DNA of 64,000 bases, taken from Octopus vulgaris. Taxonomy: Eukaryota. Positions 1 to 64,000 of this stretch are shown here, one piece after another. Each line of letters opens with the position of its first letter. Within the stretch, counting starts at the first letter, position 1. The DNA lies in contig OX597833.1 of the NCBI GenBank assembly GCA_951406725.2, positions 26,226,001 through 26,290,000 on the forward strand, given 5' to 3'. Below the pieces are notes generated by a model that saw only the letters and a list, made by a program, of their open reading frames with translations, was not told where the DNA came from and did no database searches. A program made the position numbers and the translations under genes.

Positions 1-545
1 TATAAACAATACGCTTGTATAGACCATTTCACCCCTTAGTATATACAGTACTCACCATAAAAATCATGGTGGAATGAAAAATTTAGTAACAGAAAGAGAG
101 AAGGGGGGATTGCAGAGTGGAGGGAGGGAGAAAGAGGAAAGAGAAATATATGAGGGAGAGAACGCTTTGTTTTAATTATATTCGTTTGAGAACTACAAAC
201 TCATTGAACGTTTGATCTCTATCAGGGCCCAGCGGGTCACTCTTTGCTGTATTTCTCTATCAAGAGGTAAAAAGGCATCATTCCGCGATCGCAACCGGTT
301 GATGGCTTCCATCCGAAGTTTCCAAAAGTGTGTTCCATATCCTTGCCAGCTGAGAACAAAAGCAAATGCTTCTAAACCACATGTTAAGCGTGTTGGGGAG
401 AAGTGATGATGGAATGTCTTCAGCGTTTTGCCTCAAGAACCTTTGTTAGAGTGAAGAACACAGTGAGAGACTAGCACTGCTGGTGTTACAATCTAGCAGA
501 CAAGTTGGCATGCCGTTTATATTAAGTTGTAGTAGTAGTAGTTGC

Positions 546-604
<59 letters not shown>

Positions 605-677
605 TAGTAAGGGCAGTGATGGTATGATTATGAGTGATAGTGGTAGTGGTAGTAGTGGTGATGGTGCGGGTGGAGGT

Positions 678-968
678 TGTTCCTCCATGCACTTGGTGTA
701 GGCCACCGTGTTGAGTATGAGGCGTGTGAGAAGATGAATGGAGGCATAACGTCGCCATCACTAGTGATCACTCCAAACGCCTCGATTGGATGTTTGATTT
801 TCATTACTCTCGGTACATATCTTCAGACTGACACCCAAACACTTTGAAATGTTCGCATTGGAGCTTCTGGTGCAAATGCCAAGCAAGTACAACTTGTCGT
901 TTCCAAATTTCTGGCAGAGTGAATTGGGTCATGATGCTGTGTTTCTCACAGGCGGTGCCCAAATGACC
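678..968 (-). mobile_element. Decayed, internally deleted Tc1/mariner-superfamily transposase fragment
   Basis: Minus-strand translation with frameshifts: ATG at 932 gives MTQFTLPEIWKRQVVL/LGICTRSSNANISKCLGVSLK (HTH-like N-terminus), then jumps to VPRVMKIKHP...FGVITSDGDVMPPFIFSH...LNTVAYTKCMEE, resembling the KHP-x-VMV-x-G-x-I-S-x-D-G...PPFIF block of DD37D/maT-like transposases. Confidence 0.6.
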
Positions 969-1552
969 CTACTATACTAAATAGTCGAGAAACTCTAAAA
1001 CAAACAATGTGCATGCGCGAAATTATATATATATATAATGGCGACAATTTACCCATCGCACCCTGAAAATATGGCACATATAATATGTAATGATGCATAG
1101 AATATGTAATGCTATAGTTAATAAAACCAACATACATACGCATATACAAACAAAATATAGTACGTAACATTTTATAGTGTATAGCAGTACCACATCAGGA
1201 TTTGACGAAAGAGCGTCGATTAAGTATTAGACAATATATAACGATATTTTTGTACGTCACTAATAGGCAATACATAATGTTCTGCAGTATATCGAAACTA
1301 GAAAAAATATAATGTACTGTAGTAGATGTATTAAAACATAATATGAAATGCTAGGAAGTAGGTGAGTAATAGATGACATACGACGGTGTAGAGCCAGTGA
1401 GTTATAAATAATGGTGTGGTTTTTGAGCAGGCGGAAGCTTACTGTTATATAAAGAAATAATGTGGATATTAGTATGTTGTATGTAGAAGATATTGTAGTC
1501 TATATCGTTCATTCTCTCTTTACTTCACTTCTTGCCTTTGCTTAATATTTCC

Positions 1553-1583
<31 letters not shown>

Positions 1584-1634
1584 TCTATATATATCTATTT
1601 ATCCATCTATCTATCTCTTGGCATATATATGTAT

Positions 1635-1701
<67 letters not shown>

Positions 1702-1736
1702 TAAATAAATAGATAGACAAGCAAACAAACAGACAG

Positions 1737-1781
<45 letters not shown>

Positions 1782-2204
1782 TGTGTGTGTGTGTGTATGT
1801 ATGTATGTACCCACAAACACACACACACGCAGACGCACGCATACACAGTCACATACACACATATATATATATGACACACTCGCCCACATACACACATATA
1901 CAAGTCAACAGTTAATGATCCACAACTATATTATTTTGTATTATGTGTGTTTCAATCTATAATTCATATGTAATAGGATCATTAATAGTCTATATGAAAA
2001 TTTCAGCGAAATATTGTTAGTGATCGTTAGCATACATAAAGTTACACACGCATACACACGCAAACATACATTAGAGTAATGGGAGAGTGTCTGCTTGCAA
2101 GAATGAAACCACCTGATACAATTAGCGACGCTATGGTAAGTGGTACCAATCCTCCACCATTGCCATTACATCGTATAATGTAACTATAATATATATATAT
2201 ATAT

Positions 2205-2722
2205 ATAGTGTAATAAATAAAGTATATGCATACATACATACATATATGTACGTACCTACATCTACATGTATAGATACATGCATATATAAATATATATACG
2301 TGAGTACAGGACACCACAACTAGACGTAGAACTCAACGAGAAACGAAAACGGAAAAACAAGCACGGAACAAACCATTTTTTTACACGCCTTCGAAACACG
2401 CTAGAGTTGAACTAGGGACAGCTGATGAAGGGGATTTTTCCTTGTGTAGTTGTCTTGTACTCTGTTTTTCTGTTGTAAAAAAATGGTTTGTTCCGTGCTT
2501 GTTTTTCCGTTTTCGTTTCTCGATGAGTTCTACGTCTAGTTGTGGTGTCCTGTACTCACGTATATATATTTATATATGCATGTATATATACATGTAGATG
2601 TAGGTACGTACATATATGTATGTATGCATATATTTTATTTATTACACTATTGTATGACAGCGCCCTCGCGTCGATTCGATTCGATTCGTTCGTTTCGTTC
2701 CGTTCTTATTCTCCAAGTACTG

Positions 2723-2724
<2 letters not shown>
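2205..2724. mobile_element. Penelope-like inverted pseudo-LTR unit (fold-back, ~180-bp arms) in (TA)n
   Basis: Arms 2205-2385 and 2474-2650 are near-perfect reverse complements. The spacer holds hammerhead core pieces CTTCGAAAC (2389-2397) and CTGATGA (2422-2428). A non-repeated extension runs 2651-2724. (TA)n on both sides. Arm sequence resembles 35600-35700, which adjoins a GIY-YIG remnant. Confidence 0.7.
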
Positions 2725-2775
<51 letters not shown>

Positions 2776-2845
2776 TATATAAATACATGTATATATGTAT
2801 GTGTATGTATATATATATGTGTGCGTATGTATATATATATGCATG

Positions 2846-2896
<51 letters not shown>

Positions 2897-3747
2897 TATA
2901 TTATGTTATATTATGTTGTATCATTTGTATGCATAATATATTACAGTGAGTGTTTTTGCATTTCCTCAACCGTCTCAAAAACGGAAAGTATTTCTACCAT
3001 TACTTTATATAATAGTTAGCACATCTGTCTAGTCTATCCTATGACTGTGCTGAGGAAGTGAGCGCGAGCGGGCGAGAGATTGATATACGCGTGTGTGTGT
3101 ATGTGTGTGTGTATGTGTGTGTGTTTGTGTGTGTGTGAAATGTGAAAAAGATGGGAGGGAAAGGAGACTATGTTAGTAAATGTTTTGTTTTGATCACATG
3201 ATTTAATTACAAGGGCTTCGTTGAGCATCTAATGCCGTAGAGGGAACCATCAGTTCATTTATTCCAGCAAATCACATTATCACGAGGGAAAAGTTTGAGA
3301 GGGCTGGTCGTATATATGAGACATTTGCTATCTCTGATTCCTCTAGTGGGGAAATATCTTCAATTGCAGCTTCTTTGGAATAGTTCTGTGCATCGTTGAG
3401 AGATAAGAGTAGGAACTCATGTTAAATCGAATGTTAAATGTTTGCAGCTTAATTGCGTTGGAATTTCTCCTGCGTTCGTTTCATCAGAGTGATATGAGGA
3501 ACGTGTGACATATAACGGGGATGACTTAATACCGTGTTAATAATGTTGGCTACATCTAATGGGTAGAATTTATCGAGTCAACTTTTCTTATGGTGTCAAT
3601 CAATAAGTACCATGCTAATACTAGAGTGACCTCCTCTTCCTCTTCTTTCGCTCCTCTTCTTTCGCTCCTCTTCCTTCGCTTCTTCTCTCTCGTCTACCCC
3701 TCCTTGTAGTTCTCATTCCTCTGTATGTGTGTATGTTTGTATGCATG

Positions 3748-3778
<31 letters not shown>

Positions 3779-4232
3779 GTATGTATGTATGTATGTATGT
3801 ATGTATGTATGTATGTATGTATGTATTTATGTATACATTTATGTATATATGTAGGCCATTGTTTAGTTTTATTTCAAGATTTCTTCTCAGTAGAGAAAGA
3901 GCCGGTTTCTAACCTTGATCCAAGGGTCATTCATTGGAATTTCAACATCAAGAACAAGGTATTTTTGATTGCATGTATGAATATATGTATATATATATAT
4001 GTATGAATTTATGAATGTATCTATGTATGTTCTCTTTCACTTTCTAATTTTAGAGTAAATTTTGCCTGGCCACCTGCTTGGAAGCAAGCTTGTGAAGGAA
4101 AGCATCTTGTTTCAACTACCATCCTTTAGACATTATCAAGGTATTGTACATTTTTCTAATCCCACATATCGTAACCCTTTGTAGTATATGAATTAAGGAT
4201 TATCTATGTATGTATGTATGTATGTATGTATG

Positions 4233-4263
<31 letters not shown>

Positions 4264-4329
4264 GTATGTATGTATGTATGTATGTATGTATGTATGTATG
4301 TATGTATGTATGTATATATGTATGTATAT

Positions 4330-5215
4330 TCTCTTAATCATTTAAATTCTTCCTATAAGAAAGGAGTTGGTTTCTCACAAAGACACAAAGCTCATCTTTG
4401 GAATGTAAATAACAAAATCAATGTCATATTTTAATCATGAGAAGAATCTTGCATAGTTTTACTGTTCGGCTTACAGATTGCATTTGTAATGTGCACAAAT
4501 CCAAGTGCACCAATTATTATTAGTATAAATCTGGATATGGAAGTGTAGGTTTCGAAACAGTTATGCAGTGTTTTTCTCTTTCTCTCTGATTTTCGAAGAG
4601 ACATTCATATCAGTAAGTCATATGACCTCTGTGACAGTACACACTTTCTCTTCTCTGTCTCAAACAAAAATATTCGGCCTTCTATATTTTCACACGACAT
4701 GTTTTGATGGAAATGATCCACCAGTACTCCTACGGTTGACGTTTTTATATACATTTATTAACAAAGGGATTTCCTATATTTACTCTATGTCAGTGTGTTT
4801 TCTACGAATGGCAATGCATACTGTTTTTTCGAAAACGTCGTTTCGCATTGATGAGTGACGGCTTCCACAGAAATGCGACATAATCTCCATTTTCGGTTGC
4901 ATCATGGAACTCCGAATACTCTATTGTCTCTTTTGTTTATGAAGTATTTCGTAGCAATCTCCTACCTTTGGTCTGCGAGTGTGATGTGATGTAGCGGTAA
5001 CGAGTCCAAAGGAGCTGTGACTCATGTCAATATTTCTACCTTATTTGAAGTCTTCAGGAAACATACCCACTCCCAATTTTTAGGCATATGAATCTTTTCA
5101 CATCTAGGCCTTCATTGAGGTGTATTAGGGATTGTATGGAAAGAAATAATGAAGAGAATCCTTCCCGAAGAGCTCACATTCGACACGTAAGTTTATTCTC
5201 CTCTTCAGAACAAAA
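4330..5215 (-). mobile_element. Highly decayed RTE-like LINE 3' portion with (CATA)n tail
   Basis: Minus-strand remnants such as ITLQTKV-like and a YKCNL*...FFS* zinc-knuckle-like C-terminus near 4440-4490. The putative 3' UTR (4345-4432) is similar to 3880-3966, and both are followed on the minus strand by (CATA)n arrays (4205-4325, 3725-3845). Confidence 0.4.
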
Positions 5216-5230
5216 TTCATACCTACATTC

Positions 5231-5261
<31 letters not shown>

Positions 5262-5652
5262 TGTATGTATGTATGTATGTATGTATGTATGTATGTATGT
5301 ATGTATGTATGTATGTATGCATGCATGCATGCATGTATGTAAGTACGTATAGAAGTAAAATTAATTAAATTGGAATACCCTTATGTTAATAAATTATCAA
5401 AAGTTTCTTTAGAAACTCTTTCACCAGAAAAAATAAAAATTTGAACTGTTGAACGAGGGGTCAAGCTGTACAGAGAAGTTAACGCGCGCGTACACTTCAT
5501 TGTGATAGGTTCGTCTTGTTAGATGATGGCAGTGTCATGGAGGACCGATCTGCATCCTTGTATTACGGAGACATCCTTTGGGTATTCTTTACAAATTATG
5601 GAATGATATATACATATATAACAATAACAACAACAATAAGAGCAACAACAAA

Positions 5653-5740
<88 letters not shown>

Positions 5741-5975
5741 TTAATGATAAAAAAGTGACAACAAAAAAATGAGACCTCGATATCAGATAAACATTGTCTT
5801 ATTTATGTATAATGTCAGTAGGTCTATTTCCATTAATAGCCGACGAGAATGTATCGTAGCTCTTCGGTCCGATATTCGAAACTCCGAGTACTAATAATGA
5901 CAAGTTAGTGTTCGTTCCAAATTATAACACACACGTATATACATACATACATACATACATACATACATACATACA

Positions 5976-6011
<36 letters not shown>

Positions 6012-6712
6012 TATATTGTATATATATATAATGCAGCACGAAGTTTTCTCAGTGAACAGGTCGCGGTTTCAAAGCGACGGAAATATTTTGACACAAATGA
6101 AATTTAAATGCTAAAATGAGACTAACGGTATTTGTGTGTTCTTGAATGGCTTACAGATATCTTCCACTCTTTTATTGCTTTTGTTTCAACAAACGATCTT
6201 GGATCAAGTCACTTTGCAAGTAGTTTTCAAATAATAGGCTGTTGGTTGTCTTCTTAAATAGTCATGTGACCTATTTATATATATTTATATATATATATAT
6301 ATATATATATTGTTATATCACAGGATGTTAGCTTTTTCTCTAGCCAAATATGCACATGCACTATATACTGGTTAGTTACTCGTTTGTTCTTCTTGTTTTA
6401 TTTTATGTCCATTGCCTGGAAATTCTTCGTTACATATCCAGGACCTTGTCAGCGATTCTTGCATCCACGTGTTTCCTACTATCCTGTTTAGTCCGTTCTC
6501 ATGGATATACGATAACATTAGAACAATGATAAACGAGTGGAGAACGAATATATATTGATATGTTTTTTTGACAAGAACAATAACCATTCCGAAATATAAC
6601 AATATCTGTTTCAACACACGATTACACACCAAGAATCTTGCACAAATTCATAAACTTGCAGATATACTTTTATATATATACACACAGATATGTGCGTATA
6701 TACATATATACT

Positions 6713-6762
<50 letters not shown>

Positions 6763-6787
6763 GTATCTTTGTATATATATACATATA

Positions 6788-6839
<52 letters not shown>

Positions 6840-6865
6840 AATATGTTACATTACACGATAGTCAA

Positions 6866-6928
6866 GATAAAACTCTGAGTTTCAGATGCCGAAGTGGAAA
6901 TCTACAACATCCATCTCTTCAGGTTATC
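6866..6928 (-). ncRNA. Degenerate type I hammerhead ribozyme (PLE-type)
   Basis: Minus strand reads GATAA c CTGAAGA GATG...CATC t GAAA CTC a GAG TT TTATC: core boxes present, stem II GATG/CATC, stem III CTC/GAG, stem I GATAA/TTATC. Confidence 0.6.
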
Positions 6929-7094
6929 TGGCTATTTGAAAACGCTATGAAAAAATACCGTTATATAAAGGGAAATTACTGTGTTATAACTCAGCTTACC
7001 TGCGTACTTATACATCGCTCGCATTTTTCGTCATAAAAATTATATAAAAATACATAAAAAATATATAAAAATATATAAAAATATATAAAATCTT

Positions 7095-7230
7095 CTTGGG
7101 ACATAACATAGAAAGCATGTTCTAGTTTTCTTTAGGGGGCCAAAAACGTAACAGAAATTGTCTAAACACAAGGACAGAACTTTTCGGATCATGCCCACAT
7201 GTGACTAAATTTCTGTATCTGATGATACAC
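7095..7230 (+). mobile_element. C-terminal remnant of Penelope-like element GIY-YIG endonuclease
   Basis: One frame reads HNIESMF*FSLGGQKRNRNCLNTRTELFGSCPHVTKFLYL, matching the E...LNxRxE(L)xxxCxH C-terminal signature of Neptune-type PLE endonucleases. It lies back-to-back with the minus-strand hammerhead at 6866-6928. Confidence 0.6.
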
Positions 7231-7931
7231 ATGAATATGTATATCTGAGTGTAATTCTATTAGCTCGTAGGTTAGGTTCCTTGTTGGTTAAATATTAATA
7301 TTATAATGGCACTGGATTTATTACGTAGAAAAGATATATATTTATAATATAAAAAATTAATCTATACTTTATAACTTAGCGTACATGCGATTATAGCAAA
7401 TTACGGTGAAATCAGTAATCGTTATGTTGACTACAGAAAAAACCGGTGTTCACATACTGAGTGTACCCTGCGAAAATAACATTCGATGTCGTGATATATA
7501 ATTATATGTATCTTTAAAACAAATATTTTATGGAAATATATGAGTGGATCTATTTTGTTAATTTTGTGGCATGTTTTTAGTTTTGAGAAGCTGAATGGCT
7601 GCATGGATAGGATTATACCTCTTTTATTATTCATTTATTTATTTATTTATTTATTTATGTGTTGGACTGGGTTTGTGGATATGTATGTGTATGAGTGTAT
7701 GTGTGTGTGTATACATGTAATTATGTATGTATGTGCGATTGATCTGTGGATGTGCGTGTGCGTATGTGCGTTTCTTGACTAACTAACCGTAACATTTCTT
7801 TTGTGATTCAAATTTTAAACTATAAGCCAATCGAATTAATCTAGAATAATCAATATTAAGCGGACAGAATAACCAGACTCTTAGTTATGTCGATATCCGA
7901 TGGATGTACTTGGTGCAGACATAAATGTATC

Positions 7932-7962
<31 letters not shown>

Positions 7963-8321
7963 ATTAATAGTAATTATTATTGACTTTTACAGGTTTATAA
8001 TTTTATGAACTGAAATGTGGTTTTTTATTATTATTTTTCATGTATAGGTCTGATTTTAATTTAAATGTGAGTGTGCATATATTTTCCTGTGTGTTAACTT
8101 TTAGAACTATTAGCTCAATATGTAGAATAATTTTGCTTACTAATATATATTGATATATATTTTGTTTTATTTTGTTTTGTTTATCTTGTATTATTGTATT
8201 AATGAATATATATATATATGTATGTGTAGTATTATGGTGTCTATGCACACGTTTTTATATTTTACCTTTTTATATTTATATGTATATGAAAAACTTTTTT
8301 CACAATTATAATTTATTAAAT

Positions 8322-8432
8322 TCTCTGAAGAGGCCGTGGGGCATCCTTGTTAATGTCTCATTTATACCTGCCTTATATGGTTTATAGGTTAAATGAGGCA
8401 TGATTGCCCTTACTGCCGAAACAGCTGTCAGA
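8322..8432 (+). ncRNA. Type I hammerhead ribozyme with long stem II, canonical core
   Basis: TCT CTGAAGA (8325-8331) GGC...GCC GAAAC AGCT GTC (8427-8429) AGA. Stem I TCT/AGA; palindromic stem III ACAGCTGT; stem II extends through GGGGCA/TGCCCT and TGTCTCATTTA/TAAATGAGGCA; GUC cleavage triplet. Confidence 0.8.
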
Positions 8433-8764
8433 TATGATATAATTACATATTATATTTTATATTTTATATTTCTATTTCCTTGTCTAATTATATTTACAAT
8501 ATATTTTGTATAATGCCTTTACTGTTATGTAATGGTGTAATAAAGTATTGATTGGGTATCATCTGATGGTTCATGTTTGATTGATTTAAGTATGTTTCTC
8601 CATTTTCTAATTTTGTAGTATTAATTTACGGTAATATTTTTACCTTTGCCCATATAATACAGTAGATGGACTAATTGCTTGGTAATTTTTAACATTTATG
8701 TATTAGTCTTTTTGGGTACCTCTCTAGCAGTATATTGGATATATATTATCCCATGGTGGGTTGA

Positions 8765-8847
<83 letters not shown>

Positions 8848-8907
8848 GAAACATACATATATAAATACATACATATATATAGATATATACAAATATATAT
8901 ATATATA

Positions 8908-9068
8908 GGGAAAGTTTACGAAAATAAACAAAAGACGAAGACAGGTGGTGTACAAAACAAACAGATGTATTAGTATAACGCTCAGGAATAGAAAAATTAT
9001 TTTACGTGTCGAGCCTACGCTCTTCTACAGAAAGGTACACAGAAAAAAACAAGGAGAGAAAAAAAGGA
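8908..9068 (-). mobile_element. Short PLE/retrozyme-like repeat, family A copy 1, with variant hammerhead (8999-9034)
   Basis: Homologous to 32364-32530 and, in opposite orientation, 56535-56708. Minus strand: CTTT CTGTAGA A GAGC gtag GCTC GACAC GTA AAAT. Flanked by (TA)n-rich tracts. Confidence 0.65.
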
Positions 9069-9094
9069 CACATAAATATATACATACATACATA

Positions 9095-9156
<62 letters not shown>

Positions 9157-9560
9157 TTCATATAAAAATATATGAAGATATGAAGTCACAGACAAATCGC
9201 AAACGGCCATTCTCAAAGTATTTACAGCAGAAACGAAGTAAATCCGAAGCAATTCTTTTCAAATACACTCCAATGGCCGATTGTATTATGAAAGACGCTT
9301 ACATCGTAGCAGAACAATTGTCAACGTATCTAATGGCTGTTGTAATTTGCATATCATTTGATAACAGCTCTGATACTGATTTTTCCTCTAAATTATCATA
9401 GAGAACCATTCATGTAGACATATTTTGCACAATGCTGCTTACGTTTGTGTCACATGTATACTTAGATACATGTCAGATATAAAAATTCTATAATATGGCA
9501 TATAAGCCTTTATTTGCGTATGTGTATATGTGTGAATGAATATGTGTGTCTGTGTGTGTG

Positions 9561-9618
<58 letters not shown>

Positions 9619-9986
9619 ATATATATATAAGGTCTTTATTTAGCTGTGTGGCATCTACCGCGGTATCGTTTATTCTAACCGAAGATCCACGTTTAAATGG
9701 GAATAAATATTACCTCTCTGTGTTGATATCATAATTATAAATATGCACAAGTACACGGACACATGCACATAAACATACACACGCATACATACACATATAC
9801 TTATATATTGATGCGTTTAGGCGTTTATGTGTGTATTCATGCATATTGTTGTGTATGAATAACTTCTTTACTGTATTTCTGTCTTAGTATGTATATATCT
9901 AGCAAACTGTCTCCTCGTCCGTCTCTCAGTCTCTGTCCCTCTCACACTGAATATCCACAAACTTGTTTATATAAATTTTCAATCAA

Positions 9987-10232
9987 TGCACCCTTTTAAA
10001 ACCTAGCCAGGCTCATGGGCCCGGTTTCCCGGTTTCAATGGCGTATGTGTTCTTCAGCTGGACGGGACGCCAGTCCATCGCAGCGTTACTCATTTTTGCC
10101 AGCTGAGTGGACTGAAGCGACGTGAAAGGAAGTGTTTTGCTCAAGAACACAATGCGTCACCTGGTCCAGGAATCGAAACCACAATCTTACGATCATGATG
10201 CTGACACCCTAACCACTAAGCCACGCGCCTCC
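9987..10232 (-). mobile_element. tRNA-derived SINE
   Basis: Minus strand begins GGAGGCGCGTGGCTTAGTGGTTAGG (A box), then GGTTTCGATTCC (B box), then a conserved-domain-like body (TTCTTGAGCAAAACACTT...GCGATGGACTGGCGTCCCGTCCAG). Confidence 0.8.
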
Positions 10233-10254
10233 GCATATAAATTTTAGATACACT

Positions 10255-11135
10255 TAAATGTGCTTGACCAAAGATTGGTCCAGGCCATGTCTAACTTAAT
10301 AGCACCACTGAACAGGATTTGCTAAATCCTTTTTTAAGATTTCTGGTATCATGGCCCATTCAAATAGGGAGTTCTCGTTGAGTGAGTTATATCCAGTTAT
10401 ATGTGACTTCTGGTATCCCTTGAAGAAATTTGTCCAGATTCCGTTTGAAGATGATGTTATCTTTTCGTCTTTTATTTGTTTGGGGGCAATGTGAAAAGGG
10501 GCAGGGCAAATTCGGGAAAAGAAATTGTGTTGCAGTGTATCTATGTATTATGATACTGAATTGTATAGGGGACGTATAGCACGAACTCCTTGTTCTAGAT
10601 GAATTCTGAAACTAACGTTAAGGTCGATTTAGCAATGCTGGTGGTATGTTCTCCACATTGTACAAATGCTGTATCGCTCACGGCAGCGCTGGAGAGAATA
10701 GACTTTCAATGCTTTAAGGTGATCAGTCATGCCATTAATTCTTTCAGTGAATGCCGTCTGGGGTGAATCAATTGTCCAAATATTTTATTTTGTGGTGGGA
10801 GATCACAAGGGGCAGCAGTATTCTATGTGTGACCATACAAAGGAAGAGAAAGGAGGAATGATGACACCTTTTTCTCTGGACCGGAAAGTGGTTAGGATCC
10901 AAGATCAAATCTTACGAGCTATATCGACTTTATTGTTGATGTGGGCACTCCAGCGGAGATTTTTTCAACAATTATACCTAGGTCAATATACAAATCAGAA
11001 TAATTATACGATATATATTAACTTTGTTAATTCGAGTAATTCAAAGGGATAAAGTATGGGGTTAAACCACTCGTTAAACCTTGACATATGGCACCTCACT
11101 TTCAAGCGGCAGCAGAGATCCAAGATATGTTTGGG
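10255..11135 (-). mobile_element. Decayed CR1/L2-clade LINE, 3' part of ORF2
   Basis: Minus-strand remnants DLGIIVEK/LRWSAHINNKVDIARKI*SWIL, FVWSHIEYCCPL*SP, LKALKVYSLQRCRERY and FKRNLDKFLQGIP match CR1-type post-RT motifs (DLGV, RPHLEY..WSP, LYSLQRRRERY, FK..LDKFL). Multiple stops and frameshifts. Confidence 0.8.
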
Positions 11136-11264
11136 AATCTATTAATACACACATATACATATGGAATACACATACTCACACACACACACATACACACACA
11201 CATGCACATGTGTGCATATATAATTTATCAAATCCATTAGTAAATAGAAAATAACGAACAAAAC

Positions 11265-11458
11265 CTGATATTTGGGGGCAGAGGGATGGATGGTTGATTA
11301 CATCGCCACTAGAGCTTGACTAGTACTTATTTTATCGACTCCGAATGGATGGAAAGGCAAAGTCGACCTCCATGGAATTTGAACTCAGAATGTAATGAAG
11401 GACAAAATGCCTCTAAGCATTTTGCTTGGCTCGCTAACGATTCGGCCAGCTTGCCGCC
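11265..11458 (-). mobile_element. SINE family S1 (GGCGGCGAGCTGGCAGAA... head, Nin-like domain)
   Basis: Minus strand GGCGGCAAGCTGGCCGAATCGTTAGC...GAGTTCAAATTCC (B box)...GGTCGACTTTGCCTTT...GTCGATAAAATAAGTAC. Same family as the other S1 copies listed. Confidence 0.75.
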
Positions 11459-12171
11459 TGATATGGAAAATAAATAATAAATAAACGCATTAAAAAATAT
11501 TGAATAAACTCTGCATTTTTAGCATCAATGTTGCTGCGGGTGGTGTCTTAATGGTAATGATGAAGATGATGACGACGACAGACAACGGGGTGATGAGGAT
11601 GGTGAAGTTCAATAGACCCGAATCATTAGATTCTGACAAGAAAACACAAGATCAAAGGCGTTCGATCTTATCTTTAATCGCGATATCAACGACTTCCTCA
11701 ACCGATATATTCTTTCCATATTTAAAAGGAGATTGTGTGTGGGCTTGAAGGTGGGTTGCGCTGTATTTTCGCATCGCAGGTGCTATTGTCTTTATATTTC
11801 GTCGTCTTTCTGGTATCCAAAGACATCTATCAATAAATGAAGTGAATTCCATCCATTACACCGCCCACCCAGATGGGTGACTGTACACCTAATTTAAAAA
11901 TCAATATTACTCAAAAACATATACACATACATGCAAACACAAACACACACATGCATACACACACATACATGCATGCAAACACAAACACACACACACACAC
12001 ACACATACATACATACACACTCATGTACACGCATATACATATGGATACACATATTCACACGCACACACACGCGCGCACATGTATGCATATATAATTTCTA
12101 TAGATATGTTTTATATATAATCAGCACACACAAGCGCACGAGCGAAAAAGCTCACATACATATATTGCATA

Positions 12172-12224
<53 letters not shown>

Positions 12225-12397
12225 TAAAATTCCTTCTTGAATTGTAGCTTAATCATAAATGGCAACTAAATAAGTAAATCGATATTAAGTGTGGCAAGAG
12301 TATGGTATGAGATTTTCAAACATCGATGGAGAAAATCGATACAAAAATTATTAGATAATACTCGCTAGAGCTTGTGCATATATGTACATATATATAC

Positions 12398-12505
<108 letters not shown>

Positions 12506-12758
12506 AACACTGTAACTCGATGCATATCGCATAACAGCATAAAACAATAAATAATAGAACGTAAATATTGAAAAACCCTTTTAGATACGAAAAGTCGAAG
12601 TCTGCCCGTGGGACCAGATCCTATACAATCTTATACGATGGGTTTCAGCATCCAGTATTCCAAATAAAGAAAAGAATTATTTCACGTTCTCTTGAAAGTT
12701 CCTAGAATTCTGATACCTATACATATGTGCATGTATCTATTAATGTGTTTGTACATGG

Positions 12759-12810
<52 letters not shown>

Positions 12811-13136
12811 ATGTGTGTATCTAGATATATTACTTTTTGAATTATCTAACAAGATTATGTATTGCACAATGAGAAAATTAACCAATCGTGTCAGAGAATG
12901 CACTGTTATGCGAATTAGTCTAAAACAATGAGAATAGTAGATTGCATATACTACAAATAACTGAAGGCTAGTTTTCCTCTTCTTGGACTGAAGTGAGTAA
13001 TTCTTCCACTGACCAAAGTTTGGCAAAATCTAAAATCCTGTTCGATTTTAAACCACCACGGATTTGTTCATGGAGAGATAACATTTATGACCTAGAACAT
13101 TTAAACCACTGGATTAGTGTTGTATTTTTTGAGATA

Positions 13137-13597
13137 TCAGCTTCCAGCCACATAGTTCCGGGTTCAGGCCAGCAAAGTGGCACCTTAGATGTGTGTCTTC
13201 TACTATAACCCGTGCAAAGTAAATCTTTGAGAGTGGATCTGAGAGACCTAAGCTAAAAGGAAACATTGTGTGTGTGTGTTTGTGTGTGTATGAATGTATG
13301 TGAATAGATGGTTGGATGGATGAATGGATGGATGGATGTATGGATAGATGGTTAGATGGATGGATGGAGGGAGGAGGGAAGGATAGATGTGCATGTGCCT
13401 TTGTTTTTGTCCCTCGCCATTGTTTATCAATCGGTATCTGTTTGTTTACGTCCTCATATTTTAGCGAAACCGATAGATTAAGTAGAAAGGCTTAGAAAAT
13501 GAGAATCGAAGAGCGATCAGTTCGACTAAAACCTTTCAAGGTAGTGCCCCAGCATGGCGCAGCCCAATGACCGAAACAAGTATAAGATGAAAGATAT
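13137..13597 (+). mobile_element. SINE family S2 with internal microsatellite
   Basis: GCTTCCAGCCACATAGTTCCGGGTTCAG head, internal (TG)n/(GGAT)n, 3' GTGCCCCAGCATGGC...AATGACCGAAACAAGT. Homologous to 27007-27432 and 32142-33208. Confidence 0.7.
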
Positions 13598-13683
13598 AAG
13601 AATATATATGTTTGTATATATGTGTGTGTTGGTACACATATATATGTGTGGGGGTGTACACATATATATATTTGTGTGTGTGT

Positions 13684-13730
<47 letters not shown>

Positions 13731-14238
13731 TGTGTGTGTGTTATGCATTCTACATTGTATATACGCAAGCGTGCATTCATACATACAATCATTATGTACA
13801 TACGCATATACATATTAATGCGAAACTTGTTTTTTTTTTGCTCTATACATGAATATTCACATGAATGTATTCCTTTCAGCTGTAAGAATGCGCATGTGTT
13901 TCTCTCTGTAAATATCTCCGCATGTAATTAATATTTGTTTGTGGATTTATGTGAATCGACGAGATTTTACGGCTGTGTTGACGTGTACATGCATTTGTGC
14001 TTATATGTATGTTCTGTGGAAACTACGTATGTTGTTGTTTAGCCACTGGTTGACTCAGCAGGCTTATGATCAAAATTCTTCCAGAAATGACCACGCCTCC
14101 TTGTTCTTTTTAGGAATAGTGTATCTAACACTATTATTTAACATATCGCTCCATTTTTTTTTTCAAGTGGTAAGATGTGATTCGCAGGTAGGTCTGCTGC
14201 TACATTAACTTTCTCTGTTCTACTTACATGTCTTGTGT

Positions 14239-14297
14239 GTTAGCGCGTGCATGCATGCGTTAGCGCGTGCATGCATGCGTTAGCGCGTGCATGCGTA
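14239..14297. repeat. 20-bp tandem repeat (GTTAGCGCGTGCATGCATGC) x ~3
   Basis: Directly visible tandem units, CpG-rich and partly self-complementary. Confidence 0.85.
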
Positions 14298-14779
14298 TCG
14301 ACGTCAGCCAAGCTAACAGGTCAATCTCTCTGGTTGACACTTACTTGTCTCACATTCTTTCCTTTGATCTTTCGTTTCACCATTTATAGATACATGCAGA
14401 CATATATATTCATATACTAATACATGCATATAAATAACCGCGCGCCAACAGACATACGCATGCACTTACACACACATACACACTCACACATACACTTTTC
14501 AATGCAGGAATATGTGTATGTGTTTCTACTTGGATGTATATGCGTAAGTACGTATGTGGTTGTGTGTGTGTGTGTGTGTTTACGTGTGTGTGTGTGTGTG
14601 TGTGTGTTTACGTACGTGCTTACTGACGTTTAAATCATTAACATTTACAGCTATTGCAGTGTTCTGCTGGATAAAATGTATAAATGCGAAGAGAGAGAAT
14701 GCGTTCAGAAAACTTGTTGAAATATCAAATAAATAAATAATGGTTGGAAATCGGGTAGAAAGCGTGTATTTATGATGCA

Positions 14780-14814
<35 letters not shown>

Positions 14815-15955
14815 GCACACACACTCACACAAAACACACATGTATACATACATAACGTGGCAAATATCGACAAGTAGAAAACTTGTAAAAATAAGCAGAA
14901 AATATCTACAAAATGTGTAGTAGTTGTAGAAATAATGATTGAACTTTTTATAACATATAAAATCGAAGAGATATCGCTTTTCTCTTGTCGTTATTATGTG
15001 GAAAATGTATCCGTATTAAAGAAACAATTTACTCTGGTTAACAGGTGAAATCCAACGGTTAGATGTTTTGAAATTGCGCGTCAAAAACTTGTCGAGTAAG
15101 TTTTGTAAACAGAAACGTTTGGAGAGAGATAAGAAATTCTTTAGACATGTAACCATAATAATTTGTGCATCCATGGGAAAGTTATTAAGATAGATAAAAT
15201 ACAATGTTAATACTTGAAAAACGCATGCCAAATATAAGAAAACTTAAGCAGGTTGATAACGGGTAGAATACCTTTAAGAAAACGGACATAAAATTCATGT
15301 GAATTGTTTTTAAACTTTTGATAACAATATATAAAAGTAACAAATAACACACATGGACACAGACGTGTCAATATATACATGCACACATTCAACAGCAACA
15401 ACAACAAATTAGAATGTGTACAAAACGGTCCGGAAGGAGATTTGATTCTAATGGTAGAATGGTAGAAATGATTGAAAAACAAACAAACAAGGTTTTGGTA
15501 GGAAACACTAGTGCCAAGGAGTGGGGGGAGGAGAAAAGTAAAGAGAGCGAAAACACTTGTAGAACAAGGGTGAGTAACAATAGGGCTGTGTTATTGTTGA
15601 AGTGTGAATTTCGAACAATGGTGCCGATAGACACGCTATTACAGATAGATAAATAGATAGGTAGATAGATAGATAGAGAGAGAGATGGGTAGATGGATAG
15701 AGAGATAGATAGATACATGCATGCATACATACATACATATCCATATACCTATATATACATATATATATGTGTGTGTGTATATCTATCTATCTATATATTA
15801 TATATATATACGTATGTATGTATGTATGTATGTATGTATGTATGTATGTATGTATGTATGTATGTATGTATGTACAAACACTCACACGGCACACACCCAG
15901 ATCCTTACGCGAATACATTATTATGATAGAAAATATAGCGTTAACGTATACCTAC

Positions 15956-16051
15956 CGGAGGTTCGGAGCGAGGAGTGAATAGCGAAGAGTCAAATGACAG
16001 ACCACGTTTGAGTTTGACAGTTCGTGTCCAAATTTTTCGCCTCAAGGACAT
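15956..16051 (-). CDS. Candidate first coding exon of an unidentified host gene (MSLRRKIWTRTVKLKRGLSFDSSLFTPRSEPP)
   Basis: ATG at 16051 in GAAAATGT context is the first in-frame ATG after a stop near 16529. 32 non-repetitive codons end at a CCG|GTAGGT donor (phase 0). Upstream is a long CpG- and trinucleotide-rich, TE-poor region. Confidence 0.4.
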
Positions 16052-16079
16052 TTTCCCTCTTAATAGTAATACCTCACCG

Positions 16080-16661
16080 TTATCCTCAGGGATGCTTGTG
16101 GTGATGGGCGTGGAGGCGGTGGAGTTAGCGGTGTATGTCGTCGACGTCGACGTCGTCGTCGTGTTGGGGTTAGGGGTCGCCGTGGTGAAGGTGGGGGTGG
16201 TGCTACTGATGGCGGTGATGGTTGTGGTGGTTGTGGTTGTGGTGGTGGTGGTGGTGGTGGTAGAGATGTTTATTGTTACTGTTGACGCTGCCGTAGTTGT
16301 TTTTTTCTTATAGTTTTTCCTGACGTTAGATATTTGTTGTGGCTGTTGTGGTTGTTGTTGGTGGTTAGAGGTGATGGTAGAAATGGTCGTGAACTTTTTG
16401 ATGCCGGTTATAATGTTGATGATGACAATACTGCTGCTGCGGCTGCTGCTGCTGATGATGATGGTGATAATGACTGATGAGGATGATGGTAATGAGGAGG
16501 AAGGAATGGATTTAATAGTGTTGCTCTTCTAATAATGTTGTTCACGTTGATGATAATGATGATGATGATGATGCAGGTGGTGGTAGTGATGGTGGTGTTG
16601 TGCTTAGTGCCAGTGGTTTTGGTATTGTAGTTATCGTTATTGTTGTTGTTATTGTTGTTGC

Positions 16662-16698
<37 letters not shown>

Positions 16699-18375
16699 GC
16701 TGTTGTTAGGTGTTGTTAAGTTAATGCTGCGGTTGCTTGTGGTTAATAGTTACTGATGGCGGTGATAATGGTGGTGATGGTGGTGGTGGTGGTGGTGGTG
16801 GTGGTGGTGGTGGTGGTGGTAGAAGTGTGTTGTTGTTTGTGTTGTTGTTGTTGTTGTTGTTGTTATTGGTGGTGGGTGTCCTGGGTTGTATTGGTGGTTA
16901 GGTAATAATTGCTCTTGTTCTTGTTGATGATGATGATGATGGTATGTGTATGTGATGGCAGGGTGATGGCGGTAGCGGTAATGGTGACGGTGTTAACAGA
17001 GGCGATGACGGTGGTGACAATGATCAGTGTACCGGTTGTAGTAGTATCAACAGCAGTAGTGGTGGTGAGTGTGACGGTAGTAGTGCATGTAATAGTGTAT
17101 GAGGGGTAGTATTAGTGGTAGTGGTACTTGTAATGGTAAGAGCCGTGGCGATGGTACCAGTGGTGGTTAAAATGGCGGGGATAGTTGAGGTTGTTGCTAT
17201 TGTGACTATGGTGCGGATGAGGGGTGGTGGCGACGGTGGTGGTGGTGGTGTAGGTGGTGGTGGTGGTGGTGGTGGTGCTAGTTGCGAATTCCCTTGTTGC
17301 TAGGTCAACCCTTTAAGAGTTGATGTGACCAGAGGCGTTCTAGTTGAGACCATCCCGTTTTTTATTTTCTATTTCTTCCTTTATTTATTTATTTATTTAT
17401 TTATTCATTTATCATTATTATTATTATTTTGTTTGTTTTGAAACAGTGTCCAAATCTTTTGAGACAGTAGTGCATGACGTGTAAGAGATTTGGCTGCTAT
17501 ATCTAGCAGGTTAAATAACAGCATAAGTGACCGGTATCACCCTTTGTTTTTTTTACTTGTGATACTGGTAGAGGTGGCGTTTGTGGTACTGGGTGGAGGG
17601 GTAGTGCTGGTGGTGGCAATGGCGGTGGTTGCGATGGTGGTGGTGGTGGTGATGGTGGTTTTTGACAGAGACCGTATTGATGTAGTTGTGTTGGTGTCGC
17701 TGGTGCTTGTAGCCGTGGTCGTGGTCGTGGTGATGCTAAATCCGTTGTGGCTGGTAGCTAAGACTGATGATCACGGTAACACTTCTTTGAGTTGTTGTTG
17801 TTGTTGTTCTTGTAATTATTGTTGCTAATTAGACTTATTCCTGGTATCACTTTTCTTCTCCGTCCTATTGCTGTTACTGTTGTTGTCCTTCTTCCTGTCG
17901 TCGTCGTCGTCGTCGTTGTTCTTGTCGCTGTTGTCGTTGACACTTTTGTTGTTGTTGTTGTCAGTCTTGTTTTTGTTGTTGGTGGTGTTGTCTCAAGCGA
18001 CGAGAGGGAGGCGGTGGTTGTAAGAAAGTGTGGCAAACACGTTGAGGAGAGGACGACAACAGCAGCGACGGCAACGGCGCGGCGACAGCAACTATGATAA
18101 TGATGACGGTGATGCTGAACCTGACGCTGACGAAACGACGGCAGAGAAGGTGGCGATGATGGTAATGTCAGCGGCGATGATTATATATACTAATGATGCT
18201 GACGAAGACAGCGACTATGACACGACGACGACGACGAAGACGATGATGAAAATGATGATGACGATGATGATGATGATGACGATGATGATGATGACGATGA
18301 CAGCGCCTATGACACCACGACGACGACCAAGACGATGATGAGAATGATGATGACGATGATGAGAATGATGATGAC

Positions 18376-18415
<40 letters not shown>

Positions 18416-19034
18416 TGGTAGCTGCTACAATCTCCGCCGCGATTCGAAAATACTCCGACGACACGGTGCTCCGACGTTCCACTCCTCAGAAGATCACCGC
18501 CCACGCCAGCGCCCCTCTCATGCTCTCGCGCTTTACGTTCACCCTGTGACTCTTAAGCGTGTCTATCGGTATGTGTGTATGTGTGTCCATGTGTTTTAGC
18601 GAGCATGTGTATATCTCGCCACGTATGCTTGTGTGCGTGTGTGAGAGTGTACGCATAAACGTTTGAATATGAATTTATTCTCTAAATGTATGGGTCTATC
18701 TGTCTGTCTGTCTATCGTTATGTATGTATGCATGTGTGTGTGTGACTGCATGTATAAATGAATATATGTGCGTGTGTGCTTGTGTGTATTTGTGCGTGTG
18801 TGTCGCTTCGTTCATTGACAATTAGCTACCCTTCTCTTCCTCACACACCCTCACTCTCACTCCTTCTCACTCTCTCTCTCACTCTTTCTCTCCTTTTCTT
18901 GTTATTCTCTCCCAACCACCCTGATACTCTCTCTCTCTCTCTCTTTCAGTCACTGTCTCACTAATTTCCTACCTACTATTGTTCATCCCAATCTCTCTCT
19001 CTTTCTCCCTCTCTCTCCCTCACTCTCTCTCTCC

Positions 19035-19087
<53 letters not shown>

Positions 19088-19443
19088 TCTCTCTAAACTA
19101 CTAATCTATCTCGCTGTATTCCTGTGTCTTTGTCTTCCCATATTCAACGCTCACACACTTTAAATCCTTCCGAGAGACCATCTTACACATTCTTTTTTCC
19201 CGTTACTTCATTTTCTCTCTCTCCTTTTCTCCCCCTATAATCTTTCTCTCTCTCGCTCGCTCTCATGTACACACACACACGCATGCACGCACAAACACAC
19301 AACACGCGCTTATATATCTGTTGCACACTCGCACATACCCATACAAACTACATCTCTTATTCTTTCTCTCTCTCTCTAACACACATGCACACTCTTCCTC
19401 ACGCATACACACACGCTTTCCACCTCCCCTTCCTCACTCTCTC

Positions 19444-19480
<37 letters not shown>

Positions 19481-19557
19481 ACCTTTGCAGAACACAATGC
19501 GGCGGCCTCACTTCCACATATGCATTGCCATCGCTAGCCACCAACAGAACCACAGTA

Positions 19558-19626
<69 letters not shown>

Positions 19627-19908
19627 ACTCGTTCTGATGCTGCTGCCCCTGCTGCTGCTGCTGCTACCCCTGCTGCTGCTGCAGCTAATACTAATACTGC
19701 TACTCCTAATACAAGCACTGTTTATGGCAAGAGTTGGTAGTTACTGCTGCTGCTGCTGCAGTTTACTGCTTCGATCAACTGTAGGAAATATAGCAGCAGC
19801 AGCAGCAGTAGCAGCAACAGCGGTGGGGCCTGGGCTGAGCGTGGGGTGGGAGCTTATCCAACTACAGTCAGTGTACGACCACGATCACCAATGCAGATGT
19901 AATTGAAC

Positions 19909-19942
<34 letters not shown>

Positions 19943-20050
19943 CACTACTACTACTACTATTACTACTACTACTACTATTACTGCTGCTACCACAACTACT
20001 ACTACTTCTACTGCTACCACAACTACTAATGTGGCTGCAGCTGTTTTGAA
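16080..20050. repeat. Trinucleotide-repeat-rich ((GGT),(GTT),(GAT),(GCT),(CTA)), CpG-enriched block, probably 5' UTR/promoter
   Basis: About 4 kb dominated by trinucleotide tracts plus a (CT)n block, lacking the long (TA)n arrays seen elsewhere. The minus-strand frames checked are interrupted by stops. Confidence 0.6.
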
Positions 20051-20324
20051 ATATTGAAAAACAATTAATATTCTCATAGTGTAAAGGGGTATATTCTAAA
20101 CAATTACACATTTATGATATGTGGTATAAGGGTGTACGGTCAGGAAGAAGTGTCACAACCACGTGGTGAAGATATCTTCCTAACTCAGAACGAGCAATAA
20201 CTTTCAAAGACTATATTATAAACAGAAACACTTTCTCCCTGCCTTACTCATTCTGATTCTGTCTCTTCCATATGTATGTTTGTGTGTCTCTGTCTGTGTA
20301 AACATATATATATATATATATATA

Positions 20325-20770
20325 CAAAATGGGACAAGAACGCAAAATATCCGGACAACTAGGTGATACAAAAAGGGACAACAAACATCCAGATAGATGA
20401 TACAAAAAAAAAAAAAAAAACAAGGACGGGTCATTCGAAGCTTTGTATCCTCAGTCAAGAACCGGACCATCCTCGAAATTTCGGCTGATTATTCTTGAGA
20501 TTGCTCAAATCTGGCCAGCCCAAAGAAAAACTAAGCTAAGAGCATTAGATTCCTTGGAAGACAGCATCAAATGTATACAAAAACAAGGACGGAAAAACAG
20601 ACGATGTTACACGAATATAAACACTATAAATACAAATATAAAAACAATAAAAATGATAACAGGATATAACAACAGTTGTCTTTCGACTGGGGACGAATTG
20701 AATTAAGCTGGCGCATGTGGAAGTGAAGCCTTAAGGCAGAGATACAAAGCTTTCAGAGACACAGGGAAGA
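20325..20770 (-). mobile_element. Probable PLE-type pseudo-LTR fragment adjoining (TA)n
   Basis: Unique sequence starting immediately after (TA)n, with internal repeats (GATACAAAAA, AAAACAAGGACGG x2) and only weak hammerhead-like boxes on the minus strand (CTCAAGA...GCCGAAA; CTGAGGA). Confidence 0.35.
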
Positions 20771-21500
20771 GAGAGAGAGGGGGAGAGAGAAAGTGAGAGA
20801 GTTTTAGAAGTGACGTACAGATATTGTATATGAAGAATAATAAGGTCGTCAGAATATAATCATCCAACATTCTGCTGACTACATTATCATGAGCATCTCT
20901 AAGGAACTAGGCAGACAAAATAAAATCCGGCTCATGGAAGGGTAAATGAACACACGCAAAAGCTGGAAAAAACCGCAAACAATAGACATAGACATGCTCC
21001 ATATCTAATCAGTTATTGACCAAATATCACGATCTCGACACCTACATAAACACATAGGTACATATTATATGTGTGTATTTGTGTGTGTGTTTGTATGTCT
21101 GTCTCTATATGCCAGTAAACGTAAAACGGTGAAAACCAAATTAACCATGAGTTTATAAATGTTTATCTTGTTGCAACATCGAAAGTATTGTATCGTAGTA
21201 GGGAGCAACTTCTCCATATACAAAAGTGAAAGTAGAACGTCCGGTCCAAGAGATAGAATTAAACTTAGTCGACACAATGTTTCGGAGTAAAAATCGTCTG
21301 TTCAGTAGTAGACAGACGCTGTCGAGTACTTTCGAACTAATACAAGGAAATGTTTCGTTCTCCCATATCGTTTATAAGGAAAATTAGATTATACGCCACT
21401 ATACCCTACAACAGAGAGTTATTGTCATTTTGGATTTTGCAGAAACATCTTTGTGTTTGCATAAGCCTATGTGTATACGTGCGAAAATGACCGTCGTTGT

Positions 21501-21648
21501 CAGGGGCGGATACAAGAGGTTTGATGAGGTGCACTCAAGAAAAGAAGTGCGCTTTTCTGAATAATGTTATTACGCCCGTTTTTTCATGGAATTGCATTGC
21601 CTGCTGACTTTGTGACCTCCCTTCGAAAAATTACTGGGACCGGCCCTG
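21501..21648. mobile_element. Old hAT-type MITE
   Basis: Left end CAGGGGCGGATAC, right end GGACCGGCCCTG (imperfect TIR of the CAGGGGCGGATCCAG type). 8-bp flanks GTCGTTGT / GATGTTTT match at 5 of 8. Confidence 0.4.
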
Positions 21649-21973
21649 GATGTTTTAATTCTAAACAACTTAGGAGCCTATGTTGTGTACCGTTATATCC
21701 AGTGAGGAGAGCGACAAAATTAATCGAGAAAAAGAAAAAAAATATCGGTATTGTCGAAAATAACCTTCCAAGTTGGAGCCTCATAATAACTGGAATAAAA
21801 TAACTGAAACAAGTGACAGAATAATTTGTGTATCGGAATAAGATCAGTGAGCGTGAGTGCTTCCCCAAAGTGAAACGCGAATAGATTAGATTGCAAACAT
21901 ACTTTTGTATTTAAAGTTATATCTATTTGTATATATATTCTTTCTATTACTCTATGTGTGTATATATATACAT

Positions 21974-22025
<52 letters not shown>

Positions 22026-22110
22026 GTATATTTATATATGTATGTATGTATTCCTCTATTTACATAATATCGTGGTCTCTTTCATTCATTTGTTGCCTTG
22101 CCATTTCTAT

Positions 22111-22155
<45 letters not shown>

Positions 22156-22164
<9 letters not shown>

Positions 22165-22250
22165 GAAGGAGCTTCTACAGGAATGAAACAGTTGAATGAA
22201 ACAGTTGAATGAAACAGTTCTAGTCCTGTAGAAGCTCCTTCTATATAATA
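22156..22250. repeat. Perfect 27-bp inverted repeat enclosing three 13-bp tandem units
   Basis: TATTATATAGAAGGAGCTTCTACAGGA (22156-22182) / TCCTGTAGAAGCTCCTTCTATATAATA (22224-22250); spacer (GAATGAAACAGTT)x3; within (TA)n. Confidence 0.9.
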
Positions 22251-22319
22251 AATTAATTTTACTCTGCTATGTATTGAGTACCTTATTTACTGTGGTTAAC
22301 CCCGAATCAACCCGGGACC

Positions 22320-22359
<40 letters not shown>

Positions 22360-22360
<1 letters not shown>

Positions 22361-22742
22361 TAGCAGTATCGCCCGGCGTTGCTCAGGTTTGTAGGGGAAA
22401 TAACTATAAAGCATTTTTAGAGAGTTATAGCCAAAAAATAGCAAAAAAATGGAAAAAAAATGATGGTAAATTTTTTTTGAGAGTTAAAAAAGGTCGAGTT
22501 GCGTCCCCTAGACAGTCTGTGGTTTGTGTTTCTGTTTCTCGACCCCATGTGGAATTTACCGATTTTTTTCAGAACTGGGGGAACTTTTCAAAATTTTCGC
22601 TGCGTTAGTTTTGAATTATGACATTGGGCTATGTGTGTGTCAAGTTCATCAGAATCGGTTGAAAGCCGTGGTAGGGTGAGGGTACAACCAAACAGACACA
22701 CAGAAACACACACAGACAAACTGCCGTTTATATAGAGAGAGA
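22360..22742 (-). mobile_element. Non-autonomous Helitron
   Basis: Minus strand begins TC (TCTCTCTCTATATAAACGGCAG...) and ends ...CCTGAGCAACGCCGGGCGATACTGCTAG with a subterminal GC hairpin and CTAG. Inserted between A and T in (TA)n, no TSD. Confidence 0.8.
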
Positions 22743-22880
22743 TATATATACATGCATACATACATGCATACATACATGCATACATACATGCATACATACA
22801 TGCATACATACATCCATCCATCCATCCATCCATCCATCCATCCATACATACATACATACATACATACATGCATACATATA

Positions 22881-24407
22881 CAGTAGCGACCATAATATAA
22901 GGGTCAGTAATAACAAGTGTATTGAAATAGTTATTATAGATGACTAACAACACATTGAGTCTAGCTATTTTACAGATATTTAGATGTATCTAATATCTAT
23001 CTTTCGTGAAAATTTCAAGTGAATGGAATAAATATTTCCTAAGTTATAAGGAAATAAACAGACAATCTTCCAAATTGCAGAGGCCAAAAGTTAAGGGACA
23101 CTAAGCAAAAATGACCTACTAACCGAGGTATATGTTGTTTAGAACATATACCTCGGTTAACAGTTACTTCTTATGATCTTGCATTATTCGAACATTCAAC
23201 TGTCAACATGGCGGCTTTCCTATGAGGAAAAACAAAGCATTGTGTGCCTTCACCAAGAGGGCAAGTCAAATTCTACTACTGTAGGAAGGTCTAGAAGTGT
23301 TGTGCAACGAATTGTAGCTAGTTTTAAGCCACCAGGATGGGCAGATGCTAAACCCAAACCTGTAGATCTTTTAAGACTTCCCAAAGACAGGATCGTATTA
23401 TGAATAGAATGTCTCTGAAGGATAGGTTTAAAAGTGCTGCTGAGATATCCCGTGAGTTTAGCTCCACTTCCGATGTCAACGCATCGCGCAAAAGAGTTTC
23501 TCGGAGGTTCTGGGCTGCTTGTTCGGGCACCAGCATTCTGATCTCCAAGAAGAATCCGAGAACCCGTCTTCGTTTCGCTCACGATCAGGTTGTTTGGACA
23601 GAAGAACAGTAGTCGCAGGTTCATTTTAGCGATGAATCGAAGATAATGTGATTGGTTCCAAGGGCGGGATGTAAGTCCGACGAGGAGTGGCGAATGTTTA
23701 TCTCGTGCAAGTGTGAAAAAGACAATGAAATATGGAGGAGGCAGAGTAATAGCATGAGAAGTGATTTCTGCTAGTGTTGCTGATCAATTTATTCGCCTAC
23801 AAAGGAATGTCAATGCTGAAATCTACAAGCAGATTCTTAGACAGCATACCCTTCCACATCTCCGTACTCCGTCAGTCCAACCTGTACTCTTCGCGCTGGA
23901 CAACGCTGAGTGATGAAGGGGTTGATCTCATGGACTAGCCACATCAAAGTCCCGATCTCAACCCTTTAGAAAACGTTTGGAAGATTATTGGAGAAGAGGC
24001 GCGAAGGAGAAATCCAAAGAACCAAGATGAACGCTGGGAATTGTTCAAAAACGAAATTAATTCTATTCTGTGGTAACAGATGTTAGGAAGTCATTGAGAG
24101 TAAAAGGATGTTCACAAAATATTAATAGTAACGGTTTCTTTTTTTTTTCTTTCTTTTTTTTTGTTCTTGTTCCATTTTTCATTGTATTCGTAGATGACCC
24201 TTAACTTTTGGCCGTTGCAGTTTGGAAGATTTTTTGTTTATTTCCTTACGAAATATTCATTCCATTCACTTGCAATTTTCATGAAAGATGGATAGTAGAT
24301 ATGTCAGACTATATGTAAAATATCTAGTGTAAACGTTTTATTAATCTTCTATAATAACTATTTCAATACACTTGTTCTTACTGACCCGTATATTATGGCC
24401 ACTATTG
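22881..24407 (+). mobile_element. Full-length but decayed Tc1-family DNA transposon with ~215-bp TIRs
   Basis: TA|CAGTAGCGACCATAATATAAGGGTCAG ... CTGACCCGTATATTATGGCCACTATTG|TA. TIRs ~22881-23099 and ~24195-24407. Internal transposase remnants present. Confidence 0.92.
23205..24125 (+). pseudogene. Tc1 transposase pseudogene (paired-like HTH + DDE)
   Basis: RLSYEEKQSIVCLHQEGKS...RSRSVVQRIV; RMSLKDRFKSAAEISRE; RLRFAHDQVVWTEEQ*SQVHFSDESK; KYGGGRV; NAEIYKQIL; FALDNA; PHQSPDLNPLENVWKII. Several stops and frameshifts. Confidence 0.88.
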
Positions 24408-24478
24408 TATAAGAAGAAAAAGATAATGAAGACTGGGAAGTTAATGATTGTTTATTCTTAACAGCAAACTAAGCATCA

Positions 24479-24564
24479 TCCTTTACAGCTGTTTCAATTA
24501 ATACTCAGTAAATATTAAGTAAATATTAAATTTATATGACCTGAGCATAATATCTTCGGATGGA
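24479..24564 (-). ncRNA. Degenerate type I hammerhead ribozyme
   Basis: Minus strand TCCAT CCGAAGA t ATTATGCTCAG...CTGAGTATTAAT t GAAAC AGCT GTA AAGGA. Palindromic stem III ACAGCTGT as in the 8322 and 61510 copies; U4 mutated to C. Confidence 0.6.
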
Positions 24565-24619
24565 AGAAAATTTTACCCTTGGATGTTTTGTGTGTGTTTA
24601 TGGATTCATGATAGCAGAC

Positions 24620-24659
<40 letters not shown>

Positions 24660-24867
24660 CATACATACATACATACATACATACATACATACATACATTC
24701 CTACGTACACATTTAAAATTGCACATAATTGCACTTACTGCTGACGATACGAATATATTATAAAGTGATACACATATTACAGAACGAAGAATGTTGTGAA
24801 ACAGCCGTGCTCTTGTCGAATTCACGTGTTTAAATAAAAATGTATTCTGTTTTCATTCTAGCTGTCA

Positions 24868-24903
<36 letters not shown>

Positions 24904-24918
24904 ATGTACATATATATA

Positions 24919-25215
24919 TCTTTATATATAAAAGTCAAGTTGTGTGTCTGTCTCCTACGATTTAGATTCCTAACTACTCCCACATTTTGCGGTGCAGTTT
25001 AACCAAAACCGGGTATCTTATAGTCGTGATTCATATCGAGCCCTTCTGGGTATTAGCGCGCGTCTACGATGAGTCTACGATTTAAAAAAAAAATACCATC
25101 ATTTTTTATTCCATTTTTAATGCATTTTTTTGCTATTTTTTGGCTATAACTCTCTAAAAATGCTTATATAGTTATTTCCCTTACAAACCCGAGCAACGCC
25201 GGGCGATACTGCTAG
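24919..25215 (+). mobile_element. Non-autonomous Helitron
   Basis: A|TCTTTATATATAAAAG...ACCCGAGCAACGCCGGGCGATACTGCTAG|T: 5' TC, 3' hairpin plus CTAG, inserted in (TA)n without TSD. Confidence 0.82.
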
Positions 25216-25469
25216 TATATATATATATATATATATAATTTCAACAATTGAGGGTAAAATTAATTAATTATTAATCAATTTCACCAAGTATTCAGTATGT
25301 AAAGGGACCATTTTAGGCGAATTCAAAATATTACATTATATATAAGGGCTTAGTAAAATAAATTACTTTGCCACATACTGAACTCATTAGAAATAGCAGC
25401 TAAAGAAATTTCTTCAGCTATTTCTAATACTTAAAGAAGATCTCTCTCAGATAGTGTTTGCCTAAACCA

Positions 25470-25569
<100 letters not shown>

Positions 25570-25802
25570 CGTGACGTATATTTGCCATTTCAATATGGCT
25601 ACCCCTAAGGGTGGATGCTACTGTAGTTTATATATATATAGGGAGGGTATTATTAATGTACCATCACGAGTGGTAAGCGAATTATCAGCCGTACAGGCAA
25701 ATTAATAAAATATATACATACAATATTAGATATGTATATATATATATACACAAGGGTACTACATGAGTACCTATATCGCTAAAGATAGAAGACAAAAAAG
25801 AG

Positions 25803-25875
<73 letters not shown>

Positions 25876-27006
25876 AAAAATATATGTATGTATGTATATT
25901 ATATGTATATACTTTCATATGCACATGTGCACCCACGTATACAGAAATAATGTTGGAATGGAGAATCTATAAACATCACACACACACACACACATACACA
26001 TTTATACATATGTAAATTTATATACACTTAGCTTCCAATTGACACAAATATTTCTACAAACATTTCCCATATTCGAAAAAGCTATTTTCCCTAATATATT
26101 TTGCATCAATGAATATGCGTTGTGTATATGTACGTCTCTGTGCATATGCGTCTGCGTGTGTATATATCTATATGTCTAGTATTCTTGGGATCAATTTGTA
26201 GCAGCGTATTCAAAAGATGAATGACTGATGACTGCCGCATTGAATGGGTATTGTGTCTGTGTGTTTGAGAGCATGTGTATGTATGGGCATTTCTGTATAT
26301 ATCAGAATATGCGATATTGAGTGAATGTGTCTCAAACTGCATATATGGGTGTGTTTGCATGTGCGTATCTCTATATATGGTTATGTCACTGAATGCGAGT
26401 GTGCTGGGCAATTTTCATACGGCTGTGAGCATGCGTCTTCTTTACATTTGTGTGATTCTGTCTGTGCGTGTGTTAGACCGTAGATGCACTTGTATATACC
26501 TGTCGCATGTGTATTATTCTATGCGTACTTTTGCTTACCTCGCGTATGTATGCGTAGGCCGCAGAATATCTATGTATGCGCTTGTATGCGTGTGTGTAGC
26601 TGTATTATTCTCTTGACGAGATATTTGCAATGCTAGGAAGGAAATAACACTCGCCAAGATCTATACAGAATAGCGTCTGCACTAACAAAGAACATAGGTA
26701 TACTGGTATACTAATTTGCTATAGTATAGTTGTAGTCTACAGGTGCTACTATACGCTCAACTGTCGCGCTTCTATTATTCCAATGATATGTATTATATCG
26801 TAATGTGAATCGTGTTGTTACTTTGTAGCTGCTGTTGTTATTGTTGTTGTTGTTGTTCTCCTTCTTGCTCTTGTTGTTCAGACACAGCTCAGACCTTATA
26901 TCTGATACGTTTTATCAAGGACCTCAAAATAGTGGCCAACCAACATTTATTGATTTATTTTTACATTTATTTAATTATTCGTTTATTTCTTTTTATTCTC
27001 CTATTC

Positions 27007-27432
27007 TTTTATTTGTTTCAGACATTTGAATGCAGCCATGCTGGAGCACATCTTTGAAAGATTTTAGTCAGACAAATCGACCCCAGGACTTATTTTTAAA
27101 GCCTAATCCTTATTCTTCTCAACCAATTTTATCGAACCGCTAAGTTACGTAGACGTAAACACACCAACACCGGCTATCAAGCGGTAATGGGAGGACAAAA
27201 AGACAAAAAGACACATGTACACATAGATATATGCATAAACATATACACATAAATATATGCAAACACACACACACACACACACACACATAACGGACTTCTT
27301 TCAGTTTCCGCCTAACAAATCCACTCAAAAGGCGTTGGTTGGGCCGAGGCTATAGGAGAAGACACTTACGCAAGGTGCACCGCAGTGGGACTGAACCGAA
27401 AACCATGTGGTTGGGGAGCAAGCTTCTTAGCA
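27007..27432 (-). mobile_element. SINE family S2
   Basis: Minus strand AAGAAGCTTGCTCCCCAACCACATGGTTTTCGGTTCAGTCCCACTGCG head, internal (TG)n, 3' GTGCTCCAGCATGGCTGCA...CTGAAACAAAT. Confidence 0.78.
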
Positions 27433-27804
27433 ATATATATTTGTTTATTCGTCCATCGTGATATAGAGTATCTAGAACTACATTTACCAGACCGTCTTTA
27501 AAATTTTGATGAAAAGATTTGGTTCGTATTTCGTACAAAATGTATTAGCGCTATCATTGATTGGAATACGCATATATGCGTATACATATACACTGATGCA
27601 AATATATGTATTCACGAGTGTGTATGTAAATAAAACATCGCAAAAACGGAAACTCAGTTCCACGTTCCCTTTCGTCGAGCAATTGTGATCAAGAATGTTT
27701 TTGCAGCTTTAATAAAAAAAAAAGCATATTACTCTCCCTCCGATATTCTAGTAGCATTTTTATCCACCTTGATTCGCTTACTCATGTGTGTGTGTGTGTG
27801 TGTG

Positions 27805-27872
<68 letters not shown>

Positions 27873-27893
27873 CATAATAATAATAATAATAAT

Positions 27894-29857
27894 TTCCCTG
27901 TGATTTCAAACTTCCTGAAGCACAATATGTCGTTGTGGAATACGAATCTCCAATTATACCACTCTAATGGAGTACTTGCCTCAGAAAATATAAACATCAA
28001 CTGTGGATTTTTCAAGGTGACTCACTTTCACCTTTAATATTCTGCATAGCCCTAATACCCCTTACAAGTGAATTAAACAGAACAGGGTATGGGTATAAAA
28101 TTGCCAATAAAAAAATAAGCCATCTATTTTATATGGATGACTTAAAACTTTATGGTAAAGACAATAATGAACTTGAAGGCCTATTGCGCACCGTGAAAGC
28201 ATTCAGCGATGACATCGGGATGGAGTTTGGACTTGAGAAGTGTGCCAAGGCCACTTTCCAGAAAGGGAAAGTGAAGACCACAAATTCAGTCGTGTTAGAT
28301 GTTGACACAGTCATAAGAGAGCTTGAGCAAGAACAAACATACAAATATTTAGGGATATATGAAGGCTCTGGTATTCAGCATGCAAGCATGAAAGAGAAAA
28401 TCAGGAAGGAATGTTATAGGAGAGTTCGTGCAGTCCTGAAATCTGAACTAAATGCACGTAACAAGGTGTTAGCTATAAATTCCTTAGCAGTTCCAGTTGT
28501 TACTTATAGCTACAATGTGTTGAACTGGAATATGAGTGAAGTAAAGAATATAGATAGGAAAATACGCAAGCTGCTGAGTTGTAATAGGATGCACCACCCA
28601 AAGGCAGACGTAGATCGCCTTTACCTTCCAAGAGCCCAAGGAGGTCGAGGCATGATCCAATTTGAACTAGCTTACAAAACAACCACAATTGGACTGGCCA
28701 AATATCTCGAAATATCGAATAACTGGATGCTAAAGCTCGTGGAACATCACGAGAGACGAAAGAAGCTTCATTCTATCATAAAGGAAAGCAAAAAATTTGC
28801 TATTGATCTCGTGCAGGATACCCAAACTGAACAACCCGAGGGAAGTACGGCAACTATTGTTGCAAAGAAGGTGAAAATGATGGCAATGAAAAAAGCGCAC
28901 GAGCAATTGGCTGATAGGTGGGAGGAGAAACCTCTGCACGGCAAATATGTGACCCGCAGCAAACAAGCTGATGTTGACCTGAAGCAAACCCATCAGTGGC
29001 TACGGAGCTCAGGGCTAAAATCAGAGAGCGAAGGTTTCATCCTGGCTGCTCAAGATCAAAGCCTATTAACCCGGAACTACCAGGCCAATGTGATGAAAAA
29101 TGGAGCAGACCCAAAATGCCGATTCTGCAACGACATGATTGAAACAGTGGACCACCTAATCTCTGGATGTAAAGTCTTAGCACCAGTGGAGTATAAATTA
29201 AGACATGACAGAGTTGGCCAATATCTCCACTGGCTAATAAGTCGGCATTACAATATCAAAACTGCCGACAAGTGGTATAATCACCACCCTGAGGCTGTAA
29301 CTGAAGGAGAAAATGTAACCATTCTGTGGGACTTTCCAGTACATACAGACCGAACCATCAAGGCCAATAAACCAGATATTGTTGTGAAAGACCAAAACAA
29401 TAAAGTTTGCTTATTGATCGATATGAGCATCCCTGTGATCATAATATCTCAGCGAAAGAGTTTGACAAGCTCAGAAAATATAAAGACCTACTCATTGAAA
29501 TTGAGAAAATGTGGCATCTCAAGGCGGTTACAATACCAGTGATCGTAGGAGCACTAGGAATGATCAAGAAGGGAACCGAAAATTATATGAGAATGATCCC
29601 TGGCTTACCATCCCTGCAAGAAGTGCAAAAGATTGTCTTAACTGGTACATCACACGTATTGAGAAGAGTATTGTCGATGTGAGAACTGTTGCTGCTCATG
29701 TATTTTAATTTAACTTAAAAAAAAATTTTTTTTTAAATGAACGAACTACTGAGTTTGGTTTAATGGCCTACCAATGTATACTATGAGTTTCTTTGCCCTA
29801 GGAGTCGGGAAGACACTCGGCAAGAAATGGAAGCAAATTTGAAAGAAGAAAAAAAAG
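27894..29857 (+). mobile_element. 5'-truncated R4/Dong-clade non-LTR retrotransposon inserted in a (TAA)n microsatellite
   Basis: RT motifs QGDSLSPLIFCIAL (from 28013, in frame with 28133) and LFYMDDLKL; CCHC finger CRFCND..ETVDHLISGC; RHD; REL endonuclease KPDIVV...LIDMSIP; A-rich 3' end. (TAA)n upstream (27809-27893) and downstream (29858-29893). Confidence 0.92.
28013..29682 (+). pseudogene. Reverse transcriptase + restriction-like endonuclease ORF of the Dong-like element, frameshifted near 28010 and 29432
   Basis: ORF 28133-29542 carries the RT C-terminus, CCHC and PD..D motifs. The C-terminus (KEFDKLRKYKDLLIEIEKMW...IPVIVGALG...QKIVLTGTSHVLRRVLSM*) continues in another frame (29407-29682). 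Confidence 0.88.
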
Positions 29858-30416
29858 TAATAATAATAATAAAAATAATAATGATAATAATAAAATGTAG
29901 CAGCAAATGCATGAAACCTCGATATTAGAGAAATAGATTATTTATATATGTAACAGATCGTCATTATAGTACTCTGAGTTTGGAATTATGGAGTGAAGAG
30001 CTACTATACATTCTTGTCGGCTGTTAATGGCAACAGAGGCAACGAAAAACCGTTAAATAAAAGGGAAATAACTCTAATAGATGAAAATGCAAAAAAAAAG
30101 ATGAAAATATATAAAAATTTATAATATATATATATAATATACACACAACCATATTCGCACAACATATAGACATAAACATCCTGCGTTCACAACGTCTACA
30201 TACGTACATACTCACAAAAACATGAATACGTACATGCACATACAAACTAACATATATATATGTATGAGCTCATACACACATATAAACACACGCACACATG
30301 TATGTATGTGTGTGTGTGTGTCTGTGTGTGTGTATCTGTGTGTGTATGTGTGTGTGTACATATATACGCAACCTCATCCTCACATACAGATAGGTGCTTA
30401 CATGCATACACGTAAC

Positions 30417-30588
<172 letters not shown>

Positions 30589-30671
30589 CAGACAGATAGA
30601 CAGACAGATATAAATAGATATATTACATTTCTAAATATCCCAGAGAGATATATGCAGTAATGGTACGATAG

Positions 30672-30940
30672 AGTAGTTGTATACTGTCAACTTAATGTGA
30701 CAGTCCCATGAAGGGAATTACACTACTGCTATTTAGCCCTTGATGACGAGCAAAGACTCCGAAACTAGTCTTTGACTGTAGGGCTAGCTAGGTGGAGGTA
30801 CATATCTCCCCCTTTTAAACATAAGGACACAGGAATTGTGTCAAGGCCGACAGGAAGCGTTGCTGCTTCCTAGGGCTAAATTGCAGTAGTGTGTTTCCCT
30901 TCATAGTACTGTCACATTAAGTTGACAGTATATAACTACT
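30672..30940. mobile_element. Fold-back PLE-like unit with hammerhead core (30740-30770)
   Basis: Arms 30672-30740 / 30872-30940 (imperfect, ~69 bp). Spacer starts TTGATGA CGAG caaaga CTCC GAAAC TA GTC, with palindromic stem III ACTAGT and a GUC triplet. Confidence 0.7.
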
Positions 30941-31027
30941 TCCTCTCCCTCTCTCTCTCTCTCTCCCTCTCTCTCTCTTTCACTCTCTCTCTCTCTCTCT
31001 CTCCATATATATATATATATATGTGTG

Positions 31028-31330
31028 GATGCGCAATGGCCCAGTGGTTAGGGCAGCGGACTCGCGGTTTCGATTGCCAGACTCGCGGTTTCGATTGCCA
31101 GACCGGGCGTTGTGAGTGTTTATTGAGCGAAAACACCTAAAAGCTCCACCAGGCTCCGGTAGGGGGTGGTGATCCCTGCTGTACTCTTTCACCTCTCTTT
31201 CTCCCACTCTTTCTTCTGTTGGCCTGCTTCCTTAGCCAGCGGGGTGGCGTCATTCGAAGGCTAAAACAATGCGAACGCATTGTGACCAGCGATGTGTAAC
31301 TACATCTGATGGACTGGTCGGTCACGGTGA
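31028..31330 (+). mobile_element. tRNA-derived SINE with tandemly duplicated B box
   Basis: A box TGGCCCAGTGG; GACTCGCGGTTTCGATTGCCA present twice in tandem (21 bp); ends GGTCGGTCACGGTGA before (TA)n. Confidence 0.75.
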
Positions 31331-31338
31331 CGGATATA

Positions 31339-31388
<50 letters not shown>

Positions 31389-31390
<2 letters not shown>

Positions 31391-31540
31391 ACATCGAAAA
31401 ATACCTTAGGAATGAGAACCCAGATTCGAAATTTTCCCCAAGACACCTGATGAAAGCTGGAAGGTATATCAGCCGAAATGTTGTTTTAACAACGAACAAC
31501 TTGAGGACAAATATCCGTGAAATGTAAATAATGTAAATAC
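31389..31540 (+). mobile_element. Short PLE/retrozyme-like repeat with hammerhead motif (31444-31485)
   Basis: CAC CTGATGA A AGCTG...CAGCC GAAA TGTTG: core boxes and stem II GCTG/CAGC present; follows (TA)n. Confidence 0.6.
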
Positions 31541-32141
31541 ATTTAATATATTTTATATAATATTTTTAATCTTTTTTCTTTTTCCACTCTTCCCTTATAT
31601 TATGTTACTTCCCTTATATTAAACGTTTTTTTTTTTTTAGCGTCTGTTGCCATTAATAGCCGACGAGAATATATAATAACTCTCGGCTCACGCATTCGAA
31701 GCTCCGAGTACCCTAATGACAATCTTTTACTGTTTGTTCTAATTTATAACAAGTTAAAGATAATGGTCATTACATATCATTCCGTGTTTGGAGCCAATTT
31801 GTCTTGCATCTGTTTCCAGAAGTCATTATTGAAACAATACTTATAGGTTTATTCAATTGATCTATTGATCAATTGAGATAAATTGAAAGACGCAACAAAA
31901 TTAATGCTCCTTTTGTCAAAGCCATTTCTGGTTATAACAAGCAGAGCATTGAAGGAATAGCTATTGTGTGAGGTTGGTGGGAGAAGATGGGAGACAGGTT
32001 ACAAAGGTGTGAAAGTCGGTAAGAGAATGGTACTGGAGTCACTTACTAGAGGTAGAGGCATTTTATTGCCAAATTTGGAAGAAAAACATATTAGTTTTTG
32101 TAGTCAGGTCAGCACGCCTGACCATACTAGAATTGTATATA

Positions 32142-32302
32142 CGTGTAGGAGTGGGTATGTGATAAGTAGCTTGCTTACGAACCGCATGGTTCCGGGTTCA
32201 GTTCCACTGCGTGGCACCTTGGGCAAGTGTCTTCTGCTATAGCCTTGTGAGTGGATTTGCTTGAGAGAAACTGAAAAAAGCCCGTCTTATATATGTATAA
32301 AT

Positions 32303-32362
<60 letters not shown>

Positions 32363-32937
32363 CGGGAAGGTTTACGAAAATAAACAAAAGACGATGGCAG
32401 GTGGAGTACAAACAAACAAATGTATTAGTATGGCGCTCAGGAATAGAAATACAACTCTTTTAGGTTTCGAGCCTACACTCTTCGACAGAAAGATACACAG
32501 AAAAAAAAAACAAGGAGAGAAAAAAAATACGTGTAGGAGCTAACGATCCATCATGGCGTTCTGACTTCGGGCAGAGTTCAGAGGTCAGACGCTAGAGGGA
32601 CAGTAGGGGAGATAACAGGGTCAAGTGACTTCCAAATCGAAGGTGCCCCCAGCACAAAGGTGCGCGTGTGTATAAGAGAGTATGTATGTGCGTGTGAAAG
32701 AGGGCTGGTGGTCTGGACGTGTGTATGTGTGTATGTGTGGGTGTGGAGATGTGGGGATAGGTGTGTGGGTGGTGTGTTGTGATGTTATGTGTAATGTTCT
32801 ATGGTGTAGGATAGTGTGGTGTGATGTTGTGGGGAGGTGGGGGGCGAGAGTGGGGAAGGCCCAGGTGGGGTGTGGATTTGGCTGGGGGTTGGGGTAGAGT
32901 AGGGGTTGTGGGGAGAGTGAGAGGGGGAGAAGGAGGA

Positions 32938-32977
<40 letters not shown>

Positions 32978-33208
32978 AGTATGTGTATGTGTATATATTT
33001 GTGTGTCTGTGTTTGTTCCCCAACATCGCTTGACAACCGATGCCGGTGTGTTTATGTTCCCGTAACTTAGCGGTTCGGCAAAACCGACTGATAGAATAAG
33101 TACTAGGCTTACAAAGAATAAGTCCTGGATTCGATTTGCTCGACTAAAAGGCGGTGCTCCAGCATGGCCACAGTCAAATGACTGAAACAAGTAAAAGAGA
33201 GAAAAGAG
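32142..33208 (+). mobile_element. SINE family S2 interrupted by a nested PLE-like insertion
   Basis: Head 32142-32290, internal (TA)n, insertion 32364-32937, tail 32995-33208 (GGCGGTGCTCCAGCATGGCCACAGTCAAATGACTGAAACAAG). Confidence 0.8.
32364..32937 (-). mobile_element. PLE/retrozyme-like family A copy 2 (longer), variant hammerhead 32457-32492
   Basis: Minus strand CTTT CTGTCGA A GAGT gtag GCTC GAAAC CTA AAAG. Extra hairpin GCGTTCTGACTTC/GAGGTCAGACGC (~32557-32592). (TA)n on both sides. Confidence 0.65.
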
Positions 33209-33832
33209 TACAGAGGTTAGATGTTCTCCAGCAATTGCGTTAAAATTTGATATGGGCTTTTCTTGGTCATGGTCAGTCTGAGACAGTAATGTTCCGTTTC
33301 TAATCTAGCATAGTCGGGGAATAAGGTTAGAAAATGGAAGTTTACCAATAGTAGTCATATTGTGGAGGTCATGAATGCTCTCATTGTCAGGATATAAGTT
33401 CTGATAGATTTAGAGATATGGTTACAAATGAGATGATGTCACTTCAAAATTGTTGAAAACTAAATGTAAATTCTGGTTAACCTGATTAGTTAGGGATTCA
33501 AATTAAAATTAATAAAAGGGTTATGGATTAAAATTTTAGCTAAACTTCAATTTTCTAAATTTAGCATTAAAATAAACTAAGATATAGAGAATTAGAGGAA
33601 ATTTGCAGTGTAATGTGTTATACCAAAACAATTAAGATGAAGGTGACAACAGATTATATGATAATAAAAATAATAATACACAAATAATTATATATTACGT
33701 TATATAATTATATGTAAAATATAATTATATGTAAAATGGTCTTTTACATACTAAACACTACTTGGTAAAATTAGTTAATAATTAATTAGTTTTAGCCTTT
33801 TATTATTGACAAATACTTATATAAATATATTA

Positions 33833-34209
33833 TAAAGTATAGAAGCCATCTTATCATGGCTAACCACATTGGGGAGGGGGTGTTACTGTAGCTTTATAGC
33901 CCCAAGAGATCTTCGTCTCAAGCTGGCTTTAGACACAATATCTGTGTCCTTGGAGTATTTGCAAAGGGAAGCCATCCCTTCCTCGCAAGCCTGAGTGATA
34001 CGCTTGAACTAGTTTCGGGATTGTTGTCCCTCGTCAACGGGCGGTAACCACCAAGTAGCGATGAAAGAGAAGGCTCCTTTGCAAATAGATATAAGTTTTT
34101 ATAATGGCGTCTGCCACTGATGTCGAAAAACGAACAGTAAGCATAATTAAATCTCAGAATCTGCAAATAGATATAAGTTTTTCTATGATAAGATGGCTTC
34201 TATACTTTA
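33833..34209. mobile_element. Nested fold-back PLE-like unit with minus-strand hammerhead (34001-34040)
   Basis: Perfect 25-bp outer arms 33833-33857 / 34185-34209; inner IR 33956-33973 / 34072-34087; 21-bp direct repeat 34080-34100 / 34162-34182. Minus strand TTGACGA GGGA caacaa TCCC GAAAC TA GTT. Confidence 0.7.
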
Positions 34210-34365
34210 CATTATCGAGCGATTACTGTTTCAATCTCATTCTGACATTTAATTATGCTTATATAAATATAATATATATACATACATAGACATATACATA
34301 CACACACATACACACGCACACACGTACCCCCCCCCCACACACATATAAATATATATATATATATA

Positions 34366-34591
34366 GGGCGCCTAGCCGGCAGATTCATTAGTACGCCGAG
34401 CGAAATGCTTAGAGGCATTTCGTCTGCCGTTACGTTCTGAGTTCCAGTACCCACGAGGTCCATTTTGTCTTTCATCATTTGGGGGTCTATTAAATAAGTA
34501 CCAGTTACGCACCGTCGTCGATGTAATCGACTTTGTCCCTTTGTCTGTCCTTGTTTGTCGCCTATAAGTTTACCTCCCCACCCCGTGGGCT
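34366..34591 (+). mobile_element. SINE family S1
   Basis: ACGCCGAGCGAAATGCTTAGAGGCATTTCGTCTGCCGTTACGTTCTGAGTTC...TAAATAAGTACCAGTTACGCAC. Confidence 0.75.
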
Positions 34592-34622
34592 ATATATATA
34601 TATTTCTCTCTCTCTCTCTCTA

Positions 34623-34675
<53 letters not shown>

Positions 34676-35119
34676 GATTATTTGTGTTTTAAAGCTACCA
34701 TTGGTTTCATGATAAGAAAAATATCTTTATATTTAAAAAATATTTCAAACCGAACACATGGAGGAACGATATTTCTTTCCATTTTGGATGAAAATACAAG
34801 AAGTCTTGCGAAAAGAATGGAATTCACAAAAAATCTCGTAAAGGAAACAAAAAATCAAGGGGCTCTACTCTTCGATGACAACTTTTGTGTGATTATCTCC
34901 CCTTGGTTTGACATTTGGAAAAATATGTGTTAGATGATGAACTTGTTTGCCTTATATTATATTCTATATATATGTAGTATTCGTATTTTTGTGTACTGAG
35001 GGGGTTCATCAGAGGGGCACGTTTCTTCTATGTGTGGAGTTCATGTGTTATATATATTCAATGTTAACATTCAGGGAAAGAAAGTATCCTTGTGGGGTTG
35101 GCAGCGCGGGTAATGGTTC

Positions 35120-35545
35120 GTCTCTGAAGCGTCTGAGTGTGAAATATTGCCCGTGTATGCAGGGAGATGAGGGTTCATCCCTAATATTTAAGATGGTGTC
35201 TGTTGACTGTAGGATATTTAGCTTTTCAGTGATGCGGACCTCAAATTTGGTACTCCACCATCTGTATTTTCAGGTTTTATCAATGATGCTCCATGCTATC
35301 TGAGGGTTGCGTACTCTCTCTTCTTTCAATGTCCATAACATTTTGCATAGGAATGACACATGTCTTTTATTTTTATTCCTGAATGACGCCAGGTGTTGTG
35401 TGTATCTTTTCTTGACCGAGTTGCCCGTCATACCGATATACGTTTTATTACTCCGCTATGATCCATGATTTAGCACTTGCATATTAGTTCTTTTTCCAGA
35501 CAGTTATTTAGAGGACCGCAGTTTGGAGATCTACAACTTCCCCAA
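35120..35545 (-). pseudogene. Penelope-like element (Neptune-type) GIY-YIG endonuclease remnant
   Basis: Minus strand SCRSPNCGPLNNCLEKELICKC*.../NKTYIGMTGNSVKKRYTQHLASFRNKNKRHVSFLCKMLWTLKEE...IAWSIIDKT*...TEKLNILQSTDTILNIRDEPSSPCIHGQYF: Cys-rich linker, YIG (35432-35440), R..H..SF, WxLK, IxWxI, EK, LNxRxE..CxH. Confidence 0.85.
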
Positions 35546-35710
35546 TTATCACTCAGTGTTTCATGCAATCACTCATCAGACGGTTTACGAAAAAAGTTCG
35601 TTTCTAAGTTTTTGCTATTATGTATTCGTATATATACATATAGATGTAGGTATGTACATATATGTTTGGATATATGCATATATTTATATGTTATTTATAT
35701 TATATTATAT
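35546..35710 (-). mobile_element. pLTR-like segment with degenerate hammerhead (35546-35584) abutting the PLE endonuclease remnant
   Basis: Minus strand CTGATGA GTG attg CAT GAAA CACT g AGTG. 35600-35700 resembles the arm sequence at 2570-2645. Followed by (TA)n. Confidence 0.55.
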
Positions 35711-36505
35711 ATATATATATATATATGTATGTATATATTCATATAGCAATATGTTCACACACACACAGACGGAGTTGTTGTTATTCCTGTTTTTCTGGGA
35801 ACTCTGATGTTCATCAAAGGGATTTTAGTTATTTAATGCATTTGCCCTCTGAAGATGAATATGTACTTATCATTGTTGTTGTTTTTGTGGTAGTGTTGGT
35901 GGGAGGTGAGTTGCTGTCGATGTTATGTTGGTGGTGTTGATGCTGTTCGAAGTGGTCTCGTTCTGGTCTTTGTGATGTTGCTCTTCTTGCTTGGTGGCTC
36001 TATTGTAGGAGGGTACATGTTACAATGGAGAGCGTTAGCGTGAAGAGAGTTGTACGATATAATGGTGAACATGAAATACAAGTGACTAACGTAATCAAAC
36101 CCATATAAATACTAACCAAGTACACGCATGAATACACATACATACAAGAAGTCAACCACACTCAGGCACATACATACGCATACATACGCAAGCACGCAAA
36201 CACACTAATACACACTCAAATACCTTCAATAATAGAGGCATGTGCATATATATTTGTTGTGGCGAGAGTCATTGCCACCCCTGTGTGATTGGAAGAATGG
36301 AACAACCGATATCTTATAAAGAGTAGCGTATTGTTTGAGACAAAACAGTTGTAAGTATCGTGAACTTTTGGTTTTGACAATGTTTTTCTTGGTTACGTTA
36401 AAGTAATCGGTGATATTGTTAAAATTGTTAAAGGTCTCCCCTCGTAGGTGTACCACGTTTGTTCCTTGTTGAAATTCCTGTTTGTACAAATGAGTTTTTG
36501 TTGAA

Positions 36506-36700
36506 TTGTGCTTTTTCTTCCCATTTATGAGAGAACCGGCCAAAAGAAGTGTAATGGAGACTGAACCAGCGAAGAGCCACAGTTATGCGGCTGCAACTGG
36601 CAGAGGAATTGAAGTAGAAGATATGGAGGTTCGAGAAGTTAAAATTGAACCGAAAAAGTCGAAAGTGGTGCGCTGTCTGTTCTTGTATTGCTCCCTCTAT
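36506..36700 (+). mobile_element. Possible 5' fragment of a LINE ORF1
   Basis: MREPAKRSVMETEPAKSHSYAAATGRGIEVEDMEVREVKIEPKK: an SYAAA motif is common at the N-terminus of non-LTR ORF1 proteins. No further support. Confidence 0.3.
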
Positions 36701-37013
36701 GTATGAGCCTGAATGCGTAATAAAAGAAATAACAGTCGTAAGAGTAGTTGAGATTTTGTGGAAATCGTAGGAAGTCGTTGAAATCGTTGAGAGAGTTTCT
36801 ATTTATTGGAGTATTGTGTTTAGTGAAAGAAGTACGTATGAAGACAATTGTGTTTATCACCGCTTCGTGAAACAGAAGATCCAGCGTATAGAAGGATATA
36901 AACATATCAAATGCACTTAATTCATAACTGTTGTCATCTACACACGCATACGTAAACACATACTCGTACGCAAACAAGCACATACGCACATTAAACTGAC
37001 GTGCAGACATACA

Positions 37014-37232
37014 TGAGGTGGCGCTGAACATTTCCTATCATTACGGATATCGCGAAAGGCCTAGTTGGAAACCCGACCTTCCGAGTTCTACAGGGTTTAT
37101 ATATATGTCCTTAAGGACACTTAAGGACCACTGCAATAAGAGTGTGAATCTGAGAGAATTGGTTGAAATAAATTGTAACTAGCTGGCCCTCCTATATTTT
37201 CATTTACCCAAAGCCAGGAACTTTTCAGTAAG
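37014..37232 (+). mobile_element. Mariner-derived MITE (decayed copy)
   Basis: Reverse-orientation homolog of 41117-41333 (CGCGAAAGGCCTAGTTGG...GACCTTCCGAG...TACAGGG...AAAGCCAGGAACTTTTCAG). Confidence 0.6.
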
Positions 37233-37748
37233 TCTTAGTTCAGAGTTGTAGGCATTTACATCAACAGTAAACACATCGAGGTAACAACCAAATATCTTAA
37301 TTGATGAGAGAACATCAGTGTGGTGGTGTAAACAGCTAGAAATAACAACCGAATCTCAACTAGCAGGACTCAAATCACACATAAATATCTTTACCTTCTG
37401 GTGAAAGTTGACATATAAATACTTACTCTATAAAGAATAAAAGTAAAGGAGAAAGAAAAGTTTACGCTATATTCGTAGCTTAGAAATCTTAAAACGTCTG
37501 CTGGATCTGAACCTACCATTAACAAACGCACTAACGATTAGTTTTTCACATCTCTCATTATTTATTATACGTATATACATGTGTTTGTGTATGTGTCAGT
37601 GTGTGTGCGTGTGTGTGTGCGCTATTGACATAGAAAATACCGATGTTCAAGTTCACACAGCACAAAAGAAATTATGTTATAGGTCACACATAACCTCCAG
37701 CTACGTATAAAACAAATACATCTGTATACACACACTCGTACACACACG

Positions 37749-37834
<86 letters not shown>

Positions 37835-38571
37835 TATGCGTGTATGTATATGTATATGTATATATATATATGTATACATATATAGTTATGTGTGTATGTA
37901 TGTATGTTTGTCGGTCTGTATGTATGTATATATACGTGTGTGTATATAATATGTGTGTGTGTTCGTATGTGTCTGTGTAGGAGAGGAAGGATAAGAAGCT
38001 ACAATACTAAAACTCTGACTCTTCTATGATCCTGCTATGTCTTGCCCGACCCCAGGTTACGTTTAGGGAAACTGACTGCTATTTTTCGCAGGTCAAGCGA
38101 ACACTTAGTGGCTTATTGGTAGCTCATTAAAAAAAAGAAAAACCTAATTGACCCGTTTCAATATGTCAAACCGTTAAATTCGTCGCATTTCAACTCCTAT
38201 TAATTAAAACCGCCACCTTTTGAAATGATATTCCTCCCGCTGTATAATCATCCACTTTTAAATAATGTTGGAGATATTTGACATAATATCAAGGTCACAA
38301 GTTTGGGGAGAACGAATCGTCGATTAAATCGACCCTAGTATTTCGCAAGTCTTTATTTTATTGACCGTGCAAGGATGAAAGTGAAATTTGACCCGGCAGT
38401 AATAATAATCAGAACGTTAATGGATGCAATTTAATATCCCAAGGCATTAATTTCTCTTTCGATCGAATGATTTTGTCATCCAGCACCCTTATTATCAATT
38501 ATAAACATTCCTAATTTAGCAGAAAGACCACAAATTTAGAGAGAGGAAGCAGTCGATTATATTGACCCACT

Positions 38572-38996
38572 GGCCGGCGAGCTGGTAGAAACGTTAGCAC
38601 ACCGGGCGTAATGCTTAGCGGCATTTCGTCTGCCGCTACGTTCTGAGTTCAAATTCCGCCGAGGTCGACTTTGCCTTTCATACTTTCGGGTTCGATTAAA
38701 TAAGTACCAGTTACGTACTGGGGTCGATATAATCGACTTAATCCGTGTGTCTGTCCTTGTTTGTCCTTTTTTTTTTTTTGCCCCTTCTGGGTAATAAAGA
38801 AATAGGTATTTTGTCTGCCGTTACGTTGTGAGTTCAAATTCCGCCGAGGTCGACTTTGCTTTTCATCCTTTCGGGGTCGATAAATTAAGTACCAGTTACG
38901 CACTGGGATCGATGTAATCGACTTAATCCGTTTGACTGTCCTTGTCTGTCCCCTCTGTGTTTAGCCCCTTGTGGGTAGTAAAGAAATAAGTATTTC
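38572..38996 (+). mobile_element. SINE family S1, head-to-tail dimer (second unit 5'-truncated from ~38807)
   Basis: Two consecutive copies of TTTCGTCTGCCG(C/T)TACGTT(C/G)TGAGTTCAAATTCCGCCGAGGTCGACTTTGC...AAAGAAATA. Confidence 0.85.
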
Positions 38997-40132
38997 ACTG
39001 GCACAGTGATTCAATTGCTCACTGGTACAATTGGAAGAATCATTAGTGTATGAGAAAAAAGCGTTGCCTTGTTATTTTTCTCGACACTATGCATTCTGTG
39101 TTCAAATCACATCGAGTTCCAATTTCCCTTCTAGTACTCTAGTGATAAGCAATATACCATCCCAACGCGTACGACTGACGAAATCTTTACCTGGATGAAT
39201 TGCCTTGTAGTCTAAGTTCAAACCCCGCAATAGTCGTCTGCTTTTCAATCTTTTCAATTGATAAGTGACAGCCCAATGCATTTGCTTAGTGAAAATGTTA
39301 GCGTATCCGACTAGATGCTTTGCAGTTATTGTTTGCAGTTCCGACACCTTCCACCGATGGTTTCGATGCAAGAAAACTTTTCTTTCGGGATCCAACTAAT
39401 AGTCATAAACTCCAATATAAGTTAAAGAGTATGTCCTGTACACCGGGATAAACGACGTGACAGAACAAGAATTGGTGGGCACTTAATATCATTTTCCTGC
39501 AGAACGCACAGCATAAAACGAATGCATGTATATGAACATGCGTTGTGCTTTCATATGTATATACACAAAGCGTATGAGAGTACAATTTCTTCTCACAGAA
39601 CATCCACGCTTAAGTGGGGATAAATATTACCTCACGGTATTAATAATGCCTCTGTCGCTAATAAATATATTTTTAGTCATGTCCTGAGTTCGATTTCAAT
39701 AGACTATTCTTTCTTTTCTCTAAACTTTGAGAGCATGTATTAGAAAATATTGATAATATTGTTTTATGATTAACACGCGTTTTTTAGTGTTGCGCCTTCA
39801 AAAATCTTAATGGAATGAAAGTGAATAGTTAATTGAAATATTCAATATAATAAAACAAGGTCGAGTATTACACTTTAAGGATATGTAAGTATATTGAAGA
39901 AACGAAGGTCATTTTCTAGAACGTTCAACTTCCTCATATTCGGTTAGCTATCATTACTCGGAGAATAATTAATAATAATGGGACGAGTGCCAGAATTGTT
40001 AGTGTAGTGAACTTAATGCCTTGAGATATTTAATTACCTCACTTTTTGGGCCGGAATTCTAACTGTTGCTGCAATTCACCACAGATTTTATTATTATAGC
40101 TTTTGTGATCATCATTATATTATTATTATTAC

Positions 40133-40247
<115 letters not shown>

Positions 40248-41116
40248 TGCTGTTGTTGTTGTTGTTGTATTGCTGTTGCTCTTGTGAATACTAATATTAA
40301 TATCATTGCAAATAATTAGTCAACCAAATAAATCAATAGTTAATTAATCAGACGTATTTATTCATCAATGAGGAAGAGCCTTATTGATTTGTGGATAATA
40401 CCACCTCTGCGAGATGCTTCTATGATAACAATAAGTTTCAAGTTAGTTGATCAACCTCTAAGAAATAGGGGTCAAATCTCTCTCAAATCACACTGTTACT
40501 TCATGGGATATGATACGTTGGATAATGTTGGCTAAGATCAACTGCACACAGAATCTACGTGTGTTTATATGTTACTGTATGATTCTATTGAAGTTGATTC
40601 GTGTATTTACTGTGCTGAAGTCCAATTATAAGTCATGTTCATTCATGGAAATTTTATGATCATATATCTAATCGATCAGATTCACAGGGTGTGAAACAAC
40701 TGAAATAGGAGCGAGAGGGAGAAAGAGACTATGTGGTCGCTCGACCTTCGATAATTAGCAGCCACGTCTCTCTCGTATCACAAGTTACCATATTCAAATA
40801 AATGACGTATCGTAGACATAAGAAGACGGTGTGATCCGGGTAGCAAGGTCCGATTTTCTTTCGGGAAGGGTTTTGTTCGTCTTTTATATCACTTTTGCCC
40901 TCTTCAGTGCTTGTGGAATGATATAAGTGTAGATATTAAGTTGGAATAAAATGGGTTTTTCAAGCCAAGGAAATTGTACTTTTAGAGGTACGTAAGTGGC
41001 CTTGCAGCAGTAGTGGGATTGTGAGCTTTGTTCAAAAGCACTAGAATCTTGAAGTAATTCCATTCAACTAAACGCCACGTCTGTGTCTTGTGCCATCACT
41101 ATACATGGCACAGTTA

Positions 41117-41333
41117 CGAGTGTGTGCTAAGAATTACCTGGCTTTCGGTAATAAAAAAATACAGGAGGATCATTTAATTATGATTTTATTTAACATATTC
41201 TCCTCTCAGTGTCACACACTTATTGTAATGTTCCTTCAGTTTTCTAAACCCTGTAAAATAATTCGGAAGGTTGGGCCTCCAACCAGGCCTTTCGCGACAC
41301 CCTAAAAACCAAGAAATGTTCAGCACCCTCTTG
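41117..41333 (-). mobile_element. Mariner-derived MITE with TA TSD
   Basis: TA|CGAGTGTGTGCTAAGAATTACCTGGCTTT ... AAAACCAAGAAATGTTCAGCACCCTCTTG|TA (imperfect ~29-bp TIRs). Retains the mariner C-terminus FTGFRKLKEHYNKCVTLRGEYVK*. Confidence 0.8.
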
Positions 41334-42194
41334 TATTTGATAAATTTCATGTTATTCCCATCATTCCCTACATGTTTTCTTTTGTACCAGCCAGAGGCTA
41401 ACGAACCTTCGCAAGCGACTTCAGACTTGCAATACACAATTTATTTGAAAAATGTGTTGATTAAAAGTAATATATAATTTAAAGCTTAATGAATCTTTAT
41501 GATTAACAGATGAATTTAAAGTACCTTGTTCTGTTTTCAGAAAAATATTTATTGTAATTAAAGCAAACAAAAACCAGAACGTGAATCCTTCACCAAATTT
41601 AATTTTTCGAATTCTCTGACAGATTAGAAATACAATGCTGTTATTATTACCACCTTCTCTCAAAGGAGTATGGAGCAATGTTACTACAACCAATTATAGT
41701 TGGGAGACAGAATGTTGAATTGTTGGTTTTAAGACCCCAGCATCAAGTGATATGCTCCGTCACAACAGGAGCTGTGACTCGTGATTTTGTGGTATTTGGG
41801 GTTAGCATCTGTTGATGTTGCTGTGCTATTATAGACGCACTGCCACTTCAATCTCTTCCTCGAATTCTTGGTCAGCTTCTGGTACTGATTTTAGGTGTTG
41901 TTAAAAAGTAGTTTTACAGTAGCAACTGCGTTTTCTGGGTTTTGTTGTCAAGGATTCCCTTGCTGTATTCCTCTATTTCCCTCTGTTGCACGTACGGGTA
42001 GCAACTCGTCAAGTGATTTTTGCTGTAACACTTGTAACAATTAGGATAGTTGCTTTCAATTACTAATCCTCTCTCTCTTTCCTTCCTCACCCATAACCAA
42101 CATCAGTTTTGGTGACATATAGCTTCTGATAATAGTGAGGGTGACCATAATGATAAGCACGGCAGCTTTATAAACGATTATGATGCTGTTACTA

Positions 42195-42261
<67 letters not shown>

Positions 42262-42941
42262 CGACGATGGTGATAATGACAACAACTACGAAAGATGAAT
42301 GTGAAAATGGTGATGATGATGATGATGATGATGATGGTGATGGTTCTGCTGATCGCGACAACGAAGTCCGTTATCTCGCTTGTAGGTGCTTGTCGATTGG
42401 CGATAAATTTTGCAACAAAGATTATTGTAAAATATAATTTTTTTACAAAATGACAAAAAATTAAACAAAAATAACAGTACACTGAATAATAAACATTCTT
42501 GGAAAAGCCAGATTAATTACTTTAAGATAAAATATTTAAAAAAAAAAAGAAACTAATAAGTAAGAAACTAAATCAATAAATAATTAAATGAATAAATAAA
42601 TAATGGCTGACGAGTTAATCATAATTGAAATTTAAAACTTAGCTTCATCAATCACGAGACTAATGTAGGTGTAGAAGAGAAGTGTCCATTGTGTATTTTC
42701 GCTGTAAGTAGATTATGTAGAGGCTGTGTAACTTACACACACACACACATATATATATATACACATGCATACACATATATATATATATGCATGTATATGT
42801 ATTATATATATATATATATGTATATGTAAGTTTATATGAACATGTATATGTGTCTATAAATGTATGTATATGCATATACACACACACATATATATATACA
42901 CAAATATATATATACATTATATATATACATATATGCATATA

Positions 42942-43002
<61 letters not shown>

Positions 43003-45464
43003 GTATATACATACATACACACACACATATATATATATATGTGAAATGCATGTAAGTATATGTGTTTATGTGTATGTGTGTGTGTGTGTGCCTGTGTACA
43101 GGTGTGTCTAGGTGTGTACATGGTGCTTAAATTTCTGGTACATTTTTGCTCTCTTAGAGAATTAAATGAGTTATCGGTGTATAGCGTTTGTTTACTATTT
43201 ATTTTGCCTGGTGGGGGTAACACATGATAACTAAGTGTTCATAATATGTAATCGTAGATGTTATGATATCAACAAACAACAACAAAAGCAATAATAACAA
43301 CTGTAACAACAATACCAACAGTGACAACAAAATAACAACAATAAGAATAACAGCAAAAATAATACCATTATTAAAAGTGGATTCTAATTCAGTCACACGG
43401 TCAGCAATTTTGATTGAAGGAAGAAGGTTAGTAAAGTGCCCCTAGGAAGTATTGGTTTATATATATTTATATGTATGACATATATCTTTGGGTGTATACG
43501 TATATATAAATATACACACATACACATATATATACATATATACACATACACACGTATATATATATAATATACATGTACATATAAACTTGCATATACATAT
43601 ATAATACATATACATGCATATATATATGTGTGTGTGTGTATGTGTATATATATATGTGTGTGTGTGTGTATGTATATATATGTAAGAATATATATATATT
43701 CTGGCGTTGGCGAGATTTGAACACAGAACATACACAGGGAGGCTCAAGAAATACAGCAGAGCATTTTGTACGATTGCTCTTATAACTCTGCTGGTCTATC
43801 GACGATGATGATATTGATGATGACGACGATGATTATGACGACGTTGAGGAGGAGGAGGAGGAGGAGGAGAGTAGTAGAGGAGGTGGAAGATTTCCAGCCC
43901 CCAGATGTACGTGTCGAAGAACAGGATAAGATAGAAATACAAGCAATAAGCAACGCGGTCATATCAACACAAAACTAAGATAACAGCGATACTGTATTAT
44001 TGCATTGCTATAAACGTGTAAAGTCTGGTTTTATACAAGGAAAATTTACTGACAGCGGGAAAGTTTTGTTACATTATGAAAATGAAACATAACAAAAGTA
44101 AATAAACGAACAAAATACAATGGATGAGACACCGGACAGCAACATCAGGATTCTCACAAAATAACGACCAGATATATTTTGAAAGAAATAAAGACAAATC
44201 TTACTATATAGATAAGGAAAGGGACTTATTGTATTTTCTAAAATAATACAGAATAGTGCGAGCGCGATAATCAGGAAAAGTTAAGAAGGATCTCACTACG
44301 TGTCATCTTGGGCAAGTATTTTTTATCATAACAAAGAGCAGACGAAAAATATCAATAGATGGAAATCTTTCCAATGTCCTGTACTATTAATTGAAAATCC
44401 AGCCTTGTCACATTGTGCTAGATTGGTTCTGACTGAGAAATACAGCAAGGTTATACTATTGAATTGAAAGTTCAGCCTCATACATCCTAATTCAATACGA
44501 AGATTAGTTGATTAGTTGATCAAACAACTGAATTCTGAAAATTGAATCGACAGAGATCCATTTGTTTCACACAATTGAATCACAACATCCTTTACTCGCT
44601 CTCAACAAGTATAACTAGAGACACAATAATACTTCAAAGTTGTTCAAATTACACTTCCATGCTTATTTTCATCTCCCTGGAGAAATGCACCACAGTAGTC
44701 TTATGAAATTCTACCAGTTTTAGGAATGATTACGGCAAGCTATTCTCGCGTTTAGCAAACCATGCCACAGAATAAACCTTAGAAGATTTTTACCTGCAGG
44801 AATGGTAATAATGTATTAGTAATCGAAATAGTGATATCAAAGTCACTGAATCATGTCAGTTAAGACAGGTAGAACAAAAAACTGTATCTGTCATCTTATT
44901 TGATATTCATAAAAGAAGGAAATGCAATAATTTCTCAAACGACGTTGGCATTTTATCTTTAGGGACGTAAACACGTACCAGGAAATATCAAAGGTAGGTT
45001 ATGTAAATATTTTGATGGTCTCCTCACAAAGAGAATGTTAACTTTCAGCATTGTTAGGCAAATTTTCATATATATTCATCATTACCGTTTTTACATCATG
45101 AATACTAAATGTAATAAGACTGAAGATAATATATTGTAAGCTCAGTGTAAGGTCAAACATTGTCCGAGGCGAGAAGACTTATCAACTAAATCAATACCTG
45201 TACGGTGTAGCGTGTTAATTGACCCTAACAATAATAGTAATATAAGGTATGTCTGCCTGATGAGAGTTTACACCTAAGAGAGTATTTCAAAAGTACACGC
45301 GACAAATACACTAAATAAGCTAGTATGTATATGAGTGCGTGTGAACATACGATATACAAATATACATACGTTTATATATATTTATATGTATGACATATAT
45401 CTATGGGTGCATATGTATATATAAATAAACACACACACACATACACACACACACATATATATAT

Positions 45465-46318
45465 GATAAATCACAGTATGTGCGTGTGTTTATTAACTAA
45501 CGCATACATTTCCACAATTCTCAACTGATTTTCACCAAACTTTACACACACATTACTTATCTGCCAAGAGTGGTCATACCCTATAAAATTTTGCCCAGTG
45601 CTCCCGCGTAAATGGACCGACCAGGAAAAACGGTATTTTACACGGGTTTTTCTCTAATTCATTGTATGTTCATAGTTTTTTTAATGTAGGATCTTCCATA
45701 CTTTTTTAAAATCTATACGGTCGTATATTGGCATTACAGAAAATTCTTTTAGTGGTTTTCACATTTATTTGATTTATCATTTATTTATAAGTTGTGATTG
45801 TGTATTATTACTTCCTATATGTTTTTTATATGTGTATTGGTGAATAATAAAAGTGAAAGGACTTTGTCTATTTATTTCGACTGTTTGCCATACTTTTTAA
45901 ATCTATATGGTCGTACATTTGCATTACAGAATATTTTTTACTTGTTTTAACATGTCTTTGAAAAGCTGCACAACGGCTATGCATCTGTACTGCATCAATA
46001 CGTATTCGTGACGTTTTGTCAAAGTACGAGTTTTATTTAGCCGTCCAACTCTCTAGATTTTAGCCGTCACTTATAGTATTTAATGGTCTAATGTTCAAAT
46101 CAACTCTAATAAACTGCGGACTTCAGGCGATAGCAAACTTCAGAAGACTTGCTGTATAAATTGAGTGCGGATACTGAGAAAACGTTCTAGGATAATTTTG
46201 ACGAGAATACTATAGGCAGTTGCATGCGTTTATATTGCCACGAGAATGTTTGACAAAACTTAGCAAGCCTCTAACGAAATTTAAATCTCATTTCTATACT
46301 GTAATCTATACTTACTAG
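45465..46318 (+). mobile_element. Possible decayed non-autonomous Helitron with internal ~70-bp duplication
   Basis: CAACTGATTTTCACCAAACTTTACACACACAT resembles CAACCGATTCTGATGAACTTGACACACACAT in the 22360-22742 Helitron. Direct repeat ~45696-45765 / ~45888-45953. A CTAG at 46315-46318 is only a tentative end. Confidence 0.4.
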
Positions 46319-46450
46319 CTCAGGTTCAATCCAAAATATCTTATTGAAGTATTAAACACACGCATATATGCATGCTTACATGTATGTAAACATGCATGTA
46401 TATGTGCATAAATACGTAGCCAGTAAAAGTTTTGCATCTGCTATAAATAG

Positions 46451-46508
<58 letters not shown>

Positions 46509-46639
46509 GCATATATGTATAAATATATATGTATATCTATATGTGTATGTGAGCGCGTCTGTCTGTGCGCGTGTGTGCGTGTGAGTGCTTATATATGTGT
46601 GCGTGTGTACAAATGAAATCATATAATAAATATTATTAA

Positions 46640-46938
46640 TCACATATACTTAATGTATATGCTTCGTGTATTTTTCGGTGGCTGCTATACCGTAGTGGAG
46701 TATATACACTCTCAAAGCGCCGGGTGTTCAAACACCCCAGAGTCATGGAAGATGGGTTAACTAACTTTCAATAGCATTTGAATGAGATAGACACCGATGG
46801 TTCTCCATTTTTATCACTTGTCAATATTACGTGACCACGAGGTTTGAAGGCAATTAACCCAACCAGTCCACCCTGGCGGGTACGTGACGGATGTGTTATT
46901 GCAGTCGTCGGAAAATACACGAACCATAAGTACTTGTG

Positions 46939-46939
<1 letters not shown>
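46640..46939. mobile_element. TTAA-flanked MITE (piggyBac-type)
   Basis: TTAA at 46636-46639 and 46940-46943. Imperfect TIRs TCACATATACTT...TTCGTGTATTTTTCGGTGGCTGC / GCAGTCGTCGGAAAATACACGAACCATAAGTACTTGTGG. Confidence 0.55.
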
Positions 46940-47005
<66 letters not shown>

Positions 47006-47025
47006 TTAATAATAATAATAATAAT

Positions 47026-47459
47026 GTGTTATCATGTACATTCTTGTGGTATTGAGCAAATAATCTGCCGCTCGTCAGTTGTTAGACCTTAACTAGTTGA
47101 GCATGTCAGTGGCTGACGATATGTGCATCTCTGATCAGGGGCATCACAGCCATGATGCTTTGGGGGTTTGGATAATTCACCTCTGGAAACATGAGTGTTT
47201 AGTTCAACATCCTTAAACAACCATTGTTCAGGGACTTTTTCAGCAGGATGGGCTACACGACCTGAAGGAAATTCTAACTGGACCCGACCTGCGAGGTCAT
47301 GCGCTGTTTCTCTTGATATGAGACACCATGTCGCACACATATGGTTGTAATATATGTGCCTGGTGAACCCTTATCGGACGGGTAGTCAGTATGGGTATGT
47401 TGGGCTTCGTATATGTTACCCCAGTATCACTTTGATGGCATACACGGCTCTCTCACTCA
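47026..47459 (+). mobile_element. (TAA)n-associated non-autonomous retroelement, copy 1
   Basis: Flanked by (TAA)n on both sides; ends CTCTCTCACTC-AATAGTAATAAT; homologous in opposite orientation to 51905-52403. Confidence 0.7.
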
Positions 47460-48844
47460 ATAGTAATAATACTAATAATATATGTGTGTGTGTGTATTTA
47501 TATATATATGTGCACATATTTACATACACACACACATATATATATACGCACAAGCATGTGTGTACGTAAACACACATACATTCACACAAACATAAATAAT
47601 ATATTAATGGATATATTAATGTTTGCGCGTCTGTCTGTATGCGTGTGTGTGTATGCGCGCGCGCGTGTGTGTGTGTGTGTGTGTGTGCGTGTGTGTGTAT
47701 ATGTATTGACTTTAATATTCATATGCGTCATGAGAATATTCCTCTTTTGTTCCTTAGCACCTACAATGTTGCTCTGATTGTACACTATGGAGATGTGTGA
47801 TATCTTATTAATGACTAATGAGACTTAAATTTTGACACTTGAGACAGCAAACGCTCAGCATCTTATGAATACAGCGAAAATCAAAACAAACAATGCTCTA
47901 CCTTTACTCTCCAGTCGACTACTCGAGACTTAATGTAAGAAGTTTCAATATTTCCCTTTGTGATTAGATTTTCACGCTATAATCCAACGCCTTTTCAGAA
48001 AAGAGTCGGTTGTTTTTTAACACTTATTTTCACGCATACTGATTGATGAAGAAAGTCCAATGGCTTAAGTTCAGGCCATCAGAAAATCAATGAATTCAGG
48101 CCGTGTTTTTCTACACTTAGAGTTGGCTTTGATATTCGTTTTTCCTTCCATTATGGTTTACTAGGTTTGTGGAGCTTTTAGAGTATGTTGTAACACTATT
48201 TCCAGTGTGATGCACTCTAATCCATTTTGTTCCGGGCGTCGAAATAAATAGATATATTTTGATTTGTGTCTTCTTTAATATTCTCCTGTCTGCCCCACCA
48301 CATGTTCATATATATGCATGCATATGTATGTACATACAAAAATGCACACTCACATACACACAAATACATACGCACACACACACATACACCATTGTTTGTA
48401 TGATTATGTACAGATAAATATATTAGTCAATCAAATTCCAGCATTGTCTGATTTTCACGTTTCATTTTTGTATATACAATTTTACATATAATACTTCAGA
48501 TTATAATACTGCAAGTACTTTCAAGCTCTCCACAATCTTCATGTATATTTATTAGCAGTATCAATCGGCACTTGATACATCAATTGAAAATTGTAGTGGA
48601 ATGACTGAACGTGTCCTAAAGGCAGCATATATGCTCCTAAAGGCTGCGATATTTTCCTAAAGGCCGCAGCAAGCCGAAATTTATGAACAGTATTACGGTT
48701 TGTTAAGCGTGCCAATAAAATTCACATTGCTTATTCATAGCAACATTGTAATCAATCAAAGTCGTCTGAAAGGCTTCGGCAACGTTCAGATATTGAGACT
48801 GATGTTATATAATGTATTCCTGCTTTAAATATTTTTGAATGAAT

Positions 48845-48975
48845 GTACTTATTTTATCGACCCCGAAATGATGGAAGTATATCCCGGTGAAATTTGAACT
48901 AAGGAGGTAAAGACAGATGAAATACCGTAAAGAATTTTGCTCGGCGTGGTAACGGTTCTGCCAGTTCATCACCTT
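48845..48975 (-). mobile_element. SINE family S1 (decayed)
   Basis: GTACTTATTTTATCGACCCCGAAA...AATTTGAACT...GGCGTGGTAACGGTTCTGCCAGTTCATCACC. Confidence 0.65.
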
Positions 48976-49759
48976 ATTACCATTTTATAATAATTCTGCT
49001 TCTCACTAGGTTACTTAGCCCGTCAGTAACGCTTTTACGGGATTAGAGAAAAAGAGGGAGAAGAAAAAGACGGAGAGAGAAAATGAGCGCGCATATCGTG
49101 TGGTAGGGGGAACGTAACATTTATTACGTGGTTAAAAAAGTTAGAGGGCTGATGTTCTGATGATGAGGTTAAAGAAAGGCAGATAGAGAAGTACGAGAAA
49201 GGAGGGAGAGCGGCGAGAGAGGGGGAAGAGAGAAGAGGAAGAGAGAGGGGAGGGATGAGGAGAGAGAGATGATAATGGTGATGACAGTGGTGGTGGTGGT
49301 GGTGATGGAGACGGTAGCGGTGGAGGTGGTGGTGGTGCATGGAAACTGAAAAATGCATTTGTTTTTAAAATTGAACTAAATCTTTTATATCACATATCAC
49401 TTAACACATGCGCAATTTCGTGAAGTATTCGCGCTTATTTACATTGCCGATTTACGTGGCAATTTAGCTAAAGGTTGCATCATATGTACGGGGTTATTTT
49501 TATGTGTGTGAGTTTATGGGGGAAATGGAAAAATAAGAGTGAATATTTATTTTATGAGTGCTGTGTATTAAGTCTATAAAATTGTGCGTAAAGTATATAA
49601 AGTAATGATCGTATTCCAATTTCTTTCACTTTCCAATAAGCAGCAAATGAGCGACTATCCTTCTATACAGACACAACACAGTCTACGCTTTCTGTTTTGT
49701 TTATAAAGCTTTTAGAAATAACCCAATAAGTTTACCATTAGTTGCGTGAAATGTTTAAG

Positions 49760-49970
49760 GGTCGCGGCGAACTGGCAGAATCGTTTACATGCCGGACAAA
49801 ATGCTTGGCTGCATTTCGCTCGTAATCACATTCTGAGTTCATATTCCACTGCGATGGACTTTGCTCTCCAATTTTTTGGCAGTCAATGAAATAAATACGA
49901 GTTGAGCACTATAATAGACTAGAACTCCTCCTCCAAATTAATACCCCAGGCCCAAAATTTGAAACTAATA
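49760..49970 (+). mobile_element. SINE family S1 (decayed)
   Basis: GCGGCGAACTGGCAGAATCGTTTACATGCCGGACAAAATGCTT...TTCTGAGTTCATATTCC. Confidence 0.65.
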
Positions 49971-50329
49971 TTAGCACTACTATTATTGTAGTAGTAGTAG
50001 TAGTAACCCCGAATTATCCTAAATAGATTGCTCTGCTATTAGGTATTCAAATTAGTTATTTAATTATCAATTAATTATTTATTCTTCTAATTTCTATTAT
50101 ATATCCTTTGTTATATCTTTTGATGTGGAAGTGTCTCCCTTTGTTCGTTGTTTTTTGTTTTTGTTAGTTTATGCTTTTTAGGGGTTTTATTCGTTTTTGT
50201 GTGTTGTATCTCGTCCATTGATATTGTCCTCCATATGTTCGACCCATGCGGCCAATAAATGAAATCATAATTATTATCATTAATAATAATAAAAATAATA
50301 ATAATAACAATAACAACAACAACAACAAC

Positions 50330-50367
<38 letters not shown>

Positions 50368-50394
50368 GAAGAAGAAGAAGAAGAAAAAGAAGAA

Positions 50395-50588
50395 GGTGGC
50401 CAGGTGGCAGTATCCTCACAAGCCTTTCGCTCCTAAGCCTGTACGCTTGACGTGAGTAGGGCAGCGCTTGATGTAAGCTAGTGCCAGCTGACGTGCCAAT
50501 TTCCTTAATGCATTTCTCCTGTTGTCTGGGTTCCAGACCTGTCTTCTGCTGGGAAAAGTACACTGATCTAGATGAAAAGCCGATAAAC
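50395..50588 (-). mobile_element. Possible 3' end of a HERO-like REL non-LTR retrotransposon followed by (TTC)n/(TTA)n
   Basis: Minus strand IGFSSRSVYFSQQKTGLEPRQQEKCIKEIGTSAGTS resembles the GCRGF..S....L...G......K.IK.....AE..S C-terminal motif of HERO-type elements. Flanked by microsatellites. Confidence 0.4.
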
Positions 50589-50604
50589 ACACACACATGC
50601 ACGT

Positions 50605-50645
<41 letters not shown>

Positions 50646-50672
50646 CACACACACACATACACACACACACAT

Positions 50673-50703
<31 letters not shown>

Positions 50704-51164
50704 ATTTTCGAATATGTAAACTTGTACAAGTATGTAAAAACGTAACAGCAAAGTTTCACTAAAGTACAGTAAGATAACAAATGAATAAATAAAAAAAACG
50801 AACATATAGAAAGATACATACAAATAAAAAAAAAATTATTTGTGAGGAAGAAAGCCTAGAGAAGGCAATGGATAGAAACGCAGGCGAATGTCTTCCGAAA
50901 TAATATGAGTAACGTTCCGCTTCTCTAGTTTCACTTTCTACTTTCACTTTCCTTGCACAGAGTAACTGAATACTGACTGCGTCTACTTGCAATTCGAATG
51001 TGTCACATTATACTCTCAAAATGGACGACCTAATCGACTTAATAACATATCACCTATCTCCCTTATGTTGCATCTTCTATCTTTATTTGACCGAGCATGT
51101 GCGTACTTCTGCTATGTATGTTGAGCGTAGCTCGTGTGTTGTATTTGTGTGTGTGTGTGTGTGT

Positions 51165-51214
<50 letters not shown>

Positions 51215-51536
51215 ATGCGTGTATGAGCATGGATGTATCATTGTGTTTGTACGTGTATTATCGCTTGAAGGTCTACGTATGAACGTAGATATGAATGTGT
51301 ATATTCTATGCGTTTATATATATAGATGCGTTGTTTGTGTTCACCTCCGTCATCTAAGCCTGTATAATTCTTTTGCATGCATGCTTATACATGAGATAAG
51401 TGCCCATGTAAATGTGCGATGCATATGTGGACGACACCTATCACGTAGATTAATGTGCATTTAGGAACGTCAATGAACTGCAGTTCAAGCTTCAGTAGAG
51501 ATGACCATATTAGTAATGTCGATCATATATAGACAG

Positions 51537-51698
51537 CGCCGGGCGTAATGCTGCCTTTCGCCCGTCGTTACGTTTTGAGTTCAAATTCCGCCGAGGTCGA
51601 CATTGACTTTCATTCTTTCGAGGTCGATAGAATAAGTACATGTTGAGCACTGGAAGTCGATCTAATCCAAATTTCAGGCCTTGTACCTATTGTAGAAC
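51537..51698 (+). mobile_element. SINE family S1 (partial)
   Basis: CGCCGGGCGTAATGCT...TTACGTTTTGAGTTCAAATTCCGCCGAGGTCGAC...GGTCGATAGAATAAGTAC. Confidence 0.7.
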
Positions 51699-51700
51699 GA

Positions 51701-51904
<204 letters not shown>

Positions 51905-52403
51905 TTGAGTGAGAGTACAGTGCATGCCATCTGAGGTACAAATATACAAAGTACAATATACCCATCACGACTACCTGTCTGATAAGGACACAACAGCCAC
52001 ACGCATGACGGTTATATGTGCGCAACACTGTGATCTCATATCAAGATAAACAGCGAATGACCATGCAGATGGAGCTCAGTTAGCACTTTCGTTAGATCGG
52101 GTAACCCTCCCCCGCTCAAAATGTCCCTGATTAAGAGTTGTTTAAGGACGTTGAACTAAACACCCATGTTTCCAGAGGTGAATTACTCAAACCCCAAATA
52201 ATTCCTGCCAACACATAGCTCCTTCATTACTCCTGCCCGTCATAATAGATGCACATATCGTCAGCCATTAAGGGACATGCTCAACTGGTTAAGGTCAAGC
52301 AACTGACAAGCAAATCTGTAGTACTGAGCAGAATATTTGCTGTAGCCCATCTTTTTTATACCAAGATAAATCATGTACATGATAATACACTCCTTCGGTT
52401 AAA
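51905..52403 (-). mobile_element. (TAA)n-associated non-autonomous retroelement, copy 2
   Basis: Reverse homolog of 47026-47459, flanked by (TTA)n on both sides. Confidence 0.7.
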
Positions 52404-53076
52404 ATATTATTATTATCTTTTTTTTTTATTTTTGCAAAGCAGGAGGCTAGTAGAAGTGTTAGAACCCCAGCAAAACTTCCTGGAGCATATTCTTTCGGCT
52501 CTACAGTTTCTAAGTTCAGATCTTGCCAGTATCAAATTTACTATCTTTCTTTATCTCACTGCTGTGCAATGTCATAGGAAACTGCGTTAACTTGTTAGTG
52601 AAGCAAACTTCTCAAATTTCCTTCTATGTTTCCTCTCTAAAGGCAATCATATGTACATTCACTCACATAATTGTTTGCAGATATACATTAATCTCAAAAT
52701 TCTAACTGTGAAACATTCTTTTAACGAGCACCCGGATGCCTTCACACAAATGAAGAAAATCAGAGGCTAATCAGAGGCAGGAGCATTTACTGTCAGCGAA
52801 ATCACTCACTGACTGACAGTGAAATCATTGAAGCCAGTTCCAGTTATAGGATTTCCAGCCATTAGAAAAATGAAAAACGTGTTGATTTAGACGTGTTTAA
52901 TATATATATAAAACTTGATTGTCTGTCTTCATGTTAAAGATAGTATTTACGGAGGTGGTGATGAGGTGTGTGAGCATGCTGAAAAGGGAAACTATTGTGC
53001 AGACGTGTTGAGCTGAATGAAGGCAGTGTATGACCCGAGAGAGCAACAATGTAGATGTGTCTTGTCTACACACACG

Positions 53077-53114
<38 letters not shown>

Positions 53115-53412
53115 TGTGTATATATGTGTGATATATGTATACGTATACACTTCAGACACACACACATAATTATAGGAAGTATGCCGTTGTGTGTTTGTTT
53201 TTCACTTCCAAATGTTGTTCATAAAGAGAATGCTTGTGTAACGAGAACCTCTCCCTATCCTAGTGATTATGGATTCACATGGAATATTTTCTATGCACAA
53301 ATTCCAGAAGAAAAAATCGTCCCCAGAGAAAAATATATGGAATATCCATGTTTAGTATATGTGTAACATGCCTAATTATTGACCTTATTCACACACACAC
53401 GCTCACACACAG

Positions 53413-53445
<33 letters not shown>

Positions 53446-53541
53446 TGTATGTATTCATGTTTGTTTTTATGTTCAGTTATAATAAAAGCAATTTTGCATT
53501 AATCTGATAGGTTATTCCACGCTTTTGTAGAGTACAAATTT

Positions 53542-54270
53542 CGGATCTTTACCTTTTTTGACCGACAGATTTCAAAAATATTTTTTTGTAACTCAACACT
53601 TTGAAACTTCGGACACTGGTAGAATGTGTCATATAAAACATCTTTTACTCTTAGCGTTTTTGAGAAAAGCTTATATTAGGAAGTTATTTCACATTAAAGT
53701 TGTAATATTTCAGTAATTTCAACCAATCAATGACGTGTATTTAGCTGAATATAATTACTGCTGTCGTTTGTCAACAAGAACTGCCGGCGGTGAATATTTC
53801 GTTTGCCACTGTTATTTATGACAACCCTAACCCTAAAACCCTAACCCTCAAACCTTAACATTAACCCTAACCCTAAAACCCTAACCTTAAAGCCTTAACC
53901 CTAACTCTAAAATCCTAACCCTAACACCATAACCTCAGAACACTAACCCTAACCCTAAAACATTAAATCTAAGACCAGTACAAACGCACGAATGTTGTCA
54001 TAAATAACAGTGACAAACGAAAATTATACCGCCGATAGTTGTTGTTGACAAACAATGGCAGTAAGTTTATTCAGCTGAATACACGTCACTGATTGGTTGA
54101 AATTACCGAAATACTACAACTTTAACGTGAAATAACTTCCTAAATATAAGCTTATTTCAAAAACGGTAAGAGTAAAAGATGTGTTATATGACACATTCTA
54201 CGTGTCCGAAGTTTGAAAGTGTTCGATTACAAAAAATTTTGAAATCTGTCGGTCAAAAGGTAAACATCCC
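53542..54270. mobile_element. Fold-back non-autonomous DNA transposon with ~280-bp TIRs and telomere-like core, flanked by AAATTT
   Basis: Left TIR 53542-53825 (CGGATCTTTACC...TTTATGACAAC); right TIR 53994-54270 (GTTGTCATAAA...GGTAAACATCCC); AAATTT at 53536-53541 and 54271-54276. Confidence 0.9.
53824..53972 (-). repeat. Degenerate interstitial telomeric repeat (CCCTAA/CCCTAAAA)n
   Basis: ACCCTAACCCTAAAACCCTAACCCTCAAACCTTAACATTAACCCTAACCCTAAAACCC...; reads TTAGGG on the minus strand. Confidence 0.9.
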
Positions 54271-54339
54271 AAATTTTTAATTCTTACACAAGAATATTGT
54301 TGACAGGGACTTGGAAGTTTCGGCTAGTTAAGCCATCGT

Positions 54340-54404
<65 letters not shown>

Positions 54405-54427
54405 TTATTTATTTATATATATATATA

Positions 54428-54461
<34 letters not shown>

Positions 54462-54469
54462 CATATATT

Positions 54470-54554
<85 letters not shown>

Positions 54555-54567
54555 ATTTATATATATA

Positions 54568-54635
<68 letters not shown>

Positions 54636-55364
54636 ATTGTGTTCTAAAACTCATTTCCGTATTGCAAGTTTTCCATTGTGTTTGTAAATGCAAACATACT
54701 CCTGCATAGACATGTACACACGAACATGATTACATAAATACGTGTACATAGATCTGAATGTTTATTTGTATGTGTGAGTGTGTTCGCGTGCACATGTGTG
54801 TTAACCAAAACAACAAACAACCGAACACTGCCACCGGTGTCCGGCATTATTAACCGTAATAGTAATCTACATTAGACATTTTAGCAAATAAAAAAAAACA
54901 GAGTAATCATTTTGGCAGAAGATCCTAGCAATAACAACAGAAGCTGTAAGTGCAAATGTTTTTTTAACAGCACCAACTGCAGCTGCAGTGTCTATATCTG
55001 TTGCAACGGCATCAATTGTATGTGCGTCTTTTCTTTTTAAATTTGCAGGGACAATTATATCTGTTGTTGTACTAATACTACCAACAGTCACAACTGATAC
55101 CACCACCAGCACCATGAGCACAAATAGCTTTAACAGCATGTTCACAAGTGCTTCTACTATCACCAATGCAACCAACGATTTTGCAAGTAAAAACAACCCC
55201 ACCAGAATATCTACAAACTCAAACCTTTAATGACGTCTCAAATATAGACACGGGCTTCAGCATTTCACATGCATGCATTTTTATGTGGTTAAATACGTAG
55301 TTGTGTACATATGGGCACGTGAGTGTATGCAGCTTGAAGTATCATCAACATATCAGTACACCTG

Positions 55365-55552
55365 ACAGGTTCGTTTACACGCCGGGCATAATGCTTAGCA
55401 GCATTTTATCTGTATTCACATTCTAAGATCAAATTCTGCCAAGGTCGAATTTGCCTTTAGTTTTTTTCGGGGTCAATAAAATAAGTACCAGTCGAGCACT
55501 GGAGATCGATGTAATCAACTTACACCACCCTCAAAATTTTTGAAACCAATAT
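55365..55552 (+). mobile_element. SINE family S1
   Basis: CACGCCGGGCATAATGCTTAGC...GGTCGAATTTGCCTTT...GGGGTCAATAAAATAAGTACCAG. Confidence 0.7.
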
Positions 55553-56370
55553 TTCATGTGTGTATACTGTCCCCCCCTCCCCAATCCGAGAGACCATGCT
55601 TAATTTGTGTGGTTTCGGCACCTACGTTTGGGAATATATCACGTCATATCCATAAGTGTTTAAAGAAATGAGAAATAAATCATATTTTATTTCTCAATAT
55701 AAACAGTTTAATTATTGGTTCAATTTACATGGTGTGTGGAAAGGAGGCGAGCATGTGAAGATTATTTCCTTTTCCTTTCTTCTAATTATTATACGCAAGT
55801 GACTCAAACCGTTATATTGTTTATACTTTTAGTGCTTCATATTTCATATTTGTCCTATATCTAAAAACTGCCTGTTTCTGAATATTGTACGTCATCAGCA
55901 AAGAGTAATAGCACAACAAATTGTCAATTATTCATACATATTATATTCCTTTGTGTCTAGGGTATTTGTTTTGACAATGAATGCATTCCTTAACAGTAGT
56001 ATTTCCGTATCTTGCATACATGAGCAAATAGGAGTATTTTGTTAAATCGTTTACTTCATTTTATTCTTGCAAAATCATTCCCAAGGCACATATAGTTATA
56101 GGGATTGTCTTGTTTTCATTCTTCACGTACTTAACACCTGTTACATAATATCTGGGTAGTTTGATAAGGATAATATGACAATTACGAAAATGAATGTTAA
56201 CGAAAGAGAAAATGTTACTATTAAAAACAATATAAAATAATAACTACTAATTTATGCAATTCAGACGACGTTTTGTGGGAGAGAACAGACACAGTTTGTA
56301 TATGTATGCATGTATCGATATATATGTCTATATATATATATGTACGTATGTATTTCCATGTATATGTGTA

Positions 56371-56526
<156 letters not shown>

Positions 56527-56534
56527 AAGATAGA

Positions 56535-56703
56535 TCGGCACTATTCCTTTTTCTATTTTCTCTCCCTGTTTATTTCTATGTTCCTTTCTCTCGAAGAGCG
56601 AAGGCTCGAAACGTAAAAGACTTTCTCACTTCCCGAGCATTAAACTAATACATGTTTGTTGTTTACACACCCGTCTTCGTCCTTTGTTTCTTTTTGTAAA
56701 TTC

Positions 56704-56708
<5 letters not shown>
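56535..56708 (+). mobile_element. PLE/retrozyme-like family A copy 3, variant hammerhead 56584-56619
   Basis: CTTT CTCTCGA A GAGC gaag GCTC GAAAC GTA AAAG. Reverse homolog of 8908-9068. Lies between (GATA)n and (TA)n. Confidence 0.65.
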
Positions 56709-56764
<56 letters not shown>

Positions 56765-57060
56765 ATGTATATGTATATATATATATATGCATTATGTATG
56801 CATGCGCTCATGTATGTATTTACACGCACACACACTCACACACACGCACACACACACACACACACACATATATACATATATATACAAACTGTCATATATA
56901 AGAAATATTATGGCACGTAACGTTGTATCAGCTGTATCTATTGATAAGGGAAACTAATGACAAACATTTCTGTAATGTGTAGCGTAAACACACAGTAACA
57001 AACGTAAAAAAGAAAATGTTTCGTTTTTAATTTTTGCGATGGCATTAAATGAAGGATTAG

Positions 57061-57099
57061 CCTGACTGGTTTCGATACTAATCGATTCTCCTTCAGAGA
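57061..57099 (-). ncRNA. Degenerate hammerhead-like motif
   Basis: Minus strand TCT CTGAAG GA GA...TC GAAAC CA GTC AGG. Confidence 0.4.
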
Positions 57100-58204
57100 T
57101 CTTGTATTCACCCCACTTTTGTAATGTTTATCATGAGATAAGCATTAACATACATTTCAGAACATGAAGCAAATTACGTAGCGTATAGCAACGGAGGTTG
57201 TTTAATGCGTCATTAATTTATACAACCAGAAACGCCTACACACCAACATACACGGACGGTGTGTGTGATGCGAATACATCGCAATGAGCCTTTCTCCTCA
57301 CCAACATGAAGGACCTTTCATGAGGGTCCCATGGACTCTGCCACTCTTTCCTCATAATTATGCGTTTGTGTGTGTGTGTGTATGTGTTTATATATGTAAA
57401 ATATATATGTACACAAACACACCTGCACACATATATATACATATAGATATATATAAATATACACCTGCATGTACATATCTGTGTGTGTACGTGTTTGTGT
57501 TTATAGGCAAGTATGTATGCGTACATACAAGATGTTCAAAAACATATACACACAAACAAAATTGCTTCGATATCAACACCTCTTCTATACGTAGCACAAA
57601 CAACAACCAGCATAGAACAATAAATTCTACGACTATTCCATCAAGCAGACTAGCGTAACAGATGATGATTAAATGTTATTAGATAAATGAAGATGAGATG
57701 CACTATGTCCTATGTACTGTCTGCCTGATTTAATTGCCAGAAAGAGCCACCCACTCAAACTCACTCCGTGAGATACATCCGGGCACACACACAAATATAT
57801 GTTTATGCGAGTCAGTACACATAAACGCACACAAACTCATATTATACATACGCAAACAGCTACACGCAAACAGGGAAGCAGTTTCTTGCAAGTAAGCAAG
57901 ATGGAGGTTTGAATTCAATTAGATACACTTAGTTGCCACGCTGTTTCAAGTACAAGCTAGTATATCATGTTAATAGCTATCACCGTCCTGCACGGATATA
58001 TTTCCAACATAAAATAAAATGAACGTACTACTGCCCACCTCACACCTCTCTATCTCTGATATTATATAACCTTAATCATTTTATCGAGAGAGGTACCGAG
58101 AGAGGGAGGGAGAGTGAGAGAGGCAGAAGGAGAGAAAAGGGTAAGGAGTTACGCTAGCATCAGTACAATTCGACACAAACTGTGTGTTGTTGGTGTGGTC
58201 TTTT

Positions 58205-58330
58205 TGTTAGCGTGACCTTGTTGTTGGTGGAGCGTTGTTGGTGGTGTGGCGTCGTTGCTGGTGTGGCGTTGTTGTTGTTGGTGGTATGACGTTGTTATTG
58301 TTGGTGTGGCGTTGTTGTTGGTAGTGTTAT
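58205..58330 (+). repeat. Degenerate minisatellite (GGTGTGGCGTTGTTGTT, 17-21 bp units)
   Basis: About six visible imperfect units. Confidence 0.7.
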
Positions 58331-58534
58331 TGCTTTTGGTGCTGCCATGTTTAGCGTGCAGTCAAGCCATATTTACCGCTGCTTCGATGTTACATAGGTC
58401 TTTACATTTTACGCTAGGTTGATGTGCAAAATTGTAGTTCAGCCATTACTCTGTCAATGTACTTGCTATATAAAAGTATATATATATATATATATATATA
58501 TATAAGTATACCCGTTTAATAATTGCCAGGTATA

Positions 58535-58608
<74 letters not shown>

Positions 58609-58611
58609 GTG

Positions 58612-58660
<49 letters not shown>

Positions 58661-59511
58661 TTATCACGCTCTCTCTCTCTCTCTCTTTCTGTATATATGT
58701 ACGTGTGTGTGTTTGTGTGTATGCGTATATGACTTCAAACACATGCACAAAAGTCATTTAGACCGAATAGCCTGCCGTTAACATTGCTCAGAAGATGTTG
58801 AAGATGTTAACAATAGCCTTAGTGTGTTTACGACCTACTATTTCGTTAACAATAATAGTTTCATGATATATTCGTGATTCGAATATGTTACTTCTATTGC
58901 ATTAAACATATATGTGTATACACACACACACACATACACATAATCGGGCAAAAAGAAGAAACAGAACTCAGGCCATGTGTATATACAGGTTTTTATATTT
59001 AAATAACAGAAGTTACTCAGGGAGCAAGAGTTTCGGACATGACAATGATGTAAGTTACGGCCTTTGATAAATGACATGTACGGAACTTTTGACCTCTGAA
59101 TCACTTTTGCAACTTTCTGCTGGTCGAAAGTAAAGATAAAATTCTCTCTCTTCTTATAGGTTTAAGTAATTTTACGAATGAAATGGGACATAAAATTCTT
59201 CTATGTTGCACCTGTGTCGAATGTGTATTCACATGTCTCCATCATTGTGTTATGTATTTATTCCGTCCTTTTTCCGTAACATTTTATCCATGAAACTGTT
59301 CCGACATAGTTATCATGCACAGTTAATCTTTTGATACCACCAAGTGTTCGAAACCACGCTAAATATTTTGTTGACGTTATATCTCGCTGTCCTGTTTTGT
59401 AAATTTTGCGAGTTCTTGCCCGGCTTGGTATTTTTCGTACTTTGCCTTATAGAAGCTTAATCTTTTTTAAACTCAGCCACACGTACAAATATATATTCTT
59501 TTATACTGAAG

Positions 59512-59868
59512 GCAAAAAGGCCCGAAACTTTGGCGGAGGGGGCTAGTCATTTAGATCGATCCCAGTACGCAAATGGTACTTAATTTATCGAACCCGAAAG
59601 TGTGAAAAGCAAAGTTGACCTCGACGGAATATGAACTCAGAACATAAAGACAGACGAAATACTGCGAAGCATTTCGCCCGGCGTGCTAACGTTTCTACCA
59701 GCTCGCCGCCTTGCGCACAAATATATATTCTTTTCTATTCTGGGCACAGGGCCCGAAATCTGAGGGGAGGGGCCAGTCGATTACATCGACTCTAGTACGC
59801 AACTGGTACTTAATTTATTCACCCCGAAAGGATGAATGACAAAGTCGACTTCGGCGGAATTTGAATTC
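59512..59868 (-). mobile_element. Two tandem SINE S1 copies (full 59512-59711; 5'-truncated 59745-59868)
   Basis: Both contain AGTACGCAA(A/C)TGGTACTTAATTTAT...CCCGAAAG...AAAGT(T/C)GAC. Separated and flanked by ACAAATATATAT. Confidence 0.8.
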
Positions 59869-60669
59869 AATGCACAAATATATATCACAAGAGAAAAGTT
59901 CAATTTGAGTCACCTTTTCGACAACGTCAGCGATCTTTAGATCCGGACACAATATGGTAGATAAGTAAGGAAACTGTATTTTTAATAAATGTAGTCAGAA
60001 TAGAGATTAAAAAGACATTGTATTTACGATGGAAGAGTCAGGAAGAAAAAAGCAACGTGTTTGTGATATAGTTATTCAACTATATTGGTCATTGAATGAA
60101 GCTAAACAAAAACAGGTTGATAGTGATGACACCTCTGACCCCCAGAAGCCTTTCGTTTCTGGCCCATTTTAAGAGATACGAAAGTGGTAGAAGAAAAGGA
60201 GAAAAATATCTCCAGACTTAATTTATCATCTAGTCAGGAAGAAAAGTCATATTCAGTTTTAAAGGACATGCTTATCAACAGAAAGGAAAGTAATAAAACA
60301 TCCTGAGATTGGAAACCTGATACCAATTTCTATAATAGACAGGCTATCAGAGGCCAACTTGACATGACATGTTAAACCGGGTTAGGTTATCTATGTATTA
60401 CACTAATTTTTTTCATTTAATTTAATTTTTTTTACCATAGTAAACGAATTAATAGAAACAGGCCGATTAAGAGTAGTAAATGATGAAACTGTATATATAT
60501 ATTGCTAGATATTGTGGGGAGACTGGATTCGGGTATTCAGTAATAAAACAAAAAGCCTCTCTAATAATAAATAAATAAATAAATAAATAGATAAATAAAT
60601 GAATAAATAAATAAAACCTTCTATTGCTTAACAGACGGCCGGTTTTGTTTCAATAATTTCGCTATTTCA

Positions 60670-61790
60670 GGCGGCGAGCTGGCAGAAACGTTAGCACACC
60701 GGGCGAAATGCTTAGTGGATTTAGTAAATGGAAATTGAAAGAAACGCTTCATATCTATCTACCTATATATCTCTCTATCTCTTTCCCCCCTCTCTCTCTC
60801 CCCATATATATATGTGTGTGTGAGTGTGTGTGTATGTGTGTATGTATGTATTTATAAATGTATGTATGTATGTATACGGAGCAAATAATTCAGGTGAAAA
60901 TATTTGCGAAGACATTGACTCTATCATTGTCTAGTGTAACAACTAAAAATGGTAATAGCAAAATCAATAATATAGGAGACTGCGGTTTCAAAAAAGCATT
61001 AAATAGCTGAATTATTAAAATTAATCAAACGACATTCTAAGTATGTCTACCTGCCGGAAATAACTGACAAAATTCTTAGTTAAATCACCAAAATACTCTA
61101 CAGAAATCAAGTCAAGTATTTGGACTCACGTTGGCTGGTTTCTGGACCGGCATTATAGCCTTACCTTTCTAAGCACGCGTTACTATGATGGAAAGCCCAA
61201 AGCTGTTACGTTGAAGTCTGCGCTGCAGACTATATACCTATATACCCACGCGGACCATTTACATACTAGCTAACCACTTCAACATGAACGCATCATTCAA
61301 AATACTGCCTGGGCATACCTGGGATTATGCCTAAGTGCTTACACCTTCACGGAAGTACGGACCAACTGCCATACCTCTCTGGAAAAGGATGAACTGCGAA
61401 CTTCATTCTCCTGTCTGTATTCTTCTATCTACTCTTAATCTTTATTCTTCTATTTTATTCCTTATTATCTGTGAATTTCCCTGTCTCGAACTTTCATACA
61501 TACTCACCTTGTCTCTGATGGCGGAATACCTAGCATACAGACATGCTAGCCTATCACTTGGGATATTTCAGAAACAGCTGTAAGACATCAAATTCACTTT
61601 ACTCTAATTGGATTATTATTAATGACGTCCTGCATTGGTTTTTGTTGTCCTTTTCATATAAAAGGTAACTGTTAACATGGTAGCCTAATACGGATCCCTA
61701 GCTCCAGCTTATTCGTTTTGATCACCAGTGAATTAAATCCCTCAAATTCTTTATATATGTATTAACTATATATACATACATATATGTATG

Positions 61791-61859
<69 letters not shown>

Positions 61860-62072
61860 CTTTAGGTATGTGGTTGTCGCCCACTACTGCTTAAAAACGG
61901 TGTCCCTCAGTTTACGTCACTGTAACTCGTCGGTTCGGCAAAGTAGACTGTTAGAATAAGTACCAGAGTTGAAAATGAGTACTGGGGTCGATTCCTTCGA
62001 CTAAAATATTCTTCAAGCCGATGCTCCAGCGTGGCCACAGTCTAATGACTGAAACAAGTAAACAAAAATGTA
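60670..62072 (+). mobile_element. Chimeric S1-head/S2-body SINE interrupted by a ~0.9-kb hammerhead-containing insertion
   Basis: S1 head 60670-60716 is joined at AGTGGATTT to S2 sequence (GGAAATTGAAAGAAAC). Microsatellite, insertion ~60878-61765, then S2 tail 61860-62072. Confidence 0.6.
61510..61587 (+). ncRNA. Type I hammerhead ribozyme (PLE-type), one core substitution
   Basis: TGTCT CTGATGG CGGAATAC...CTAGCAT/ATGCTAG hairpin...GATATTTC A GAAAC AGCT GTA AGACA. Perfect 5-bp stem I TGTCT/AGACA; palindromic stem III; GUA triplet; A9 reads G. Confidence 0.72.
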
Positions 62073-63505
62073 AAAGGAGACTATGTTGTGAACTTTGAAA
62101 TGAGACGTAATATAGATACTGAAAGAAGAGGTGAGTGATTTTTCTGTAGCTGAGTAAATGGTTGTTAATTCAGAGCAGCCCCAAGAACGAATGAGATATA
62201 TGAAAGGGTGCGAGAAAGGGGAGAAAGGGGCAGGAGCGAAGCGGAAAACAAAGTCAAGAATACATGAAGATGAGATTATGGGAGTTGTTCTTTATACATT
62301 TAGCCGAATTCCAAACCAAATCTAACCGAGCAAACGTGTGATAAAAAGCTACAGTCACGGACATTCTACATTTCCGAGGAACTTGTCCAATGTGTCTTTC
62401 CTTTTCTTAAGATGGTAGGGTTCATTTGAAGGAGACAACTACAATTTCTAGGTGTTTGGGATATGTGTTGGATAAAGCGCGTGTCAGCAACAGTTCATAG
62501 GTTTTATAGTAAGTTCGAAAAGCATTTTGTGTTCAACCGAATGAATTAACCCCGTTTTCTTTTAAGCACTTATTAAGTACTTATTTTATCGATCACTTTT
62601 GCTGAATCTCTAGATTACGGTGATAAAGTAACTCTACTGGAAATCCGGACATCGATCCTGGTACCTCTCGCATGCAGCGTTCTACCATCTGCGCTAATTC
62701 CATATTTATATATATGTGTGTGTATGTGTGTGTGTGTGCATCTCTTTCTCTCTATACACACGCACATACATACATACATACATACATACATACATACATA
62801 CATACGTACGTACGTACGTACATACATACATACATACATACATACATACATACAGAATCAGACAAGCAGCCAGACAGATAAAGAATGAGCAGCAAAGCAA
62901 TTTGGTTGGTTATGAATATCAACAACAAGGCTTAACAAAAATATCTCAGAGGAGGAGCGCTCTGCACGCCAAATAAACATGCGCCAACGTTTCATATCTG
63001 TAATATAAGGAGTTGAAAAAAATTCGATTAACTGAGATTATCCATTCCAAAGCATTTCCTGGCCTTGAAATTTTATCATTGCCTTCGATCAATAATAGAT
63101 ATACGCAGATATTATTCATTGGTGGCTCAGCAAATTGGAACTCTCTAGTGACACAATACGAACTCTGCATTATTTTGATTACAATGTGCTTCAGAGCTGC
63201 AATACGACTTTCATTGTGTCATTGATAATGTAGTTCCGGAGCTAATAATGTTTTACTGATCTCATAACGTTATCTTTTGCATATTAATAATACTCGTTTA
63301 TAATGCTGTAGGTATTTGCATTGTTGTGCTCTTATTTTATTTAGAGTGGGGCGGGGAAGCAGAGAAAAACACATTTGCTGCGTTTTTGTCGAGCCATTTT
63401 GTTTTATTCTGACTATATTTTATGTCATGGTAATAGCGAATAAATAATTCATATGGGAATTGCTTTAGTATCACTGCGTATCTATATGTGGAGATGGTTA
63501 TACGT

Positions 63506-63603
<98 letters not shown>

Positions 63604-64000
63604 CTGTGTGTGTGTGTGTGCGTGTATATGGGTGTGTGTATGCGTGTGTATGTAGGAAGGCAGGTATATAAATATGTATACACATATATATATACACACA
63701 TATATGAATATATGTATATATATACATATAAACACACACACATATATATATATATACACTCATGTATACGTATGTATATGCATGGATAAGTATATATACT
63801 TACAGATAGTTATATGCAAAAACGCACGCATGTACACAAATATCTGTGCGTGAGAAATAATGAGAGAGGAGAGAGAGAGCGTCTGTATTGGTGTGTGGTG
63901 TGTAAGGATGCGGTAAAAAGATGGACAGTTTTAACGTATTTGTGATTACAGACCAATCACACCATTAGTGCACTGTCAGATGAGAAAAAAAAATGATTTT

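Follow-up and report, generated by a model that had tools for sequence, protein, structure and literature searches.

A telomere-like tract carried by a dispersed, probably Merlin-derived inverted-repeat element in Octopus vulgaris

Merlin transposons have terminal inverted repeats (arms) that range from 24 to 462 bp, GG ends and an 8- or 9-bp target duplication, and they are abundant in an octopus, with 191 sequences (PMC8101967). It is already known that many of them contain internal tandem repeats, and a role in spreading repeats has been suggested (PMC8101967). Microsatellites borne by MITEs are known as well, as in Xstir of Xenopus and the (GTCY)n MITEs of insects (PMC6947457). Short interstitial telomeric sequences are short internal TTAGGG-like runs, described as single insertions at repaired breaks (PMC6410037, PMC8537989). 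A transposon route to interstitial telomere-like DNA is given only as a possibility in the available text of the review PMC6410037. Spy transposons insert in AAATTT without a duplication (PMC4482050).

The element described here resembles each of these systems in part. With the Merlin superfamily it shares GG ends, an 8-bp duplication, arms of about 280 bp and a partner transposase of the DDE_Tnp_IS1595 type. It differs in that its repeat is telomere-like and appears to have been acquired by nesting; the string "telomer" is absent from the main text of PMC8101967. Aplysia Merlin-1 has a period-6 repeat of 39.5 copies (PMC8101967, supplementary file 5, where the table gives periods and not units) and could be an unrecognised precedent. 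Like the microsatellite-carrying MITEs, the element is short, non-coding and bounded by inverted repeats, and it spreads a simple repeat of variable length. The repeat units of those MITEs are different, however, and a telomere motif is not named for any MITE in the available text of PMC6947457. The short internal TTAGGG-like runs are a likeness to short interstitial telomeric sequences. Whereas each of the latter is a single insertion, transposition would have carried one tract to the hundreds of sites in this family, and an 8-base unit is part of that tract. The likeness to Spy consists of an AT-rich target and the AAATTT at the single site in the window; in contrast to Spy, the family produces 8-bp duplications that vary in sequence, and its partner transposase is a Merlin.

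The window is the whole stretch of 64,000 nucleotides that was analysed. The features of the element in the window are as follows, where D denotes a second element discussed below.

53535..53542, no strand: left copy of the 8-bp target-site duplication, CAAATTTC; the 8-bp signal recurs family-wide
53543..53825, plus strand: first terminal inverted repeat, about 283 bp, beginning with GGATC, from the arm alignment
53825..53960, minus strand: telomere-like tract in which TTAGGG and TTTTAGGG units are mixed, with the G-rich strand being minus; likely derived from D, nested in an ancestor
53961..53993, minus strand: short internal motif of the host element, adjoining the second arm; comparable motifs are found upstream of the Merlin ORF at L207, L212 and L214
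53994..54269, minus strand: second terminal inverted repeat, about 276 bp, ending in ATCC, from the arm alignment
54270..54277, no strand: right copy of the 8-bp target-site duplication, CAAATTTT, with one mismatch to the left copy

The register of the 8-bp duplication sets the element at 53543-54269, a length of 727 bp with GG...CC termini. An earlier note on this DNA had described a fold-back element of 729 bp with imperfect inverted repeats of about 280 bp, a degenerate CCCTAA/CCCTAAAA core and AAATTT on both flanks. The fold-back structure and its arms were confirmed, as 53536-53825 and 53994-54276 align at 87% identity across about 290 bp. Folded as single-stranded DNA, the element reached -230 kcal/mol, with a z score of -31.5 against 20 shuffles. 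The length had to be corrected by two, the outermost base on each side belonging to the target duplication. The core agrees with its description: it contains 10 perfect CCCTAA units, 3 being CCCTAAAA, with a longest perfect run of 2 units, and the rest are decayed units. A 33-bp spacer separates the tract from the second arm. AAATTT is found near both ends, but it is the centre of the 8-mer, for which CAAATTTC and CAAATTTT are alike at 7 of 8 positions. There is no second copy of the element within the 64,000-nt window, and inspection of the window revealed no host gene close to the element. The only clear coding stretch in the window is a LINE-like reverse-transcriptase frame of 524 residues at 27968-29539 (+), the family of which was judged by eye.

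The assembly comprises 2.8 billion bases with about 30 large contigs. A genome search with one arm returned 3295 first-look candidates, 40 of which were scored. The 28-base end motif had 387 exact genome matches and the tract-junction sequence had 643 when up to 2 mismatches were allowed; the reversed controls gave 0 in both cases. In unselected DNA, the background for the Merlin loci described below, 4 arm loci were found in 434,476 bases. The window element belongs to a dispersed non-coding family with several hundred copies or more. It is thus not single-copy, and the proposal of a MITE-like family that disperses telomere-like sequence is borne out by the counts of ends and tract junctions. 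In sequencing runs under four organism labels, thousands of contigs match the element, tract junction included, so the family is common to relatives; the assembly may derive from one of these runs.

The target-site duplication was evaluated on 71 end pairs from all fetched loci, in which the window was counted once and 2 spare pairings share a right end with another. As the end pairs were chosen by the GGATC motif, the independent evidence for the GG terminus is the register of the duplication. An 8-bp duplication was perfect in 28 of the 71 pairs and matched at 7 or more of 8 positions in 47, a level reached by shuffled flanks in 12 of 5000 trials. Perfect duplications of other lengths were rare (6 bp, 1/71; 7 bp, 0/71; 9 bp, 0/71). 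Some of the 24 pairs below 7/8 are wrong pairings or decayed ends. No two of the 28 perfect duplications are alike; they are 73% AT, with an A-rich start and a T-rich end. No paralogue of the window flanks, representing an empty site, was present in 1.5 Mb of fetched sequence. In one contig from run X3, position 53540 is followed directly by sequence similar to that from 54276 onward, at 23 of 29 letters, aligned by eye with a short side of 25 letters. It lends weak support to an empty site and accommodates the 8-bp and the AAATTT readings equally here. Solo arms that end at arm positions 218-269, close to the hairpin tip, were seen at L102, L106, L107, L110, L115 and L119 and may result from hairpin-driven deletion or later insertions.

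The presence of the tract across copies was assessed at 30 loci picked by the end motif alone, which represent 29 elements. The tract was found in all 15 elements whose arm reaches its inner end and in 2 partly deleted ones. The 12 elements without it are all cut or deleted before the inner end of the arm. L019, a single case outside the end-motif sample, has a full arm and no tract. L019 and L052, where a full arm is followed by other sequence, were considered as a longer form of the element and rejected, since the arm was in register in 0 of 11 relatives of the inner sequence. Among 51 copies the tract length ranged from 12 to 387 bp with a median of 79, and among 742 parsed units TTAGGG accounted for 27% and TTTTAGGG for 16%. 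These results show that the element family spreads telomere-like DNA.

Merlin transposases are abundant in the genome, with 476 candidates, and the 20 best-scoring loci among the 150 scored belong to other families with other ends. Among 40 further Merlin regions, L188 has an arm 500 bp upstream of the ORF and L199 has an arm downstream of the ORF that is 87% identical to that of L188. The 16 closest matches to the L188/L199-type ORF, from 40 scored of 206 candidates, represent 14 distinct places. An inward-facing arm lies upstream at 9 of the 14 and downstream at 3, so that at least one arm is present at 11; L209 has arms on both sides of the ORF with a decayed left end, and 3 loci are without an inward-facing arm on either side. 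The window arm (53543..53825) is 73-85% identical to the arms that adjoin Merlin transposase genes. On PF12762 (DDE_Tnp_IS1595), the L199 ORF scored 36.6 bits against a cut-off of 27, and the stop-cut L188 frame scored 26.7 bits, slightly below it. Three acidic motifs share one frame in L188 and L199 and may be the DDE triad. In an arm tree of 43 rows, which included 9 of the 35 copies of the window type (subfamily A), the arms from Merlin ORFs interleave with the MITE arms; support is modest, with stars on 9 of 40 inner branches.

At 11 of the 14 closest loci the arms point towards a Merlin (IS1595-type) transposase, so the window element is, judged from its sequence, likely a non-autonomous Merlin derivative. 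Its GG end, 8-bp duplication, arm length and shared arms all agree with this assignment. The partner with the same termini, for which the earlier note had proposed a search, encodes a Merlin and not a Spy transposase. None of the 16 Merlin loci has an intact ORF, the longest stop-free frame being 241 aa, and the 40 scored of 206 candidates included no intact transposase flanked by both arms and a target duplication. Since no ORF is intact and the A-type arms have a mean identity of 93% among themselves, the family is probably inactive now. Several further Merlin families, which differ in their ends and have open frames of at least about 300 aa, were encountered at L031-L050 and L160-L199; some of these families look young. 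Repeated partial Merlin copies are clustered at L217, L219, L221 and L223 (C15 74.47-74.51 Mb), some with a same-direction arm piece downstream. A long tandem array downstream of the L188 Merlin (L188:4500-7001) is unrelated.

The origin of the core was examined through the subfamilies, which are nested by content: A, the window type and the shortest, lies within B1, B1 within B2 and B2 within B3. The order from B3 to A is taken from this nested content and not from a rooted tree. Over 219 bp, the interior of B3 aligns at 83% with free D, namely with its left end and tract. Among 26 D left ends, 13 are at one shared host site and 13 have other flanks, and the hexamer is carried by 10 of the 13 free D left ends. 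Free D has GG...CC ends and 8-bp duplications of at least 7/8 in 4 of 5 true end pairs (one in an uninformative AG run). At L232, L231 and L207 the host site is uninterrupted and D is absent. At L199, L209 and L263, which are three dispersed places, the ORF is kept with a common breakpoint, at which it adjoins a fragment of the D left end, and the tract is absent. A search for a transposase for D found none. Taken together, the telomere-like core was likely inherited from the nested element D.

We assign a probability of roughly three in four to the reading that the element is a Merlin-moved non-coding transposon with long inverted ends and an 8-bp duplication, the core of which is a passenger from a second element inserted in its ancestor. 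A GGATC-ended Merlin would have received a single insertion of D in its inner region. A single deletion would then have taken the transposase and the right half of D and spared the tract, giving rise to B3, and further deletions would have produced B2, B1 and A, the window type. A separate deletion may have removed the tract and kept most of the ORF, as at L199, L209 and L263. The derivatives would have spread in trans during the period of transposase activity, and the tract may have been lengthened and shortened by slippage of its 6- and 8-base units. One point against this explanation is that survival of the tract through several deletions, and a CCCTAA motif in other families, are not predicted for a purely neutral passenger.

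Two such families were observed. Sister family C (L005, L011, L022, L039, L050 and L097) has arms about 75% like those of the window element and a short CCCTAA motif; 7 of its 8 pairs show 8-bp duplications, and it was the sole type seen in unselected DNA. A further small GG...CC family (L040:2707-2972, L021:3055-3221, L184:6765-6909) contains a CCCTAA motif and is flanked by duplications of 8 or 9 bp. It has 45 bp in common with family C, and the short CCCTAA motif, a separate one, is common to the two families. At L182 a Merlin is inserted inside a copy of this further family.

The tract may instead be functional in a Merlin derivative, binding telomere proteins or folding into a G-quadruplex and thereby aiding spread or affecting the host, an idea we regard as unlikely. 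It would account for the tract in 15 of 15 terminus-picked elements whose arm reaches the inner end, for its retention through the deletions from B3 to A and for the CCCTAA motif in C, D and the further GG...CC family. A four-G-run pattern, found in the window as well as in 34 of the 62 copies with a tract, points in the same direction, as do 8 sites in the window for YTAGGGTTR, the vertebrate TRF half-site. However, only 18 of 71 elements have a run of at least 3 perfect units and only 2 have a run of at least 4, TTAGGG makes up just 27% of the parsed units, and the tract-less sisters that keep an ORF were dispersed to three places. Action of the tract as a telomere-protein site, a break site or a healing site, put forward in the earlier note, is putative on these grounds. 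There is a slim chance that telomerase wrote the tract into a break while the internal deletion of the family was repaired, in the manner of vertebrate short interstitial telomeric sequences. Such insertions made by telomerase at breaks are known (PMC8537989), and the G-rich strand begins directly after a host motif ending in TTAG. The tract is nevertheless continuous with the D left end in B3 and is also present in free D copies, hence older than the junction. Furthermore, TTTTAGGG occurs 115 times in 49 tracts but only 2 times among 2229 TTAGGG units in nine long arrays. For the window family, repair by telomerase is largely refuted.

The Merlin assignment itself has competitors. hAT and P transposases also produce 8-bp duplications. 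A MULE (Phantom/foldback), hAT or P transposase could move the family with the arm-adjacent Merlin genes as bystanders, and the long arms and 8-bp duplications would fit these groups too. One solo arm is close to a MULE-like fragment (L021/L051), but a second arm is absent within 8.7 kb, so the fragment was rejected as a partner. The arm was found at 0 of 30 MULE loci, examined with 1.5 kb flanks from 66 matches, and its position and direction relative to the Merlin ORF are fixed at 11 of 14 loci, which leaves such a transposase a very slim chance. The earlier note had offered two readings of AAATTT, a 6-bp duplication of a palindromic target or a Spy-like insertion between AAA and TTT with no duplication, and had expected the flanks to prefer AAATTT. 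At the window site these and the 8-bp reading remove an identical 735 bp, and the AT-rich target with its A-rich start and T-rich end would suit them. Across the family, though, AAATTT is on both sides in only 2 of 71 end pairs, and in the second case, L114, the unequal outer bases are also duplicated (8/8). TTT directly precedes the element end in 15 of 69, a perfect 6-bp duplication is seen once against 28 for 8 bp, and those 28 all differ. The preference for AAATTT was not upheld, and the probability left to either reading is vanishingly small.

To relate the tract to the host telomeres, a survey covered contigs C1-C31 at either end, as well as 8 small contigs at their starts. Telomeric sequence was found at 4 of 62 large-contig ends: the start of C22 is pure CCCTAA, and at the three others TTAGGG runs into CCAGG. 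Two TTAGGG arrays inside C5 end at gaps and carry TTAAAA blocks. TTAAAA and CCCTGG are nanopore miscalls of the telomere repeat (PMC9414165). Since the CCAGG and TTAAAA blocks match such miscalls, the telomere unit of this genome is TTAGGG, in agreement with the earlier note; treating CCAGG as a miscall is our extension, the 5-base form not being named in the available text of PMC9414165. A switch of the telomere to CCAGG, suggested by 3 of the first 37 contig ends, was rejected as a likely nanopore miscall, given the pure CCCTAA of C22 and the interruption of TTAGGG by TTAAAA.

Several other features of these regions were recorded. Blocks of CCAGG/CCTGG and TTAAAA that extend for kilobases at or within telomere arrays (L315, L325, L337, L360, L361, L362, L364, L377) are likely miscalls kept in the assembly; at L362 a CCTGG block follows TTAGGG on the same strand, a polarity opposite to the other cases. 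The two telomere-sized arrays in C5, at about 210-219 kb and 55.055-55.068 Mb (L344, L364, L377, L362), end at 100-N gaps and are probably mis-scaffolded chromosome ends. One satellite directly inward of telomere arrays is shared by L360, L361, L337, L350, L365 and L377, and L365 has a second, decayed TTAGGG patch about 12 kb inward. An about 235-bp satellite at L374 (C29 end) and a short CCCTAA-containing unit at L330 (C6 start) are unrelated tandem arrays.

The element arm is absent at five telomere junctions and at two long inner arrays. Growth of long TTAGGG arrays from the element was also considered and rejected, as C2:47.83 Mb, C3:37.42 Mb and C5:210 kb all lack an arm. In this small sample there is therefore no sign of healing at the element. 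At the base of the C10 telomere (L360:5170-5290; about 118,220,380-118,220,490 of C10), the first ~110 bp contain three TTTTAGGG and two other tract-type variants. This block has a 43-bp exact match to the L125 tract; as matches to other arrays reach 38 bp, it is unusual in unit make-up and not in match length. In this single case, tract and telomere may truly have exchanged sequence, or the block may be due to chance or to a polishing artefact. More broadly, hundreds to thousands of Merlin-borne tracts might make up a genome-wide pool of telomere-like sites to which telomere proteins bind and which exchange sequence with telomeres, with the C10 block as an exchange footprint or as the source of the tract. 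We consider this distinctly unlikely.

A literature search by title and start of abstract, with subscription papers and Repbase outside its range, returned no inverted-repeat transposon that carries telomere repeats. Telomeres are not mentioned in the main text of a recent octopus repeat annotation (PMC13282606), the supplements and repeat library of which may already include the family. Within the titles and abstracts searched, a telomere-like passenger apparently handed between transposons by nesting did not appear. The family would provide a concrete case of the route named in the review: one tract that nesting transferred from transposon to transposon and that was later multiplied to at least 643 sites. 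The tract-bearing and tract-less sister elements offer a built-in control for the binding of telomere proteins by short impure TTAGGG runs, and the tract copies may confound TTAGGG read counts or probes in Octopus vulgaris. On sequence grounds, the element would be an ordinary Merlin derivative with an unusual passenger.
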